DNA of 64,000 nt from Patescibacteria group bacterium (GTDB taxonomy: Bacteria; Patescibacteriota; Patescibacteriia; JBDRGY01). The stretch lies in NCBI GenBank assembly GCA_043817315.1, contig JBDRGY010000006.1, positions 18,077 through 82,076 on the forward strand, given 5' to 3'. The notes under the pieces are model-generated. The model ran no database searches and was not told where the DNA came from. It saw nothing but the letters and a program-made list of their open reading frames with translations. Shown here in pieces: positions 1 to 64,000 of this stretch. Every line of letters begins with the position of its first letter. The first letter of the stretch is position 1. The translations under genes and the position numbers were made by a program.

Positions 1-746
1 AAAGAACTCCAGGCTTTACTGGTGCTGATTTGGCCAATTTATTAAACGAATCAGCTATTTTAGCGGCTCGTCGCAATAAAAAATATATAGGTATGGAAGA
101 TTGCTTGGAGAGCATCGAAAAAGTGCTGTTGGGCCCTGAAAGAAAATCTAGACTGTTATCCAAAAAAGAGAAGCTAATTACCGCCTACCACGAAGCAGGG
201 CACGCTTTGGTCGCCCACATACTTCCCCATATTGACCCTGTTAGAAAAGTTTCCGTAATCTCCCGCGGTCAAGCGGCTGGCTATACCTTAAAACTACCCA
301 AAGAAGATAAAAGGCTTAGTACCAAAACAGAGTTTTTGGAAGAGTTGTCTGTGTTGCTGGCCGGGCACGCCGCTGAAAAGGAAATCTTTAATGAAATCAC
401 CACTGGCGCCACTTATGATCTGAGGCAGGCTACCAAACTAGCCCGCAAGCTAGTGACTGACTTTGGGATGAGTGACAAGCTGGGCCCGAGGACCTTTGGC
501 GAAAGAGAGGAGTTGATATTTCTAGGGCGGGAAATTCACGAGGAAAGAGACTACTCAGATAAAGTAGCTCAACAAATTGACAGTGAGATTAGTATGTTCA
601 TCGATAACGCCTATAGCAAAGCACGCTCCGTAATTACCAAGGCCAAGCCGATGCTCAAGAAAATTGCAGATACCTTGGTCAAGCAAGAAACCTTAGAGCA
701 GGAAGAATTTGTAGCCCTCTTTAAAAAGTCATCCGCTAAAGCCTAA
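1..746 (+). CDS. ftsH: ATP-dependent zinc metalloprotease FtsH, C-terminal part (5' end lies outside the window)
   Basis: Zn-binding HEAGHAL motif and conserved FtsH protease-domain sequence (VSVISRGQAAGYT...). The frame is open to the window edge. Confidence 0.85.
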   Translation, partial: RTPGFTGADLANLLNESAILAARRNKKYIGMEDCLESIEKVLLGPERKSRLLSKKEKLITAYHEAGHALVAHILPHIDPVRKVSVISRGQAAGYTLKLPKEDKRLSTKTEFLEELSVLLAGHAAEKEIFNEITTGATYDLRQATKLARKLVTDFGMSDKLGPRTFGEREELIFLGREIHEERDYSDKVAQQIDSEISMFIDNAYSKARSVITKAKPMLKKIADTLVKQETLEQEEFVALFKKSSAKA

Positions 747-775
747 TTTTATTAGATAATTAACTTGGAGGAAAT

Positions 776-1762
776 ATGACAGTCTATCGACCCATAATTA
801 AGAAGGCCTGGGAGATTACTCGAAAGTACAAATTTCTCTGGTTCTTCGGCTTGTTTGCCGCCTTGTTGGGGAATGGAGGGGAAATTGAGATTATTTATGA
901 AAACTTCCAGCGACTCTCCAATCAGCCCGAAACCATGTCAGCTCTCAAAGATCTGTATGTGGCTGGTCGTTTTGAAGAGATTATCAGCCAGGCCACCCAG
1001 TATTTTTCAACCAACACGCCAGTGGCCATCGCCTATGCAATTTTGGTGGTTCTGTTATTTATCCTAATCCTTTGGCTGATCGTTATTTCCCAATCTGCAC
1101 TTATAAACAAGGTGTATAAAATCAATAAGGGTCAGGAATCCAAATTTGATGACGGGATGCGGGTCGGTAAAAAATTCTTCTGGCCGGTTCTTTCGGTCAA
1201 CATAATTTCCCGGGCAGTTATTTACGGCCTCTTCTTGGCAATCTGTGGCCCCCTGCTCTATCTTTATTTTCAAAATGCTGAAACTGGCTACGTAATTGCC
1301 TATATGCTGATCTCCTTTATCATCTTTGTCCCTCTAGGAATTATTATTGCCTTCATCACCAAATACGCTACAGCCTATGTGGTTATCAAGGAAATGTCAG
1401 TCTGGTCATCCATCAAAAAGGGTTGGGTTCTGTTTGTCAGAAATTGGCTCATCAGCATCGAAATGGCAATAATCCTTCTGGCCATTAACGTAATTGTAGG
1501 TCTTGGTTTTCTGGTTCTGGTCAGCCTGCTGGCCCTTCCATTTCTGTTGCTCAGTTTCATCTTTGGGGCAGCAGCCGGAACAATTGGCTCATATTTAATC
1601 ATCGTCCCGGCAGCTATTCTTTTCTTCGCTGTATTGTTTATTGTTGGGGCCGCTTTTTCCACTTTCCAATTCTCCTCATGGACTCAGTTGTTTTTACGGC
1701 TAAACGAAGGTAAAGTAATCAGTAAAATAGCCAGGTTGTTTTCTTCATCCGGGGGCAAGTAG
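776..1762 (+). CDS. polytopic membrane protein, function unknown
   Basis: 328-aa ORF with about eight hydrophobic helices. GGAGG SD 7 nt upstream (771-775 region). The internal overlapping ORFs are spurious. Confidence 0.5.
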   Translation: MTVYRPIIKKAWEITRKYKFLWFFGLFAALLGNGGEIEIIYENFQRLSNQPETMSALKDLYVAGRFEEIISQATQYFSTNTPVAIAYAILVVLLFILILWLIVISQSALINKVYKINKGQESKFDDGMRVGKKFFWPVLSVNIISRAVIYGLFLAICGPLLYLYFQNAETGYVIAYMLISFIIFVPLGIIIAFITKYATAYVVIKEMSVWSSIKKGWVLFVRNWLISIEMAIILLAINVIVGLGFLVLVSLLALPFLLLSFIFGAAAGTIGSYLIIVPAAILFFAVLFIVGAAFSTFQFSSWTQLFLRLNEGKVISKIARLFSSSGGK

Positions 1763-1774
1763 CACTATTCTTTA

Positions 1775-1803
1775 TTGACATAAATCTCCCAATATTTTAA
1801 AGT
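1775..1803 (+). promoter_or_regulatory. sigma70-like promoter for the tRNA pair (TTGACA-17-TAAAGT)
   Basis: TTGACA at 1775-1780, 17-nt spacer, TAAAGT at 1798-1803, about 60 nt upstream of the first tRNA. Confidence 0.35.
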
Positions 1804-1864
1804 AATACGCACACCTTTTGGCCGCGCCCCTAGTTTTTGGCCAAAAAAGTGGCGTCTAATGCCA

Positions 1865-1941
1865 GGGCATATAGCTCAGTCGGTTAGAGCACCACGCTTA
1901 TAACGTGGGGGTCGATGGTTCAAGTCCATCTATGCCCACCA
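1865..1941 (+). tRNA. tRNA-Ile, anticodon UAU (reads AUA), CCA encoded
   Basis: Cloverleaf hand-folded: acceptor GGGCATA/TATGCCC, D GCTC/GAGC, anticodon stem CCACG/CGTGG with loop CTTATAA, T GATGG-TTCAAGT-CCATC, discriminator A, CCA. Confidence 0.7.
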
Positions 1942-1950
1942 CTATCACAA

Positions 1951-2027
1951 GGGAGCGTAGCTCAGTTGGTTAGAGCGCTTGCTCGACACGCAAGAGGTCA
2001 GAGGTTCAAATCCCCTCGCTCCCACCA
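1951..2027 (+). tRNA. tRNA-Val, anticodon GAC (loop TCGACAC has C at position 33), CCA encoded
   Basis: Acceptor GGGAGCG/CGCTCCC, D GCTC/GAGC, anticodon stem CTTGC/GCAAG, T arm AGAGG-TTCAAAT-CCCCT (one A-C mismatch), discriminator A, CCA. Confidence 0.65.
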
Positions 2028-2059
2028 CCAAAAACCTCGTTGAGGATTTTTTTAATCAT

Positions 2060-2746
2060 ATGGGTGACTCTATTAAAATCATAAAAAACTGCGATGATTA
2101 TTTGGTAATTGTTAAGCCCTCCGGTTTAATCGTCCACCCTAACGCTCACCAGAAAACCAGCACCCTTGTTGATTGGCTTATCGAGAAATATCCTATTATC
2201 AAAGGTGTCGGAGAAAATGAAATGCGTCCCGGGATCGTTCACCGTCTAGACCAAGACGTATCCGGACTAATGGTGGTAGCTAAGAATAGCAAGAGCTTCT
2301 ATCATCTGAAAAAACAATTTCAAGATCGTTTGGTAAAAAAAGAATATTATGGGTTAGTGTTCGGGAAACCGGATCCAGATCAAGGCGAAATTACTCTATC
2401 AGTGGGCCGCTCTAAAACTGAACCCGGCAAATTTAAAATCAAGCATGACCAGACCGGCAAACCTTGTCTAACTCAGTATCAGGTGACCAAGAAATTCAAG
2501 AAGTTCGCCCTGCTGGACATCATTCTGAAAACCGGGCGCACTCATCAAATCCGAGTTCACCTAAAAGGCATTGGCCACTCTCTGGTCGGCGATAAGCTCT
2601 ATAAATCAAAAGGGGGGAAGACCAGTTTAGACAGGATTTTCTTACACGCCTACTCCCTGGGTTTTAACGACCTAAATGGTCAGTGGCAACAGTTTAAAAT
2701 TGATTTACCTCCTGATTTGAAAAGCTATTTGGCGAAATTGGAATAA
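2060..2746 (+). CDS. RluA-family RNA pseudouridine synthase
   Basis: Motifs LVIVKPSGLIVHP, RPGIVHRLDQDVSGLMVVAKN, HQIRVHL. Start moved to the first ATG after the tRNA; the ORF-track start at 1979 overlaps tRNA-Val. Confidence 0.8.
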   Translation: MGDSIKIIKNCDDYLVIVKPSGLIVHPNAHQKTSTLVDWLIEKYPIIKGVGENEMRPGIVHRLDQDVSGLMVVAKNSKSFYHLKKQFQDRLVKKEYYGLVFGKPDPDQGEITLSVGRSKTEPGKFKIKHDQTGKPCLTQYQVTKKFKKFALLDIILKTGRTHQIRVHLKGIGHSLVGDKLYKSKGGKTSLDRIFLHAYSLGFNDLNGQWQQFKIDLPPDLKSYLAKLE

Positions 2747-2799
2747 TTCCCACTATTTGCTAAAATATAACTAACCTAATCAGACTAAAAACGCATTAC

Positions 2800-3111
2800 A
2801 TGGAAAAAGAAGAAATTCAAAATCTAAAAACAGGACAAACCGTTCGAGTTCACCAAAAAATCAAAGAGGGTGATAAAGAAAGAACCCAGATCTTTGAAGG
2901 GATGATTCTGAAGAAGAAGGGCGGTAATCAAAAAAACGCCACCATCATGGTTAGAAAAATCTCTGAAGGAATCGGAGTAGAAAAGATTTTTCCTCTTTAT
3001 TCTCCCACTATTCCCAAGATAGAGGTAATTAAGCAGGCCAACACACGCAAAAGTAAATTATATTATTTGAGGACTTACAAGAAGAAATTAAAGGAGAAGG
3101 TAATCAAATAG
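2800..3111 (+). CDS. rplS: 50S ribosomal protein L19
   Basis: GQTVRVHQKIKEGDKERTQIFEGMIL...KISEGIGVEKIFPLYSP...KLYYLR matches the L19 family throughout. Confidence 0.9.
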   Translation: MEKEEIQNLKTGQTVRVHQKIKEGDKERTQIFEGMILKKKGGNQKNATIMVRKISEGIGVEKIFPLYSPTIPKIEVIKQANTRKSKLYYLRTYKKKLKEKVIK

Positions 3112-3182
3112 TTGGCGGGGCGGGGCGGAATATTTTGATATCTGCCTACTAACTTGGCAAAAGTTGATGTAGCTCCTAATAA

Positions 3183-3266
3183 GCCCAGGTGGTGGAACTG
3201 GTATACACACAAGCTTGAGGAGCTTGGCTCGACATGAGCGTGCGGGTTCAAATCCCGCCCTGGGCA
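3183..3266 (+). tRNA. tRNA-Leu, anticodon GAG, long variable arm, no encoded CCA
   Basis: Acceptor GCCCAGG/CCTGGGC, 3-bp D stem with long D loop, anticodon stem CAAGC/GCTTG with loop TTGAGGA, variable arm GCTC-GACAT-GAGC, T GCGGG-TTCAAAT-CCCGC, discriminator A followed by TGA. Confidence 0.7.
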
Positions 3267-3293
3267 TGAGGGTTTCTACCCCTCCGTCCGCAT

Positions 3294-3371
3294 GGGCGAT
3301 TAGCTCAGTTGGTTTAGAGCGCTTCGTTTACACCGAAGAGGTCGGGGGTTCGATTCCCTCATCGCCCACCA
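3294..3371 (+). tRNA. tRNA-Val, anticodon UAC, CCA encoded
   Basis: Acceptor GGGCGAT/ATCGCCC, anticodon stem CTTCG/CGAAG with loop TTTACAC, T GGGGG-TTCGATT-CCCTC. Confidence 0.85.
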
Positions 3372-3399
3372 CGACAAATAATTATTTTCATCAGAAACA

Positions 3400-3639
3400 A
3401 TGAACTACCTGTACGGTATTATTAGTATCATGATCGGAGTCATCTTGGTCTTGGGTACGGAAAACATCATGCGTATGTTCGGTCGAGTTGAGTGGGCAGA
3501 AACCCATATGAGCACTTGGGGTGGCTCCAGGATGTTTACTAAATTTCTTGGAGTTGGACTAATCTTTTTGGGTTTTATCTTTATGGGTGGTTGGTTCGGT
3601 CCCCTATTACGGGCATTATTCACTCCCACCGGTCAATAA
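3400..3639 (+). CDS. small two-helix membrane protein, hypothetical
   Basis: 79-aa ORF with two hydrophobic segments between tRNA genes. No recognisable family. Confidence 0.4.
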   Translation: MNYLYGIISIMIGVILVLGTENIMRMFGRVEWAETHMSTWGGSRMFTKFLGVGLIFLGFIFMGGWFGPLLRALFTPTGQ

Positions 3640-3643
3640 TCGA

Positions 3644-3719
3644 GGGCCCTTAGCTCATCTGGTAGAGCGCCGCCTTTGCATGGCGGAGGTGACCGGTTCG
3701 ATCCCGGTAGGGTCCACCA
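3644..3719 (+). tRNA. tRNA-Ala, anticodon UGC, CCA encoded
   Basis: Acceptor GGGCCCT/AGGGTCC with the G3:U70 Ala identity pair, anticodon stem CCGCC/GGCGG with loop TTTGCAT, T ACCGG-TTCGATC-CCGGT. Confidence 0.9.
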
Positions 3720-3737
3720 GATTTAATCTATAAAAAA

Positions 3738-3762
3738 TCTCGAGAAGTGTTCTCGAGTTTTT
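3738..3762 (+). terminator. intrinsic terminator after the tRNA cluster
   Basis: Perfect 8-bp hairpin CTCGAGAA-GTG-TTCTCGAG followed by TTTTT. Confidence 0.6.
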
Positions 3763-3829
3763 AGTTTCTTGGGTGAAATTATGCTAGCTAATCTAGACTA
3801 AAGTCGTTGAAAAACAATCTTTTCATATT

Positions 3830-5665
3830 TTAATCTACTCTGGTGACTAAGCCGAAATTACCCCCAGTGACTTCCATGTCATTTCTTAGCCAATCCAGCT
3901 CGAAGAGTTGATGATAAAAGCCGGGCTGTCTATTGAAGTAATAAAATTCAAAAGTGCCGATCTCGCCGTGTCTGACCACTTTCTCTTTTAATCGTATCTG
4001 GCCAATTGTACTGTTCCAGCTGCTGTCATAAAACAAGCTGGGCTTATAATTAAGATCGTAGATGTTTAATCTCATATTTTGATCCCAAATAGCCAGTCCG
4101 GTGTTTTTAAACTTAACCACGGCTTTGGGTCTCCAGGCGGATTGAATGGCTTGAGGGATATTGTGTTCTACTAGCTCTGCTTTAAAATGAGAATCCACTC
4201 TGGTCACTAAATCAAATTCGCCGTTAATCGCCTCTTGGTCCTCACAAAACAGCTTGAATATCTGTTTATAATTTCCAGGAGAATTGGGAGATTTTAGGTA
4301 AAAGGTAAAGGTGCCGGTTTGGCCGCTTTTTACCGCTTCTTCATTTAACACTATCTGGCCGTAGGGCGACGCCCAGGAACCGTCTTGATAAACTGAAGGG
4401 GCCAAGCCCAAGTCATAGATGTTTAAATGAGTATTGTTTTTAGTCCAAGTAACCACGCCTCGGTTCTGGAAACTAAAAGTAGTTTTAAGGCGAGCCCCGG
4501 TAAAAGTTGCCGACAGAACATCGTTGTCAATTAAATTACCGGCATAGTCAAAGCCAATCACATTTACCTTGATATTAAATCGGGTATCTGGGATTTCTTT
4601 ACCATCGTACATTAGATAGAATTCATCAGTAATCTCTAGTTGGTCAGCTGGTGCCTCGATAGTAAAAGAAATCTTGCCAATTTCTTGGGGAGCTACATTG
4701 GCAGTCAGTAAATCTATATGATTACCATCAGCGCTGGTCAATTGTAACAGGCTGTTACTGCCATAATCAGCTGAGGCCAGATACACTGTGTCTTCGAAAT
4801 AACGCCGCCAGGTGAAGTTGCCGGTGTTTTTATACTTAGCCCAGATAGTAGCAGTTTCTCCTGGCTCTAGGGTAATTTCCTTAGCACTCTGCTCGGTTAA
4901 TTCGGCCTTGGCTACCGGTATAAAGGATGCTCCGGTATCTTTAAGGCTTTGATACAGGGACAGGGCCGAAGATCTAATGCTGCTCAGCTTGATTTCTACA
5001 TTGCTACCAGGGCAAAGGGTGCAGTCCACGTCTTGGTGGCCAACTACGTTAGGCATATTGGCGATATCCCGCCAAGTTAGTTTGGCATTAGGATTAATCC
5101 CCAGGCTAGCTCCTTTGTGAGCGATTAATTTTACCAAGGCGTTAATCGCTTTCTGGCTAGGCTGGCTCTCTTCGTAATTCCCTAGAAGCGAAATACCGAT
5201 AGTGCCCTCATTAAAATCAATTCCTTCTTTGGATCCGCCGAAGCGCACTACGTTACAACCAGAATCTCTAAAGGCGTGAGCTCCGACCACTCCGTCTCCT
5301 CCCTTTCTTCCTTCATAAATATTTCCCTGGGAATCGATCAAATAGTTATAACCAATATCACCCCAGCCTAATATTTGAGCGTGGTAGTAATAAATAGCTC
5401 TGACTGTAGCTTCCGGGTTGTCACCACCGTTGGAGCCGGCTGTATGATGGATCACAAATTTTTGTGGTCTTTGATACTGCAAGGGCCAGATAGTATCCTT
5501 GTCCGAATCCAAAAGATAATCAGCATCAGCTTCCCATTGCTCTCTGGTAATTATAGTTAACGGGCTAGCTGCTGCTTCGGTTTTTTGAGGACAAAATAAA
5601 ACCGCTAATAAAATAGCGGCAAATATAACCAAAAATGGCTTGAATTGACTAAGGACTTTTTTCAT
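3830..5665 (-). CDS. secreted N-acetylmuramoyl-L-alanine amidase (Amidase_2/PGRP-type domain) with C-terminal tandem ~100-aa repeat domains
   Basis: N-terminal signal peptide. Amidase_2-like block IHHTAGSNGG...GWGDIGYNYLIDSQGNIYEGR. Two full and one partial repeat of a ~100-aa domain (…GQIVLNEEAVKSGQTGTFTFYLKSP…DLVTRVD). Confidence 0.75.
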   Translation of the reverse strand: MKKVLSQFKPFLVIFAAILLAVLFCPQKTEAAASPLTIITREQWEADADYLLDSDKDTIWPLQYQRPQKFVIHHTAGSNGGDNPEATVRAIYYYHAQILGWGDIGYNYLIDSQGNIYEGRKGGDGVVGAHAFRDSGCNVVRFGGSKEGIDFNEGTIGISLLGNYEESQPSQKAINALVKLIAHKGASLGINPNAKLTWRDIANMPNVVGHQDVDCTLCPGSNVEIKLSSIRSSALSLYQSLKDTGASFIPVAKAELTEQSAKEITLEPGETATIWAKYKNTGNFTWRRYFEDTVYLASADYGSNSLLQLTSADGNHIDLLTANVAPQEIGKISFTIEAPADQLEITDEFYLMYDGKEIPDTRFNIKVNVIGFDYAGNLIDNDVLSATFTGARLKTTFSFQNRGVVTWTKNNTHLNIYDLGLAPSVYQDGSWASPYGQIVLNEEAVKSGQTGTFTFYLKSPNSPGNYKQIFKLFCEDQEAINGEFDLVTRVDSHFKAELVEHNIPQAIQSAWRPKAVVKFKNTGLAIWDQNMRLNIYDLNYKPSLFYDSSWNSTIGQIRLKEKVVRHGEIGTFEFYYFNRQPGFYHQLFELDWLRNDMEVTGGNFGLVTRVD

Positions 5666-5688
5666 TTTTATTTTTATTTTACATCTAC

Positions 5689-5717
5689 ATTATAGCGCAT
5701 TTTGACGGTTTTGTAAA
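5689..5717 (-). promoter_or_regulatory. sigma70-like promoter for the amidase gene (TTTACA-17-TATAAT on minus strand)
   Basis: Reverse complement reads TTTACA (5712-5717), 17-nt spacer, perfect TATAAT (5689-5694), about 25 nt before the ATG at 5665. Confidence 0.45.
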
Positions 5718-5729
5718 GGCCTGTGGTTT

Positions 5730-5759
5730 AAAAAAACCGCACAGAAAGATTCTGTACGG
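5730..5759 (-). terminator. intrinsic terminator of the GC-rich two-gene cassette (minus strand)
   Basis: Minus strand reads CCGTACAGA-ATCTT-TCTGTGCGG followed by TTTTTTT, immediately after the 73-aa ORF stop. Confidence 0.5.
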
Positions 5760-5773
5760 TAAGGGCTGACTAA

Positions 5774-5995
5774 TCAGCTCCTTGATGTCCTTAGTCCCTG
5801 GTCAATGTGGGACAAAGAAAGAGGCATGTCGTCTTCGGGAAACGGTGTCTCTTCAAGGGTAGGCGGTATCGGCTTGCCCAGCAGAGCTGCTTGGCGCTGA
5901 GAGTGCGCCAGAGCTCTAATTCGGGTGTGATCGCTCTTGGTCCCCTCTTTAGCTGTTTGCATTCCTCGATCCATCACTTCATCGATATCAGCCAT
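5774..5995 (-). CDS. hypothetical 73-aa protein, GC-rich cassette gene 2
   Basis: ORF preceded on the minus strand by AAGGAG SD (TAAGGAGTAATACAGATG). Acidic C-terminus. No recognisable family. Confidence 0.5.
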   Translation of the reverse strand: MADIDEVMDRGMQTAKEGTKSDHTRIRALAHSQRQAALLGKPIPPTLEETPFPEDDMPLSLSHIDQGLRTSRS

Positions 5996-6010
5996 CTGTA
6001 TTACTCCTTA

Positions 6011-6406
6011 TCACAGTCCCAGTTCATCAACGGTCTCAGCCACCGGAATCCATCTGGCCTGACCGACCGTTTCGACCGGCTGCGGCTGCTCGGTGCAGTT
6101 GTCCTGCAACAGCTGGTAAAGATCCGGTTCAGTGGTGAAGTAATCGAGTCCACCGGTCCACATCAGATAGCCCAAATAAACTTCCAGGGCCAGTATCTGT
6201 TCTGATCCTGAATACCCCCTGACAAAAAATCGGGGGGCGATAGGTACGTCGACTACGGGATCAAAGGCTGTTCTGGACTGCACTGCCTTGGTCACTTTGG
6301 CCAAAATAGCTGCATCGGTTATTACCATCTTGGGGGTCTGCTGATGCTCATAGGGCAACACTTTCCAGAACTCAATCCGGGTGATGGTCTGCCCATCATA
6401 CTGCAT
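6011..6406 (-). CDS. hypothetical 131-aa protein, GC-rich cassette gene 1
   Basis: Double SD (AGGAGG…GGAGGTCCAAATG). A promoter-like TTGACT-16-TATAAT sits upstream on the minus strand (-10 at ~6438-6443; the -35 falls inside the last codons of the 6466-7725 gene). No recognisable family. Confidence 0.55.
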   Translation of the reverse strand: MQYDGQTITRIEFWKVLPYEHQQTPKMVITDAAILAKVTKAVQSRTAFDPVVDVPIAPRFFVRGYSGSEQILALEVYLGYLMWTGGLDYFTTEPDLYQLLQDNCTEQPQPVETVGQARWIPVAETVDELGL

Positions 6407-6465
6407 TTGGACCTCCTTAGTTTTTGCCTCCTATAATGAACTTCTCTTGATTATATACTAAGTAG

Positions 6466-7725
6466 TTATTTAGTCAAAGATTTCTGATTCCACTGATAAA
6501 CAACTGCCATCATGCCCAATAGCAGCCAGAATAAGATGGCTAAATCATTTTTGAAATAGGGAACGTCGACCAGACCGTGGCCCAATAAACAAACCATAGC
6601 CGTCATCAGAGCAATGGCCCAGTTGAGCTCCACGTTCTTGGTCTTCAACAACCTGCGTGCCTGACGGAAGAACTGAATTATCAGACCGACAAAGACAATC
6701 AGGCCAAAGAGTCCCAATTCTACCCAGAAGTTCAAAACTACGTTGTGAGGATATAGTAAAAACTCGGTGTGTTTAATCAGCCGATACTGTTCATAATAAT
6801 GAGGAAAGCCGGCCAAGCCTGCACCCACCATTGGCCTGGCCTTCAATAGATTATAAGTGCCTTGCCACATTACTTTACGCACATCGCCGGAAACATCTGA
6901 GAAAGTAATCAGCGGCATTACATAATCTCTAGTTTGAGGAATGGCCAAAATTAATATTACCAGCACTAGCCAGGTGGCTAAAACCTTCTTCCAGTTGAAT
7001 AAGAAAAAGCTTAAAAAAACCATTGCCAAACCCAAACCCAGCCAAGCGCCCTGGGAAACCGAAGCCATGAGGGAAAAAATGCCCAAAATAACAATCATAA
7101 AACCCCACCAGAAATTGCGCGGGGTAAAGAATTTAACTCGGGCTGCCAAAGCAATAAATAGGGCGATGATAGGAGCGATTATTAATCCCAGGGCATTAGG
7201 ATAATCGTAGACCGAAACGATTCTACGGCCTTCTTCTGCCTGCCAGGGATCAGGAATGCCAACTCCGCTAAACATTTGGACTACCCCGTAAATTGATAAC
7301 CAAACTACCAAAAGGCCCAGAGCCCAGGCTATCATCTTTAACTGTTTCTTCTCCTTAATAACGTTGACTAAGACAAAAAAGAATAAGGCAGGTTCAATGA
7401 AATAGGCCTTAAGCAACCCTGAAGCTGACCTTAAGTCCGGTGACAAAAAAGTAGCCACAATCGCCGACAACAAGAAAATGACCGCAAGTAGCCAATTGGG
7501 CCAGATTATCTTTTCTTTATTTTTTACAGCCTTAAATAACCAGATCAGGAACAACAGCAGCAGCATTGCTTCCAGCAAAGTAAAGGGAAAGAAGTCATTG
7601 CTGTATCGAATTAAGTAAGTGGGCAGTAACAAAATAGTAATCGCCACAGCCCAATCGGTCCTGCGATAAGCAATAAAAGCATAGCACAGAGAAAAAGCTA
7701 TTAATAAAATTATTTGGCTAGTCAT
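6466..7725 (-). CDS. O-antigen ligase (Wzy_C) family polytopic membrane protein
   Basis: About 11 TM helices. Periplasmic-loop motif MVGAGLAGFPHYYE…YPHNVVLNFWVELGLFG is typical of O-antigen ligase/polymerase proteins. Confidence 0.6.
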   Translation of the reverse strand: MTSQIILLIAFSLCYAFIAYRRTDWAVAITILLLPTYLIRYSNDFFPFTLLEAMLLLLFLIWLFKAVKNKEKIIWPNWLLAVIFLLSAIVATFLSPDLRSASGLLKAYFIEPALFFFVLVNVIKEKKQLKMIAWALGLLVVWLSIYGVVQMFSGVGIPDPWQAEEGRRIVSVYDYPNALGLIIAPIIALFIALAARVKFFTPRNFWWGFMIVILGIFSLMASVSQGAWLGLGLAMVFLSFFLFNWKKVLATWLVLVILILAIPQTRDYVMPLITFSDVSGDVRKVMWQGTYNLLKARPMVGAGLAGFPHYYEQYRLIKHTEFLLYPHNVVLNFWVELGLFGLIVFVGLIIQFFRQARRLLKTKNVELNWAIALMTAMVCLLGHGLVDVPYFKNDLAILFWLLLGMMAVVYQWNQKSLTK

Positions 7726-9199
7726 TCTTGATTTTTAATACTCGAACGTTGCCAAAGTCATTTGACTCTATTATGTTAGCACCGTCCCAGTTTTCGGTTA
7801 AGGCTAGACCTTTGGGGTTTAGAACAACGTAACCGATCGCTTCGTTATAGAAACTGGGCTCTATTCCTTTTAGGGACAATAAATACAGATAAGCCTGGTC
7901 GTAATACTGGCTGGGTTCAGAATAAAAGTTGAATTGGTGATTCCCAATGTCGTCGGCGATATAATCGGTCACCTTTCTTTGTTCTTCAATTATGACCGAG
8001 TGGGAATTAGCTCGACTTCCGCTATATTCCAGGTCGATAAAATGATGAGTCACGAAAAACAGATTGGTGGTAATCACAGTCAGCAGGATTAACCCGGTAA
8101 TTATCTTTAGGTGTTTTTGCTGGAGCAGCCAAATTAAAAAGGCGGCTATCAACAAGAAACAAAGCGGGTAAATCAGCGAGTAATAATGAGGGGGAATCTG
8201 TTCTTTATAAAAAATAAATATTAGCAGCGGGATAAAAAACCAGAGAGCCAAGACCGAATAGTGATAGCTTTTTTCTTTGGCTGAAATTTTCTGATAATTT
8301 TTTGTTAGCAGCCAAGCCAGAATACCGATTATTAAAAGAGCAGACAAAAACTGCAAGCGGTTATTCATGGTCAATTCATCCCAGAAACCGTGGAAGCTTA
8401 AATAGCTTTTATCAATTTTCTGCCATAAGGGCAGAGCTCCCTGGCTGTCTGACTGGCCCAGTATTCGAAAGAAGCCTTTAGTGTTAGCCAAATTATTCTG
8501 TAGGTCATAAATTATCAGGGGAGAAATAACGATTAGAAAACAGACTGTGGCCAGCAACCATTTTTGCCATTTAATTTTGGGCCGGAAAATAATCCAGTAG
8601 ACAACTAGAAAAACTGGTAGGACAAATAAAGCTGTTCCGTGAAGTTGGATGATAAATCCCAGTGAGATAGCTAAGAGAATCAGATAATTTTGCTTACCCC
8701 TATGCAACTTCCATAGGGCCAACAGCAACAAGAGAATAAAGAAAGGCACGGGATGAGGGTTCCAGGTCCATCGGGAATACCTAATCATCAGGAAATTGGT
8801 AGCCATTAGGAAAGCTGCTAGTAATCCTACCCAGCGATCAAACAGTTTTTTGCCCAGATAATAAATTAGAAAAAGGCTGGCGATAGAAAGTAAGGCTACC
8901 AGGTAGGCTCCTCCCACCGGATCCGATCCGCTGAGCCAGAAAAAAGGAGCCAGTAGATAATAAAAAGCCGGTCCCAAATGAAAATCTGGTCGGTTATTGG
9001 GAGCTGCCGGGCCTAATAGGGGTAATTCTTCCCCCTCTACTATGCTTTTGACGACGAAAGCGTCTCTTCCTTCATCATTGGCAAAATGCATGGAATCATT
9101 CAGGTCATACAGTCGCAAGAAGGCTCCCACCGCCAGAATTATAACCAGCAGCCAGAATTCGGTTCTATTTTTTTTGATGAAATCAGTTAGTTTTTTCAT
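7718..9199 (-). CDS. glycosyltransferase family 39 (ArnT/PMT-like) membrane protein
   Basis: N-terminal GT39 signature LRLYDLN...FANDEGRDAFVVKS...DFHLGPAFYYLLAPFFWL and many TM helices. Confidence 0.75.
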   Translation of the reverse strand: MKKLTDFIKKNRTEFWLLVIILAVGAFLRLYDLNDSMHFANDEGRDAFVVKSIVEGEELPLLGPAAPNNRPDFHLGPAFYYLLAPFFWLSGSDPVGGAYLVALLSIASLFLIYYLGKKLFDRWVGLLAAFLMATNFLMIRYSRWTWNPHPVPFFILLLLLALWKLHRGKQNYLILLAISLGFIIQLHGTALFVLPVFLVVYWIIFRPKIKWQKWLLATVCFLIVISPLIIYDLQNNLANTKGFFRILGQSDSQGALPLWQKIDKSYLSFHGFWDELTMNNRLQFLSALLIIGILAWLLTKNYQKISAKEKSYHYSVLALWFFIPLLIFIFYKEQIPPHYYSLIYPLCFLLIAAFLIWLLQQKHLKIITGLILLTVITTNLFFVTHHFIDLEYSGSRANSHSVIIEEQRKVTDYIADDIGNHQFNFYSEPSQYYDQAYLYLLSLKGIEPSFYNEAIGYVVLNPKGLALTENWDGANIIESNDFGNVRVLKIKND

Positions 9200-10610
9200 G
9201 GGTTCCCAAAATTAGATTTTGGCAGGCAATCATTAGCCCAAATAAAAACCAGATGTGCATTATATATAAAATAGAAAAAGTTTGATACTGCACCATCACG
9301 CCAAGGAAAGCACCCAAGAGGCCGATCATCATCGCCTTTAGGTAATTATTGTCTGTTATTTTAATGGCCTTGATTGACCTAATAAATAATATAATAAAGG
9401 CAGCCATCATAAAGATAAATCCTAGTATTCCGGTTTCGGTTAACAGTTCGATAAATTCATTATTAACAATCTTCCAACCACCCCCCGGTATTATGTGAGT
9501 ATAAGTAGCTACCTGCGGACCAAAACCGCCCGGCCCAATGCCAAACAGCGGGTGATCATTAAAGGCCAGGAACGCTTTTTCAAAGGTATCTATTCTTTCT
9601 AAATAGGACGGCCCGGCGAAAACTCCCCGCACATGACTGATAAAGGTCTCCCAGTTGAGGGCCCCTCCACCGATCTGGAGAAATTGCACACCGACAACGT
9701 ATAGAAGAGTAATAGTGATGATCAAAATTACGATTTTTTTCCAAGTGAAAAAACTGCGGAAGTACAGAAAGGTAATCAGCAAGATCGAGGCGATCAAGCC
9801 CAGATAACCACCGCGGGAAATTGTCAGAAAAAGATTTATGCCCAGAATAAAAATCAATATTACCAAAAACCATTTTTTGCTTTGATAAAACCGGCTGAGA
9901 AAAAGAGCGTAGATAATAGACAAAGGGATCAATAAATAATTAGCGAAATACAAAGGCTCGAGGGCGGTTGACTGAATCCTGGTAAAACCCAACACGTCCT
10001 TGGTGTAGTGGGGGCGCAAACCGGTCACTTCAGGAGCCAGGCCAACCATGTCTCCCATAAATTGATAAAGTCCGAAGATGCTTACCAAAGTAGCACTGAC
10101 CAATAACACCACCATGACTTTTTTTAGCTTCTCCTTGTCATCAATCAAATTGGCCACCAGCACCGCAATCAACATGGTAAAAGCTGTTATCAATAAGACG
10201 AAGATAGATCGATCAAGGTTGTCGGCATAAATCAAACCCACTAGGTTAACTACTAAAAATAGAACTAGCGGCAGGGTTATGGGGAAACTTCTAAATGTTA
10301 GGCGGCGGCGTGCCATCATTTTAAACAGCCAGGCCAAAAGTGTGATGCCTAAGAATACTTGGCTCAGACGTATCGTCCCCAAACTGGCTTCATAAGCTCC
10401 TAGCCTTTCGAACGGCAAAAAGAATACAATAGCTAGAAACCCTAAAAAGGGGTTCCTAAAAATCAGCAACGCCAGGAATAAAACAATGACTGCAGCCAGA
10501 ACTAGGCCAGAGGGCATAATCAGTTCAAGAAGAGCTAAGGCAATAATTAGCAAACTGGCCAGTAGATACATCTTTTTTTCTTGCTGAGGTATTTTATGGA
10601 GAAAGCTCAT
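9183..10610 (-). CDS. second O-antigen-ligase-like polytopic membrane protein
   Basis: Multi-TM protein with loop motif FGIGPGGFGPQ…NNEFIELLTETGILGF, resembling the Wzy_C loop of the 6466-7725 protein. Confidence 0.5.
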   Translation of the reverse strand: MSFLHKIPQQEKKMYLLASLLIIALALLELIMPSGLVLAAVIVLFLALLIFRNPFLGFLAIVFFLPFERLGAYEASLGTIRLSQVFLGITLLAWLFKMMARRRLTFRSFPITLPLVLFLVVNLVGLIYADNLDRSIFVLLITAFTMLIAVLVANLIDDKEKLKKVMVVLLVSATLVSIFGLYQFMGDMVGLAPEVTGLRPHYTKDVLGFTRIQSTALEPLYFANYLLIPLSIIYALFLSRFYQSKKWFLVILIFILGINLFLTISRGGYLGLIASILLITFLYFRSFFTWKKIVILIITITLLYVVGVQFLQIGGGALNWETFISHVRGVFAGPSYLERIDTFEKAFLAFNDHPLFGIGPGGFGPQVATYTHIIPGGGWKIVNNEFIELLTETGILGFIFMMAAFIILFIRSIKAIKITDNNYLKAMMIGLLGAFLGVMVQYQTFSILYIMHIWFLFGLMIACQNLILGTHEKTN

Positions 10611-11758
10611 TGTTTTTTGCGAAATAGCAATTTGTAATATTCTTCCACCATCAAATCCAGGCTAAACATTTTTTCCACTTTGAGGCGTCCCCTTTTGGCA
10701 GCCTGCCTGGCCTCTTGGTAGTTTTTATAAATATAGATAATTTTTTCGGACAAGGCGTCTGAGTTTTTGGGGGGCACCAGATATCCAGTCTCCTTCTCCT
10801 CTATAATTTCCGTAACTCCTCCCATCTGGGAAGCGACTACCGGTACTTCAAAGGCCAGTGCTTCCACTAAAGAAATGCCAAACGATTCTCTAATGGCAGA
10901 GGGCAGGGCAAAAAGGTCAAACAGAGGATACCATTTTTCAATGTTATGTTGAAAACCCACAAATTGGGTGACCTGATCAATTTCTAGCTTTTTGGCTAGC
11001 CATTCTAAATTTTTTCGAGCCCCGCCATCACCTACGATTATCAGGGAAATATTGGGAATGAGCGGTAAGGCCCGTTTAGTTGCCTGCATCAGGTATTCTA
11101 TCCCTTTTTCCGGCTCCAGGCGACAAATGGTTCCTATAATAAAACTTTTTTTAAACCTCCTTTCAAAATTGCGGCGCACAATATCTATTTTGCCTAAATC
11201 AATCCCGGGGTATATTACCTTAATATTTTTTTCTTTTACTCCGATCTCTAACAACTGGTTTTTGATCGCCTGGGAAATCGGTACTACGGTCACCAAGCGG
11301 GAGTGCCAAACATAGAGCCAGCGCCAAGGGTTTTTGGTTAACCAACGGTCAATAGTGGTATGTTCCGTCCAAAATACGCGGACACCCAGTAATTTGGCCC
11401 AGAAGGCAATCAACAACTTTTCCGTAAGGGATAAACAGTAAATAATCCTTACCTGCTTAAAAAAGCGATAATAGAAAACCGTACAAGCTAATTTGGGGAA
11501 GGTCAAAGGAGCCAGCAAGGGAAAAACAATGGCACTCCATTTGCTGACCGGTTCGAAACCAGCCCAGGTTTTTTGATTATGCCAGCCTCTTTTTTTGAAC
11601 TCTCGTAACAGGACTGGGCAACTAGAAGCCAAATAAAAATTAAAATCTTGACTAATCAAACCTCTGACCAAAGAAATGGTGTGCTTCTCTCCGCCGCCGT
11701 AGGCTGAGTCGTAGGGGAATTTTAATATCAAAACGTTAGTCATCGTTTCTTTGTCCAA
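10607..11758 (-). CDS. glycosyltransferase family 4
   Basis: C-terminal GT4 block ICRLEPEKGIEYL…IVGDGGARKNLE…PSAIRESFGISLVEALAFEVPVVASQMGGVTEII. Confidence 0.8.
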   Translation of the reverse strand: MDKETMTNVLILKFPYDSAYGGGEKHTISLVRGLISQDFNFYLASSCPVLLREFKKRGWHNQKTWAGFEPVSKWSAIVFPLLAPLTFPKLACTVFYYRFFKQVRIIYCLSLTEKLLIAFWAKLLGVRVFWTEHTTIDRWLTKNPWRWLYVWHSRLVTVVPISQAIKNQLLEIGVKEKNIKVIYPGIDLGKIDIVRRNFERRFKKSFIIGTICRLEPEKGIEYLMQATKRALPLIPNISLIIVGDGGARKNLEWLAKKLEIDQVTQFVGFQHNIEKWYPLFDLFALPSAIRESFGISLVEALAFEVPVVASQMGGVTEIIEEKETGYLVPPKNSDALSEKIIYIYKNYQEARQAAKRGRLKVEKMFSLDLMVEEYYKLLFRKKQ

Positions 11759-13163
11759 TTATTTCCAGCACTGTCTCTTTAGAAAAACCTCGAAACAAAT
11801 AAAGAAGTGCTACATAGGCCACGCCGCCTATAATTAAGACTAAAAGGAAGTTCAGGGCTGGCAGCAGCCAAAGAATCAAGCTGGTTAGTCCGGTGGCTAG
11901 GACAATTTTACCCAGGGTTAAAAGCTCCAACTTGATCTTGGTGCTTTTTAGAACTAGCCAGATACTGCCCAAACATATCAATACTTCTGTAACTACGGTC
12001 ATCCAGGCCGCCCCGAAATAAGAAAAGCGCGGGATGAAATATAAATACCCGAGGACGGCTATAACGGCGACTGCGGCGTATATTTTTATCATTCTTTTCT
12101 GCTGACCGATAGCCACCACGGCATTGCCGAATAGATTGCCAACAAAAATTGAGGCAGTGGCGATAATTAAAATTCTTAGAACCGGACCAGAGGCTACAAA
12201 TTCATCACCAGCGATCAGTAACATTACATCTTTAGCAATAAATGCAGTGAGAACTACCATGGGAAAGGCAATCATGGCCATGAAATTAAACGATTTAGAT
12301 AATCCATTTTTAAACCGCTCCATATTTTTTTCAGCGAACGATCTGGTAAATAATGGGGTGACCAAGCCGGCGAAAATGGCCGGCAAAGTGATAAGCACTT
12401 CCAGGACCTTATAGGGGGCACCATAAATTCCCACCTCAGCCGCCGGCTTAAACAGAGATAGCATGACGGTATCGGCTTTAAAGTAAATAAGGTTTAAGCC
12501 AATCGATATAGCAATGGGCCAGCTTTCTTTGATAATCTGTTTCCAGTAGGGCCAATCGAAAGACAAACGGATTCTGATAAAGCGCCTGGAGAATAAATAG
12601 GTAGTAAAAAAATTAGCAAAGCTGCCCAGGACAACTGCCCCCAAAATGTAGAGCAGATCCAGTTTGTAGTGAATAGCTAGAAAGGTGAAAACAAGCAAGA
12701 TCACTTTACCCAGAACTTCAGTTAAGGCTACTATATTCATCTTCAGCTTTTTCTGAAATACTCCAATCAGAACTTGGTTGAGGGTAATAAATAAAATTGA
12801 CAAAGTGGTAATCAACACTCCCCACTTGACTATTGACGGATAGGGAAGGAACAAAATAATTATTGGCGCCAAACCCAAAAAGACAATTGCGGAAATTAGT
12901 CTAAGGGTAAAAATGTTAGAAACTATTTTGTTTTCCTCGGCTCCTGATTCCGATATTTTCTTCAATAGGATTATATACAATCCCATGTCAACCAAAATGC
13001 CAAAAAACTGCAGGTAGGCAATGATGGTGATATAGTGCCCGTACCCGGTCTGGCCCAAATATCGGGTCATTAAACCCACCGTCACAATGCCTAAAATTGT
13101 CGCTAAACCCTTGCCAATAATTTGGTAAAGGGTGTTGTGGGCAATTTTGCGAGTCAAAGACAT
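11736..13163 (-). CDS. Wzx-type polysaccharide/oligosaccharide flippase
   Basis: 475 aa, about 14 TM helices. N-terminus NTLYQIIGKGLATILGIVTVGLMTRYLG is typical of the Wzx/RfbX (MOP) family. Confidence 0.75.
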   Translation of the reverse strand: MSLTRKIAHNTLYQIIGKGLATILGIVTVGLMTRYLGQTGYGHYITIIAYLQFFGILVDMGLYIILLKKISESGAEENKIVSNIFTLRLISAIVFLGLAPIIILFLPYPSIVKWGVLITTLSILFITLNQVLIGVFQKKLKMNIVALTEVLGKVILLVFTFLAIHYKLDLLYILGAVVLGSFANFFTTYLFSRRFIRIRLSFDWPYWKQIIKESWPIAISIGLNLIYFKADTVMLSLFKPAAEVGIYGAPYKVLEVLITLPAIFAGLVTPLFTRSFAEKNMERFKNGLSKSFNFMAMIAFPMVVLTAFIAKDVMLLIAGDEFVASGPVLRILIIATASIFVGNLFGNAVVAIGQQKRMIKIYAAVAVIAVLGYLYFIPRFSYFGAAWMTVVTEVLICLGSIWLVLKSTKIKLELLTLGKIVLATGLTSLILWLLPALNFLLVLIIGGVAYVALLYLFRGFSKETVLEIIGQRNDD

Positions 13164-13242
13164 AAAAAAAGATAAAGCTAAGCTTTAAATGAGTGTCTTG
13201 ATTTTATCAGATTTTCGGCTATTTTGAAAATGGAAATTGTAT

Positions 13243-13271
13243 TGACTTTTTAGGAAAAATATGCTAATATA
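13243..13271 (+). promoter_or_regulatory. sigma70-like promoter (TTGACT-17-TAATAT) for the SpoIID-domain gene
   Basis: TTGACT at 13243-13248, 17-nt spacer, TAATAT at 13266-13271, in the divergent intergenic region. Confidence 0.4.
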
Positions 13272-13332
13272 GTAATGGTAAAACATACCGGGGATAATAT
13301 TGCGTCCTTTTGCAGGCGCAATTTTTTTATCT

Positions 13333-15264
13333 ATGAAAATAAAAAGCAAAAAACAGAACTTTGTCACTTTTAAACAGTTAATTCAGATACTTCTTTTGGT
13401 AGCTTTTGTCGTAGCCGTATCTGGTATCTTACGCTTGGTGGAATCGATATTTACCGACGATGAAGTAATCGCCAAAGAGCCTGCCGAATCCATAACCTCT
13501 ACCCTGCAAACCGGTTATGTAGGTTATGGTTCCATTCTTCCGTTGCCTAATAACCCGGCAACAACTGCCCAACCACAGGTGTTGGGCATGGCTTTTGCCT
13601 CCCGAAGCGCCTCTACTGTTTGGCAGGCCAAAAACGTCGGCCAAATCGCTCCTGATATAAAGATACTACCAGGGCGCAGCCTGACCTTCTGGGTGGATTT
13701 TCAAAATGTTGGTAATACCACCTGGCGCAATGACGATGAACACTTTATCGCTATGAATGTTGACCAGCCAGCCGGCCGGCACAGTATTTTCCAGCATGAC
13801 TTTTGGTCTGAATCCTATAGGCCCTGCTCTATGTTAACTGACGAGGTTAAGCCGGGACAGGTAGGTCGTTTTCAATTCGCTATTGTGGCACCAGACAGAC
13901 CAGGCCAGTACTTGGAACAGTTCCACTTGGTAGCAGAAAATTTGATCTGGATCCCGGGTGGCAATTTTGTTTTGCCCATTACTGTCTTGCCTCATCCTCC
14001 GGCCTGGCAAGCTGAGCTAATTTACCGATCCTTTGAAGAAATCGAGATTGCGCCGGATGACGCCTTTACTTTCGAAGTAAAATTTCGTAATACCGGTACC
14101 GCCACCTGGTACAATGATGGCGATAACTTTATTGCCTTAAACCTGACCGGCCCCCCGGGTCGTCAAAGTTCTTTTCGGCATGATTTTTGGCCAGCTGATT
14201 ACCGGCCCTGTAAAATGCTAACCGATGAAGTAAGGCCTGGAGAAGTCGGTCGCTTCCGCTTTGCTATGCAAGTGCCGGATCAACCCGGTTTTTATTTCGA
14301 AGAATTTAACCTAGTAGCAGAAAACCTTATTTGGATTGAAGGAGGGTACCTGTCTTTACCCGTTACGATTAAGAACCCGACTACTCCGGCTAATGCCAAC
14401 CCGGAACAAGAAGATATTCGAGTCGGTTTATTCGATAGTGATGATTCTTTTCAATTAACTGCCAATAAGAACTTTAAAGTGGTCAATACTCACGGCACAA
14501 TTTTTGCCACCCTGGTTGGTGGTGCCCAGGTAACGGTTACTTTTGAAGATAATAAATACCATCTCGAATTACCCGGCACCACTAAAACCAGTTACTATCC
14601 TGTAAGATTTATTCCGGTCAAAGCTGAGACTATTTTTGAAATTGTCAGTTTTAAAAATGCTACTGCCTGGAATAGTGAGGTCAACGATAACCGATTTAGA
14701 GGAATTCTGGAGATTAATCACGCTGCCCCAACGGAGAAAACTTGGATAATTAACGAGCTGCCACTCGAACTTTACCTGCGCGGGGTGGCCGAGGCCGGAA
14801 ACGAAAATCCGGAAGACTACCTCAAAGCTCTGGTCATAGCTGAGCGGACCTACGCTCAGTATCATATCAACACCGGCACCAAGCACGCTGATGAGAACTT
14901 CACTGTTGATGCCACTTATGACCAGGTCTACCGAGGATATGGGTTTGAGGAGAGAGCCCATGTCATCGTAGAGTTGATTGAAGAAACTGAAGGCATGGTA
15001 GTAACCTATGATGATGAAGTAGTGGTCACCCCATATTTCTCCCGCACAGACGGACGCACCCGTTCCTGGGAAGAGGTTTGGTCTGGCGATCCCAAGCCCT
15101 GGTTGATTACAGTGCCTGACCCGGCTTGTGAGGGTATGGTAATGCTGGGCCACGGAGTCGGTATGTCAGCATATGGAGCCAGGGCCATGGCCGAAGATGG
15201 ATCAACTTACGACGAAATATTAAAATACTACTATACTGGTATCGAAATAGCAGACTTTTACTAA
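13333..15264 (+). CDS. SpoIID/LytB-domain cell-wall protein with N-terminal tandem ~100-aa repeat domains
   Basis: C-terminal SpoIID-like block ELYLRGVAEAGNENPEDYLKALVIAERTYA…GHGVGMSAYGARAMAEDGSTYDEILKYYYTG. Two N-terminal repeats (FQHDFWSESYRPCSMLTDEVKPGQVGRFQF… / FRHDFWPADYRPCKMLTDEVRPGEVGRFRF…). ATG at 13333 chosen over the upstream TTG at 13300. Confidence 0.75.
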   Translation: MKIKSKKQNFVTFKQLIQILLLVAFVVAVSGILRLVESIFTDDEVIAKEPAESITSTLQTGYVGYGSILPLPNNPATTAQPQVLGMAFASRSASTVWQAKNVGQIAPDIKILPGRSLTFWVDFQNVGNTTWRNDDEHFIAMNVDQPAGRHSIFQHDFWSESYRPCSMLTDEVKPGQVGRFQFAIVAPDRPGQYLEQFHLVAENLIWIPGGNFVLPITVLPHPPAWQAELIYRSFEEIEIAPDDAFTFEVKFRNTGTATWYNDGDNFIALNLTGPPGRQSSFRHDFWPADYRPCKMLTDEVRPGEVGRFRFAMQVPDQPGFYFEEFNLVAENLIWIEGGYLSLPVTIKNPTTPANANPEQEDIRVGLFDSDDSFQLTANKNFKVVNTHGTIFATLVGGAQVTVTFEDNKYHLELPGTTKTSYYPVRFIPVKAETIFEIVSFKNATAWNSEVNDNRFRGILEINHAAPTEKTWIINELPLELYLRGVAEAGNENPEDYLKALVIAERTYAQYHINTGTKHADENFTVDATYDQVYRGYGFEERAHVIVELIEETEGMVVTYDDEVVVTPYFSRTDGRTRSWEEVWSGDPKPWLITVPDPACEGMVMLGHGVGMSAYGARAMAEDGSTYDEILKYYYTGIEIADFY

Positions 15265-15271
15265 TTCAAAA

Positions 15272-15306
15272 TAAAAAAGGGTGCAGCTTAAGGGCACTCT
15301 TTTTTG
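15272..15306. terminator. bidirectional hairpin terminator between the SpoIID gene and queA
   Basis: AAAAAAGGGTGC-agcttaa-GGGCACTCTTTTTT: stem flanked by an A-run and a T-run. Confidence 0.5.
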
Positions 15307-15308
15307 AA

Positions 15309-16334
15309 TCATTTTATCAACATAGCATCGCCAAATGAGTAAAAGCGGTATTGTTTCTTAGTGGCAATTTGGTAGCAGTCCAGAATAAAGCGACGGCCGG
15401 CCAGGGCCGAGACCAGCATCAACAAGGTTGATCTGGGCAGATGAAAGTTGGTAATCAGGGCGTCTAAATTCTTAAACTTATATCCGGGATAGATAAATAA
15501 GTTGACCCAGCCCCTAAAGCTTTTATTGGGTTTTTTTAATGCCGTCTCCAGGGTTCGGACCGAAGTAGTCCCCACTGCTATGACCCTGTTGCCTTTTTTC
15601 CTGGCAATTTTAATTCTATTAATCGTTTCCTTAGAAACCTCTACCCACTCTGGGTGCATACGATGCTTCTTTATATCTTTTACCTTAACCGGCTGGAAAG
15701 TGCCGAAGCCAACATGTAGAGTTACGTATTCTATTTGCACTCCTTGGCGTTTCAATTTATTCAATAAACTCTTGGTAAAATGCAACCCGGCAGTGGGGGC
15801 CGCTACCGAACCGACTTTATCAGCATAAACTGTTTGATAATCTCTTTTTGCTTTCTGCTTTTTGTCTTTTATTTTGATGTAGGGTGGCGTTGGTGCTTCC
15901 CCAATCTTATCTATGATTGGCCAAAAGTCCTTGGCAGATTTGTTAAGCTTGATGTGCCAAATTCCTCCTGTCAGTTGTTTAATAACTTTTCCTTCTAGAC
16001 CCTCCTTAAATTGTAATACCATTCCAGCTTTTCTGATCTTACCTCCGATTAAAACCTCCCAGGTCCGGCCTGTTAATTTTTTTAATAGAAATACCTCAAT
16101 TTTACCACCGCTTTCCTTTTTCCTGCCCTGGAGCCGGGCTGGGAATACTTTAGTATTGTTTAAAACCAATACGTCGCCTTTAACCAATAATTTTGGTAAA
16201 TCAAAAAAATGGCGGTGCCAAACTGTTTTTGTTTGGCGATCAACCACCATTAAGCGAGAATGGTCCCGGGGATAAACCGGTTTTTGAGCAATATATTGTT
16301 TGGGCAGGTTATAGTCGAATGAGGAAAGCTTCAT
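15309..16334 (-). CDS. queA: S-adenosylmethionine:tRNA ribosyltransferase-isomerase
   Basis: QueA N-terminus MKLSSFDYNLPKQYIAQKPVYPRDHSRLMVVDR…VLNNTKVFPARL and family-wide similarity. Confidence 0.9.
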   Translation of the reverse strand: MKLSSFDYNLPKQYIAQKPVYPRDHSRLMVVDRQTKTVWHRHFFDLPKLLVKGDVLVLNNTKVFPARLQGRKKESGGKIEVFLLKKLTGRTWEVLIGGKIRKAGMVLQFKEGLEGKVIKQLTGGIWHIKLNKSAKDFWPIIDKIGEAPTPPYIKIKDKKQKAKRDYQTVYADKVGSVAAPTAGLHFTKSLLNKLKRQGVQIEYVTLHVGFGTFQPVKVKDIKKHRMHPEWVEVSKETINRIKIARKKGNRVIAVGTTSVRTLETALKKPNKSFRGWVNLFIYPGYKFKNLDALITNFHLPRSTLLMLVSALAGRRFILDCYQIATKKQYRFYSFGDAMLIK

Positions 16335-16341
16335 TTAGTTA

Positions 16342-17007
16342 CTACAGCCCGGGAATCTTGGCTATAATTTCATCGGCCGTAGAAAAAAAGTTGATTTCTG
16401 ATAAATACTCCCGCTTAAAAACACCAATGTTTATCAAAGTGTCCAAGATAGGAATCCAGTAGCTGCTGACAAATACTTGTTGAGGGGCAGATTCTTCCTT
16501 GGTAATTTTTTTGTTAATCATGTGCACCACTGAACGAATCAGAATCTGAAAAGTACCGAGTTCTCCCTGAAAAATGACAACTACTGGAGGTGAAATTGCC
16601 ATCAGCTCTACTCTGGGGGCGGGCATGTTTACAATTGCCTTGGGACCGACTTTGTTAGCGTGCGGTTTCTGCTCTGTATACAATATTCCCAGACATTTGT
16701 CTTTAACTTCTTCGGCTACCGCTTTCATGATTCCGGTATCACGACCAGCATTGATAACACAGCCTCCCCAGTCTACTACTGCTTTGGCCAGAGCTATACC
16801 GTCCAGAGCGGCCGGATGATCCAATTTTAAGCCGCCTCCCCCGTTAATGGCCACTACCAACCCCTTGCTCTCGTAAGTAATCAAAAAAGCTTTGGAAGAA
16901 TCATGAACTGTAACCCAGGATTTGGTATTTTTGACCTCGGCCTCTTGGTCAATTTTTCCTAATACCCTTACCTTTCTTTGGGCAAATAAATTTTCGGCGT
17001 GTGTCAT
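16342..17007 (-). CDS. LOG/SLOG-like Rossmann-fold nucleotide-binding protein (TIGR00725-like)
   Basis: Gly-rich INGGGGLKL…DWGGCVINAGRDTGIMKAVAEE block resembles the LOG/DprA-related SLOG superfamily. Assignment is tentative. Confidence 0.4.
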   Translation of the reverse strand: MTHAENLFAQRKVRVLGKIDQEAEVKNTKSWVTVHDSSKAFLITYESKGLVVAINGGGGLKLDHPAALDGIALAKAVVDWGGCVINAGRDTGIMKAVAEEVKDKCLGILYTEQKPHANKVGPKAIVNMPAPRVELMAISPPVVVIFQGELGTFQILIRSVVHMINKKITKEESAPQQVFVSSYWIPILDTLINIGVFKREYLSEINFFSTADEIIAKIPGL

Positions 17008-17112
17008 ATGTTCTTAGGTTACTTATCTTGATTTTATAATAGCATAAATCTAGATTTTTCTCACAATACCCCCTGGCTTGACAAGATAAAAGGTGGTGTT
17101 ATTATAGGCTTG

Positions 17113-17583
17113 CATTCAGGTCCTGGCTCGGATCTCGAGTGGCACGAGGGGGCTAGCCTCTCATCCTTACACTGAGGGGCTAGCAAAAAGACAACAAGAG
17201 CCATTAGCTCTTTTCAATGTTTCCGCGCGTGACGTCCTATCCTCTGGGTAGATCAAGTCTGCGTTGCGGGGGTCGGCATCTGTCTCCACCGGCTGTCAGC
17301 GCTAAGGTGCTGATTGGAACGGCGGCGGGTGCGCGACGGTCGCTGCCTAGCAGTCCTGTTGGGCTGGGTGGTGACAAAAACCTGCCTCTTGGAAACCGGG
17401 GGTTGACGAGAGGCAGGGAATTTTTCTCAGCACGGACGCTGAGTGTGTAAGTAGACATCCGCGACTCTGTCGCCGCGGTTCTCTCTTGCCATCCGGCTCA
17501 GCGTCCAAAAAAATAGATCGCCGTATGGGGGAGATGGGCGATCCAAAGAGGAGCCTTCATTACTTCAGCTCCTCTATTTTTTT
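17113..17583 (+). ncRNA. unassigned GC-rich structured-RNA candidate (~470 nt), with promoter TTGACA-17-ATTATA at 17078-17106 and terminator at 17547-17583
   Basis: About 60-67% G+C in sampled lines against an ~40% background. Only short, overlapping, SD-less ORFs on both strands. Consensus -35 with a good -10 upstream. AGAGGAGC…GCTCCTCT hairpin plus T7 at the 3' end. Confidence 0.35.
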
Positions 17584-17593
17584 ACCTTAAATT

Positions 17594-18031
17594 TTATTCT
17601 CGGGAATAGGTGCCTATCAATTCTGCCTTGGCAATAGTATGTTCCTGTACTTTAGCGGCAAAATTATCCTTAGTGACATCAATTAATTGGTCGGTGTCTA
17701 AAGCATAAACCACAAAGACGTAATGGTGGGTACCTGCTGGAGGGCAAGGACCCCCGTAACTCTCCTTACCAAAATCATTAGCGATTTCGATAGCTCCGGT
17801 GGGCTTTTCTGCTCCTTCCTCTAGTTCGCTTTCCGAAACAGGAATGTTAATCATTACCCAGTGGACCCAATTGCCGGTAGGGGCATCAGGGTCCATGCAG
17901 GATAGGGCGAAACTTTTTGTAACTTCTGGGTACTCACTCCATTTGAGATGGGGAGACCAATCCTCGCCGTCACAAGTGTGCTTGGTGGGGATGACCTGGT
18001 CAGGCTCAAAATCGTTGGATTGTAAAATCAT
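17594..18031 (-). CDS. YbhB/YbcL-family phosphatidylethanolamine-binding protein (PEBP)
   Basis: PEBP signature CMDPDAPTGNWVHWVMINIP…GPCPPAGTHHYVFVVYALD. Confidence 0.75.
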   Translation of the reverse strand: MILQSNDFEPDQVIPTKHTCDGEDWSPHLKWSEYPEVTKSFALSCMDPDAPTGNWVHWVMINIPVSESELEEGAEKPTGAIEIANDFGKESYGGPCPPAGTHHYVFVVYALDTDQLIDVTKDNFAAKVQEHTIAKAELIGTYSRE

Positions 18032-18043
18032 AGAATAAAGACT

Positions 18044-19168
18044 CTAAATGTTTTTATCAAAGCGAAAGCTTTTCCAGGCGATAAAGAAAGTAACTACTAC
18101 CCAAGCTAAAATTATCCATAATTGACTGGTAACTTCTGCCAATCCCACTCCGTCATTGGCTATTTTGCGTAAAGCTTCAATTAGGGGAGAAAGGGGCAAG
18201 TATTTGGTAACTGCGTAGGCCCAGGATGGCAACATCTCTGGGGCGAAGAAAACTCCGGATAGAAACATCATGGGCATGGCAATAATATTGGACATTGATT
18301 CGGCTGCGTTAACTGATTTGGCCCATCCAGCTACTGAAAAACCCAGATTGAGAAAAATGATAGTGCCCAGAAAGCTTAAAAGATAAATATAAAAGTAGCT
18401 GCCGAACACCTGTACATTATAAAGCAGTCGGGCCACTAAGATTATCAGGGTTATTTGGATAGCGGCGATAATTAAATAGGAAAGCACCTCGGCAATCAAG
18501 AAGTTTCTGACTTTAAGAGGGGTGGCTGTTAATCTTTTTAGTAATCTTTGTTCGCGGTATTTGGTAATCTCCGAGGCAATGCCAATAATTGCCGCCATCA
18601 TAATAGCCATACCCAGAATACCGGGCATGATGACGTCTATATAATTGATGTTCTTGGATTCAAAGGCTTCTGGTTGAATGGCGAAGTATTCAGGTGCCTG
18701 GGTAATTTCTTTATTCAACCCGTCAATAAATTGATTAAATACGCTCAGCACCAGCTGATTAGTTGTGATATTGCTTTCGTCGTAATAAATTTGGATTTCT
18801 ACAGGTTTGCTAACGGTCGTTTCCAGCCCGGGTTGGGTCGGGTCTAAAACAGTCGGGGCAGGAACGGTAAATTCTGCCGGGATAATCAGAATAAAATCCA
18901 GCTCCCCCTGCCGCAGCATATTCTTGGCATCCTCTTCGTCTACCACCGGTTCGATGGTTAAAAACTCAATCTCTTCAATGCCTGATTTAAATTGCTGCGA
19001 TATTTCATTGTTGGCTTTATCGATAAAAGCAATGCTGGAGCTGGCCATGCCTTCAAAGTCAAACAGGCCAAAAATGACGATGAACATAGTGGGAAAAGCC
19101 AGGGTCCAAAACAAAGCTTGCTTATTGCGGAAAGTCATTTTAATTAATGCCCAAAGTAGTTGAACCAT
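18044..19168 (-). CDS. ABC-2 type transporter permease
   Basis: N-terminal TM helix, large extracytoplasmic region, then five C-terminal TM helices. Immediately downstream of an ABC ATPase gene. Confidence 0.75.
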   Translation of the reverse strand: MVQLLWALIKMTFRNKQALFWTLAFPTMFIVIFGLFDFEGMASSSIAFIDKANNEISQQFKSGIEEIEFLTIEPVVDEEDAKNMLRQGELDFILIIPAEFTVPAPTVLDPTQPGLETTVSKPVEIQIYYDESNITTNQLVLSVFNQFIDGLNKEITQAPEYFAIQPEAFESKNINYIDVIMPGILGMAIMMAAIIGIASEITKYREQRLLKRLTATPLKVRNFLIAEVLSYLIIAAIQITLIILVARLLYNVQVFGSYFYIYLLSFLGTIIFLNLGFSVAGWAKSVNAAESMSNIIAMPMMFLSGVFFAPEMLPSWAYAVTKYLPLSPLIEALRKIANDGVGLAEVTSQLWIILAWVVVTFFIAWKSFRFDKNI

Positions 19169-19169
19169 A

Positions 19170-20102
19170 CTATTCTTTTAACTTCTTCCCGGTTAATTCT
19201 AAGAAGACGTCTTCCAAATCAGCGTGAGTGACCTCTTCATCTAATATATTTATCCTTTTGTTTTTGGCCCAATTGATCAGTTTGGGAAAAGTTTCTGTTA
19301 CTTTGCCGACTCTCATGTGGTATTTGTTGTGACCCATCTGCTCTACTTTGACTACTCCCTCTATCTTATGTAACTCTGCCAAATCAACTTTCTGGTCTAC
19401 CTGAAAGTCTATCCGGCCTGAAGCGTCTAGTTGATTAATCAAATTTATCGGAGTATCTAGGGCTCTGATTCTGCCAGCGTCCATAATCCCCACTCGATCA
19501 CACAATTCTTGAGCTTCCTCCATGTAATGAGTGGTAATAATTACTGTTTTGCCCTCTTTGTTTATCTTTTGGATAAACTCCCAGATGTTACGTCGGGCTT
19601 GAGGGTCTAAACCAGTGGTTGGTTCGTCAAGAAAGGCTATCTTGGGATCATTAACCAAAGAGGCGCAAATGGAAAAACGTTGTTTTTGACCTCCGGACAA
19701 ATGACGAACCAGAGATTTTTTCTTTTCCGTCAGGTCGACAATTTCTAACAATTTCATCGGGTCCATTTGTTTTTTATAGAAGGTGCCGAAAAGTTTTAAA
19801 ATTTCTTCCAAGGTCAAATAATCAAAATAGGCAGAAGCTTGTAATTGTACTCCTATTCTTTCTTTGATCTTATTCACTTCTTTTTGGGGATTTATCCCCA
19901 AGACTGATATCTCGCCTTTGGTGGCCTTTTGGATTCCTTCAATAATTTCTAGAGTTGTGGTCTTGCCGGCACCATTGGGCCCCAATAAACCAAAAACTTC
20001 TCCTTCTTTGACCTCAAAGGAGACGTCATCAACTGCTTTCAAAAATCCCCCTTCCGGTTGGGGAAATTGTTTGGTCAAATGTTTTACTTCGATAACTGGC
20101 AT
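19170..20102 (-). CDS. ABC transporter ATP-binding protein
   Basis: Walker A GPNGAGKTT, signature LSGGQKQR, Walker B DEPTTGLD. Confidence 0.85.
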   Translation of the reverse strand: MPVIEVKHLTKQFPQPEGGFLKAVDDVSFEVKEGEVFGLLGPNGAGKTTTLEIIEGIQKATKGEISVLGINPQKEVNKIKERIGVQLQASAYFDYLTLEEILKLFGTFYKKQMDPMKLLEIVDLTEKKKSLVRHLSGGQKQRFSICASLVNDPKIAFLDEPTTGLDPQARRNIWEFIQKINKEGKTVIITTHYMEEAQELCDRVGIMDAGRIRALDTPINLINQLDASGRIDFQVDQKVDLAELHKIEGVVKVEQMGHNKYHMRVGKVTETFPKLINWAKNKRINILDEEVTHADLEDVFLELTGKKLKE

Positions 20103-20108
20103 TTGAGT

Positions 20109-21122
20109 TTATACTAATTGCTTCTGGCTCTTTTGTAAACCTAAATGTTGATAGGCTTTATCGGTAACTACTCGACCTCGTGGGGTTCTGGCTAAAAAAC
20201 CAATTTGCAATAAAAACGGCTCATAAACGTCTTCGATAGTGGCAATCTCTTGGCCCACTGAAGCGGCAATGGAATTGACTCCAACAGGTCCTCCCTGATA
20301 GCGATCAACCATGGTTTCTAATATCTTGCGGTCTACCGCGTCTAGACCCTTGGCATCAATATCCAACATATTTAAGGCAGCTTGGGCTAAATCCAGAGTA
20401 ACCTGACCATCTGCCTTTACCTGGGCGTAGTCTCTAACCCTTTTTAATAGTCGATTGGCCACTCTGGGTGTCTTCCTGGCCCTTTTAGCTATTTCCACCA
20501 AAGCATCCTTGGCCACTTTTACTTTTAAGATTTTTGCAGCTCGTTTTATTATCTTCTCAATATCGTCGTCGCTGTAATAATCCAAGTGAAAAACTGCCCC
20601 GAATCTGTCCCTAAGCGGAGAGGAGACTGAACTGACCCGCGTAGTCGCTCCGATTAAAGTAAAACGGGGCAAATCCAGTCTGATGGTTTGGGCCGATGGG
20701 CCTTTTCCCACCACCATATCGATCACGTACTCCTCCATGGCCGGGTATAATACTTCTTCTACTGTTCGGTGTAAGCGATGGATTTCATCGATAAACAAAA
20801 TGTCGCCGTCTACCAGATTGGTAATAATTGCGGCTAAATCACCGGCTCGTTCGATAGCCGGACCAGAGGTGATCCTAATGCTTGATTGCATTTCATGGGC
20901 AATCACATGAGCCAAGGTTGTCTTGCCCAAGCCAGGACAGCCGTGCAGCAAAACGTGCTCGATGGGCTCTTTTCTTTTCTGGGCAGCAGCCATGAAGATT
21001 TGCAGATTCTCCTTGATTTTTTCCTGGCCCACATATTCCGCCAATTGCTTGGGTCGTAAAGTCAGGTCAAGGGTCTTGTCCTCTTCTTTCTCCTCGGAGG
21101 TAATTATCCTTTCTTCAGACAT
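20109..21122 (-). CDS. ruvB: Holliday junction branch migration ATPase RuvB
   Basis: LRPKQLAEYVGQEKIKENL…LLHGCPGLGKTTLAHVIAHEM…ILFIDEIHRL and a C-terminal winged helix; typical RuvB. Confidence 0.9.
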   Translation of the reverse strand: MSEERIITSEEKEEDKTLDLTLRPKQLAEYVGQEKIKENLQIFMAAAQKRKEPIEHVLLHGCPGLGKTTLAHVIAHEMQSSIRITSGPAIERAGDLAAIITNLVDGDILFIDEIHRLHRTVEEVLYPAMEEYVIDMVVGKGPSAQTIRLDLPRFTLIGATTRVSSVSSPLRDRFGAVFHLDYYSDDDIEKIIKRAAKILKVKVAKDALVEIAKRARKTPRVANRLLKRVRDYAQVKADGQVTLDLAQAALNMLDIDAKGLDAVDRKILETMVDRYQGGPVGVNSIAASVGQEIATIEDVYEPFLLQIGFLARTPRGRVVTDKAYQHLGLQKSQKQLV

Positions 21123-22105
21123 TATTTTTTCTTTTTGGCTTTATTAAATCTTTTTACTCTTATTATTCCAGATCCGACAATCACCTCTACCCCTCTTTTT
21201 TCTAGTTCATCCAACAATAAATTCATCCCGATGGAGTCCGAGGCCATGTGCCCTGCTACAATAATGTTTAAGTGTTGTTTCTCCGCCTCCTCTTTATTCT
21301 CTTCTTTCATGTGCATACTAACGATAGTACCGATACCGGCCTGGGATAATTTTTCATATAGCTCGATAGCCCCGGAGGTACCGCCGGTTACTTCTGTCAA
21401 AGCGATCTTACCGCAATAGCGCTCCAGTCCTCCGGTAAACAAGGTGGGGCCGGCCTTCTGTTTCATGGCTTCCTGGTATTCGGGAATTGATTTTAATAAT
21501 TTTAGCAGGTCTTTAACAAACTCCAATTTTTTCTGGTTACGATCTATCAACTTTTTGAGGTGTCGTTGCACTAAATTATCTGCAGGAGTATGTACGCAGA
21601 AGAGTGGAAAGCCAAGTTTGTCAGCGGCATCAATAACTTTGTTGTGATTAATCGGTGCTAATGACCTGGATACCGCGGCAATCCTCTTGCTCATCAGATC
21701 TTCGGCCAAGTGAACCGGCACTCCGTACATGGCCAGCATTTCGGTTTGCATCTCCATCACTTCATACATGCCTGCCAGGGCTTTGCCCAGAGGATGGTGC
21801 GAGATTACTAAATCAATTGGATTTTTGGCGGACAGTTTGTCTACCAGCAGCATCTCAGAGACATCAATATCAATTCCCGCATAAACTCGCTTAATCTTTT
21901 TGTCAGGGTCGTCTGTAAAATAACGGGTGTCCGAATAAGGGTTGGTTAACTTTTCCAGATCGAACTCCGCTTTTTGGTCTTTGGGCAGGTTTTGATAGCG
22001 CTCCTTTTCCTGTTTCAGTTTACGAAACACCCCTTGATTAGGTCGCATATCTGCGTCAATGCCCTTTTTAACGGCTAGGTCATAGATTTGCTTAATTGTC
22101 ATCAT
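21122..22105 (-). CDS. Nif3-like dinuclear metal centre protein (tentative)
   Basis: DLVISHHPLG and IIVAGHMASDSIG motifs resemble the NIF3/YqfO family. The N-terminus is atypical. Confidence 0.45.
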   Translation of the reverse strand: MMTIKQIYDLAVKKGIDADMRPNQGVFRKLKQEKERYQNLPKDQKAEFDLEKLTNPYSDTRYFTDDPDKKIKRVYAGIDIDVSEMLLVDKLSAKNPIDLVISHHPLGKALAGMYEVMEMQTEMLAMYGVPVHLAEDLMSKRIAAVSRSLAPINHNKVIDAADKLGFPLFCVHTPADNLVQRHLKKLIDRNQKKLEFVKDLLKLLKSIPEYQEAMKQKAGPTLFTGGLERYCGKIALTEVTGGTSGAIELYEKLSQAGIGTIVSMHMKEENKEEAEKQHLNIIVAGHMASDSIGMNLLLDELEKRGVEVIVGSGIIRVKRFNKAKKKK

Positions 22106-22239
22106 CTGGCATGTGAGTTAATGTTTTAGTCTTTATATTCTATCAGGTTTGGGCTAAAAAATCAATAAAAATGGCTAATTTTAGCTAAATTTAACCAAAG
22201 GCCCTTGACAGGTGTTAGATTCTATGATAATATTTTTTG

Positions 22240-22381
22240 TTCTTCTGAAATTGAAGAAACTGCTTTGGAATCTGCAGTCACGACAAGCATGGGGATCCTT
22301 TGAAGGCTTATTGGGCCCTTCCTCCACTCAATAATACCTTTTAAGGATTCTCTTGACTGCAGATTCTTGAGCAGTTTTTTT
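22240..22381 (+). ncRNA. candidate rod-like small RNA; promoter TTGACA-17-TAATAT at 22205-22233, closing 13-bp stem, T7 tail
   Basis: Perfect 13-bp inverted repeat GAATCTGCAGTCA (22268-22280) / TGACTGCAGATTC (22354-22366) enclosing an internally pairing, GC-richer segment (GGATCCTT/AAGGATTC; TTATTG/CAATAA). T7 at 22375-22381. Antisense to the flanking gene ends. Confidence 0.3.
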
Positions 22382-24293
22382 ATGTTCCATTTACGTTTAG
22401 GTTGGTATTAGAATTGATATTGGCGTTGGTGTTAGTGGGCTCTACCTCTTCTTCTGGTTGCTTCAAAGTTCCCGGCTCCACTCCTAACAAACACACCTCT
22501 TGCCACGGTTTATAATGAGATTCCCAGACTTCATTAGTTTCTTCTCCTTCAGCACTGGTAATAGTCCTGGTAAATTCAGTATCGGCCCCGGTGTGCGCTC
22601 TTTCGGTGCATTTCCTTTCGCCTGGAGCCAGGTCCTCTGTTTCCACCACATTAGTATCCGGTGGTTTTACAAAATTGAAAATTCGCGGCTTGGTCATGGC
22701 AACTTGACGACCGTCACTGGTACCATAGAATTCAAATGTCAGCAGGTTGCCATCAATACTGGTTATAAATAAAATGTAATGACCAGTATCGTTAATAAAT
22801 TTCAAGTCAGGGGCCGGGTTATAAATAGTGGCATCAGTACCAGCCGGTTCATAATAGGAAACCCGATAGGAGTGGGGACTTCTGGCTGTAATCGGCAGAC
22901 CAGCATCCAAAGCTACTCGAAAAGCGGTGGTTCCAATTTGGCACAGGCCGCCGCCGTATTCCGGAATGGTTTTATTGCCCTTAATCACCAACTCTGGCAA
23001 GTAACCGGTTGAGGCTTCAATCTCCCCTAGGGTTCCAACCAGGGAAAACTCTTCATCGGGCTTGATTAATATCCCATTCAAAGTATCAGCTCCCACGGCA
23101 ATATTGTGCCTGCGGTTTTTAGGACTGCCGCTGAAGTCTGATTGGCCACGACCGATCAATTCTTTAATTCCATAAGTGTTGATTTGCTCGGTAGCTACCT
23201 TGGGCAACACCTCCTCAACGACTAGGGTAGTTACCTGGCCGCCAGCCGCCACTATGTCTTTTTCCATTAAGGTGATTGTCTGATCAATAGCGATCTGCTG
23301 TCCGATTTGGGAAGGTTGAAATTCAATCACCCGCTCTCCTTCCATTTGGAATTTACCCTCTTTAACTTCGACGTCTACTTCTTTAGCCAGCTCGGTCAAG
23401 AAAGTAACCGCCGTCTCATTAAAACCAACTGTCGGCACTGGCTTTCGGGCATCTTGCTTAAAGGCCAGCCACTGTTTCAATTCTTCTTTATCAACTAGCC
23501 AATGGTAATCAAGATACTTGATAGAAATAGGGGCCTGGTCTGTCACCTCCCTGGCTACTTTTAGGGCGTTATCACACTGCGCTGACTTAACCACAGGCTG
23601 ATCTTCCTCTAATTGCAAATTTATTGACTCCAAGGACAAGGTTTTCAGACTAGTCTCAGCTTGACTAACCAAACTGGAATAATCAAAAGCTTGGCCCGAC
23701 TGTTCCGGGGCAACCCCAGGTTCATCTCCCACAAAAGTCAGCTTGGCATCTACGGCCGGATCTTCATATGAGGCAAAATTAACCTGCAGTATATCAATCA
23801 ATTTGCTTTCTTCGAGAAAGACTACCGGTTCTACTTTGTGGGTTTTGAATAGACTGATCAATAAATCTTTCCAGTTGACTAAAAAATTTACAGAATGACC
23901 ATACTGATAAATATCATTTACAGTTTGCTCAACATCAAAGGCAAATATTTCATAGGTTAGGTCAGGGTCGGCTGTAGCTACTGCTTGGGATTCCACTTCA
24001 ACCACTTCGTCCTCATAAATATAGGTGATGCCTGCTTCCGCCACCTCGTTTATCCTCTCAGCCACTAAATCGGCTACTTGATCATAGGTTAGGCCGCTTA
24101 CTGACAGGTTTCCTATAACCACTTTGGGCAGTATCTTGTTAGAATAATTTAGTTGATAAAAAAACCAAGCTGTGGTGATTATCATTAAAACAAAAAAGAT
24201 GGCAATAATTTTTCCCAACCATCTTCGCCTATTCTTTTCCTTGCTCTTTGGAGCCGATTTGCCTTTGGTGGGCTTTTTTTTAGCTTTGGGCAT
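22380..24293 (-). CDS. VanW-domain protein with N-terminal membrane anchor
   Basis: Lys-rich N-terminus plus one TM helix. C-terminal VanW-like block GGGLCQIGTTAFRVALDAGLPITARSPHSYRVSYYEPAGTDATIY. Confidence 0.6.
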   Translation of the reverse strand: MPKAKKKPTKGKSAPKSKEKNRRRWLGKIIAIFFVLMIITTAWFFYQLNYSNKILPKVVIGNLSVSGLTYDQVADLVAERINEVAEAGITYIYEDEVVEVESQAVATADPDLTYEIFAFDVEQTVNDIYQYGHSVNFLVNWKDLLISLFKTHKVEPVVFLEESKLIDILQVNFASYEDPAVDAKLTFVGDEPGVAPEQSGQAFDYSSLVSQAETSLKTLSLESINLQLEEDQPVVKSAQCDNALKVAREVTDQAPISIKYLDYHWLVDKEELKQWLAFKQDARKPVPTVGFNETAVTFLTELAKEVDVEVKEGKFQMEGERVIEFQPSQIGQQIAIDQTITLMEKDIVAAGGQVTTLVVEEVLPKVATEQINTYGIKELIGRGQSDFSGSPKNRRHNIAVGADTLNGILIKPDEEFSLVGTLGEIEASTGYLPELVIKGNKTIPEYGGGLCQIGTTAFRVALDAGLPITARSPHSYRVSYYEPAGTDATIYNPAPDLKFINDTGHYILFITSIDGNLLTFEFYGTSDGRQVAMTKPRIFNFVKPPDTNVVETEDLAPGERKCTERAHTGADTEFTRTITSAEGEETNEVWESHYKPWQEVCLLGVEPGTLKQPEEEVEPTNTNANINSNTNLNVNGT

Positions 24294-24516
24294 TTAATAG
24301 AATCCGATTTAAGAGCGCTTTGGCGATTTCTTCCCTTTCCTCTTGATCAGTCATATTGGTTGTAGCAACTAATCGTAGAGTGCTTCCTTCCTTAACGTGC
24401 TCCGGCAAATTTTTGATCGGCCAAAAAACCTCTTGTTGATCATCGGTGCGTATTACCGCATTTTTCTCCTCAAAACGATCAATTACTCCTTTTAAATGAT
24501 ACGGTCTCTCCGTCAT
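24280..24516 (-). CDS. DUF3006-family small protein
   Basis: GVIDRFEEKNAVIRTDDQQEVFWPIKNLPEHVKEGSTLRL matches the DUF3006 pattern. Start placed at the internal Met to avoid overlap with the hsp20 stop. Confidence 0.5.
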   Translation of the reverse strand: MTERPYHLKGVIDRFEEKNAVIRTDDQQEVFWPIKNLPEHVKEGSTLRLVATTNMTDQEEREEIAKALLNRILLNAQS

Positions 24517-24520
24517 GCCC

Positions 24521-25003
24521 TTATTCTTCAATTTCTTTTACTTTTATGGCCTGCGCCTTGGGATGATTGGCCTTGGGTAAGGTAACTGTTAAAATTCCAT
24601 TTTTGAGAGTTGCTCTTACTTTATCCGCCTTGATTTCCGTCGGCAAAATAATTGACCGGGAAAATCCTCCCCAATAGCACTCTCGGTATAAATAATTTTC
24701 ATCAGGGATGGCTTCATCTTCGCGCCGACGCCCCTTGATGGTTACCATGTCTTTATTTATGGAAATATCAATGTCCTCAGGTCTGACCCCGGCAATGGTT
24801 GACTTGATCATAATCTCTTTTTCAGTCTGATAAACGTCAATAGAAAGCTGGCCATCGTAACTTTCCTCTAACCAGTCTTCGTTGTATAAATCATCTACGA
24901 TCCCGGTTGGCTCCTCAGGTTTTTTCTGTTCCAAATAAAAAGAGTCCTCCGCTTTTTTGGTTGTTGCTTTAGTTCTTACTGCTGCTTTTTTGGTCTCAGC
25001 CAT
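24521..25003 (-). CDS. Hsp20/alpha-crystallin family small heat-shock protein
   Basis: Alpha-crystallin domain LSIDVYQTEKEIMIKSTIAGV…GILTVTLPK. Confidence 0.85.
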   Translation of the reverse strand: MAETKKAAVRTKATTKKAEDSFYLEQKKPEEPTGIVDDLYNEDWLEESYDGQLSIDVYQTEKEIMIKSTIAGVRPEDIDISINKDMVTIKGRRREDEAIPDENYLYRECYWGGFSRSIILPTEIKADKVRATLKNGILTVTLPKANHPKAQAIKVKEIEE

Positions 25004-25081
25004 AGGATGTACTAACTGTCTAAAATTCTTTTATTACTATAATACATATTACGGTTTTTGACAAGAAACAGGTTGTGGTAT

Positions 25082-25630
25082 TTAGATTTTTTGATAAATG
25101 AATATTTTATATTTTTTGCCTAACTTAACAACTTGTTCCCGGAAATTTTCTTTGTTTTTTAAGGAAAACATATAGGAGATAATTTTTGAGCCGGGTCGTA
25201 GCTGGGTAAAGGATTTTTCTAGTTGTTTCATCCCCTTAGTGGTTAAAAAGCAAAAAATAATATCATAAGGCTCTAGGGCAGACTTAAAGATGTCTCCTCG
25301 GACGAATTTTACTTTGGCTTTTTTACGATTGAATGCTTTCCTGATATTAGATACTAGTAACAGTATTTTGGAATTCTCAACACCCCAAACTTCTCCTTGA
25401 AGCTGCTTGGCTGCCCTGAGAACAATCCTGCCACTTCCTGATCCTAAATCAATTATCTTGTCTCCCTTTTTCATCTGGGCTAACTCTATCATTTTGTCAA
25501 TGATTTTAAAGGGAGTGGGAACATAGGGAACAACTTTACGGAAGCTCCAGAAAACAAAACCCAAATACAACACAAAGGTCAACATCAGTAGGGCAAAAAG
25601 CAGGTTTATGCTAACAATTAAATAGTCCAT
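25082..25630 (-). CDS. membrane-anchored class I SAM-dependent methyltransferase (small)
   Basis: N-terminal TM helix. SAM-binding motif IDLGSGSGRIVL. Confidence 0.55.
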   Translation of the reverse strand: MDYLIVSINLLFALLMLTFVLYLGFVFWSFRKVVPYVPTPFKIIDKMIELAQMKKGDKIIDLGSGSGRIVLRAAKQLQGEVWGVENSKILLLVSNIRKAFNRKKAKVKFVRGDIFKSALEPYDIIFCFLTTKGMKQLEKSFTQLRPGSKIISYMFSLKNKENFREQVVKLGKKYKIFIYQKI

Positions 25631-25644
25631 ATTCTAATTATACA

Positions 25645-25670
25645 AAAAACGGCTCAATTGGCCGAATTTT
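25645..25670 (-). terminator. hairpin terminator downstream of the 25910-31094 operon
   Basis: AAAAACGGC-tcaattg-GCCGAATTTT: CGGC/GCCG stem flanked by A and T runs, so bidirectional in appearance. Confidence 0.4.
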
Positions 25671-25909
25671 ATGAATTTAGATATTTTTAGTATAGCTCTC
25701 GAGGTACAAACCTATTTTTTCAATAACTCCTGATTCCTTGAAGCGGGGCAGAATGGGAGGGTGAGGGGGAAAGGCCGCTCCATCCCTGCAAAAAGAAATA
25801 GGGGTAAACTATATTCATAACTGTAAGTTTTAATCAAAACGATAAAAAGAAGAGTCCAGATTTCAGAATATATATATTCATCCATTCTAGACTCTTTTAT
25901 TTTAGCAGC

Positions 25910-26824
25910 TTACCTTGTTCGGTAATTGGGAAGATCAACCACACGAGGCAAAAGAGTGTCTGCAACATGGATTGTTCCCGAAGTGATACCTTGATCGCTG
26001 CCGATAGTGGCATTGAACACCTTTACTTCCTGCTGCACATCTACCATGAGTGTCAATCTCTGGTAGTGCTCAGCAAGATGCAGAAGCGTGTACAGAATGT
26101 TGCCTGCCATCTTACCGAGCGAGGGAACGTCTTGCAGTGGATGAACCCGCTGATCAAGAAACACTTGAGTAATCCGCTCTGGACCGTACTCGAGCACTGC
26201 TTGAAGCAGTATGGCAACCTCCACACTATAGCCAGAATAGAAGGAAGCATTCTCGAGGAATTTACGAGTCCCAGCGTACTCCCCAGCTAAAGGCTGTATG
26301 AAATCAGTGGATTCAGGAAAGAGCATGTTGAGGAAAGGACGAACTAAAAGCTCTGTCACCCGAGCATCACCTTTGGGCCGCTTATAGTACCCCTTGGTAA
26401 AGACTACTTCGGGGTCCATTAAAAAGGGAGCGACAATTCCTAGAATGAAACGTGGATGGATGTTTTCTATGTCGGTGTCAATCCAGGCGATGACATCGCC
26501 AGTTGTGAAGTATACACTACTCCAAAGATTCCATCCCTTTCCCCTTGATAGAGGAATAGATATGATTCGGGCGGCATCCTCGTCTCGGATTATTCTGATG
26601 TCAAACTGAGAGCACACACCCAAAGTGTTGTCGGTGGATCCGCTGTCAAACACTAGGATCTCATCAATCAGTGGTTGACACGACATGGCACATTCAATGA
26701 CACGACCAACTGTTGCTTCCTCATTCCTAACCGGGAGGACTAAGCTGATCGTTATCTGCCGCTCTTGCTTAAGCGACAAGAGGTAAACCATGTCAGAGGC
26801 GTCTAGGTACGATAAATGTTTCAT
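25910..26824 (-). CDS. GT81 glycosyltransferase, glucosyl-3-phosphoglycerate synthase (GpgS)-like
   Basis: LPVRNEEATVG…VFDSGSTDNT…RGKGWNLW…DTDI…GYYKRP…VTELLVRPFLNMLFPE…PLAGEYAGTR…GYSVEVAILL is collinear with GpgS/MpgS-type retaining GTs. Confidence 0.7.
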   Translation of the reverse strand: MKHLSYLDASDMVYLLSLKQERQITISLVLPVRNEEATVGRVIECAMSCQPLIDEILVFDSGSTDNTLGVCSQFDIRIIRDEDAARIISIPLSRGKGWNLWSSVYFTTGDVIAWIDTDIENIHPRFILGIVAPFLMDPEVVFTKGYYKRPKGDARVTELLVRPFLNMLFPESTDFIQPLAGEYAGTRKFLENASFYSGYSVEVAILLQAVLEYGPERITQVFLDQRVHPLQDVPSLGKMAGNILYTLLHLAEHYQRLTLMVDVQQEVKVFNATIGSDQGITSGTIHVADTLLPRVVDLPNYRTR

Positions 26825-27990
26825 GGCTCACCCCTTATCATGGTACTACATACCTTACGGACAGCAGCGCAACAGATGTCAACGAAGTGACTGGTCACAT
26901 CAGGATTAGTGTACAGATTGAATAGAGATGCTGCCACTTGCTGTGAGTTTACGGGCCTGTTAAAGCCGGCAAATAGTGCAGTTTGAGAAAGCGCCAAGGG
27001 GTAAAGACAGTTAATCATGGCACCTTCAGCTCTGACGGCATCCAAAAACCAATTGCGGTGTTTCATCCAGACTACAGGAAGAGTTGCTGTCAGGCAGTGA
27101 TTAACATGTCCATTTGCGTCAGTTTGAAATTGAAGCGGCAGGTCGCTCAACTTATCCCTATATCGCCTGGCAATTTCACCACGACGGCGATTGAGTTCCG
27201 CGAGCTTGCGTAATTGGACAAGCCCAATTGCCGCTTGCAGTTCAGTCATCACGTAATTGTAGCCAATCTTGTCGTAGTCGTAAACAGTCAGATCATCACT
27301 GATTAATCCGTGTCGGGTCAACGATCTGCACCGCTGAGCCAACTCTTCATTTCTGGTGATAATCATCCCGCCTTCACCACAGCTCATGTTCTTGGTCTGG
27401 TAAAAGCTGTAACAGGCTATATCACCAAAAGTGCCGACTATCTGTTCGCCAATAGTAGCGCCATGAGCTTGGGCACAATCTTCGACCAGCCATAAATCAT
27501 GTTCTCTGACTAGAAGAATGATCTGGCTCATCTCAACTGGGGCACCATAGAGGTGGACCACAATTACTGCCTTGGTTCTGGCAGTTATCTTGGAGCTAAG
27601 GTCCTCGACCGATAGGTTGAAAGTTGTGGGGTCGACGTCGCAGAAAACAACTCGCGCCCCGGTTTGTAAAACTACTGATGCTGTGGAGACAAAGGTTAAA
27701 TCTGGCACAATCACCTCGTCTCCAGGTCCTAGCTGCAAAACGTCAACAGCAGTATGTAGGGCAGTAGTACCGGATGTAGTGGAGATAGCAAAAGGGACTT
27801 GATGGTAAGCAGAGAACGCCTGCTCAAACTGCTGGACCATCTCGCCCATACCCGCTCTTGAAACTACGCCTTTTCCCATTACCTCCCATACTGCCTGCCG
27901 TTCTTCTTCACCGAAGACCCGGCCCCGTTTGAGGCCTTCTGGATAAACAGCTGATCCGCCGTTTATCGCCAGAGAAAGTCTTTCGCACAT
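26821..27990 (-). CDS. DegT/DnrJ/EryC1/StrS-family PLP-dependent sugar aminotransferase
   Basis: Family block FYQTKNMSCGEGGMIITRNEELAQRCRSLTRHG with a conserved Lys region. Confidence 0.85.
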   Translation of the reverse strand: MCERLSLAINGGSAVYPEGLKRGRVFGEEERQAVWEVMGKGVVSRAGMGEMVQQFEQAFSAYHQVPFAISTTSGTTALHTAVDVLQLGPGDEVIVPDLTFVSTASVVLQTGARVVFCDVDPTTFNLSVEDLSSKITARTKAVIVVHLYGAPVEMSQIILLVREHDLWLVEDCAQAHGATIGEQIVGTFGDIACYSFYQTKNMSCGEGGMIITRNEELAQRCRSLTRHGLISDDLTVYDYDKIGYNYVMTELQAAIGLVQLRKLAELNRRRGEIARRYRDKLSDLPLQFQTDANGHVNHCLTATLPVVWMKHRNWFLDAVRAEGAMINCLYPLALSQTALFAGFNRPVNSQQVAASLFNLYTNPDVTSHFVDICCAAVRKVCSTMIRGEP

Positions 27991-27993
27991 TGT

Positions 27994-29169
27994 TTACTCC
28001 TTAATCGTCAGAGCGAAGCTTTCACCAAGAGGAATGGGATTAGCTCCAATCAGCTCACAGATTGTCTGACCCAGATCGGCAAAACTAGCTCTAGTTCCCA
28101 GATTGGAGCCAATTTGGTGACTTCCATTGAGCACCAAAAGAGGTACGTATTCCCGAGTATGACCTCTTACAACAAAAACTGGGTCACAACCGTGATCGGC
28201 CACGATAAACAGTAAATCATCTTGACCGATAAGTTGTAACAATTCTCCCAACCTATCATCAAAGTACATGATATCACGAGCGTACTGGTTAGGCTTATTA
28301 CCGTGTCCGGACATGTCAAAATCCGGGACTACGAACATTGAGACACCGCTATGGTTCTTTCCCAGGTATTTACAAACAGAATCCATGATACCGGCAGAAT
28401 CCATGATACCGGGAATTATAACCGTTACGAACTCCTTCCCGATTATGGAGGTGAGGTGTTCTGTGGCTATAAACGGTACACCAACCTCTTGCATCCTTTG
28501 AAACAGATGTTCCTGACTTCTATCGAGAGGAACAACAATATCCGTCCGGTTCTTGGTACGAATGAAGCTTCCTTTCTCACCGATGAAAGTACGAGCAATA
28601 ATTCTTGCTACGTTCTTCCCGACGAAAAACCTGGACATCTTCCAGGCGATTTCGTGCAATCTCGCCGGAGGCATCACGTTCTCGTGAGCTGCTATCAGAA
28701 CTACGCCGTCATCACAGGTATAGACGATTGGCTGACCAGTGGCATAGTGTTCATCAGCGTATTCATCAAATACCCTGAAACCCGATACATAGGCGTTGCA
28801 GAGGGTTTCCGTACCCAGGACCTGTTGCATTTCACGCACCAAACCAACTGACATTCCCGGATAGAACGACGTGAATCGTTCTTTATAAATAACACCTGCC
28901 ATTTCCCAGACACCAAAGAAAGTGTCGTTACCTGAGGTGACCTCGGCCATACGTCCGTAATGGGCTAAAGGTTTATCAGCCGTTGGTATATTGCTGATGC
29001 CAACGATATTGCCAATACCCAATTTCTCGAGATTGGGGACTCGAAATCTTGGATGTGCTTGAGCTGCATGATGGAAGGTATGTGCGCCAACGCTCTTATA
29101 GTCTGCCGCGTCTAGCTGAGCGCCGATGCCGACGCTATCCATCACGAGGATAATGATACGTCGGAACAT
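27994..29169 (-). CDS. phosphopentomutase (DeoB)-like alkaline-phosphatase-superfamily phospho-sugar mutase
   Basis: IIILVMDSVGIGA…, DFDMSGHGN…, FIVADHGCDP…GHTREYVPLLV are collinear with DeoB. Start moved to the internal Met MFRRIIILVMDS, which has an SD. Contains an 18-bp in-frame tandem duplication at 28377-28412. Confidence 0.75.
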   Translation of the reverse strand: MFRRIIILVMDSVGIGAQLDAADYKSVGAHTFHHAAQAHPRFRVPNLEKLGIGNIVGISNIPTADKPLAHYGRMAEVTSGNDTFFGVWEMAGVIYKERFTSFYPGMSVGLVREMQQVLGTETLCNAYVSGFRVFDEYADEHYATGQPIVYTCDDGVVLIAAHENVMPPARLHEIAWKMSRFFVGKNVARIIARTFIGEKGSFIRTKNRTDIVVPLDRSQEHLFQRMQEVGVPFIATEHLTSIIGKEFVTVIIPGIMDSAGIMDSVCKYLGKNHSGVSMFVVPDFDMSGHGNKPNQYARDIMYFDDRLGELLQLIGQDDLLFIVADHGCDPVFVVRGHTREYVPLLVLNGSHQIGSNLGTRASFADLGQTICELIGANPIPLGESFALTIKE

Positions 29170-29191
29170 CACTCTTTTCCTTTCCGGCCTT

Positions 29192-30274
29192 TTAGCCAAT
29201 TCTAATCGGCAGACCGCTGGTAGCTGACAGATAAATCGCATCGATGATGCTCATTAGCCGACAAGCCTCAAAGGGTGTAGTCAACGGCTCAGCCTTGCCC
29301 TGTAGTGTCTGTACGAAGTTGACTGCAGCAGCTACACGCCCCATCGTACTGTCGAAAGGCACGGTGATGCTCTGATCGTTTGGTTGACCATTTTCCTGAG
29401 AGTAAACCTCACAGGTACCAGTAATGACCTCGCTAGTGTGATCCTGAAACAACCTGCCAACCCTCCCTCCGGCTTTCTGTCCCTGGAAGGTAACAAAGCA
29501 CTGTTCTTCTCGAACCATCTCGGCCCAAGAAGTATGGAGGCTAAGCACCTGTCCGCTTTCGAAAGTTACGATTGCGTGAGCACTAGATTCAACATCCGTA
29601 ATACCGTCTCCGTTCGGAACTCCGTAGGAACCCCGGCGCGTGGGGTCATCCATAAAGCAGTTGAAGATTTGACCCAACACATGTTTCGGCCTGGGATAAC
29701 CCATGAAATAGAGCGCCAAGTCTATCATGTGAAGTAAGTCTATCAGAGCTCCACCGCCAGCTACTTTTTGATTGGTAAACCAGTTTTCGAAACCCGGAAT
29801 ACCAGATCTACGAACCCAAACAGCCTGGGCGGAGTTAATCCGTCCAAAAAAACCACTCCTAATGCGACAAGTGATCTCCTGTGATTCTGGTCGTGCACGA
29901 TTGTTGAAGTCAAACAGCAGATGTTTACCAGAAGCTTCGGCAATTTTCATCATCTCCTGAACTTCCGCAGAGTTCATGGCCGGCGGCTTTTCACAGAATA
30001 CGTGCTTTCCAGCTTGTAGCGCCTGGATAGCCAACATTTTGTGAGACACCGGCGGAGTGAGAATACTGATGGCGTCAATTTGTCCGGACGCCCTATCCAG
30101 CATTTCTTCAAGAGTGTTGAAAGTTGCCAGAATACCGTAAGTCGCAGCTGCTTTCTGGGCAGCTGCTTGGTTTGTATCGACAACGCAGGTTATCTCCGCA
30201 CCAGCTGAACGAAATCCGTTAGCTTGGTATTTGAGCATTGCGCCTGCACCGACAATACCGATTTTCCAAGACAT
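29192..30274 (-). CDS. Gfo/Idh/MocA-family NAD(P)-dependent sugar oxidoreductase
   Basis: N-terminal Rossmann KIGIVGAGAMLKYQANGF…ISILTPPVSHKMLAIQALQAGKHVFCEKP. Start at MSWKIGIVG with an AAAGGA SD; the ORF-track start further upstream overlaps the next gene. Confidence 0.8.
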   Translation of the reverse strand: MSWKIGIVGAGAMLKYQANGFRSAGAEITCVVDTNQAAAQKAAATYGILATFNTLEEMLDRASGQIDAISILTPPVSHKMLAIQALQAGKHVFCEKPPAMNSAEVQEMMKIAEASGKHLLFDFNNRARPESQEITCRIRSGFFGRINSAQAVWVRRSGIPGFENWFTNQKVAGGGALIDLLHMIDLALYFMGYPRPKHVLGQIFNCFMDDPTRRGSYGVPNGDGITDVESSAHAIVTFESGQVLSLHTSWAEMVREEQCFVTFQGQKAGGRVGRLFQDHTSEVITGTCEVYSQENGQPNDQSITVPFDSTMGRVAAAVNFVQTLQGKAEPLTTPFEACRLMSIIDAIYLSATSGLPIRIG

Positions 30275-30287
30275 CTTTTTTTCCTTT

Positions 30288-31094
30288 CTAAGCCTTGGTA
30301 CAGACGAATGTTCCGCGTGACCTGTCCAATATGATCGGCTTTTCTTGGTCAATCATCAATCTCCTGATCTCTGCAGCTAAGGCAAGCTTAAGATCTGCAT
30401 CATTGGTCGATTCTTGAAAGCATGGCAGGGTAGTATAGTACGACATAAAGCCGTCTGCGTCCGGAAACACCAATTGAAATCCATAGAAATGATATTCTAC
30501 TTCTCCGAAAAGTCCATTCAGATACTCTCTGGCATTGTTGCAGTGGAAAGGTGAGCGAGAAAAGCGCACGTTAGTTTCAATACCAACTTGTGCTATTGCC
30601 TCCTGATGAGAGATCCTAAGAAGATCGTCCTCAAGGGTCTTTACACCCGTAGTGATGATGACTTTTCCTTCCTGTCTGACTACTCGAGCTGTTTCGTTCA
30701 ATCCTCTATCAAGGTCGCCGACGTGATTGAGCACATGCTTAGCAACCACCACATCAAATTGACCATCCCCGAAGGGCAAATCTTCAATCGATGCGATAAC
30801 ACATACTGGCGTTGCGATTGTGTTACAAACTCTCTGGCGGGTAATTTTCAATAGGTCTTGTGAGATGTCTACGGCAAAAACTTTCCCGCCCCTGTTCAGC
30901 CGTTGGCTGATGATGGCAACGTCTTTCCCTGTTCCCGAGCCGATGTCTAATACTAGCTCATCACCTTCAAGGTCGATAAAATCGATTCCATACCTGCCAA
31001 CACCCACGCCGTATCTATCCCAAGCAAGTTCTCTGTTGAGCAGATTTCGGGCGACACCGTACTGAATTCGCGGATCACTGTACTGGATCCTCAT
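30288..31094 (-). CDS. class I SAM-dependent methyltransferase
   Basis: Motif I VLDIGSGTGKDV, then FAVDIS…, consistent with the Methyltransf_11/25 fold. Confidence 0.75.
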   Translation of the reverse strand: MRIQYSDPRIQYGVARNLLNRELAWDRYGVGVGRYGIDFIDLEGDELVLDIGSGTGKDVAIISQRLNRGGKVFAVDISQDLLKITRQRVCNTIATPVCVIASIEDLPFGDGQFDVVVAKHVLNHVGDLDRGLNETARVVRQEGKVIITTGVKTLEDDLLRISHQEAIAQVGIETNVRFSRSPFHCNNAREYLNGLFGEVEYHFYGFQLVFPDADGFMSYYTTLPCFQESTNDADLKLALAAEIRRLMIDQEKPIILDRSRGTFVCTKA

Positions 31095-31209
31095 GTCTAT
31101 TTCTCCTTATCTTGTCAAGGTGCAATGTCAAATGATTTTGACTTTACATAGTAGCAAGAAATTTGTTATTGTGTCAATAGTAATACTATAAAGATGAACC
31201 ATATATAAT

Positions 31210-31596
31210 ATGACAAAAAAAATACAACAGCTATCAGTAAAAGGTCTATTCAGAAGAGGTGGAAATGTCCTCTTGGTTAAGGATCCTAAGGGGGTTTGGG
31301 AACTTCCTGGTGGTAGAATAAAACACGGCGAAGAACCAGAAGAAGCTCTTAGGAGAGAATTGGATGAGGAATTGGGCTGGTCAAAAGTTGATATCAAAAA
31401 TATTATCAATACTTGGAGTTTTTCTTCAAAGATTAATGGTACCTATTATCATTTTATTATAATTATATATACCTGCACTTCAGATGAAGAAAATATTAAA
31501 AAAAATGATGAATATATTAAATACCAATGGGTTCCGATTTCTGAGATTAATAATCTAAATATGCGAGATGGTTATAAAAAGATTTGTAAGTTATAG
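31210..31596 (+). CDS. NUDIX hydrolase
   Basis: Nudix box GGRIKHGEEPEEALRRELDEELG. The gene is very AT-rich, unlike the adjacent cluster. Confidence 0.75.
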   Translation: MTKKIQQLSVKGLFRRGGNVLLVKDPKGVWELPGGRIKHGEEPEEALRRELDEELGWSKVDIKNIINTWSFSSKINGTYYHFIIIIYTCTSDEENIKKNDEYIKYQWVPISEINNLNMRDGYKKICKL

Positions 31597-31742
31597 ATAA
31601 ATATGTTCACGTATTTCTTTGTTGCAAGGAGGAGTGCTCCCTCAGTTACTAGAAATTAGGAATTATTGAAAAAACTTAGTGTCTCATTACAAAGTCATAC
31701 CAAAAAAGAGTAAAGCTTAAAGAAGCTATAATATCATATACA

Positions 31743-31773
31743 AAATTCGGCCCGATAGGCCGAATTTTTTTGA
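31743..31773. terminator. perfect bidirectional hairpin terminator between the NUDIX gene and tRNA-Glu
   Basis: AAAATTCGGCC-cgata-GGCCGAATTTT (11-bp stem) followed by TTTT. Shares GGCCGAATTTT with the hairpin at 25645-25670. Confidence 0.5.
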
Positions 31774-31800
31774 ACCTAGATTTTTTTGCCTAAACTTCCT

Positions 31801-31875
31801 TGGTACCGCCAAGGGGAATCGAACCCCTGTTTTCAGGATGAAAACCTGATGTCCTAACCACTAGACGATGGCGGC
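31801..31875 (-). tRNA. tRNA-Glu, anticodon UUC, CCA encoded
   Basis: Minus strand: acceptor GCCGCCA/TGGCGGT, D GTCT/GGAC, anticodon stem TCAGG/CCTGA with loop TTTTCAT, T AGGGG-TTCGATT-CCCCT, discriminator A, CCA. Confidence 0.85.
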
Positions 31876-31947
31876 AGAAAAGATGTAAAAATATGATAAC
31901 TTATAATTCCCCTTAAGTCAATGTCTAAACCGTGCTAAGATTAGTTT

Positions 31948-32955
31948 ATGAAAATTCTAGGCATAGAAACATCATGTGACGAAACAGCCGCTGCTTTGAT
32001 TCAGGCTGAAGGTGAAAAAATTAAAGTTATCACTAGCGTCATTTCTTCGCAAGTTGATATCCATAGAAAATTTGGCGGAATTGTTCCGGAAGTGGCAGCA
32101 CGGGAACACCTGAAAAACATTTTACCGATTATTGACCAGGCTTTGGGACGAAATAAATGGTCTGACGTTGATTATATTGCCGTGACTTCTGGTCCTGGCT
32201 TAGTCACCTCCTTACTAGTGGGAGTGGAAACAGCTAAAACACTATCGCTGGTCCTTAAAATTCCCTTACTGTCCATAAACCACATTGAAGCTCATGTTTA
32301 TGCCAACTGGCTGTCCGGCAGGATTAAATTGCCGGCTTTAAGTTTGGTAGTTTCTGGCGGCCATACCCAATTAATTTTGATCAATAATCAGGGTCACTAT
32401 AAAATTATCGGTCAAACCTTGGACGATGCTATCGGCGAATGCTTTGATAAAGTGGCCAAGATTCTAAATGTTGGTTATCCGGGCGGTCCGGCGATTGAAA
32501 AGTTAGCACGATCCGGTGATTCTAAAAAGATCAACTTTCCTCGTCCTCTAATTAACCAGTTAAACTATAATTTTAGTTTCTCTGGTCTAAAAACTTCTGT
32601 ACTTTATTTCACTCGATCGGTTCCTAATAAAGGGTTCCTGAAGCCCGACATTTGTGCCAGCTTTCAGCAGGCAGCCGTTGACGTTTTGGTGGCCAAAACG
32701 GTACGAGCTACTAATGAGCATAAGGTAAAGACGGTCATGCTGGCCGGTGGAGTTGCTGCTAACCAGAAATTGCGCACCACTCTAAAAAACCAACTAAAAA
32801 AACAGTCTCCCAAAACATCATTTATGGTGCCGGATTTTCCTCTGTGTACCGACAACGCTTTAATGATTGCCATAGCTGGTTATTTTAAGGCCAAGAAGGG
32901 GCTGACCACTCCCTGGCAGCAATTAACTGCTGACCCCAATTGGCAGTTGAGTTAA
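31948..32955 (+). CDS. tsaD: tRNA N6-adenosine threonylcarbamoyltransferase TsaD
   Basis: MKILGIETSCDETAAALI…HIEAH…SGGHTQL…GVAANQKLR is typical of TsaD/Kae1. Confidence 0.9.
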   Translation: MKILGIETSCDETAAALIQAEGEKIKVITSVISSQVDIHRKFGGIVPEVAAREHLKNILPIIDQALGRNKWSDVDYIAVTSGPGLVTSLLVGVETAKTLSLVLKIPLLSINHIEAHVYANWLSGRIKLPALSLVVSGGHTQLILINNQGHYKIIGQTLDDAIGECFDKVAKILNVGYPGGPAIEKLARSGDSKKINFPRPLINQLNYNFSFSGLKTSVLYFTRSVPNKGFLKPDICASFQQAAVDVLVAKTVRATNEHKVKTVMLAGGVAANQKLRTTLKNQLKKQSPKTSFMVPDFPLCTDNALMIAIAGYFKAKKGLTTPWQQLTADPNWQLS

Positions 32956-32956
32956 C

Positions 32957-33190
32957 TTGACTCAATGCTGTCTAGGCCCTAAAATAGAACTATCATTAAA
33001 TCAAGCTAATAGCGCTATGATCAGAGTCTGTGTCGCTCTGAAAGCTGAGGGTCCTAAAAGGCCGACTGCCTCGATAAGTCCTCCGGGTACGTCCGTCATC
33101 GCGTAAAATAAGCGTCCTGTCTCCCGGGAGTACAGGGAATTAAGGTGGTACCGCCTGAGAGGGTCCTTAAACGTACTAAGGACTTTTTTA
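32957..33190 (+). promoter_or_regulatory. T-box riboswitch leader of valS (promoter TTGACT-17-TAAAAT at 32957-32985, T-box sequence at 33138-33155, terminator at 33163-33188)
   Basis: AATTAAGGTGGTACCGCC matches the T-box consensus AAUUAGGGUGGNACCGCG, followed by GTCCTTA-aacgtac-TAAGGAC + T6. Lies upstream of an aminoacyl-tRNA synthetase gene. Stem I contains a GA-rich (AUGAUCAGAG) segment. Confidence 0.6.
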
Positions 33191-33192
33191 AT

Positions 33193-35502
33193 ATGAAAAA
33201 AGAGTTAAGCAAACAATATAATCCCTTCGACGTTGAAGACAAAATTTACCAACAATGGGAAAAATCTGGATATTTTAATCCGGATAAACTGCCGGATGCC
33301 AAGAAAAGAAAGCCCTATTCCATTGCTATGCCTCCGCCCAATGTAACCGGCGACCTCCACCTGGGGCACGCCATTACCCTAACCATAGAAGACGTCTTGG
33401 CTCGCTTTAAAAGAATGCAGGGGTACGCCGCTCTATGGCTTCCGGGGACTGACCACGCAGGAATTTCTACCCAAATAATGGTTGAAAGATTGATCGCCAA
33501 GTCCGGCTTAGACCGCCATAAATTAGGTCGCCAGAAATTCTTAGAAAGGGTCTGGCAATGGAAAAATGAGTATGGCGATATCATTACCAAACAGATTCGC
33601 AAGATGGGCGCTTCCTGTGATTGGTCGCGAGAGCATTTCACTTTAGACCCCAAATTAACCAAAGCCACACAAACTGCTTTTATCAAACTGTTTAACGACG
33701 GGTTGATTTATCGCGGCAATCGTATTATTAATTGGTGTCCCCGATGTGCTTCTGCAATTTCTGACCTGGAAGTGACTCACCGGGAACATAAAACAAAATT
33801 ATGGCACCTTAAATATCCACTTTTACAAAATGGCCAGCCAAGTAATCAATTTCTGATTGTAGCTACGACCCGTCCTGAAACTATGCTGGGCGATACCGCC
33901 GTGGCCGTCAATCCTAAAGATAAACGCTACAAGAAACTAGTCGGGCAAAGGGTCTTGCTACCCTTAATGGACCGGGCCATCCCTGTTATAGCTGATTCCC
34001 GAGTGGATATGGAGTTTGGCACCGGAGCAGTTAAAGTAACTCCGGCTCATGATCCTTTGGACTGGGAGATCGGTCAAAAGCACCGGCTAGAAGCCATCCA
34101 GGTAATAGACGAGAGAACCTTTATCACCAAAAACGGCGGCCGCTACGCCGGGCTGAAAGCTAAAGAAGCACGGCAGAAAATAATTATCGATTTGCAAAAT
34201 ATAAAACTGCTGGATAAGGAAGAAGATTATGACCACTCTATTGCTCGTTGTGAAAGATGCAATTCGGTAATCGAGCCGCTAATCTCTAAACAATGGTTTG
34301 TAAAGATAAAACCTTTGGCCCAGTCAGCTATTGAGGAAGTTAAGAAGGGTAAAATAAAAATCACCCCTAAACGCTTTGAAAAAGTGTACTTCCACTGGAT
34401 GAATAATATCAAAGACTGGTGCATTTCCCGTCAGCTGTGGTGGGGGCATCAAATACCTATCTGGTATTGCCAATCCTGCGATGAAGCTATTGCCTCGGTA
34501 ACCAAACCAAAATCCTGTACAAAGTGTACGGACAAAAAGTTTAAGCAAGATGAAGACACTCTAGATACCTGGTTCAGCTCCGGCCTATGGACTTTTTCCA
34601 CTTTGGGCTGGCCAGCCAAAACCTCTGACCTTAAGCGATTCCACCCCACCGATCTAATGGAGACCGGTTGGGATATTCTCTTTTTCTGGGTGGCCAGAAT
34701 GATTATGCTAAGTCTCTATTTGCACCAGGAAAAACCTTTTAACCAAGTATACCTTCATGGACTAATCCTGGACCGCCAAGGTAGAAAAATGAGTAAGTCT
34801 AAAGGCACCGGACTAGATCCCCTGGTCTTAACTGAAAAATATGGTACCGATGCTTTGAGGATGTCTTTGGTGATCGGAAATTCTGCCGGCCAGGACTTTC
34901 GTCTCTATGAGGAAAAAGTGGCCGGCTACCGCAATTTTTCCAATAAACTCTGGAACGTATCCCGCTACATTCTAATGCAGGAATATAAATGTTGTTCCTA
35001 CGACGCCTCTGCTTTGGCTGACCAGTGGATTATCAGCCGCCTCAATCAAGTAATCGAAGAAACCACCACCAATTTGGAGAACCTCCGTTTCTCAGAGGCC
35101 GGGACTTTGCTATATGAGTTTATCTGGCATGAGTTGGCTGACTGGTATCTAGAAGCAACTAAATTTCGGCCCAATCCTGACCTCCTCTATCACTTATTAA
35201 TAAACGTCCTCAAGCTGCTACACCCCTTCATGCCTTTCATCACCGAAGAAGTCTGGTCCCAACTTCCTCATCAGAACCTTCTGATGATAGAAGATTGGCC
35301 CGTAACTAAAAAGGCTCTAATAAAAAGCGAATCTATTGATCGCTTTCAGCAGTTACAAGGTTTGGTGACTGAATTTCGTAATTATAAAAAGGACCAAAAA
35401 ATTCCGCCCAAGGAAGTTGTCGGGATTAAAAAGATAATACCTGCCAAGATCAAAGATCAGAAAGGGCTTATTGAATTTTTGGCCAACGTAAAAATTGCTT
35501 AA
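33193..35502 (+). CDS. valS: valine--tRNA ligase
   Basis: Class I HIGH (PPNVTGDLHLGHA) and KMSKS (GRKMSKSKG) motifs plus ValRS-wide similarity. Start moved to the ATG after the leader terminator. Confidence 0.9.
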   Translation: MKKELSKQYNPFDVEDKIYQQWEKSGYFNPDKLPDAKKRKPYSIAMPPPNVTGDLHLGHAITLTIEDVLARFKRMQGYAALWLPGTDHAGISTQIMVERLIAKSGLDRHKLGRQKFLERVWQWKNEYGDIITKQIRKMGASCDWSREHFTLDPKLTKATQTAFIKLFNDGLIYRGNRIINWCPRCASAISDLEVTHREHKTKLWHLKYPLLQNGQPSNQFLIVATTRPETMLGDTAVAVNPKDKRYKKLVGQRVLLPLMDRAIPVIADSRVDMEFGTGAVKVTPAHDPLDWEIGQKHRLEAIQVIDERTFITKNGGRYAGLKAKEARQKIIIDLQNIKLLDKEEDYDHSIARCERCNSVIEPLISKQWFVKIKPLAQSAIEEVKKGKIKITPKRFEKVYFHWMNNIKDWCISRQLWWGHQIPIWYCQSCDEAIASVTKPKSCTKCTDKKFKQDEDTLDTWFSSGLWTFSTLGWPAKTSDLKRFHPTDLMETGWDILFFWVARMIMLSLYLHQEKPFNQVYLHGLILDRQGRKMSKSKGTGLDPLVLTEKYGTDALRMSLVIGNSAGQDFRLYEEKVAGYRNFSNKLWNVSRYILMQEYKCCSYDASALADQWIISRLNQVIEETTTNLENLRFSEAGTLLYEFIWHELADWYLEATKFRPNPDLLYHLLINVLKLLHPFMPFITEEVWSQLPHQNLLMIEDWPVTKKALIKSESIDRFQQLQGLVTEFRNYKKDQKIPPKEVVGIKKIIPAKIKDQKGLIEFLANVKIA

Positions 35503-35554
35503 ATATAAAAAAGCCGGAAGGTTAGCCCTACGGTTTTTTTAAATCTAAAATATT

Positions 35555-37279
35555 TTATTGAGCTACTCTGAACACTTCCTCTACCGTTGTGATTCCGTCC
35601 TTAGCCTTTAACAAGCCGTCCTGGACCATGGAAACCATGCCGTTTTGGACGGCTAATTCCTTCATGCGATATTCAGAAACTTCTTCCGATATTATCACTT
35701 TTTCTATTTCTTTGTCCATGGCGAAAATCTCGAAAATTCCGATTCGGCCCTTGTAACCCAAGCTGTGGCAAGCCTCACAACCTTTGCCTTTGTAGAAAGT
35801 TAACTCCTGATTCAAATCAATCTTCTCCCCGGAATTAGTCGGAATGGCCCCCAGAATATTTTTAATTCTCTCCGTTGTAGCTCCGTCCAAATCAACTTTT
35901 TCTTTACAGTGATCGCAAATCTTTCTGACCAGTCGTTGCGCCATTATAGCGTTGAGGGCTGGGGCCAACAAAAACGGCTTAACCCCCATGGCCATAAACC
36001 GAGGCACAGCTCCGGCTGCATCGTTGGTATGAATAGTTGATAAAACCAAGTGTCCGGTCAGAGCTGATTGGATGGCTACTTCTGCTGTTTCTTTATCCCG
36101 AATTTCACCTACCATGATAATGTCCGGGTCTTGTCGTAATATAGAACGCAGTCCCTTGGCGAAATCATAGTCCTTACTGTGATCAACTTGACTTTGGTTG
36201 ACCCCTTCGACTTGATATTCGATAGGGTCTTCCAGGGTAATGATCTTTGTTTCGGGGGTATTTAGCTTATTAATGACAGCGTAGAGAGTAGTGGTTTTAC
36301 CAGAGCCAGTGGGACCAGTTGTAATAATCATGCCATTGGGTTTTTCTACTTCCGTTTTTACCTGTTCATAGGCCCTTCCTCTAATGCCAAGCTCTTCAAA
36401 ACCAATACCTACTGTCGAAGACATTAGCAGGCGCATTACTATGCTTTCACCAAAAGCAGTAGGCAGAGTAGAAACACGTACATCAATTTTCCCATCGGTC
36501 AAATAGATGGTTATCCTCCCGTCCTGCGGTACTGCAGTGATATTGAGTTTTAGTCCGGCCATCAATTTTACCCGGGAAATAATCTTGGGCCAGTCTTGTT
36601 TACGTAAAGTAGCTACGTTCTGCAGAACACCGTCAATTCTATAGCGCACTACTAACTCATTCTCTTCGGTCTCGATATGAACGTCTGACGATTCAGCCTG
36701 GATAGCGCCGGCTAATACTATGGTGAATATCTGTGTGACATTGGTTCCTTTTAGTTTCTCATTCATTTCCCGAAAAGATTTGATACCCTTACGATATTTT
36801 TCAATCTCCTCCTTGGGTATCTCTACTCCCCTTTTGATCTGCTTAGGGATATGAACGTGTTCATACAACTGGTAAGCTTGGTAAAAACTGTGCTCCGAAG
36901 TAAGGAAAATATCAATAGTCAAATTGAAAAACTGTTTCTTTAAGTCCTCTATAATTTCGTTAACACCCGGGCTCTCTGGGTCAACAACTGCCAGTCTGAC
37001 GGCCTTGGGATCTTTAAAAAAGCTGATAATTTTATACTTTTTAGATTTTTCCCGTGGCACCAGCTTGAGATAGTCCGCCGCAATAGGAAACCCCTTAAGG
37101 TTCATATAAGGCAGTCCTCTGGTCATGGCTTCCTGCTCTGTGGCCATTTCTTTCTGCCTCAGGTCCATTTCCGTCATTTTATCGTCAAAAGCATCCTGAG
37201 TCTCCTTGGAGGCAGGGGCAATTTTGGCTTTTTGCGAATTTAGCAGATCGTCAATTGTTTGATCTTGTTTTTGGTCCAT
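35555..37279 (-). CDS. type II/IV secretion-system ATPase (PilB/GspE family)
   Basis: Walker A GPTGSGKTTTLYAVINKLN, Asp box, His box and a C-terminal Zn-binding tetracysteine (CDHC…CEAC). Confidence 0.85.
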   Translation of the reverse strand: MDQKQDQTIDDLLNSQKAKIAPASKETQDAFDDKMTEMDLRQKEMATEQEAMTRGLPYMNLKGFPIAADYLKLVPREKSKKYKIISFFKDPKAVRLAVVDPESPGVNEIIEDLKKQFFNLTIDIFLTSEHSFYQAYQLYEHVHIPKQIKRGVEIPKEEIEKYRKGIKSFREMNEKLKGTNVTQIFTIVLAGAIQAESSDVHIETEENELVVRYRIDGVLQNVATLRKQDWPKIISRVKLMAGLKLNITAVPQDGRITIYLTDGKIDVRVSTLPTAFGESIVMRLLMSSTVGIGFEELGIRGRAYEQVKTEVEKPNGMIITTGPTGSGKTTTLYAVINKLNTPETKIITLEDPIEYQVEGVNQSQVDHSKDYDFAKGLRSILRQDPDIIMVGEIRDKETAEVAIQSALTGHLVLSTIHTNDAAGAVPRFMAMGVKPFLLAPALNAIMAQRLVRKICDHCKEKVDLDGATTERIKNILGAIPTNSGEKIDLNQELTFYKGKGCEACHSLGYKGRIGIFEIFAMDKEIEKVIISEEVSEYRMKELAVQNGMVSMVQDGLLKAKDGITTVEEVFRVAQ

Positions 37280-37368
37280 AGTTTTCTTGGCTACCTAATT
37301 ATAGGATAAAATTGGTTAAATATCAAAAAGCTGCCCGGGTGTTCCTGGCAGTCTTTATATTCTCTCGT

Positions 37369-38499
37369 TTACATATTTTTTCTTAAATTCTCCAATGTTA
37401 CTTTTTCTGCCTCGGCTAAAGTGTGGTTCTTAAGCACAAACTCTGTAAAGTCCTTGCTACCCTTTGGATTAAATTCTTTCAAGATTTGTAGGGCATCAAT
37501 CTTTTCTTCTGTAGAAACAATTCCATGGACATCCCCGTCTCCTTTTTCAAAAAGGATCAGGACTATCTTAGCTTCAGGTGTATTGATAATCAATTCATCA
37601 ATTACTCCCCTAAGGTCGTTTTCTTTAGCACCTGATCGCTCAAAATCTTCTTTGTTTAAAGCTGTCCAGACAACCCTGTTGTTGACGTCGGTTCTTAATC
37701 TGGCCAGTGCCCTACCCCACAGCTTCAAAGTTGAAATTGATTTGGTTCGATAAAGATTTTTGACAATTTCTTCTCGTCTGGCTCCGGAGGCAATTAGATG
37801 GGATGCGATTGACAAGGTTCGAGGAGTCACCTGGGGACTTTGAAAACTTTTGGTCTTGGATATAATGCCAGTCATTAGGTTGGTGGCAATATGTTCGTCG
37901 ATCAATTCTTCTCGGTAATCTTTTAATAGTTCAAAAACAATTTCGGAGGTCGAGGTGGCAGTAAGATCAACCAGGTTAATCTGTCCAAAATATTCATTCT
38001 CCGGGTCGTGATCAATGTTTACAATCGGCTTATGATAAAAGAATTCTCTGTTATCTTCGTATATTTTACCCAGAGAATCTATATCGGGTGTGCTTAAGGT
38101 AAAAATCATGTCATAAGCAAAGCCACCAGAAGAAGTTGAAATATCTCTTTCTTCGAAAAATCCGTTCTTGGGAGTAACGTAAACATTCAATTTATGATCC
38201 TTAATATCATAACTGAGCTCCTCCACTTTAGTTTTGGAAACGTCTAAAGAGATAATAAATTTTCTGAGACTGGATAAATCAGCCATTATCTCTTCACTCT
38301 TGGGCAGAAAAGAGTGAGCTGGCAGTAAATCAAATCCGGCACATACAATTTTGACTCTTTTGTTTATTTTTTCTAAAAATAAAGCAAGGGCCAGTGAAGA
38401 AGCGATGGAATCTGTGTTAAACTTCCTAGCCGTAGCAATTAAAACCGTATTGCTTTTTTTAACAGCCTCCTTGATTTGTTCAAAAATGGAAAGCCCCAT
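37369..38499 (-). CDS. DHH-family phosphoesterase (NrnA-like)
   Basis: DHH-domain architecture with an NIDHDPEN motif variant and a DHHA1-like C-terminus. Confidence 0.7.
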   Translation of the reverse strand: MGLSIFEQIKEAVKKSNTVLIATARKFNTDSIASSLALALFLEKINKRVKIVCAGFDLLPAHSFLPKSEEIMADLSSLRKFIISLDVSKTKVEELSYDIKDHKLNVYVTPKNGFFEERDISTSSGGFAYDMIFTLSTPDIDSLGKIYEDNREFFYHKPIVNIDHDPENEYFGQINLVDLTATSTSEIVFELLKDYREELIDEHIATNLMTGIISKTKSFQSPQVTPRTLSIASHLIASGARREEIVKNLYRTKSISTLKLWGRALARLRTDVNNRVVWTALNKEDFERSGAKENDLRGVIDELIINTPEAKIVLILFEKGDGDVHGIVSTEEKIDALQILKEFNPKGSKDFTEFVLKNHTLAEAEKVTLENLRKNM

Positions 38500-38618
38500 A
38501 TTATAAATAGGCAGGCAACGTCTGCCTAGGTAATGATTTAATTTTGATTTATCAGCATACCTAAATATTAAATGGCTGTCAAGATATATTTCCGGGATAA
38601 AGTAAAATCTCTTAAAAA

Positions 38619-39098
38619 ATGGCTAAGATTAGGCAAAAAATCACAAAAAGCGCTCTCCAAACCCAGGATTTTGGGCTAAGATTGGCTAAAAGGATCCCCA
38701 AAGGGACTATCTTGGCCTTGTCAGGTGATTTAGGTGGAGGCAAAACCTGCTTCACCCAAGGACTGGGTAAGGGCCTTGGGATAAAACAGCCGATTTTAAG
38801 CCCCAGCTTTGTTATCACTAAAGTTTTTCCTGTTAACAGAAAGGGGTATCGTAACTTGTATCACCTTGATCTCTATCGTCTTCGGAAAGCGCAAATCGAT
38901 AAACAGTCTTTGATGGAGATTATAAACGACCAAAATTCCATATCAGCCATTGAATGGGCGGAAAAAATCAAAGATTGGCTACCCCAATCCCGTACCATCT
39001 ATCTGCAATTTGATTATTTGGATCAGGAGCGACGTAGCCTTAAAATGAAGGCTTTTTCCAAGCCCCTTGACAAAATACTAAAATTGGCGTATAATTAA
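38619..39098 (+). CDS. tsaE: tRNA threonylcarbamoyladenosine biosynthesis protein TsaE
   Basis: P-loop LSGDLGGGKTCFTQG and HLDLYRL motif, typical of YjeE/TsaE. Confidence 0.8.
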   Translation: MAKIRQKITKSALQTQDFGLRLAKRIPKGTILALSGDLGGGKTCFTQGLGKGLGIKQPILSPSFVITKVFPVNRKGYRNLYHLDLYRLRKAQIDKQSLMEIINDQNSISAIEWAEKIKDWLPQSRTIYLQFDYLDQERRSLKMKAFSKPLDKILKLAYN

Positions 39099-39109
39099 GA
39101 TAAGAAAAT

Positions 39110-39143
39110 GGAAATCTAGGGGTGACTCCGGATTTCCTTTTTT
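39110..39143 (+). terminator. intrinsic terminator after tsaE
   Basis: GGAAATC-(14 nt)-GATTTCC followed by TTTTTT. Confidence 0.45.
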
Positions 39144-39166
39144 AAATGTGTATATAGGCAATATCA

Positions 39167-42100
39167 ATGTTACGATTCATGAAAAACACTCGGGCAAAAT
39201 TAATTGATTTTGCTGCCAACAACAAGTGTAAAAAAGAAAGCGCTAAACATCTAACCTGGCCTATTTGTAGTGTGGCCAGTTTCTTTTTGGGTATTGCTAC
39301 CTTTGTGGTCAATTTTTTTATTGTCTTATTGACCATTCCTTTCTCTATGGTCTACACCCCAACTAAAGGTTTTCAGAAACTGGGACGGCACAACGGTAAA
39401 GGATACTTCTTCGATTCCTATACTCGCTATCTCAGATTTCATCGCGCCTCTATAGGAACTGTTGTAGCCGTCATCGTAGTAGTTGCCGCCAAAGTTATTC
39501 TAACCTTTGTGGCCCTGCATCCCGACGTTATCGGAGCTAAGGGAGGAGGGGAGCCTCCAGTCAATCCTGGCTGTGAAGTGGTTACGATATATACTAATGA
39601 GCCCAGCTCCGCTCAAACCATTGAGCAAGGTGACACCTTTACCCTCTCTGGTCATTTTTGTAACGCTGATATTGATGACCTTTGTGCTGTTTGCGGTTAT
39701 GACCAGCCGGTTTGGGGTCGTTTCAGGCTTAGTGGCGGTGGTTGGGGTACTATTACCACTTCTTCTGCGCTTAAAACCAGTGGCAGTAATTACTCTGCTG
39801 ATTACGGCTCTTCAGGGGATACTATGGGTATGGGCTGCTATTGCCAAAACTATGATGCTGAGTGGTCCAGAACTGTTACCGCTAACACCGGATCTGAAGG
39901 AAAAGTTTATGAAGTAAGATTTCGTCTACAAAATGGTTCAGTAATCCCCGAGGAATATCACTACTCAAGCGCCAAGACTATTAATATCTTACCTCTAGCT
40001 CCTACCAACTTTACTCATAGCGCTAACACTACTTCATCTATCACCTGGTCCTGGGCTGATGCTTCTGCCAATGAAACCGGTTACTACGTCCAGAATGCCG
40101 GTGACACTAATCTTTCGGCTGATTTAGGTGCTAATGCCAGCTCCTGGCAAGAAACTAGCCTATCTCCCAACACCCAATACACCCGCCACAGTAATGTCTA
40201 CGCCGCTTCCGGGGATAACGATAGTAATCAGCTATCTGCTTATACCGCCATCGAAACCCCGACCGGGGTGGCGATCGGCACTACCACCAGTACCGCTGTC
40301 ACCCTGTCAGCCTCCGGTACTTTGTCCTATTTAGCCAGTGGCAGTTCTGGACTATACTTTAGTGAAACTGTTACCAACACTAATTCCAACTGGACCCAAA
40401 CCAATTCCTGGCAAAAAACAGGTCTGTCGCCCAACACTGCATACACCTTTAAAGTAAAGGCGAGGAACGGTGATAGTGATGTGACTGCTGAAACAGCCAC
40501 TAGCAGCGTCAGAACTCTGTCTCCGGCCCCTGATGTTTCTTCAGATCGCAATACTCAAACTTGGTACAAAACAGGGAACTTTACCTTTACTAATGATTTA
40601 GGCTTCGGAGAAGGAGCGGTTGGTTATTATCGTTATTCCTGGAAAAAATCCGCTACTCACTCCTGGACTGGCAGTGAAACCCAATGGAACAGTGGCAGCC
40701 TTGGCCTGGCCGCCACCAGTGCGGGCTCTTGGTATCTACACCTGAAATCTTACAACGATGACGACGTGGCCAATAGTACTGAAACATATGGGCCATACTA
40801 TTTTGATAATGTTGTTCCAACCATTACCAGCTACGAACCAACACTCGACGCTACAACCACTACTAGCCAACCACCTGTTATTAACGTTGATTTCTCTAAA
40901 ACAGGTGGCAATAGCACTTCTACCCTTAGTAACTTCGCCATCAGGGGCAGAACCACCAAGGGAATAGTTCAAGCTATCTGGACCACTGTCGCTCAAAATA
41001 TTAACGCCAAAACTTATTCAAATAACTGGACCGTTCCTCGGACTTTTTTCAACTCGTTAAAGGAAGGCGTTAACGTAATCGATATAAAGGTTACCGACAA
41101 AGCGGGTAACGTAACCACTGAGGAGGCTGTCTTTTATATTATCAAGGACACTCTTGGTCCTGAAATTTCTCTGATCGCTGTTGCTGCCATTACTAACGCG
41201 GCCACTATTACCTGGACCACTGATGAGGCCGCCACCAGCCAACTGGAGTGGGGGAGTAGCAATGCCCTTGGTTATTTAACTACCGCTACGGATGAATATG
41301 TTACTAGTCATTCGGTTATTTTAACCGGCCTGGATGAAAATACCAGCTACTTTTTCAAGTGCCATTCGACTGACCAACAGGGCCAGGAAAGCACTTCCAG
41401 TATTTATCCCTTTACTACGGCCGAGCTGCCAGCCTTACTCATCTCGGATGTTCTAGTAGTCGACGCTACCGACACTACAGTCGTTGTCACCTGGACAACT
41501 GACCGGGCTGCTGCCTCCAAAGTACGCTATGGTACCACTACTGATTTCGGAGAAACTGTTCAAGACACTGAATATGTTACTGATCATTCTATTTCTTTGA
41601 CCGACCTAGAGCCCAACACTCAATATTACTACGAAGTTATTAGTTGGGATGCTGACGGAATTTATGCCTACGATTCTTACGCCACCTTCTCTACCGGAGA
41701 GACAGTGGTGACCCCTGAAGAATTTGAAGAAACTGCTCCGGAACTAGAAGAAATTACTGTTAACGATTCAGAGTTGCCTTGCGATTCTGTTTCAAAGAAC
41801 GAATCTAGGCCACTAATTAGACAACGCGACGTTACTCTTGAGGGGAAGACCACCCCCTTCGCCACTGTAGTCGTAGAGCTTTTCTCTGATCCTGTAATCA
41901 CCACGGTAACTGCTGACGCTAACGGATATTGGTCAGCCACTTTTGTAAATGTTTCTTTGGGTGAACATAAAGTATTTATTACCGTTTCTAAAAATAGTAT
42001 CACTATAGAAAAGAAGGTGGGCTCTTTCATTGTTTATAATCCAGCTGCAACAATTGTTTATCCGGTTGATGAAATAGAGATCGTTGAACAGAGACCATTA

Positions 42101-42805
42101 ATAAAGGGTCTGGCAAAATCCGGATACCGAGTCAATATTTATCTAGACGGCAACCTCAACGGCTACACCACGGCCACTACCCACTCTTCAGGCACTGGCT
42201 CTTTTGCCTATCAGCCGCCCGAAGATCTTGGCATCGGCTGTCACCAACTTTATACAATCTCTGTAGACAATAATGGTATCGCTTCTGACACTTCTGATAC
42301 TATTTCTTTTTGTATCTTTCCTCCTTTTATCTCTCCGGCTGTTTTTGACCCCAATATTGATGCTGCGGCTCCTCCCAATATCACCCTTACCGGCTTGGCT
42401 CATAACGGATCAACTATTCTGGTCTATTTGGATGACAGCCTTTATGGTAGTTTTGAGGTTACTGATCATCCCTCGGGAACTGCCTATTTCTCCTATACGC
42501 TGTCTACTAATAGCGATCTTGCATCTGGCAATCATTCGATCTACCTGGTAGCAACTGATGCTGTCGGTAGATCTTCTTTACCCTCTCGTACTATTTCTTT
42601 CAACAAGCCTTCGACCACTTCTGTTACCGCTACCGATTCTCTTGTCTACACTGTACAAGCAAGGGATAGTCTCTGGAATATTGCCCAAAGCTATTACGGT
42701 GATGGTAAATTGTATCAACGTTTAATCGATAATAACAAAGAACAATACCCCGCTTTACTAAATAATCCCGGTGTCATCCAGGCTGGCTGGCGTTTATTGC
42801 TATAA
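39167..42805 (+). CDS. large membrane-anchored surface protein with fibronectin-III/Ig-like repeats and a C-terminal LysM domain
   Basis: N-terminal TM helix. Multiple Fn3-like repeats (…SITWSWADASANETGYYV…, …TITWTTDEAATSQLEWG…SYFFKCHS…, …VVVTWTTDRAAASKVRYG…QYYYEV…). C-terminal LysM (YTVQARDSLWNIAQSYYGDGKLYQRLIDNN). Confidence 0.6.
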   Translation: MLRFMKNTRAKLIDFAANNKCKKESAKHLTWPICSVASFFLGIATFVVNFFIVLLTIPFSMVYTPTKGFQKLGRHNGKGYFFDSYTRYLRFHRASIGTVVAVIVVVAAKVILTFVALHPDVIGAKGGGEPPVNPGCEVVTIYTNEPSSAQTIEQGDTFTLSGHFCNADIDDLCAVCGYDQPVWGRFRLSGGGWGTITTSSALKTSGSNYSADYGSSGDTMGMGCYCQNYDAEWSRTVTANTGSEGKVYEVRFRLQNGSVIPEEYHYSSAKTINILPLAPTNFTHSANTTSSITWSWADASANETGYYVQNAGDTNLSADLGANASSWQETSLSPNTQYTRHSNVYAASGDNDSNQLSAYTAIETPTGVAIGTTTSTAVTLSASGTLSYLASGSSGLYFSETVTNTNSNWTQTNSWQKTGLSPNTAYTFKVKARNGDSDVTAETATSSVRTLSPAPDVSSDRNTQTWYKTGNFTFTNDLGFGEGAVGYYRYSWKKSATHSWTGSETQWNSGSLGLAATSAGSWYLHLKSYNDDDVANSTETYGPYYFDNVVPTITSYEPTLDATTTTSQPPVINVDFSKTGGNSTSTLSNFAIRGRTTKGIVQAIWTTVAQNINAKTYSNNWTVPRTFFNSLKEGVNVIDIKVTDKAGNVTTEEAVFYIIKDTLGPEISLIAVAAITNAATITWTTDEAATSQLEWGSSNALGYLTTATDEYVTSHSVILTGLDENTSYFFKCHSTDQQGQESTSSIYPFTTAELPALLISDVLVVDATDTTVVVTWTTDRAAASKVRYGTTTDFGETVQDTEYVTDHSISLTDLEPNTQYYYEVISWDADGIYAYDSYATFSTGETVVTPEEFEETAPELEEITVNDSELPCDSVSKNESRPLIRQRDVTLEGKTTPFATVVVELFSDPVITTVTADANGYWSATFVNVSLGEHKVFITVSKNSITIEKKVGSFIVYNPAATIVYPVDEIEIVEQRPLIKGLAKSGYRVNIYLDGNLNGYTTATTHSSGTGSFAYQPPEDLGIGCHQLYTISVDNNGIASDTSDTISFCIFPPFISPAVFDPNIDAAAPPNITLTGLAHNGSTILVYLDDSLYGSFEVTDHPSGTAYFSYTLSTNSDLASGNHSIYLVATDAVGRSSLPSRTISFNKPSTTSVTATDSLVYTVQARDSLWNIAQSYYGDGKLYQRLIDNNKEQYPALLNNPGVIQAGWRLLL

Positions 42806-42853
42806 AAAAGCACCCCATTATGAGGTGAGTGGCCATTAGTAATTTCTAAATAT

Positions 42854-43132
42854 CTATACGGACAGGGCAGCAGCTTTCTCGGCAACTGCCTCTTTTTGTT
42901 TTATTACCAGGTCGTCAACTACCATCTTCTTGTCGTCAATAGATACAACCTGACCAGAATCGATTATTAATTCTTTTTCTATTAATTCTTTAATTATATT
43001 CTCTCCTTTTACGTAGTATCTCACAATCTCCTGCATTTCTGCATTGAATTCGAAATCAACTATCCGACCCAGTTTCTTTCCGGACTTGGTAAAGACGGGC
43101 AAATTAAGTAGCTGGTTCTTTTTTAGGTTCAT
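42854..43132 (-). CDS. PRC-barrel domain protein (YlmC/YmxH-like)
   Basis: 92-aa protein with the PRC-barrel-like core LPVFTKSGKKLGRIVDFEF…DSGQVVSIDDKKMVV. Confidence 0.5.
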   Translation of the reverse strand: MNLKKNQLLNLPVFTKSGKKLGRIVDFEFNAEMQEIVRYYVKGENIIKELIEKELIIDSGQVVSIDDKKMVVDDLVIKQKEAVAEKAAALSV

Positions 43133-43889
43133 CTTGACCTGCCTTTTTTTTACGGCGTAAGAAGTAATATTGTTGCCCTACCATAAATAAAGTTGAAAAC
43201 ATCCAATATAAGGTTAACCCCGCCGGGAAGGTAAACCCAATAAACAGGGTTAAAATTGGCCCGAAATACAGCATTTGTTTTCCCATGCTGGCGGCCATTC
43301 CTTCATCTTTGGCGCCTGGTATTTTGGGCACTTTCTTTCTAACCATGATCATTTTCGACTGCCAGAATTGGAAGCCAGCGGCCAGGATAGCAAACCCCCA
43401 AAAGGGGTTGGCCAACTCTACCAGTCCCAGAAATTTAGTGGAAATTGCTGTGGTAGTAAAGTAGTCTCGCAACGGGCCGTACAAATGAGCCAACTGATCG
43501 CCAACCAGGATACCCGTTTCCGGATCTGTATTTAGCCCCCCCATAAATACACGGAATAAAGCTAAAAGAATCGGAAGTTGTATAAGAAGAGGGAGGCAGG
43601 AAGAAAAGGGATTTACTTTATTCTGCTTATACACCTGCATTAATTCACGGCTTTGTTGTTCTTTGTTGTCTTTGTACTTCTTTTTTATTTCGTCGATCTT
43701 AGGTTGGATGTCCTGCATTGCCTTTTGCGATTTTATGGAAGAAAGTGACGGGAAGAACAGGACAAATTTGATAATAATAGTCACAAATATTATGGCCACA
43801 CCTAAGTCGTGTCCTGGTATTGATTTATAAAAAAGCATCAATAGATTTAGGAGTGGTTCGTATAAAATTGTGTTAAATAATTCTATCAT
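43104..43889 (-). CDS. yidC: membrane protein insertase YidC (short form)
   Basis: Five TM helices with the conserved C-terminal block …TLYWMFSTLFMVGQQY and a basic tail. Confidence 0.8.
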   Translation of the reverse strand: MIELFNTILYEPLLNLLMLFYKSIPGHDLGVAIIFVTIIIKFVLFFPSLSSIKSQKAMQDIQPKIDEIKKKYKDNKEQQSRELMQVYKQNKVNPFSSCLPLLIQLPILLALFRVFMGGLNTDPETGILVGDQLAHLYGPLRDYFTTTAISTKFLGLVELANPFWGFAILAAGFQFWQSKMIMVRKKVPKIPGAKDEGMAASMGKQMLYFGPILTLFIGFTFPAGLTLYWMFSTLFMVGQQYYFLRRKKKAGQDEPKKEPAT

Positions 43890-43893
43890 TTTT

Positions 43894-44145
43894 TTACTTT
43901 ACCGGATCATAGCCTCCCTTGGAAAAGGGGTTGCAGCGTAGCACCCGCCATGCCGCCTTGGTTGCTCCTTTGATTATACCGTATTTGGCAATTGCCTGGA
44001 TAGCGTATTCCGAGCAAGTAGGTGAGTAGCGGCAATAACCGTCCGGAAAATAGTGGCGCGGATAGCCGTGGTCAAAAGACAACGTCTTTTGATAAAACCG
44101 GATTATTTTTATTAAGAAATTTTTTATATAGTCGTTAATAAACAT
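43894..44145 (-). CDS. yidD: membrane protein insertion efficiency factor YidD
   Basis: Conserved Cys signature IRFYQKTLS…[19 protein letters not shown]. Confidence 0.85.
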
Positions 44146-44149
44146 CTTA

Positions 44150-44485
44150 TCACACTTTCATTTTTTTAAATAGTCTGCCGATTTCCTGTGCGATTCTCGA
44201 AAAATCTTCTTTGGTCGCCCTGGGCAGACTTACTATTACATAATCATGTTGCGCTGGAATCTGGGACAAGAGGGGACGAATTATTTCTGTTATCTGCCGT
44301 TTTAATTTGTTGCGTACTGGTGCCGATTTGCTGACTTTATTGGAAATTACGATCCCGAAACGCGACTGCTGATATTTGTTCGGCAGGTACCTTAAAATAA
44401 AAATCGGGCTGGCTGCTTTTTTTCCGTCTTTATAAACCCGTTGAAAATCCTTCTTTTTAGCTAGTCGATTTGCTTTTGCTAACAT
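44150..44485 (-). CDS. rnpA: ribonuclease P protein component
   Basis: [14 protein letters not shown]…[23 protein letters not shown] is typical of RnpA. Lies immediately downstream of rpmH. Confidence 0.8.
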
Positions 44486-44486
44486 A

Positions 44487-44624
44487 CTAAGCCGCTAGGC
44501 GTTTTCGTTTTTTTAAGCGTCTTCTTTTTATCACCTTTCGGCCGGTCCGGGTTGCGGCACGGGCCCGAAAGCCAAATCTTTTTTTTCTTCTCTTTTTCTT
44601 GGGTTGATAAGTTCTTTTAGGCAT
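44487..44624 (-). CDS. rpmH: 50S ribosomal protein L34
   Basis: Hand-translated minus-strand [48 protein letters not shown] (45 aa), below the ORF-track length cut-off. Canonical L34 sequence and position upstream of rnpA. Confidence 0.8.
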
Positions 44625-44844
44625 TTTCTTCTTTCTTAACAAATTTCTCATTTAGTTTAACAATTTATAGCATTTACGTCAAAAATTTGATCCCCATAAA
44701 TACCTCTAAAAAAACAGGCGTTCTTATCCTCCCTTAATCCACACTTTGTTAACATATTATTAACTTTAGGGGTGTTTTTATTGGGTTTCTTTTGTGTTAT
44801 AGTCAGAGGGCGACTTTATTTTTTTACACTTTTTTCCCGCTGCT

Positions 44845-46206
44845 ATGGACAAAGATCAGTTGTGGCAAGCCACTTTAGGCGAATTAGAGTTGTCGATTTC
44901 TAAGGCCAATTTCACCACTTGGTTTAAAAATACTTTTATTTCTTCATACGAAAACGATAAAGTAATTATTGCTGCGCCCAACGCTTTTACCAAGGCATGG
45001 TTGGAGCAAAAATACCATAAAGCTATTCTAAAAGCCCTCCAAAACGTTACTGGTAACGTTAAGGAGGTTATTTATAAAGTCGAAAATATTAAGACCGGGG
45101 ACAAGAAAGAGCCCAAAAAAGAAGTGGCCAAAATAAAAGAAGTGGCCCAAAGAATTGAAGATGAAAAAAGAGATTCTTTTAATAAATTCGGTATAAATCC
45201 TAAATACACTTTCGAAAGTTATGTCGTGGGCAAGGCTAACGAATTAGCCAAAGCTGCCTGTCATGCGGTAGCTGAAAAACCCGGTCTTGTTTACAATCCT
45301 TTATTTCTTTATGGCGGTGTAGGGCTGGGTAAAACCCATCTTATGCAGGCTATTGCCAATTATGTTTTGGCTAAGGATAAAAGTAAAAAAATACTATATG
45401 TTCCTAGTGAAAAATTTACCAATGAATTTATCCAATCGGTTTCTAATGGTAAAATAAGCAGCTTCAAAGATACTTATCGTACAGCTGATGTTCTTTTGAT
45501 TGACGATATCCAGTTTTTGGCTGGTAAAGAGGGTACACAGGAGGAATTTTTTCACACCTTTAACGCCCTGCATCAAGCCAACAAGCAAATTGTATTAAGT
45601 TCAGATCGTCCCCCTAAGGCCATCCCAGCCCTGGAACAACGATTAATTTCTCGGTTTGAATGGGGTATGATTGCAGACATTGCCTCTCCAGATTTAGAGA
45701 CTCGCATTGCTATTCTGGACACTAAATGCAGAGAAAAGGGCGTAAAAATAAACCGTGAAATTCTTAACTATATCGGCACCTCGATTCATAGTAATGTTCG
45801 GGAATTAGAGGGAGCGCTTAATAAGATCGTAGCCTACTCCCAACTAAATAACTCTGAACCCGACCTAGAGGCTGCTAAAAATGTACTTTCTTCGTTAGTT
45901 TCTGCTTCTCCTAATAAGGCGGTTACGGCCAAACAGCTGATCAGCACTGTGGCTAGTTATTTTGACATTTCTCCTGAAGATTTGGGAGGCCAAAGCCGCA
46001 AAAAAGAATTAGTAGTACCTAGACAAATTGCTATGTATCTGATGCGAGATGATTTGAAGTGTTCCTACCCCAATATAGGTCAAGAGTTAGGCGGGCGTGA
46101 TCACACCACCGCTATGCATGCCCATTCAAAAATAATCAAAGAAATTGAGAAGGATGAAAAGACCAGGCAAGACATAAATTTGATTCGCCAAAGACTCTAC
46201 AGCTGA
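44845..46206 (+). CDS. dnaA: chromosomal replication initiator DnaA
   Basis: AAA+ Walker A GGVGLGKTHL, sensor motifs, and a C-terminal DNA-binding domain. Confidence 0.9.
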   Translation: MDKDQLWQATLGELELSISKANFTTWFKNTFISSYENDKVIIAAPNAFTKAWLEQKYHKAILKALQNVTGNVKEVIYKVENIKTGDKKEPKKEVAKIKEVAQRIEDEKRDSFNKFGINPKYTFESYVVGKANELAKAACHAVAEKPGLVYNPLFLYGGVGLGKTHLMQAIANYVLAKDKSKKILYVPSEKFTNEFIQSVSNGKISSFKDTYRTADVLLIDDIQFLAGKEGTQEEFFHTFNALHQANKQIVLSSDRPPKAIPALEQRLISRFEWGMIADIASPDLETRIAILDTKCREKGVKINREILNYIGTSIHSNVRELEGALNKIVAYSQLNNSEPDLEAAKNVLSSLVSASPNKAVTAKQLISTVASYFDISPEDLGGQSRKKELVVPRQIAMYLMRDDLKCSYPNIGQELGGRDHTTAMHAHSKIIKEIEKDEKTRQDINLIRQRLYS

Positions 46207-46459
46207 TGTTAATAACATCTGTATTGTTCTGTTAAAAAAATGAGGATAAATAATCTACTTATTAAGACCTGTTGTTTTTTTAAAACTAATCAACAGTCTG
46301 TCCCGAAAGTTCTTAACAAGTTCTTCACAAAAAAATTTTTATTAAATCTTGAAATGGTCAATTGTTTCAACAGGATTACGCTTTCAATTAATTTAATCCA
46401 CAAATCCACAGCCCTTATTACTACTACTAAATAATTAAATTCAAATAAGGAATAATTAT
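46207..46459. other. candidate oriC (dnaA-dnaN intergenic): DnaA-box-like 9-mers plus AT-rich unwinding element
   Basis: TGAGGATAA (46241-46249), TAATCCACA (46394-46402), AAATCCACA (46402-46410), each within 1-2 mismatches of TTATCCACA/TGTGGATAA, then a very AT-rich tract at 46411-46459. A second box cluster sits upstream of dnaA (TTATCCTCC 44724-44732; TAATCCACA 44735-44743). Confidence 0.5.
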
Positions 46460-47557
46460 ATGAAATTCTCTTGCACCCAAGAAAATCTAAATCATGGCCT
46501 GAACGTGGTTAATCACGTAGCCAGTAAAAATGCCAACTTGCCGATTCTGGCTAATGTTTTAATTGAAGTCGACAAAACGGGTATTAAACTTTCTACCACC
46601 AATCTTGAAGTTGGCGTTTCTAGTACCGTGCGGGGCAAAATCGAAGAGCCTGGTAAACTTACCGTGCCGGCTCGTCTTTTTGCAGATTACGTAAGCTTGC
46701 TACCCAATGAAAAAGTTGACTTTGAGTCAGAAGAAAATGATTTGAAAGTATCCTGCCAAAAGTCACACACTAAAATAAAAGGGATGCAGGCAGATGAATT
46801 TCCGGTGATCCCCCAAGTAGACAAAAAAGACAAGTGCCAAATAAAGGCCAAGGACTTTAAGGCAAGTATTGCGTCGGTAATTTTTGCTGTAGCCTACGAT
46901 GAGTCTCGGCCAGAGATCTCAGGTGTTTTTACGCAGTTTAAGGACAAGGAAATGACATTGGTAGCCACAGATAGTTATCGGTTAGCCGAGAAAAAGGTGC
47001 AGCTGAGCGACGGATCAAAAAAGGAGCAAGGAGTGATTGTGCCAGTCAGAACCTATCAAGAGCTGATGCGTGTTTTGGAAAGCGAAGAGGATATTTTAGA
47101 AATTAATTTAAATGAAAACCAGATACAATTCAGTCTGGGCGATGTTGAACTGGTTTCCAGGGTTATTGATGGCCAATATCCAGATTATCAACAGATAATT
47201 CCTGCAGAACAGCGAACAACAGCAGTGGTTAACTTGCCAGAGTTCGTCAAGGCCATTAAAACCGCTTCCCTTTTTTGTAAAAGCGGTATCAACGATATCA
47301 ATCTAAATTTCGAGAAGGATAAGATTAAGATCCACACTTCGAACACCCAAATCGGAGAGAACGAATCGGAAGTAGAAGCCAAGATTCAGGGAGATAATAA
47401 CCAGATTGTATTTAACTACCGTTATTTGTTGGATGGCCTGGCTAACTTAGACGGAGAAGAGACCGAAATAAGATTGATTGACAGCGTTAATCCTGGCCTA
47501 TTGGTGCCCCCAGGACAGTCTGATTATCTGTATATTATAATGCCGATAAAACAGTAG
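46460..47557 (+). CDS. dnaN: DNA polymerase III beta sliding clamp
   Basis: 365 aa; N-terminus MKFSCTQENLNHGLNVV and a three-domain clamp-like profile. Directly downstream of dnaA. Confidence 0.9.
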   Translation: MKFSCTQENLNHGLNVVNHVASKNANLPILANVLIEVDKTGIKLSTTNLEVGVSSTVRGKIEEPGKLTVPARLFADYVSLLPNEKVDFESEENDLKVSCQKSHTKIKGMQADEFPVIPQVDKKDKCQIKAKDFKASIASVIFAVAYDESRPEISGVFTQFKDKEMTLVATDSYRLAEKKVQLSDGSKKEQGVIVPVRTYQELMRVLESEEDILEINLNENQIQFSLGDVELVSRVIDGQYPDYQQIIPAEQRTTAVVNLPEFVKAIKTASLFCKSGINDINLNFEKDKIKIHTSNTQIGENESEVEAKIQGDNNQIVFNYRYLLDGLANLDGEETEIRLIDSVNPGLLVPPGQSDYLYIIMPIKQ

Positions 47558-47561
47558 GTTG

Positions 47562-47858
47562 ATGATAGTTAAAATAAATCAAACGCTGTTAAAAAAGTCT
47601 TTAAGGCGATTGGGTGTTGAGGAGCAAGTAGAAGCCAGTCAGGTGCTTGAAGAATTTCAAAGACTAATAGAAGGGCAACTGGGTAAAAAAACCAGGCGGC
47701 TAGTAAAACCGCTTTATCTTAAAAACCAAACTCTCCACATCTCAGTTACTAGCTCTGTTTTGGCCACTGAAATAAAGATTCACCAAGGACAAATTATCAA
47801 AAATCTTAACTATAAATTCAAAAAAACCTTAGTAAAAAACCTAAGGTTTTTGGTTTAA
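47562..47858 (+). CDS. dciA: DUF721/DciA-like protein
   Basis: ~99 aa directly after dnaN. C-terminal pattern …LHISVTSSVLATEIKIHQGQIIKNLN…KNLRFLV resembles the DUF721 ending (…IRFRV). Confidence 0.5.
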   Translation: MIVKINQTLLKKSLRRLGVEEQVEASQVLEEFQRLIEGQLGKKTRRLVKPLYLKNQTLHISVTSSVLATEIKIHQGQIIKNLNYKFKKTLVKNLRFLV

Positions 47859-47862
47859 GTAA

Positions 47863-50697
47863 TTATTCTACAGTCAGGGCCAGGTTATTACTTTTAGTAA
47901 CCTGGTTTTTGGTATTGGTTATTCTAAAATGAATTTGATAGGTATTGACTGCTGGTGCTTCTTCCCAGGTAAAATTAACATTTGCAGACTCAGGGTTTTC
48001 TGACGAGGCGATTGAACGAGTGATATTATCGGTGGGGCTAAGCCAGAACAGTTCTACTTTTTTGATACCCGCTGGATCAAAGGCAAACACAGAGATGGTG
48101 TAGGGAAAGTCGCCAGTGTCTACAGTGGTCTTTCCCGATGGGGAAGAAAAGTAATAAATAGCTGAGCGGTCGGTAAGGGTTAGGGTAAAATCAATTTCGT
48201 CTTCAGAAAAAAAATCATTTTTATTATAAACCACTGCTTTGAGGGTGTGTTTTCCATTCTCCAGGCTGGTAATTGTATAAGAAAGAGTATAAGGAGCGCT
48301 GGCAGCACTACCGATTAGCTGGTTGTCAATATAAAACTTGACTGCCTTGACAGCGACAGGAGAAATAGCAGAGGTGGTGATTTCTATAGTCTGGGAGGTA
48401 ACCTTAGCCCCATCAGCGGGAGATTCAATAGTTATGGTTGGCTCAAGACTAGGTTGATTGCGTAGGTTGCAGTCTTCATAAGTGACGTCTGAAATCAGAT
48501 AGTCCCCTTTGGCGCTAGCCCATCTTTGGACAGGGCTTTCCCAAAAGGAATATTGAGGATCCAAAGAAGGATTTTCCGGAGGATCTCCTTGCGGGTTGTT
48601 TTTGTCAACAAAATACAGAATGTTATGGGTAGTTTTTAACTCTTTTTCCACTACGTATTTTTCAGGATAATCACTGAGGCAGTTTTCGGGGATAACACGA
48701 TTGGTGAACTTGTCAACCTTAACTTTAGCCAAGGTGTCGATCTCCCCTCTTAATATGGGTTTGTCCGCCTTGTTGGAGGCGGGGGCCTTAAACGTTTCCA
48801 GAGGGTGATTGGCGGTAGCCTTATCCATAAATTCGTGCCAAATAGGAGCGGCTACTACAGAGCCAGCAGCACCAAGGTTCATTTCTGTATTGTCATTGTT
48901 GCCCACCCAAACACCAGTTGCCAAAGAAGGAGTATAACCAATGGTCCAGGCGTCCCGATAGTCTTGCGTGGTACCGGTTTTAGCAGCCACTTGACGGGAG
49001 CCAAGGTTGAGGTAATTTTGGCCGCCAAAAACATAGGCCCTGGCACTGTTATCAGACAAAACACTATTTATCTGTCGGCAAGCCTCTTCGTCAAGAACTT
49101 CGGTTTCTACATCTTGTTTCTCTTCTAAAATTTCACCGCTTGAGTCCTCGATTCTTAAGATAGCGGCAACTGGATGACGCTTACCCTCTCTGGCAAAAAC
49201 TGAAAAGGCAGCAACATGATCTAGTAATTTAACCTCGCCGCCGCCCAGAACCAGAGAAAGACCGTAGCGCTCCCGATCATTAAGAGTGGTATAGCCCATT
49301 TCGTGCGCCAGATCCAAGACATTGTCAACGCCGGCTAGATATAAAGTTTTAACAGCCGGGATATTCAAGGAGCCAGCTAGGGCTTGGCGCATAGAAACCG
49401 GGCCGCGCTCAGCCAAATCATAGTTTTTGGGAGTATAAGGGGTGCCACCGGTGCCAAAATCAGTTACCAGATCAAAAAGCATTGTTTCGGGAGTAAAACC
49501 TTTTTGGAAAGCGGAGGCATAGGCAATTGGTTTAAAAGAAGAACCAGGCTGTCTGTCTCTGATGGTGACATTGACGTTGCCGTCGTTCTCCAGATCAAAA
49601 TAATCGCGGGAGCCAACCATGGTTAGAATTTCCCCATTCTTGGGGTCAACAGCAACCAGGGCGGCGTTGCCTGCCCCGTACTGTTCGTATTTGGCAGCAC
49701 CATTTTCCACGGCCTGCTCGGCCATTTCCTGTAGTTGCATGTCAAGAGTAGTAAAGACCTTAAGCCCGCCTTGTTCAATTATTTTTTCCCCGTATTTCTC
49801 GGTCAGGATTTCCTTTACGTACATTACAAAATGAGGAGCCTGGATGGATCCGGAGCGGTATGAGTAAGTCAACTCTTGATTTTTAGCCCCTTCTGCCTCC
49901 TCGGCGGTGATAAAATCCAGTTCAACCATTTGGTCAAGCACCCATTGCTGTCTCCAAATCAAATCATCTTGATGACTGCCATAAGGAGAGTAATAAGTAG
50001 GGGCCTGGGGTAGGGCCGCTAAAATGGCTGATTCAGCTAAAGTAAGCTCTTTGGCTGATTTACCGAAATAACCGTTGGCGGCTGATTCAATTCCGTAAAA
50101 GTTGGAGCCGTACGGGATTTCATTGAGATACATTTGCAGAATTTGGTCTTTGGAAAACTTTCTTTCTATTTGATAAGTAAGGATAGCCTCTTTGATTTTA
50201 CGGGTCCAGGTTTTTTCGATGGTTAGAATGGCATTTTTGACAAACTGTTGGGTGATAGTAGAGGCACCCTCTGCCTTTCTTCTTTGAATAACGTCTTTGA
50301 CAACAGCGGTGATAATTCTTTTTAAATTAAAACCGGTATGCTGGTAAAAATTATGGTCCTCGGCGGCGACAGTAGCCCACTCCATATAGTCAGGAATTTC
50401 TTCCAAAGGAATAATAGTTCTTCTTTCCTCTCCTGATATTTCATAGAGCACCTGTTCACCGGTGCGGTCATAGATCTTGGTGCTTTGAGCCACTTGCCTC
50501 TCTATTAGTTTATCCGGGTCGGGCAGATCTTTGGAAAACCAGGCAAAGACAGCGATAATAATAATTACCCCGGCAATAAAAGTAATGCCCAAAATAGGCA
50601 ACAGATTCTTTTTCCAATTGCCCTTTTTAAAAATTGGCTTCCTGGGCCTTTTATCTTTTTTTTGCTTATCTTTCCAGGTTAATTGCGGAATTGGCAT
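47863..50697 (-). CDS. class A penicillin-binding protein (PBP1A-type transglycosylase/transpeptidase) with extended C-terminal Ig-like region
   Basis: N-terminal TM helix. GT51 motifs (…AAEDHNFYQHTGFNLKRI…), transpeptidase motifs (SSFKP, SLN, KTGT), and a ~250-aa beta-rich C-terminal extension. Confidence 0.85.
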   Translation of the reverse strand: MPIPQLTWKDKQKKDKRPRKPIFKKGNWKKNLLPILGITFIAGVIIIIAVFAWFSKDLPDPDKLIERQVAQSTKIYDRTGEQVLYEISGEERRTIIPLEEIPDYMEWATVAAEDHNFYQHTGFNLKRIITAVVKDVIQRRKAEGASTITQQFVKNAILTIEKTWTRKIKEAILTYQIERKFSKDQILQMYLNEIPYGSNFYGIESAANGYFGKSAKELTLAESAILAALPQAPTYYSPYGSHQDDLIWRQQWVLDQMVELDFITAEEAEGAKNQELTYSYRSGSIQAPHFVMYVKEILTEKYGEKIIEQGGLKVFTTLDMQLQEMAEQAVENGAAKYEQYGAGNAALVAVDPKNGEILTMVGSRDYFDLENDGNVNVTIRDRQPGSSFKPIAYASAFQKGFTPETMLFDLVTDFGTGGTPYTPKNYDLAERGPVSMRQALAGSLNIPAVKTLYLAGVDNVLDLAHEMGYTTLNDRERYGLSLVLGGGEVKLLDHVAAFSVFAREGKRHPVAAILRIEDSSGEILEEKQDVETEVLDEEACRQINSVLSDNSARAYVFGGQNYLNLGSRQVAAKTGTTQDYRDAWTIGYTPSLATGVWVGNNDNTEMNLGAAGSVVAAPIWHEFMDKATANHPLETFKAPASNKADKPILRGEIDTLAKVKVDKFTNRVIPENCLSDYPEKYVVEKELKTTHNILYFVDKNNPQGDPPENPSLDPQYSFWESPVQRWASAKGDYLISDVTYEDCNLRNQPSLEPTITIESPADGAKVTSQTIEITTSAISPVAVKAVKFYIDNQLIGSAASAPYTLSYTITSLENGKHTLKAVVYNKNDFFSEDEIDFTLTLTDRSAIYYFSSPSGKTTVDTGDFPYTISVFAFDPAGIKKVELFWLSPTDNITRSIASSENPESANVNFTWEEAPAVNTYQIHFRITNTKNQVTKSNNLALTVE

Positions 50698-50965
50698 AAA
50701 ATAGGCTTGACAATAATCTCAATTTATGATAGATTACCATGACGCTTTGTGCCTGTAATCATAGGGTGAAACAGCGTTTTTGGCAACCGGGGCTGCAACA
50801 GAAAAGGGGATCGGTCATGAGAGTGCCGCCGGAAAACCAGGGCCGCCATGGTGGCCAGAAGAAAAAGGAAGATGACAGGGACGAACAGTCCACTCTAGAG
50901 CGTCATCCTCCCAGGAGGATGAGAGAGCTCGAAAGAAGAGCCAAGAAGAAAAAGAAACAGTCCAA

Positions 50966-52087
50966 CTAGTGCCAAGTGCGAGCCGAAGATCCAGACTCCA
51001 ACATTTCTTTGTTGGGAATTGAGAGAGCATCTCTAACCGGATCTTCCTCGCCATCAGTCGTGACTCCTGCGTCCGTGTGGGAGTCTTTTTTTATACTTTC
51101 CAGATACTTGTAAAGATTGAAATGTTGGTAGGCATTATCCGCTAAAGTTGGCTCCAGGCGGCGCAAGTCAACCTCGTTAACTTCAAGAAAGTTAAGTAAC
51201 TCCCGAAAATTATCGGTGTTAATTTCGTCGGAAAGATTATTGATTTTTTTCACGCCTTCCGATAAGTCCTTTAGAGTTTCCAACATAGACCGGTCTTCTT
51301 TTGGCAACTTGCCTCCCTTTTTGCCAAGCTTAAACTGCCACAACTTGCGGGTGCTAAGTTCGATGTAGTAACCTAATTGGAATTGCAATTCCTCTTGTAA
51401 ATCTTTAGCTACCGGGCTCTCGGCCAGCTCGTATTTGGGGGAGTTGCCATTAAGAGTGTCCACGAATTTTTGGTACAACTGCCTCCCCTTCTCGGTCTTT
51501 ACCCCCAAAACGACATGAGGCATCTTGATTGGGCCGCACATTTCAGGATTATCTTCCGGTTTGAAATAACGTACATTATTGAGGGTGCCAGCTTCGATGT
51601 TGGTAATATCGCGAATAATCTTTTGGTTAACCTGATCGGTTTCCGAGGTGCAGACGACATCTACGGCCAGTAAAAGGGGCTTGCCCTCTGCCTGATTAAA
51701 GACTAGCACCATATCGGTGCCATGACGGAAATCGTCTAATTCAGAGCCGGGCATGACGCTACAGTCAGGGCCTACCCAGTTGTGATAATAACAGCCTTCC
51801 ATCATGCAATACTCTAGCTTACGTCCCAGCTTGGTTTGCCTCTCAGTAATTGCATCAATATTTTCAGCAAAACCCCTTTTGGTTCTTTCTACCCACTTGG
51901 TATCCTTGTCAATTGTATCGGTGGAGATGGTGCCGGCAAACTGCTCAGGTCGGGGTCGGGAAGTATCCCATTTGGCTTCAATCTTGTCATGAAAAAGCTG
52001 ATCCTCTACTACCTCTTCATCTCTTTCGGCCAGTTCGCTAAACATTTTGCTGTCCAGGCCACTGCTGATGCCGTGACTACGACGCAT
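50966..52087 (-). CDS. hypothetical 373-aa cytoplasmic protein, no recognisable family
   Basis: Long ORF with no TM segments, acidic N-terminus, Cys/His-containing segment CMMEGCYYHNWVGPDC. Followed at its 3' side by a GC-rich non-coding element. Confidence 0.5.
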   Translation of the reverse strand: MRRSHGISSGLDSKMFSELAERDEEVVEDQLFHDKIEAKWDTSRPRPEQFAGTISTDTIDKDTKWVERTKRGFAENIDAITERQTKLGRKLEYCMMEGCYYHNWVGPDCSVMPGSELDDFRHGTDMVLVFNQAEGKPLLLAVDVVCTSETDQVNQKIIRDITNIEAGTLNNVRYFKPEDNPEMCGPIKMPHVVLGVKTEKGRQLYQKFVDTLNGNSPKYELAESPVAKDLQEELQFQLGYYIELSTRKLWQFKLGKKGGKLPKEDRSMLETLKDLSEGVKKINNLSDEINTDNFRELLNFLEVNEVDLRRLEPTLADNAYQHFNLYKYLESIKKDSHTDAGVTTDGEEDPVRDALSIPNKEMLESGSSARTWH

Positions 52088-52976
52088 ACTTTTTACGATT
52101 AGTTATTAGAGCTGCTCCTAAAATATTGGAATGATATGGAGTTTTAGATTTCACAATTTTGGTTTTTAACTGTTCAGGATATAATAATAGTTTTTTCACT
52201 TTTTGTCTAGCCGGGTTAATAATCGGAGCCACAGTGCTAAGTCCTCCGCCGATGACAATAATATGGGGGTCATAGGCGTAGATAATATTAGCCAGACCAA
52301 TGGCCAAGTAATCAGACATCGTTTTAAGTAGTAACGAAGCGGCTCTCTCCCCTTTTTTGGCTGCCGCTACGATTTCATAAGTATCTTTTTTCTGCCCAGT
52401 TCTCTTCTTGTAAAGATAGATCATGGCGTTACCAGAGACGTAAGATTCAAAATGACCAAATCCTCCACACTTACATTTTTCCCCGTCCTTTTGCACTATG
52501 ATATGTCCAGCCTCTACAAGATTTTGACTGCCAGGATAAATTTTCTTATTAATAGTCAGAGCAAAGCCAATGCCGGTGCCTAAAGTTATACCGGCCACAA
52601 TAGGATATACTTTACCTTGTCCTATAATTGTTTCGGCCAGAACAAAACAGTTGGGATCATGCTCGATGAAGGTGGGCAGGCCAAGGCGTTGTTGTAAGAT
52701 TTTGGCTACTGCAAGATGACGACGAGCCCGCGGAAGATTATGACAATAGTGAAGAACTCCCTTGTGAGGATCAATGTTTCCAGGCAAAGCAACACCAATT
52801 TTTTTAACAAGCGGTGTTTTTAACTTTTTTGTAACATCGACTATGTCCTCAATTAAATATTTCCCCTGGGCTCGTATCGCTTTCTTGGAAAAAGCGACAA
52901 CCTGGTTATCAGAAACCAACCCGGCCTTAACCGAGGTACCCCCCACATCAATTCCTATAATAGTGCCTTTTTTCAT
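52077..52976 (-). CDS. ROK-family sugar kinase (glucokinase-like)
   Basis: N-terminal GIDVGGTSVKAGLV and ROK Zn motif CKCGGFGHFE…. Confidence 0.8.
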   Translation of the reverse strand: MKKGTIIGIDVGGTSVKAGLVSDNQVVAFSKKAIRAQGKYLIEDIVDVTKKLKTPLVKKIGVALPGNIDPHKGVLHYCHNLPRARRHLAVAKILQQRLGLPTFIEHDPNCFVLAETIIGQGKVYPIVAGITLGTGIGFALTINKKIYPGSQNLVEAGHIIVQKDGEKCKCGGFGHFESYVSGNAMIYLYKKRTGQKKDTYEIVAAAKKGERAASLLLKTMSDYLAIGLANIIYAYDPHIIVIGGGLSTVAPIINPARQKVKKLLLYPEQLKTKIVKSKTPYHSNILGAALITNRKKYAS

Positions 52977-52987
52977 AACCTAATTAT

Positions 52988-53023
52988 AACAAAAACAAGC
53001 AGTTATAAGAAGTTTCTGCTTGT
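52988..53023 (-). terminator. intrinsic terminator after the galT-like gene (minus strand)
   Basis: Minus strand reads ACAAGCAG-(13 nt)-CTGCTTGT followed by TTTTTGTT. Confidence 0.45.
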
Positions 53024-53032
53024 TCTATTGAT

Positions 53033-53962
53033 CTATTTTTTGTTATAGAATTTAGCTGCTACCTCCGGGGGGACGGAATTAATCACTACCCCTGAACCCA
53101 ATTCCACTCCAGCCCAGATACTTTCGCGGGGTTGAATTTTTAGATAGAAATGCTGGTCAGGATCTTTAATCACCTGATGTAGAAAGTAATTATAGGAAAT
53201 GCCGTTCTTATTTAGTTTGCCGATAATTTTCTTCAAAGCCTTGGCAAAAGAAAGCCGCTCCTCTTTAGTCAATTCAGTAACGTTGTCCGGATGCCGTCTG
53301 GGGAATATCCAGACTTCATAGTGGTAGGCGGAGGCGTAAGGACAAAAGGCGATGACATATTTATCGGAGTAAACCTGGCGGGGGCCGCCCTGTTCTTTCT
53401 TGATGATTTCACAAAAGGGACAGATGCCATTTTGAGTTTGATATTGATGGGCTTTGGTTAATTCATCTAAGACATCAGGGGGCAATAGCTCAGAGGCAAA
53501 GATCTGGGAGTGAGCGTGGTAGATAGAAGCACCGGCTTTGCCACCGTAGTTTTTAAAAACCAAGACGTATTCAATTTTCTTGTCCTGAGATAGCTTTTTG
53601 GTACGATCAGCATAAGCATCGATAATTTTAGTGACGTGAGTGACGGGTAAATCACCGATTTCTTTACTGTGGTCGGGAGTTTCCACTATTACCTCTTGGT
53701 AGCCATACGCCTTGGGGTTGTCCGGGGTCAGGGCAGGAAATTTATTTTTGATGGCTTTGACAAACCATTTGTCTTTAGGTCCGTAGGTGGTTACTTCTAA
53801 ATCTTTCTCTAGATTGCCCGGGCAAAATGGGCAAGAATGTAAAAACTCAATCTTGGTCTCCTCTTTGATGTCTCTGGGCCGCTTGGCTCTTTTGGGTGTA
53901 ATAACAACGTAACGATCCAAGAAATAATCTTTGCGGATTTCTGATTGGTGATTTTTAACCAT
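53033..53962 (-). CDS. galT: galactose-1-phosphate uridylyltransferase-like HIT-family nucleotidyltransferase
   Basis: Zn-site CPFCPG and active-site SIYHAHSQI (HxHxQ) as in class I GalT. Confidence 0.7.
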   Translation of the reverse strand: MVKNHQSEIRKDYFLDRYVVITPKRAKRPRDIKEETKIEFLHSCPFCPGNLEKDLEVTTYGPKDKWFVKAIKNKFPALTPDNPKAYGYQEVIVETPDHSKEIGDLPVTHVTKIIDAYADRTKKLSQDKKIEYVLVFKNYGGKAGASIYHAHSQIFASELLPPDVLDELTKAHQYQTQNGICPFCEIIKKEQGGPRQVYSDKYVIAFCPYASAYHYEVWIFPRRHPDNVTELTKEERLSFAKALKKIIGKLNKNGISYNYFLHQVIKDPDQHFYLKIQPRESIWAGVELGSGVVINSVPPEVAAKFYNKK

Positions 53963-55415
53963 TTTTGACTTTCTGATAGAGTTTAAGATATTCTTCCGAG
54001 GACTTTCGCCAGGAAAAATCAGTTTCCATTCCCCTAATCATTATCTTAGCCCATTTCTCCCGTTCTTTAAAGAGACTGACTGCTTCTTTGGCTTTTTGAA
54101 GTAGTCCCTGACTATTATACTCCTCAAAAACAAACCCCTTGCCTAACTTCGGATCTTCTACCGCATCAGCAACCGTATCCTTAAGCCCTCCGGTGGCTCG
54201 TACAATAGGCAAAGTACCATAGCGCATGGCAATTAACTGACCCAAACCGCAAGGTTCGAACCTTGACGGCATCAGGAATATATCAGAGCCGGCATAAATC
54301 TTTTGAGCCAGTCCGGCATCAAAACCAATAGTGACAAAGACGTCTTTTTTGAACTTTTTTTGGGCAGCCACCAGGATTCTTTCTAAATCAGGGGCTCCTT
54401 GACCCAAGACAACAAATTGACCGCCCAGCTTGACTATCGGTTCGATTATCTCTCCGATTAGCTCAATCCCTTTCTGATCGGTCAGGCGGGACACCAGGCC
54501 AAAAAGGGGCGACTCAGTGTTTTGTTTGAAACCAACCTCCTTTTGCAGGTCCAGTTTATTGAGCATTTTATCTTCAACATTTTTAGCGGAATAGTTGGCT
54601 TTAATTTCCGGGTCAGTGGCGGGATTAAACCGGTCCATATCAATACCGTTGAGAATACCGAAAAGATGGTCTTTTTGTTTCCGCAAATCCTTTTCTAATT
54701 GTTCGCCAAACTCTGGTGTTAAAATTTCCTGGGCGTAAGTAGGGCTAACTGTGTTTAACAAATCGGCATTGAGAATTCCTTGCTGGATGAGATTAATCTC
54801 CTTTTTGATCACTGGCTTAAGGTCGGGTAGGCCCAAAAATGATTTTATTTCTTCAGCGTCCCATTTACCTTGGTTGGCTAAATTGTGAATGGTAAAAACA
54901 GAATTGATCTTTTGATAACGGTCATCGACCAATTGCTTCTCTTCCAACAATTTGGGAATAATCCCAGTGTGCCAGTCCTGGCAGTGCAAGATATCAGGCC
55001 ACCAGTTTAATTTTTCAAAAATGGCTAGCGTGGCTGCCGAAAAGAACAAAAAGCGCTTGATTTCAGCAAAGCTGCCAACGAAAGCTGATTTCTCAAAGTA
55101 GATGCCGTTCTCTCCTAAAAATTCCTTATTTTCAATCAGATAAATAGGCGCTTTGATGTTGGGTATTTTTGCTTCCCAGAGATTAATAATCTTTTTTTCT
55201 TCACCTAGAGTAACCTCGATATTGTCTATAATCTTTTTGGCCGGATATTTCTTAGAATCTATTGATCCGTACTTGGGAATGGTTACTCGAATGTCCTGTC
55301 CCAGGTTTTTCAGAGCAATAGGCAAAGCCCCGGCCACATCACCAAGACCTCCTACTTTGGCAATAGGGGTTAGCTCTGAAGAAGCGAATAAGATTTTGTA
55401 TTTTGGTTTCGCCAT
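53955..55415 (-). CDS. glgA: glycogen/starch synthase (GT5), copy 1
   Basis: N-terminal KILFASSELTPIAKVGGLGDVAGALP (K-X-G-G-L) and C-terminal GT-B motifs. Confidence 0.85.
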   Translation of the reverse strand: MAKPKYKILFASSELTPIAKVGGLGDVAGALPIALKNLGQDIRVTIPKYGSIDSKKYPAKKIIDNIEVTLGEEKKIINLWEAKIPNIKAPIYLIENKEFLGENGIYFEKSAFVGSFAEIKRFLFFSAATLAIFEKLNWWPDILHCQDWHTGIIPKLLEEKQLVDDRYQKINSVFTIHNLANQGKWDAEEIKSFLGLPDLKPVIKKEINLIQQGILNADLLNTVSPTYAQEILTPEFGEQLEKDLRKQKDHLFGILNGIDMDRFNPATDPEIKANYSAKNVEDKMLNKLDLQKEVGFKQNTESPLFGLVSRLTDQKGIELIGEIIEPIVKLGGQFVVLGQGAPDLERILVAAQKKFKKDVFVTIGFDAGLAQKIYAGSDIFLMPSRFEPCGLGQLIAMRYGTLPIVRATGGLKDTVADAVEDPKLGKGFVFEEYNSQGLLQKAKEAVSLFKEREKWAKIMIRGMETDFSWRKSSEEYLKLYQKVKNG

Positions 55416-55417
55416 AT

Positions 55418-56302
55418 TTATTTTCTCACCTTTCTTATTAATTTTGCCAATCCTTGTTGGTATATCTTATCAGGAATTTGGAAATAATCCCATTGTCGCC
55501 TAGCTACCAGGCGGCCGTCTTTTACGTCGCCATGATAGTCGGTGCCGCCAGTAATTATAAGTTTTAAATCACTAGCCAGTCTTTGGTAATGTAAGACTTG
55601 ATGCCAGTTGTGGTATGGGGTAAAGGCCTCGACCCCCTGGATGCCCAGTTTTTTAAGTTGAGCAATTAATCCATCTTCGGCCCAAGACAATTGTTGGCCG
55701 GGATGAGCCAGAACTACTACAGCCCCCGCCTTTTTTAGGGTAATAATCACTTTACTGGCTGGCCAATCGATTGGCTCCACATAACCTTTTTTGCCTGGTG
55801 AGAAATATTTATTGAGAACTTCAAATAAATCGGCCCTGGGCCTGATTTCCCTAGTAAGTTTTTGGCGATTTTTGGGATGTTGTTGTAAATTACCGATTAT
55901 CTCTGCCCAACCGACATAGACTGACTTGGTTTTATTTAATTTCTGATAGTCGATAAAAAAACCCATTTTTTCGGCATTAGTCAGAATTTTGGCTACTCTT
56001 TGCTGGTGTTTCTTCTGAACAGTTTCCAGTAATTTAGCCAGAGCTTTACTGCTGGGGTCGAAATTATAGCCCAAAATATGCAAGCGTCTTTTTTTGTAAA
56101 TTGAATAGATTTCAATTCCACTTAAACAGGTCATTTCTAATCGCCTGGCAGCTTTTTGGGCTTCGGTAATCCCAGCTACGCCATTGTGGTCAGTTAGAGC
56201 GACTACTCGGCAACCAGCTTGGTTTGCTTTGTTAATAACCACCCGGGGAGCTAATTGCCCATCAGAACAGTAAGAGTGAAAGTGTAAATCTATTTTTGAC
56301 AT
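55418..56302 (-). CDS. PHP-domain metal-dependent phosphoesterase
   Basis: IDLHFHSYCSDGQ…ALTDHNGVAG is a PHP-family signature. Confidence 0.7.
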   Translation of the reverse strand: MSKIDLHFHSYCSDGQLAPRVVINKANQAGCRVVALTDHNGVAGITEAQKAARRLEMTCLSGIEIYSIYKKRRLHILGYNFDPSSKALAKLLETVQKKHQQRVAKILTNAEKMGFFIDYQKLNKTKSVYVGWAEIIGNLQQHPKNRQKLTREIRPRADLFEVLNKYFSPGKKGYVEPIDWPASKVIITLKKAGAVVVLAHPGQQLSWAEDGLIAQLKKLGIQGVEAFTPYHNWHQVLHYQRLASDLKLIITGGTDYHGDVKDGRLVARRQWDYFQIPDKIYQQGLAKLIRKVRK

Positions 56303-56309
56303 CTTAAAA

Positions 56310-57389
56310 TTAGAAAAATTTATTAGGCTTTTTTATGGCTGTTTGTAGATCTTTCAGATGAGCCGGCAGAGCCTTTAGGGCTTTGGTCCGAATCGATTTG
56401 ATTTTGTTTGGGGGATAGCCGCTTTTTTTCATCTGCATAGCATAGTCATTAGTTTTGGCTAGTCTGGCGTGACGAACAAATCTAAGTGATAGAGAAAAGA
56501 CACAGATTCTAAAAAGTTTTTGGAAACGATCTTGATTTTTCTGTTGACGATAGATGGTTCTGAGAAATTTATCTCGCCAGCCAGAACGACGCCAGGACAA
56601 CATATAAATAAAACAGGGGTCAAAAGCTACATTATTCAGATTGAGCAGTTCCCAATCGAATAAAACCAGCTTCCCTTGAGGGTTGACCATTACATTGTTG
56701 GGATAGAAATCACCGTGGGACAAGGTATTGGAATTTTTTTCAATAAACTGCTTTTGACTTTTATAGAAATGATCGATGAAGGGAACTTCTTCCTTGAGAA
56801 ATCTCTGTAAATGAGGTTTCTGGATATAATACTGAAAATCGGTATTATACCAATTGAAGCCATGCTTGGGTACTTTAATAACTTTGGTTACCTTTTTGGT
56901 TAGCACTTGGAAGGCAATAACCGCTTTGGCCAAACGATCAGGAGATATTTTTTTGAGGAATTCATCGGTGTACCCAATATCCAGATCCATTATTCCGGCA
57001 AATTTACCCTCTTGGTATTCTCTTAAAAACCAGATAAAACCATAATCTTTTTCTATCCCAGATTTTTTGTATTCTGGAATTATAAAGTGAGAGCGAACCT
57101 GATGGGTAATGGGCCTGATTTTTTTATGGAAATTAATCTCGTTGAGAGCAGCCCGATAGACTTCGTGAGTATCCTGTAACCTGGCTTTAAAAAAATAAGT
57201 ATCCCCCTTTTTGTCATGGACTGCCGGCATGAAAAAGCGCTTTTCGTTTTTGACGAAATGATCAATAGTCACCTTGGGGTCAACCGGCACGATGTCCAAC
57301 TTTTTCATGGTTGCTTTTATTTTTTGCCTGGCCCGGGGCAGTAAGCCATAGCGGTAAGTAAAGACACTATCTTTTTTTCTTTTTGGCAT
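56310..57389 (-). CDS. phosphotransferase-family kinase (APH-like, possible maltokinase)
   Basis: Catalytic loop LSHGDFYPNNVMVN…LFDWE as in APH/choline-kinase/maltokinase enzymes. Context among alpha-glucan genes. Confidence 0.55.
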   Translation of the reverse strand: MPKRKKDSVFTYRYGLLPRARQKIKATMKKLDIVPVDPKVTIDHFVKNEKRFFMPAVHDKKGDTYFFKARLQDTHEVYRAALNEINFHKKIRPITHQVRSHFIIPEYKKSGIEKDYGFIWFLREYQEGKFAGIMDLDIGYTDEFLKKISPDRLAKAVIAFQVLTKKVTKVIKVPKHGFNWYNTDFQYYIQKPHLQRFLKEEVPFIDHFYKSQKQFIEKNSNTLSHGDFYPNNVMVNPQGKLVLFDWELLNLNNVAFDPCFIYMLSWRRSGWRDKFLRTIYRQQKNQDRFQKLFRICVFSLSLRFVRHARLAKTNDYAMQMKKSGYPPNKIKSIRTKALKALPAHLKDLQTAIKKPNKFF

Positions 57390-58857
57390 TTTTGGCTAAA
57401 GGTATAAAGTATTTTTTAGCGAACTTAGAAAACTTTTTTTGCTTAAGAAAGGGTTTGACTGAAGGAATCTTTCGTACTGTCCACAACTCATTAACCACAT
57501 GCAAAACATCAAAAACATCAGCGCCTGACTTCAACTTGATAACTGCGTCACGCCACTTGATAGCCTGCTCGTATTCTTGATTACTGGCAGCTTTTTTCAT
57601 TTCGGCTTCGAATTCCAGAACCATTTGATTGAACCATTCGGCATGAGTTCTTTTTTTAAACGGCTGCCCCTGCCAATCTTCTTGAGCCTTATGAAAGCGA
57701 CGGATGACGCCGTTTCTTTGCCAGTCAAAAGCGACATTAAGGATCTCCCGGTAAAACTTATCAGCTCGCTCTTTGGTTTTTTTAGATAGACCGGGTATGT
57801 CAAATATTACATTTCTCATCTCAAAAGCCCCCTGTTCTACAATCTCCAGGGACCACCAATATTTTGAAGCCCACCAGTAGTAACAGCTGGCCAGGGCATT
57901 ATCCAGCCTAGTTCTGGTTTTTTGATATTCTTGCCTGCCCTTTAATTTATATACTTCCTTAATGACAAAGTTGGTGAAGCCCCACTGTACTTTATGTAGC
58001 GTATTCTGAGGGTCCCACCACAGCTTATAGGGAAGGTTTTTCCTTAGATCTTTTTCAAAAGTAGACCAGGTAGAGTCAATGGGTCTAATTGATCCAGCGC
58101 TAGGGAATTTTTTGATAATGTCTGAAATAAATACTTTTTTGAATTCGGGTCGAGCGAATATGTCATAAAGCAACTCTTCCAGGCCGGGGCGGTGATGTCC
58201 AAAAGTCTCTCCATCCATAGCAGTCAGCAGGTAGCGATCCTGCTTTAATTGCTGCTTCATTTCTTTTTCCAGTGACCGTCCGGAACGGACAATAGCCTCC
58301 ACAATTAAATTAGAGGTTCGTCGCTCTTTAAATATTAGGGAAAAGTTATCCAAGCCTTTTATGGTATAGATCTGGGAAAAATCTGCTGCTCCCTCTTTTC
58401 CATTAAAGGCTAATTCATCAGCCAGCATCCATTTATAGCCCAGCTCCTTGGCTACCTTGGCCACTTTATTGCTATAGGCCATTTCTGGAGAGAAAAAACC
58501 TTCTGGTCGATAAGCGCGGCCCAAAAAATGACTATTTGTTTTATTATTCAGTAGAATCTGCCGCTTAATCTCCGATTCCGGTAACAAGGGAAGAAAGGCG
58601 TGGTTTTGGGCGCTAGCCACGAACTCTATTCTTCTGAGGTTGGCTAATTTCTTCAAATCTCTGACTACATCTTTATACTTATTGTTTTGAGCCAGCTTAG
58701 CGGTCAACACTCCGTTGATGTTCAGGGTAATCCGAGCCTGCTTGTACTTAAAAAGTCCCCTGATAATCGGTCGGTAACTTTCGAAGACGACCCTTTCAAA
58801 AATATCGGGTAATTGGGAGGGTGGTTGGTAAATATGGAGGAAATTAGCCCAATGCAT
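57367..58857 (-). CDS. glycoside hydrolase family 57-like alpha-glucan enzyme, copy 1
   Basis: N-terminal FLHIYQPPSQ…ESYRPII…ITLNINGVLTAKL resembles the GH57 N-terminal (beta/alpha)7 region. Paralogous to 58863-60095. Confidence 0.6.
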   Translation of the reverse strand: MHWANFLHIYQPPSQLPDIFERVVFESYRPIIRGLFKYKQARITLNINGVLTAKLAQNNKYKDVVRDLKKLANLRRIEFVASAQNHAFLPLLPESEIKRQILLNNKTNSHFLGRAYRPEGFFSPEMAYSNKVAKVAKELGYKWMLADELAFNGKEGAADFSQIYTIKGLDNFSLIFKERRTSNLIVEAIVRSGRSLEKEMKQQLKQDRYLLTAMDGETFGHHRPGLEELLYDIFARPEFKKVFISDIIKKFPSAGSIRPIDSTWSTFEKDLRKNLPYKLWWDPQNTLHKVQWGFTNFVIKEVYKLKGRQEYQKTRTRLDNALASCYYWWASKYWWSLEIVEQGAFEMRNVIFDIPGLSKKTKERADKFYREILNVAFDWQRNGVIRRFHKAQEDWQGQPFKKRTHAEWFNQMVLEFEAEMKKAASNQEYEQAIKWRDAVIKLKSGADVFDVLHVVNELWTVRKIPSVKPFLKQKKFSKFAKKYFIPLAKNAKKKKR

Positions 58858-58862
58858 AGAAG

Positions 58863-60095
58863 TTATTTTACTACGTTTCCGCTAAAAAGACGAGATACTT
58901 TTTCTCGATGTAAATAGTTTTTACGGATTTGATTGATTAATCCGGATTCGGTAACAAATTTAATAATCTTTTTCATTTCCGCTACTAGTTTTTCGGCCTC
59001 TTCCTTTTTCTGAGCGGGAACGTATTTAAGAACATCGAGCACCCGTGCCAGATTATTAGCTCCTTTCAAAACGATTTTGGGCTCCCACCAAGGGCTGGCT
59101 GAGGCCCACCAATACTGATCGCTCATCAGGCGCTTATCCAGAAGTAGGCGGGCCTTGGGATAACCGGGGTCTTTCCCAGATTGTTTCACAGTCTTGAGGA
59201 CCAAATATGTTAATTTCCACTGTAGTAGGTGTATGCGGTTATCGGGATTTTGCCACAGGGGGTAAGGAATATTATCTCCGAAATTGTCTTCCCAGGAAGC
59301 CCAGGAAGAAGCCAGGGGATCTACTATAGCTTCTTTGTGGTAGTGCTCTAGAATTTCTGAAACCGTTAAGGTCTTGAATTTGCCGGAGTCAACAATCTCG
59401 GCAAAGACTTTATCCATACCGGGGTTGTGATGTCCCAGATTTTCTCCGTCAAAAGCGGTAATAAGATGACGAGTAGCATTGCCGTCTTTCCTGAGGCATT
59501 TAAAGAAATCGGTTCGGTTCTTAATTTCCTTGGTGTGAAAAAGATCGCTGATTATCCGGTTACGAAAGATAACTCGCAAATGGGTTCCCTTAATCTTGTA
59601 ACGCTGGTCGAAAGATATCTCACCCAATTTACCGTGATGGGCGATCTCGTCAAGAATGATCCAACGGTACCCCAGTTTTTCCAGCAATATCGCTAATTTA
59701 CGGTGATAGCACATTTCCGGAATGAAAAATCCTCTAGGTCGATAGATAGCCCCAAAATATTTATAATTGGTTTTATGGTTCAGCTCAATCTGTCTCTTAA
59801 TCTCGTCATTGGGCAGTAGGGCCAACATAACGTGGTACTGGGCGCTGTCGGTGAATTCTATCTGCCCTTTTTGGGCTAACTCGGTTATTGATTTAATCAC
59901 ATCAGTGTAGCGGTGACTAACCAATTGCTCAGTTAAAGAGCCGTTAATATTTAGGGTAATTTTTAGCCAGGGCCGGTTTTTAAGAATCCGAAAAATAGGC
60001 CGGTAACTTTCCTTGACTACTCGGTCTATGATTTCCTTGGACCAATCAGGCGGTTGATAGATATGAAAAAAGATTGACCAGATTCTTTGAGTCAT
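58863..60095 (-). CDS. glycoside hydrolase family 57-like alpha-glucan enzyme, copy 2
   Basis: FFHIYQPPDWS…ESYRPIF…ITLNINGSLTEQL is collinear with copy 1. Confidence 0.6.
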   Translation of the reverse strand: MTQRIWSIFFHIYQPPDWSKEIIDRVVKESYRPIFRILKNRPWLKITLNINGSLTEQLVSHRYTDVIKSITELAQKGQIEFTDSAQYHVMLALLPNDEIKRQIELNHKTNYKYFGAIYRPRGFFIPEMCYHRKLAILLEKLGYRWIILDEIAHHGKLGEISFDQRYKIKGTHLRVIFRNRIISDLFHTKEIKNRTDFFKCLRKDGNATRHLITAFDGENLGHHNPGMDKVFAEIVDSGKFKTLTVSEILEHYHKEAIVDPLASSWASWEDNFGDNIPYPLWQNPDNRIHLLQWKLTYLVLKTVKQSGKDPGYPKARLLLDKRLMSDQYWWASASPWWEPKIVLKGANNLARVLDVLKYVPAQKKEEAEKLVAEMKKIIKFVTESGLINQIRKNYLHREKVSRLFSGNVVK

Positions 60096-60097
60096 GC

Positions 60098-61573
60098 TTA
60101 TTTTTCTTTCTGCTTAATTTTAACTGCTCGTTGAAACAATTTAATATACTTATTGGCCGGAATTTCCCACCCAAAACTTTGCTGCATGGCATTGCTTACC
60201 AGTCGTAGCCATTTTTCTTGATGACGGTAGTTTTCCAAAGCTCGGGTGATAGCTACCAGCATATCTCTGGAATCGTAGCTCTTAAAGACAAACCCATTGC
60301 CGCTCTCTGTCTGGGGATTATAATTTTTGATAGTATCGGCCAAACCTCCAGTGGCACGAACAATGGGAATGGAGCCATAGCGGGAGGAAATTAGCTGGCC
60401 CAAGCCGCAGGGCTCAAAGCGCGAAGGCATTAGGAATAAATCAGAACCAGCGTATATTTGAGTGGCTATCTTAGTGCTGAATTCTAAATGAGCGGCGATC
60501 TTGGCAGGATACTCCTGGCGTACCTTTTTAATAAAACGCTCGTACTTTTTTTCACCGCCCCCCACCAGAATTAACTGGAAGTCGAGACGCATCAAAGGCT
60601 CCACGATGTCCATTATTAGATCAAAGCCTTTCTGCTCGGAGATACGAGTAGCCATGCCGATTACCGGGATATCGCGCATCACCGGCAGTTTAAAAACCTT
60701 TTGTAAATAAGCTTTATTTTCTTTTTTACCATCGAGGTGATTGGCATCGTAGTTTACCCTGAGTCCGGGGTCCTTGGCGGGGTTATAAACATCATAGTCA
60801 ATCCCGTTAACAATCCCAAACAGCTTGTCGGAACGTCCCTGAAGATGCCGGTGCAGATCTTGGCCGAAGTGCCTAGTCATAATCTCTTGAGCATATTGCT
60901 CAGAGACGGTATTGATAATATCGGCGTTGATAATTGCCCTTTTGGCGAAATTTATTCTTTCAACCTTTTCTTTTTCGGCGAAACGAGGTAAACGAGTGTG
61001 CCCTTTATCTTTCAGTTTATTGGGGATAGACCACCAGTTATGGGCAAACTGGAAAGCCAGATTGTGAATAGTGAAGACGGTAGCTGTATTATCAAAAAAA
61101 GTCTCTTGGGGAAAACGTTTATTTATGAAATGGGGAATCAGCCCGGTTTGCCAATCGTTACACTGGATGAGATCCGGTTTAAATTTTATCTGTCGCAGCA
61201 GCTCCAAGGTGGCCAGATTAAAAAAGAAAAAGCGTCGGTTATCAAAACGGGAACCGTATATCCTTTTTTGTCCGGAGAAGTAACGTTTGCTGTCTATAAA
61301 ATAGATGGGCAGGCCCTCCATCAGCCAGCCTTGCCAGACAGCAAAATGCCGGGTGGTTGTTTCGTCGATATTAAGAGTGATATCACTGATGATCAGATTC
61401 AACTTGTGCTTTTTAGTGTCGATACTACGGTATAAAGGGGTGATTACAATAATCTGATGCCCCAACCGCTTAATGGCCTTGGGTAACGACCTAGCCACAT
61501 CGCCCAAGCCTCCTGCCTTAGAGAAGGGGTCAACTTCAGAAGCAACAAAAGCGATTTTTAGAGAATGTCTCAT
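60098..61573 (-). CDS. glgA: glycogen/starch synthase (GT5), copy 2
   Basis: KIAFVASEVDPFSKAGGLGDVARSLP and GT-B C-terminal motifs. Paralogous to 53955-55415. Confidence 0.85.
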   Translation of the reverse strand: MRHSLKIAFVASEVDPFSKAGGLGDVARSLPKAIKRLGHQIIVITPLYRSIDTKKHKLNLIISDITLNIDETTTRHFAVWQGWLMEGLPIYFIDSKRYFSGQKRIYGSRFDNRRFFFFNLATLELLRQIKFKPDLIQCNDWQTGLIPHFINKRFPQETFFDNTATVFTIHNLAFQFAHNWWSIPNKLKDKGHTRLPRFAEKEKVERINFAKRAIINADIINTVSEQYAQEIMTRHFGQDLHRHLQGRSDKLFGIVNGIDYDVYNPAKDPGLRVNYDANHLDGKKENKAYLQKVFKLPVMRDIPVIGMATRISEQKGFDLIMDIVEPLMRLDFQLILVGGGEKKYERFIKKVRQEYPAKIAAHLEFSTKIATQIYAGSDLFLMPSRFEPCGLGQLISSRYGSIPIVRATGGLADTIKNYNPQTESGNGFVFKSYDSRDMLVAITRALENYRHQEKWLRLVSNAMQQSFGWEIPANKYIKLFQRAVKIKQKEK

Positions 61574-62670
61574 TATAAATATCCTAAGTGTTTAGAGGCA
61601 ATAATAAAAAAACTGTGGGCCCATGAGAGAGGATAAATACCTTGCCTAAAATCATCAAATATTTGCTCGGGAATATAGCCATGATATTTATCCAAACGCT
61701 CAATGACCCAATTGTAGTATTGCAAAGCTTTCTTTTTATCTTGACGCAGCGACCAATAAATACTCATCCAGAAATTAAGCAGCGGCCAGCTACCCCCTCC
61801 TTCCCAGGCAGTGCCTTCTCCGTCGTAATAGTCATGCTGGAAGCGATGTACCCCGCCGTTTTTTACTAGTTTTTCTTCGATCATAGCCACTGTTTTTACT
61901 ATTCTTTCATCATCAACTTCATAAATTTTGAAAGGCCAAGCCAGACCCAGTAGAGAAGCATCAATGTTGGGATCAGAAATTTTTCCTTGGTTTCTAAAAA
62001 TGTAGCCTTCTTTGGGGTGATAAGCTTCGTCGATTTCTTTCAGCATCTGCATAGCTGTTTCTTTCCAGAAGTTATTGGGAAAAATCTCGTTGGCACACAA
62101 TAGTCCCCTGGCACAAGCTGCCAATGAGTAGGTAAAATTATTCTCAACTTGAGTGGAGGTCTTTCGGGTGCTTTCTTCCCAGATGTCGACAGTATTGGGG
62201 GTAAAGTAAGTTTTATTCCAAGCCTCAGCCAAGCCGTTAGCCAAAAGCTCGATCAAATCCTGTAGAGAATGAGCATTTTTTAGATCATCTTGGTAGTAAT
62301 AGTGGATAGCCCACAAAGTAGATCCCATTTGGTCTGGCTGAAAAGCATGTCCCATACTGCCAATGCGGCCGTTAGTGCTGTAGTTGGCGAACAACCGCTT
62401 TTCTTTCTTGAAATCTTCCGGCCGAGCATAAAGCCACTTAAAATAAGGTTCTTGAATTTCAAGATTAAGGTATTTGGCAGCGATACAAACAAAGGCGGCA
62501 TCTCTGGGCCAAACAGCCCGGTAATTGCCGGCTTCTCTCGGAGTGTATTCTTTATCGGTATTGGCAGCCACAATGGCTCCATTTTCCAAGGCACAGTCAG
62601 CAATAACCTCTTTAGAGCGGTTGATTAAGGCTTGAATTGGCTGGGTGGGTTTAGTCATAATTACTTCCAT
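61573..62670 (-). CDS. glycoside hydrolase family 15 (glucoamylase/glucodextranase-like)
   Basis: YRAVWPRDAAF motif and (alpha/alpha)6-like profile. Confidence 0.6.
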   Translation of the reverse strand: MEVIMTKPTQPIQALINRSKEVIADCALENGAIVAANTDKEYTPREAGNYRAVWPRDAAFVCIAAKYLNLEIQEPYFKWLYARPEDFKKEKRLFANYSTNGRIGSMGHAFQPDQMGSTLWAIHYYYQDDLKNAHSLQDLIELLANGLAEAWNKTYFTPNTVDIWEESTRKTSTQVENNFTYSLAACARGLLCANEIFPNNFWKETAMQMLKEIDEAYHPKEGYIFRNQGKISDPNIDASLLGLAWPFKIYEVDDERIVKTVAMIEEKLVKNGGVHRFQHDYYDGEGTAWEGGGSWPLLNFWMSIYWSLRQDKKKALQYYNWVIERLDKYHGYIPEQIFDDFRQGIYPLSWAHSFFIIASKHLGYL

Positions 62671-63173
62671 TTTTTAGTTTGGAAACAACAGATGGCAATG
62701 GCCAGGGCATCGGCCAGATCATCGGGGCGGGGAAGTTGTTTTAGTTTCAATCTGCTTTTAACCATCAGCTGTATTTGTTTTTTAGTCGCCTGGCCGTAGC
62801 CGGTTATGGCTTGTTTGACTTGGAGTGGAGTATATTCCTTCAACGCAACATTATTAGTGGAACAAGCCAGTAAAATTACACCCCGGGCCATACCCACACT
62901 CATAGCAGTTTTAACATTACGACTGAAAAACAGCTGTTCCACGGCTACCACCCTTGGCTTATGTTTCTTTATTAATTTGTTAAGTTCACGAAATATTATT
63001 TCCAATCTTTTCTCTATCGGTAGGCCGACGGCCGTTTTAATGATACCAGCTTTTCCTAAAAGTATTTTGTTGCCAGATATATTGATTAGTCCATAGCCGG
63101 TGGTGGCCAGACCGGGATCAATGCCTAATATTTTTTCCTGAGGGCTAGTCTTTGGCATTAGAGTAGAAAGCAC
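62661..63173 (-). CDS. ruvC: crossover junction endodeoxyribonuclease RuvC
   Basis: ILGIDPGLATTGYGLI N-terminus and catalytic acidic residues in RuvC arrangement. Confidence 0.85.
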   Translation of the reverse strand: MLSTLMPKTSPQEKILGIDPGLATTGYGLINISGNKILLGKAGIIKTAVGLPIEKRLEIIFRELNKLIKKHKPRVVAVEQLFFSRNVKTAMSVGMARGVILLACSTNNVALKEYTPLQVKQAITGYGQATKKQIQLMVKSRLKLKQLPRPDDLADALAIAICCFQTKKWK

Positions 63174-63861
63174 TTACTTCGTCGCTGGCGTCTAAAGCTT
63201 CTTGCAATCTGGAAAAAGCGTTTTTGTCCTTTTCTGATAAGTCGACCCTGGCATCAGGAACCATTTCAATTTCAAAGTAATCGACAGCAATATCATTCTG
63301 TTCTAATTTATTTCTGATCCGTTCCAGGTCCTCAGGTTTAGTAAAAACTGCTAAGCCCTCGTCCTCTTCAACAATATCCTCTGCTCCGGCATCAATAGCC
63401 GTCAGCTCAACTTCTTCTTTGTTATTAACCGAGGAGAGACCGATTACTCCTTTTCTGACAAACATCCAATTGACGGAACCGCTGGCTCCTAATTTTCCTC
63501 CGTATTTTGTCAGGATGCTGCGGATAGAAGAACTGGCCCGATTGCGGTTGCTGCTTAGAGAATCGATGATTAAAGCAACTCCTCCCGGCCCGTAGCCTTC
63601 GAAAATCATTTGCTTCAATTCTTCACCGGCCAGCTCGCCGGTCCCCCGTTTAATGGCCCGATCTATGTTGTCATTGGGCATGTTGGCCGACTTGGCCCTG
63701 TCAACTGCCAAACGTAAAGTAAAATTGGATTCAAGATTGCCCCCGCCTTCTTTAGCGGCAATGGTAATCGCCTTGCCCAATTTGGTAAAAAGGTTGCCTC
63801 GTTTTTGATCAGCTGCCCCTTTTTGTCTCTTAATTTTTGACCACTTGTTATGACCTGACAT
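63145..63861 (-). CDS. yebC: YebC/PmpR-family transcriptional regulator
   Basis: MSGHNKWSKIKRQKGAADQKRGNLFTKL… canonical YebC N-terminus. Confidence 0.9.
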   Translation of the reverse strand: MSGHNKWSKIKRQKGAADQKRGNLFTKLGKAITIAAKEGGGNLESNFTLRLAVDRAKSANMPNDNIDRAIKRGTGELAGEELKQMIFEGYGPGGVALIIDSLSSNRNRASSSIRSILTKYGGKLGASGSVNWMFVRKGVIGLSSVNNKEEVELTAIDAGAEDIVEEDEGLAVFTKPEDLERIRNKLEQNDIAVDYFEIEMVPDARVDLSEKDKNAFSRLQEALDASDEVSAFYSNAKD

Positions 63862-64000
63862 AAGGAAATTATTTGTTGTTATCAGGAGTAAATATAACAG
63901 AAATTGCCTTAAAAATCAACTTGTTTTTATTACTTAACTGCCGTATACTGAAATAGAAAATTAAGAAAAATAAATGCCCATCCTAGACGACATCAAGACA

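Follow-up and report, generated by a model that had tools for sequence, protein, structure and literature searches.

A probable T-box riboswitch with an ultrashort Stem I in the valS leader of a Patescibacteria group bacterium

The stretch of DNA analysed here, 64,000 nucleotides long and called the window in what follows, carries a compact leader of about 200 nt (about 32992-33192) between the genes tsaD and valS. We consider it very likely that this leader is a genuine T-box riboswitch, of reduced architecture and with a tiny Stem I. The reading is supported by homology to the T-box family, by covarying helices, by the position of a valine codon, by the mutual exclusivity of two structures, and by selection on the leader. 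An initial annotation had already proposed a T-box leader for valS in the classic arrangement: the T-box itself is borne out by a match to the Rfam family RF00230 and by covariation, but the arrangement is not the classic one, with an ultrashort Stem I and a match of 38.5 bits against a gathering score of 93. An organism of the CPR with a reduced genome would keep an RNA-based feedback on an aminoacyl-tRNA synthetase, and the element offers a testable case of how little T-box suffices for tRNA recognition.

The features of the locus are collected in Table 1. The promoter, found just after tsaD as the initial annotation had it, is conserved in the two sister leaders introduced below, L003 and L161, which read TTGACT-17-TACTAT and TTGACT-17-TAAGAT: the -35 box is identical and the spacing of 17 nt is kept. 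Transcription would start near 32992. The product of valS is a valine--tRNA ligase without the C-terminal coiled-coil domain. Its start is taken as the ATG at 33193 and not as the GTG of the longer ORF that begins at 33145, a choice supported by homologs that align from residue 1. As valS is the sole aminoacyl-tRNA synthetase gene in the window, there is no other leader of this kind there to compare it with. Both tRNA-Val isoacceptors announced by the initial annotation are confirmed, and so is the CPR-like host: the RluA protein of the window has an exact counterpart at NCBI (100% identity) under the name 'Patescibacteria group bacterium', and the taxon-named top matches of the valine--tRNA ligase (ValRS) belong to Patescibacteria, Parcubacteria or Kerfeldbacteria, with one exception labelled only 'bacterium'. 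The GC content of the host is 43%.

Table 1. Positions of the leader elements, the flanking genes and the two tRNA-Val genes in the window
Feature	Position	Strand	Description or evidence
tRNA-Val(GAC), predicted ligand	1951..2027	+	anticodon loop UCGACAC (C33), A73, encoded CCA
tRNA-Val(UAC)	3294-3371		A73 and encoded CCA
tsaD	31948-32955		TIGR03723, 408 bits
sigma-70-type promoter, TTGACT-17-TAAAAT	32957..32985	+	10/12 matches; directly 3' of the tsaD stop at 32955
ultrashort Stem I	33011..33046	+	Rfam alignment, fold, covariation
apical specifier loop UCUGUGUCG, 9 nt	33027..33035	+	alignment of leaders
Stem II	33047..33083	+	4/6 lower-helix pairs and 2 upper-helix pairs with compensatory changes
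Stem IIA/B pseudoknot	33084..33105	+	IIA 33084-87 with 33092-95; IIB 33088-91 with 33102-05
discriminator entry	33110..33139	+	RRRNG motif AAGCG 33110-14, Stem III 33115-33137, AA 33138-39
T-box sequence AAUUAAGGUGGUACCGCC (33138-55) and antiterminator	33138..33170	+	Rfam alignment, covariation
OFF hairpin GUCCUUA-AACGUAC-UAAGGAC, then U6	33163..33189	+	arms 33163-69 with 33177-83; U6 33184-89
Shine-Dalgarno-like UAAGGA in hairpin 3' arm	33177..33182	+	sequence
valS, valine--tRNA ligase, 769 aa	33193..35502	+	NF004349, 1078 bits, profile positions 2-739 of 860

In a local scan, the Rfam covariance model matches the segment 33008-33171 end to end, over model positions 1-219, with E = 3e-07, or about 5e-05 when scaled to the whole window; the match nevertheless stays below the gathering score. 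The score is low because some 65 nt of Stem I are missing: in the alignment, 76 Stem I positions of the model are replaced by 11 nt. The relatives behave in the same way, with 44.4 bits for L161 (E = 1.8e-07), 36.0 for L003 and 23.6 for a more distant element, L165. All are below 93, although the whole model is aligned in each of the four, with E-values from about 3e-07 to 2e-03. Copies that score between 24 and 44 bits would be missed by an annotation at the gathering threshold, and the true distribution of such elements may therefore be underestimated.

Could the match be a coincidence, the resemblance of an ordinary intergenic region to the core of a T-box? An Rfam scan of the whole window at the gathering threshold reports six tRNAs and no T-box, and a 12-mer with two mismatches allowed is expected about twice by chance in the window. 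However, the T-box sequence AATTAAGGTGGTACCGCC, which the initial annotation had correctly placed at 33138-33155, is the sole exact T-box core in the 64 kb, the model is matched over its full length, all modules follow one another in the expected sequence before the matching synthetase gene, and they are conserved and covary in relatives. We give a chance match next to no credence. With filters off, a second candidate appears at 52866-53026 (12.9 bits); it is devoid of a T-box sequence, overlaps a terminator on the minus strand, and is considered spurious. Matches to the Rfam families nqrA-II and SNORD108, with E-values above 1, are noise.

Relatives were gathered by ValRS searches of genomes and metagenomes, and then from the contigs of ten ValRS homologs. 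The genome and metagenome scans gave L003 and one truncated contig only; the ten contigs gave L161, a second copy of L003, and the pair L164 and L165, whose sequences are identical and come from two samples. The arrangement tsaD-leader-valS is found in both L003 (81% ValRS identity; an independent re-assembly, L172, is 99.6% identical) and L161 (77% ValRS identity). A covariance model, R1, was built from the leaders of the window, L003 and L161, whose self-scores are 172-177 bits; it detects the element of L164/L165, where ValRS identity is 62%, with 52 bits and an E-value of about 1e-14. The same model finds no element at about ten other Patescibacteria-like valS loci (L001, L002, L004-L007, L044, L162, L163, L166-L171), several of which have intergenic regions of only 30-75 nt, and a pattern scan of viral contigs yields no further family member. 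The distribution of the element among Patescibacteria-like valS loci is patchy.

On the alignment of the three sister leaders, a structure derived by hand is paired in 97.4% of the cells, and 12 of its 40 pairs change on both sides. With L165, four distinct sequences of two lineages were found, so that few independent changes underlie these statistics. None of 500 shuffles reaches the observed value, and 0-2 such pairs remain when the 3' partners are shifted by 1-3 columns. RNAalifold, run independently, counts 13 compensatory pairs in a fold that contains Stem I, Stem II, IIB, Stem III and the hairpin. It also proposes a long-range helix GCGCU/AGYGU, which we discard: AAGYG is the conserved RRRNG motif, and the helix is impossible in L165. 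The three leaders are 66-67% identical, compared to 34-46% at the four-fold degenerate sites of valS and tsaD in the same three genomes. Such identity next to saturated synonymous sites implies purifying selection on the structure of the leader.

These figures bear on the possibility that the leader is the decaying relic of a canonical valS T-box, one that lost its distal Stem I together with its regulation. Its Stem I is indeed truncated, the consensus motifs of its K-turn and S-turn are degraded, most related Patescibacteria valS loci have no such element, and in L165 the element lies 1.1 kb from valS with ORFs of the opposite strand between them. A relic is nonetheless very improbable, for the leader keeps about 66% identity across organisms with saturated synonymous sites, pairing is kept in the 12 pairs that changed on both sides, and the specifier loop, the T-box bulge, the F-box and the hairpin with its U6 are intact in every copy.

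At the foot of Stem I, 33014-15 pair with 33044-45, in a helix that can be lengthened to AGC/GCU. Above it come an asymmetric internal loop (33016-33020 and 33042-43), at the usual place of the K-turn, and an upper helix of 6 bp (33021-26 with 33036-41). The upper helix covaries, reading CAGAG/CUCUG, CAGGG/CCCUG and UGGGG/CCCCA in the three sister leaders and CUUGG/CCAGG in L165. Folded in this way, Stem I presents in its apical loop a GUN codon followed by a purine: GUC at 33032-33034, then G33035, which abuts the upper helix. The six bases GUGUCG at 33030-35 are invariant in the three sister leaders, and L165 has GUGUCA, that is, GUC followed by A. In known T-boxes the specifier lies in a side bulge or, for short Stem I's, in the apical loop, with a conserved purine next to it (PMC7583486). 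In canonical Clostridia valS leaders the motif is GAA-N-GUC/GUA-R just before the helix, and the specifier occupies the same position as here. The codon GUC can form Watson-Crick pairs with all three anticodon bases of tRNA-Val(GAC); with tRNA-Val(UAC), a U-C mismatch would result.

Another codon might be read in the same loop: GUG, at 33030-32, would stand in an anticodon-like loop of 7 nt closed by U33027-G33035. It is less likely than GUC because its position is not the canonical one, adjoining the purine and the helix, because L161 changes the would-be U-turn base from U to A, and because a U34-G wobble with tRNA-Val(UAC) would be needed. The candidates of the initial annotation have to be abandoned, as the stretch in which it sought the valine specifier, GGGUACGUCCGUCAUC (33085-33100), belongs to the IIA/B pseudoknot and includes the F-box.

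Two features of longer Stem I's are missing in the window, L003, L161 and L165 alike. There is no AG bulge and distal loop, the interdigitated T-loops that form the platform for the tRNA elbow, and, judging from sequence, no K-turn with tandem G.A pairs at the base of the stem. The internal loops read AUGA/AA in the window, with one possible G.A pair, ACAA/CCA in L003, AAAUA/AGA in L161 and CAUUAU/AAAAU in L165; an asymmetric internal loop is present at the base of Stem I in all four leaders all the same. The GA-motif-like segment that had been taken for the start of Stem I, AUGAUCAGAG, does exist at 33017-33026, but its AUGA is not conserved (ACAA in L003, AAAUA in L161, CAUUA in L165). This runs contrary to the K-turn being described as essential for tRNA binding by short constructs made of Stem I and Stem II (PMC7583486).

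Stem II has a lower helix (33047-52 with 33078-83) and an upper helix (33059-62 with 33068-71), separated by a conserved internal loop, CCUAAA (33053-58) against CGAUAA (33072-77). Where the consensus S-turn reads GAA/AGUA, this loop reads UAA/NUAA; it may be an S-turn variant, in which the purines A57-A56-A76-A77-G78 form an unbroken string that would be analogous to the 5-purine string described for the Nocardia ileS T-box. In the pseudoknot that follows, IIB covaries in four versions, UACG/CGUA in the window, UUCG/CGAA, UUGG/CCAA, and AACG/CGUU in L165, and Rfam aligns the F-box CCGUCA (33093-98) to the consensus CCGUUA. The entry to the discriminator has the motif RRRNG-Stem III-AA, as defined in the TBDB paper (PMC7778990); by fold and alignment, the outer pairs of Stem III are kept among the sister leaders.

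The antiterminator is made of helices A1 (33140-45 with 33165-70) and A2 (33153-56 with 33161-64), the latter capped by the GNRA loop GAGA and covarying as GCCU/GGGU in the window, ACCG/CGGU and ACCU/GGGU, with AUCC/GGAU in L165. Between them lies a bulge of 7 nt, UGGUACC (33146-52), whose UGGU complements the A73-CCA end of both tRNA-Val genes. The energy of this structure is -6.9 kcal/mol in the window, and ranges from -6.4 to -8.5 among the leaders.

The hairpin that competes with it was read correctly by the initial annotation: GTCCTTA at 33163-33169, TAAGGAC at 33177-33183 and T6 at 33184-33189 are all in place. Its core has three G-C pairs and a loop of 7 nt. Bases 33163-33169 belong both to the antiterminator and to the OFF hairpin, so that the two structures are mutually exclusive, as had been proposed. 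The hairpin and its directly abutting U6 are kept in all three sister leaders, as is the mutual exclusivity, and L165 has an analogous helix. The energy of the core is -6.7 kcal/mol, or -14.6 with the stem continued into the U-tract (z = -3.25), and core energies among the leaders are -6.7 to -7.3. That a terminator scanner reports no site at the leader hairpin is due solely to the way in which the program carries the stem on into the U-tract by G-U pairing. The clear intrinsic terminators of the window, at -9 to -18 kcal/mol, are stronger than the hairpin core.

The hairpin was initially described as a terminator; the abutting and conserved U6 fits that description, but the hairpin is not only a terminator, as its 3' arm holds the sole Shine-Dalgarno-like (SD-like), purine-rich element before the AUG of valS, which comes 10 nt past the stem. 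The element reads UAGGGA in L003 and UAAGGA in L161. Sequences of the UAAGGAG type precede other genes of the window, and some genes, such as tsaD, have no SD. Complementarity to helix A1 of the T-box by itself accounts in part for an SD-like sequence at this place.

We propose the following mechanism. RNA transcribed from the TTGACT-17-TAAAAT promoter would fold a Stem I with a helix of 6 bp and a loop of 9 nt that displays GUC and a purine. Stem I, Stem II with its S-turn-like loop and the IIA/B pseudoknot would together clamp the anticodon of tRNA-Val(GAC), as in the T-boxes of actinobacterial ileS, with no distal platform for the elbow of the tRNA. If the tRNA-Val is uncharged, its free ACCA end would pair with the UGGU bulge, alongside Stem III, and this contact would stabilise the antiterminator, 33140-33170, so that valS is expressed. 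If the tRNA is charged or absent, 33163-33169 would pair instead with 33177-33183, forming the OFF hairpin directly before U6; transcription could then terminate, and on full-length mRNA initiation would be blocked, the sole SD-like sequence being held in the 3' arm. The binding of tRNA, the response to its charge and the level of control are all predicted here from sequence.

Regarding the level of control, we tentatively suggest that, in the clade of the window, the hairpin acts at both transcription and translation, terminating weakly and occluding the ribosome-binding site (RBS) on read-through. Taken separately, it is fairly likely that sequestration of the SD contributes to the control of valS, and on balance likely that termination does. 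A purely transcriptional attenuator of the classic T-box type, with an intrinsic terminator formed by the hairpin and U6 and an incidental SD-like sequence, seems unlikely to us. All three leaders have the U6 directly 3' of the hairpin. The genome also makes use of intrinsic terminators elsewhere, and immediately upstream of the rluA start codon a small conserved hairpin is followed by U7, so that rluA is no example of a U-rich SD-AUG spacer without a hairpin. In L165, the element carries one more hairpin, placed between Stems I and II, and closes with a GC-rich stem, CCGCG/CGCGG (-8.3 kcal/mol), with UUUUGUUUUUU after it; downstream there is neither a plus-strand ORF nor a start codon or SD nearby, and the 1.1 kb that separate it from valS hold three ORFs, all on the minus strand. 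Judged by this layout, T-box control in L165 can only be transcriptional. Against a purely transcriptional switch in the window stand the weak core of the hairpin, the AUG 10 nt past a stem that contains the only SD-like element, so that RNA in the hairpin form is also blocked for initiation, and the Stem I, which is without the elbow platform said to be required of transcriptional T-boxes. In the version of the initial annotation, the specifier assignment was moreover wrong. Transcriptional T-boxes generally need a long Stem I that binds the elbow for fast capture of the tRNA (PMC7583486), which argues against efficient co-transcriptional control here; a short Stem I joined to a hairpin with a U-tract is contrary to that rule.

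The converse reading, a T-box that works on translation alone, as in the ileS class of Actinobacteria, with the hairpin as a reversible sequestrator of the SD and the U-run as only an A/U-rich spacer, is rather unlikely as well. An ultrashort Stem I with an apical specifier, followed by Stem II and IIA/B, is the very architecture described for translational T-boxes, the SD is in the 3' arm with the AUG 10 nt downstream, and the energies of the core hairpin (-6.7 to -7.3 kcal/mol) and of the antiterminator (-6.4 to -8.5) are close to each other. However, once pairing with the U-tract is counted, the OFF state is far more stable than the ON state, -19.2 versus -6.9 in the window and -20.2 versus -6.4 in L161. 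In addition, each of the three leaders has an uninterrupted U6 right after the stem, and the U-tract terminator of L165 stands without an RBS.

The closest described architecture is that of the ileS T-boxes of Actinobacteria with ultrashort Stem I (Mycobacterium tuberculosis, M. smegmatis and Nocardia farcinica; class II of TBDB, translational). Both have a short Stem I helix, an apical-loop specifier followed by a purine, no platform of AG bulge and distal loop, a purine-rich internal loop in Stem II, the IIA/B pseudoknot, and an OFF structure whose 3' arm holds an SD-like sequence. They differ in gene and ligand (valS and tRNA-Val here, ileS and tRNA-Ile there) and in host, Patescibacteria as opposed to Actinobacteria. 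They also differ in the U6 that follows the OFF helix here, replaced by a stand-alone U-rich terminator in L165, in the absence here of a consensus K-turn, and in the S-turn, UAA/NUAA in place of GAA/AGUA. T-boxes with ultrashort Stem I have been described as translational, mostly actinobacterial and located on ileS (PMC7583486), and T-boxes in general mainly from Bacillota; the class II model of TBDB was given no targets other than Actinobacteria and truncated class I hits (PMC7778990). With the present element, this architecture is seen beyond Actinobacteria and on a gene other than ileS. A full-text literature search returned no paper that names T-box, riboswitch and Patescibacteria together, which does not prove their absence from the literature; of the publications pairing 'candidate phyla radiation' with 'riboswitch', one treats riboswitches solely as prospective genetic tools.

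With the valS T-boxes of Bacillota, represented by three Clostridia leaders (L008, L028, L054; RF00230), the element shares the regulated gene, a GUC or GUA codon whose following purine lies against the proximal helix, Stem II, the F-box, Stem III, the T-box sequence AAUU(A/C)AGGUGGUACC, an antiterminator with a bulge of 7 nt, and a competing hairpin. These canonical leaders, obtained with the same ValRS query, score 119-145 bits, against 38.5 here. Their Stem I has about 90 nt, with a K-turn (UGA...GAG), an S-turn in the specifier loop, an AGAGA bulge and a GGUNGNGA distal loop, of which about 65 nt are missing in the window. The start of valS also lies some 50 nt or more past the T-box match in the canonical leaders, and 10 nt past the hairpin here. 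A different reduction is seen in glyQS (Bacillus subtilis, Geobacillus, Oceanobacillus), a minimal transcriptional T-box that has in common with the valS element a reduced form, a terminator/antiterminator switch and the contact between UGGN and NCCA: glyQS dropped Stem II and IIA/B and kept a long Stem I with the elbow platform, and the valS element did the reverse.

Finally, the apical loop may offer more than a codon. The six bases GUGUCG (33030-35) are a perfect complement of positions 33-38 of tRNA-Val(GAC), CGACAC; in simulations, a random loop reaches such a complement with a chance of 0.0015, which rises to 0.0135 once GUC is fixed in place. It is conceivable that the GUGUC(G/A) loop pairs with positions 34-38 of the tRNA and, in the clade of the window, with C33 as well, for a total of 6 bp, and such an extended kissing interaction might compensate for the lost contact with the elbow; this idea is post hoc, finds no covariation yet, and is considered unlikely. 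The wider conjecture, that a Patescibacteria T-box lineage works without elbow platform and consensus K-turn, co-transcriptionally at least in L165, by means of an extended loop-loop helix, is rated quite unlikely. If true, it would mean that a riboswitch captures its tRNA in a new way, perhaps in co-evolution with an atypical tRNA. No tRNA-Val(GAC) gene was recovered for the organism of L003. The tRNA-Val(GAC) of the window has C33 where the near-universal base is U33, and C33 is kept, with the same anticodon loop, in the organism of L161 (L175, 2386-2462), where the anticodon stem shows a compensatory change.

The tRNA-Val(GAC) of the window, predicted ligand of the T-box leader of valS, carries a cytosine at position 33 of its anticodon loop, and the same C33 is found at loci L175, which comes from the organism of the sister locus L161, and L174. 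Position 33 is a nearly universal uridine in tRNAs: of the other five window tRNAs, the loops were read for all but tRNA-Leu(GAG), and these four have U33. The L161 organism keeps C33 despite a compensatory change in the anticodon stem. Coordinates are collected in the table below.

Features of the window and of related loci
Feature	Window	Other loci	Remarks
tRNA-Ile, anticodon UAU	1865-1941	L175 2117-2192	adjoins tRNA-Val(GAC)
tRNA-Val(GAC)	1951-2027	L175 2386-2462; also L174	anticodon loop UCGACAC
Small hairpin CCUC-GUU-GAGG	2033-2062		followed by A, U7, AAUCAU-AUG; between tRNA-Val(GAC) and rluA
Palindromic hairpin CUCGAGAAGUGUUCUCGAG	3719-3830		T-runs at 3737 (minus strand) and 3758 (plus strand)
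dnaA and dnaN	44860-47557		neighbouring genes
Two odd elements		L173 1-100	at the site of the relatives' tRNA-Ile(UAU) and tRNA-Val(GAC)
Region of the divergent short Stem I T-box		L165 1706-3001 = L164 155-1450	own U-rich terminator
Shared valS leader of another type		L166 2316-2500; L167 2439-2653	no T-box

The neighbouring tRNA-Ile(UAU) is also present in the sister organism. Its UAU anticodon suggests that AUA is decoded by this tRNA, and not via the lysidine (TilS) route.

In L173, a locus from the organism of the other sister locus, L003, the corresponding site is occupied by two odd elements. CCACCA is the terminal sequence of each, GC-rich 8-bp hairpins replace their T-arm (GGUC-GUCCCGCCAAGGCGGGAC... 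and GGUC-ACCCCGCCAGAGGCGGGGU...), and ARAGORN calls no tRNA in this stretch. Since the site is at the end of a contig, a misassembly is possible. The contig of L003 itself (JAIWBS010000055.1) is labelled as belonging to a 'Pirellulales bacterium' MAG. It is 99.6% identical to L172, a contig of another assembly (GCA_030617445.1, JAUWVJ010000018.1), and shares with the window the Patescibacteria-type synteny tRNA-Glu, tsaD, valS, pilB: it was probably mis-binned.

The ValRS encoded in the window (33193-35502) has 769 amino acids. Most Patescibacteria homologs (about 840-860 amino acids) carry a coiled-coil domain, PF10458, at the C-terminus, which is missing here. The short form is common to the T-box-bearing lineages and to some relatives, P0032 and P0046, that have no T-box. 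The related Patescibacteria valS loci L166 and L167 have in common a conserved leader with many AAATCCTAAA repeats and inverted copies GGATTTAG.

At L165, which carries the divergent T-box, three minus-strand ORFs (111, 104 and 102 amino acids), none with a Pfam match, separate the T-box from valS, and a convergent terminator hairpin, GGCCUC...GAGGCC, ends them. Either this T-box has been orphaned by an insertion, or it is the source of a 1.1-kb antisense read-through that reaches valS.

Three further features of the window deserve mention. The small hairpin before rluA, retained in L173 with a compensatory change (GCUC...GAGC), makes this compact genome's second example of a terminator-like hairpin directly 5' of a start codon. 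The palindromic hairpin, which lies between tRNA-Ala and a convergent amidase gene, looks like a bidirectional terminator. Finally, dnaA adjoins dnaN, which suggests that the window includes the region of the chromosomal replication origin.
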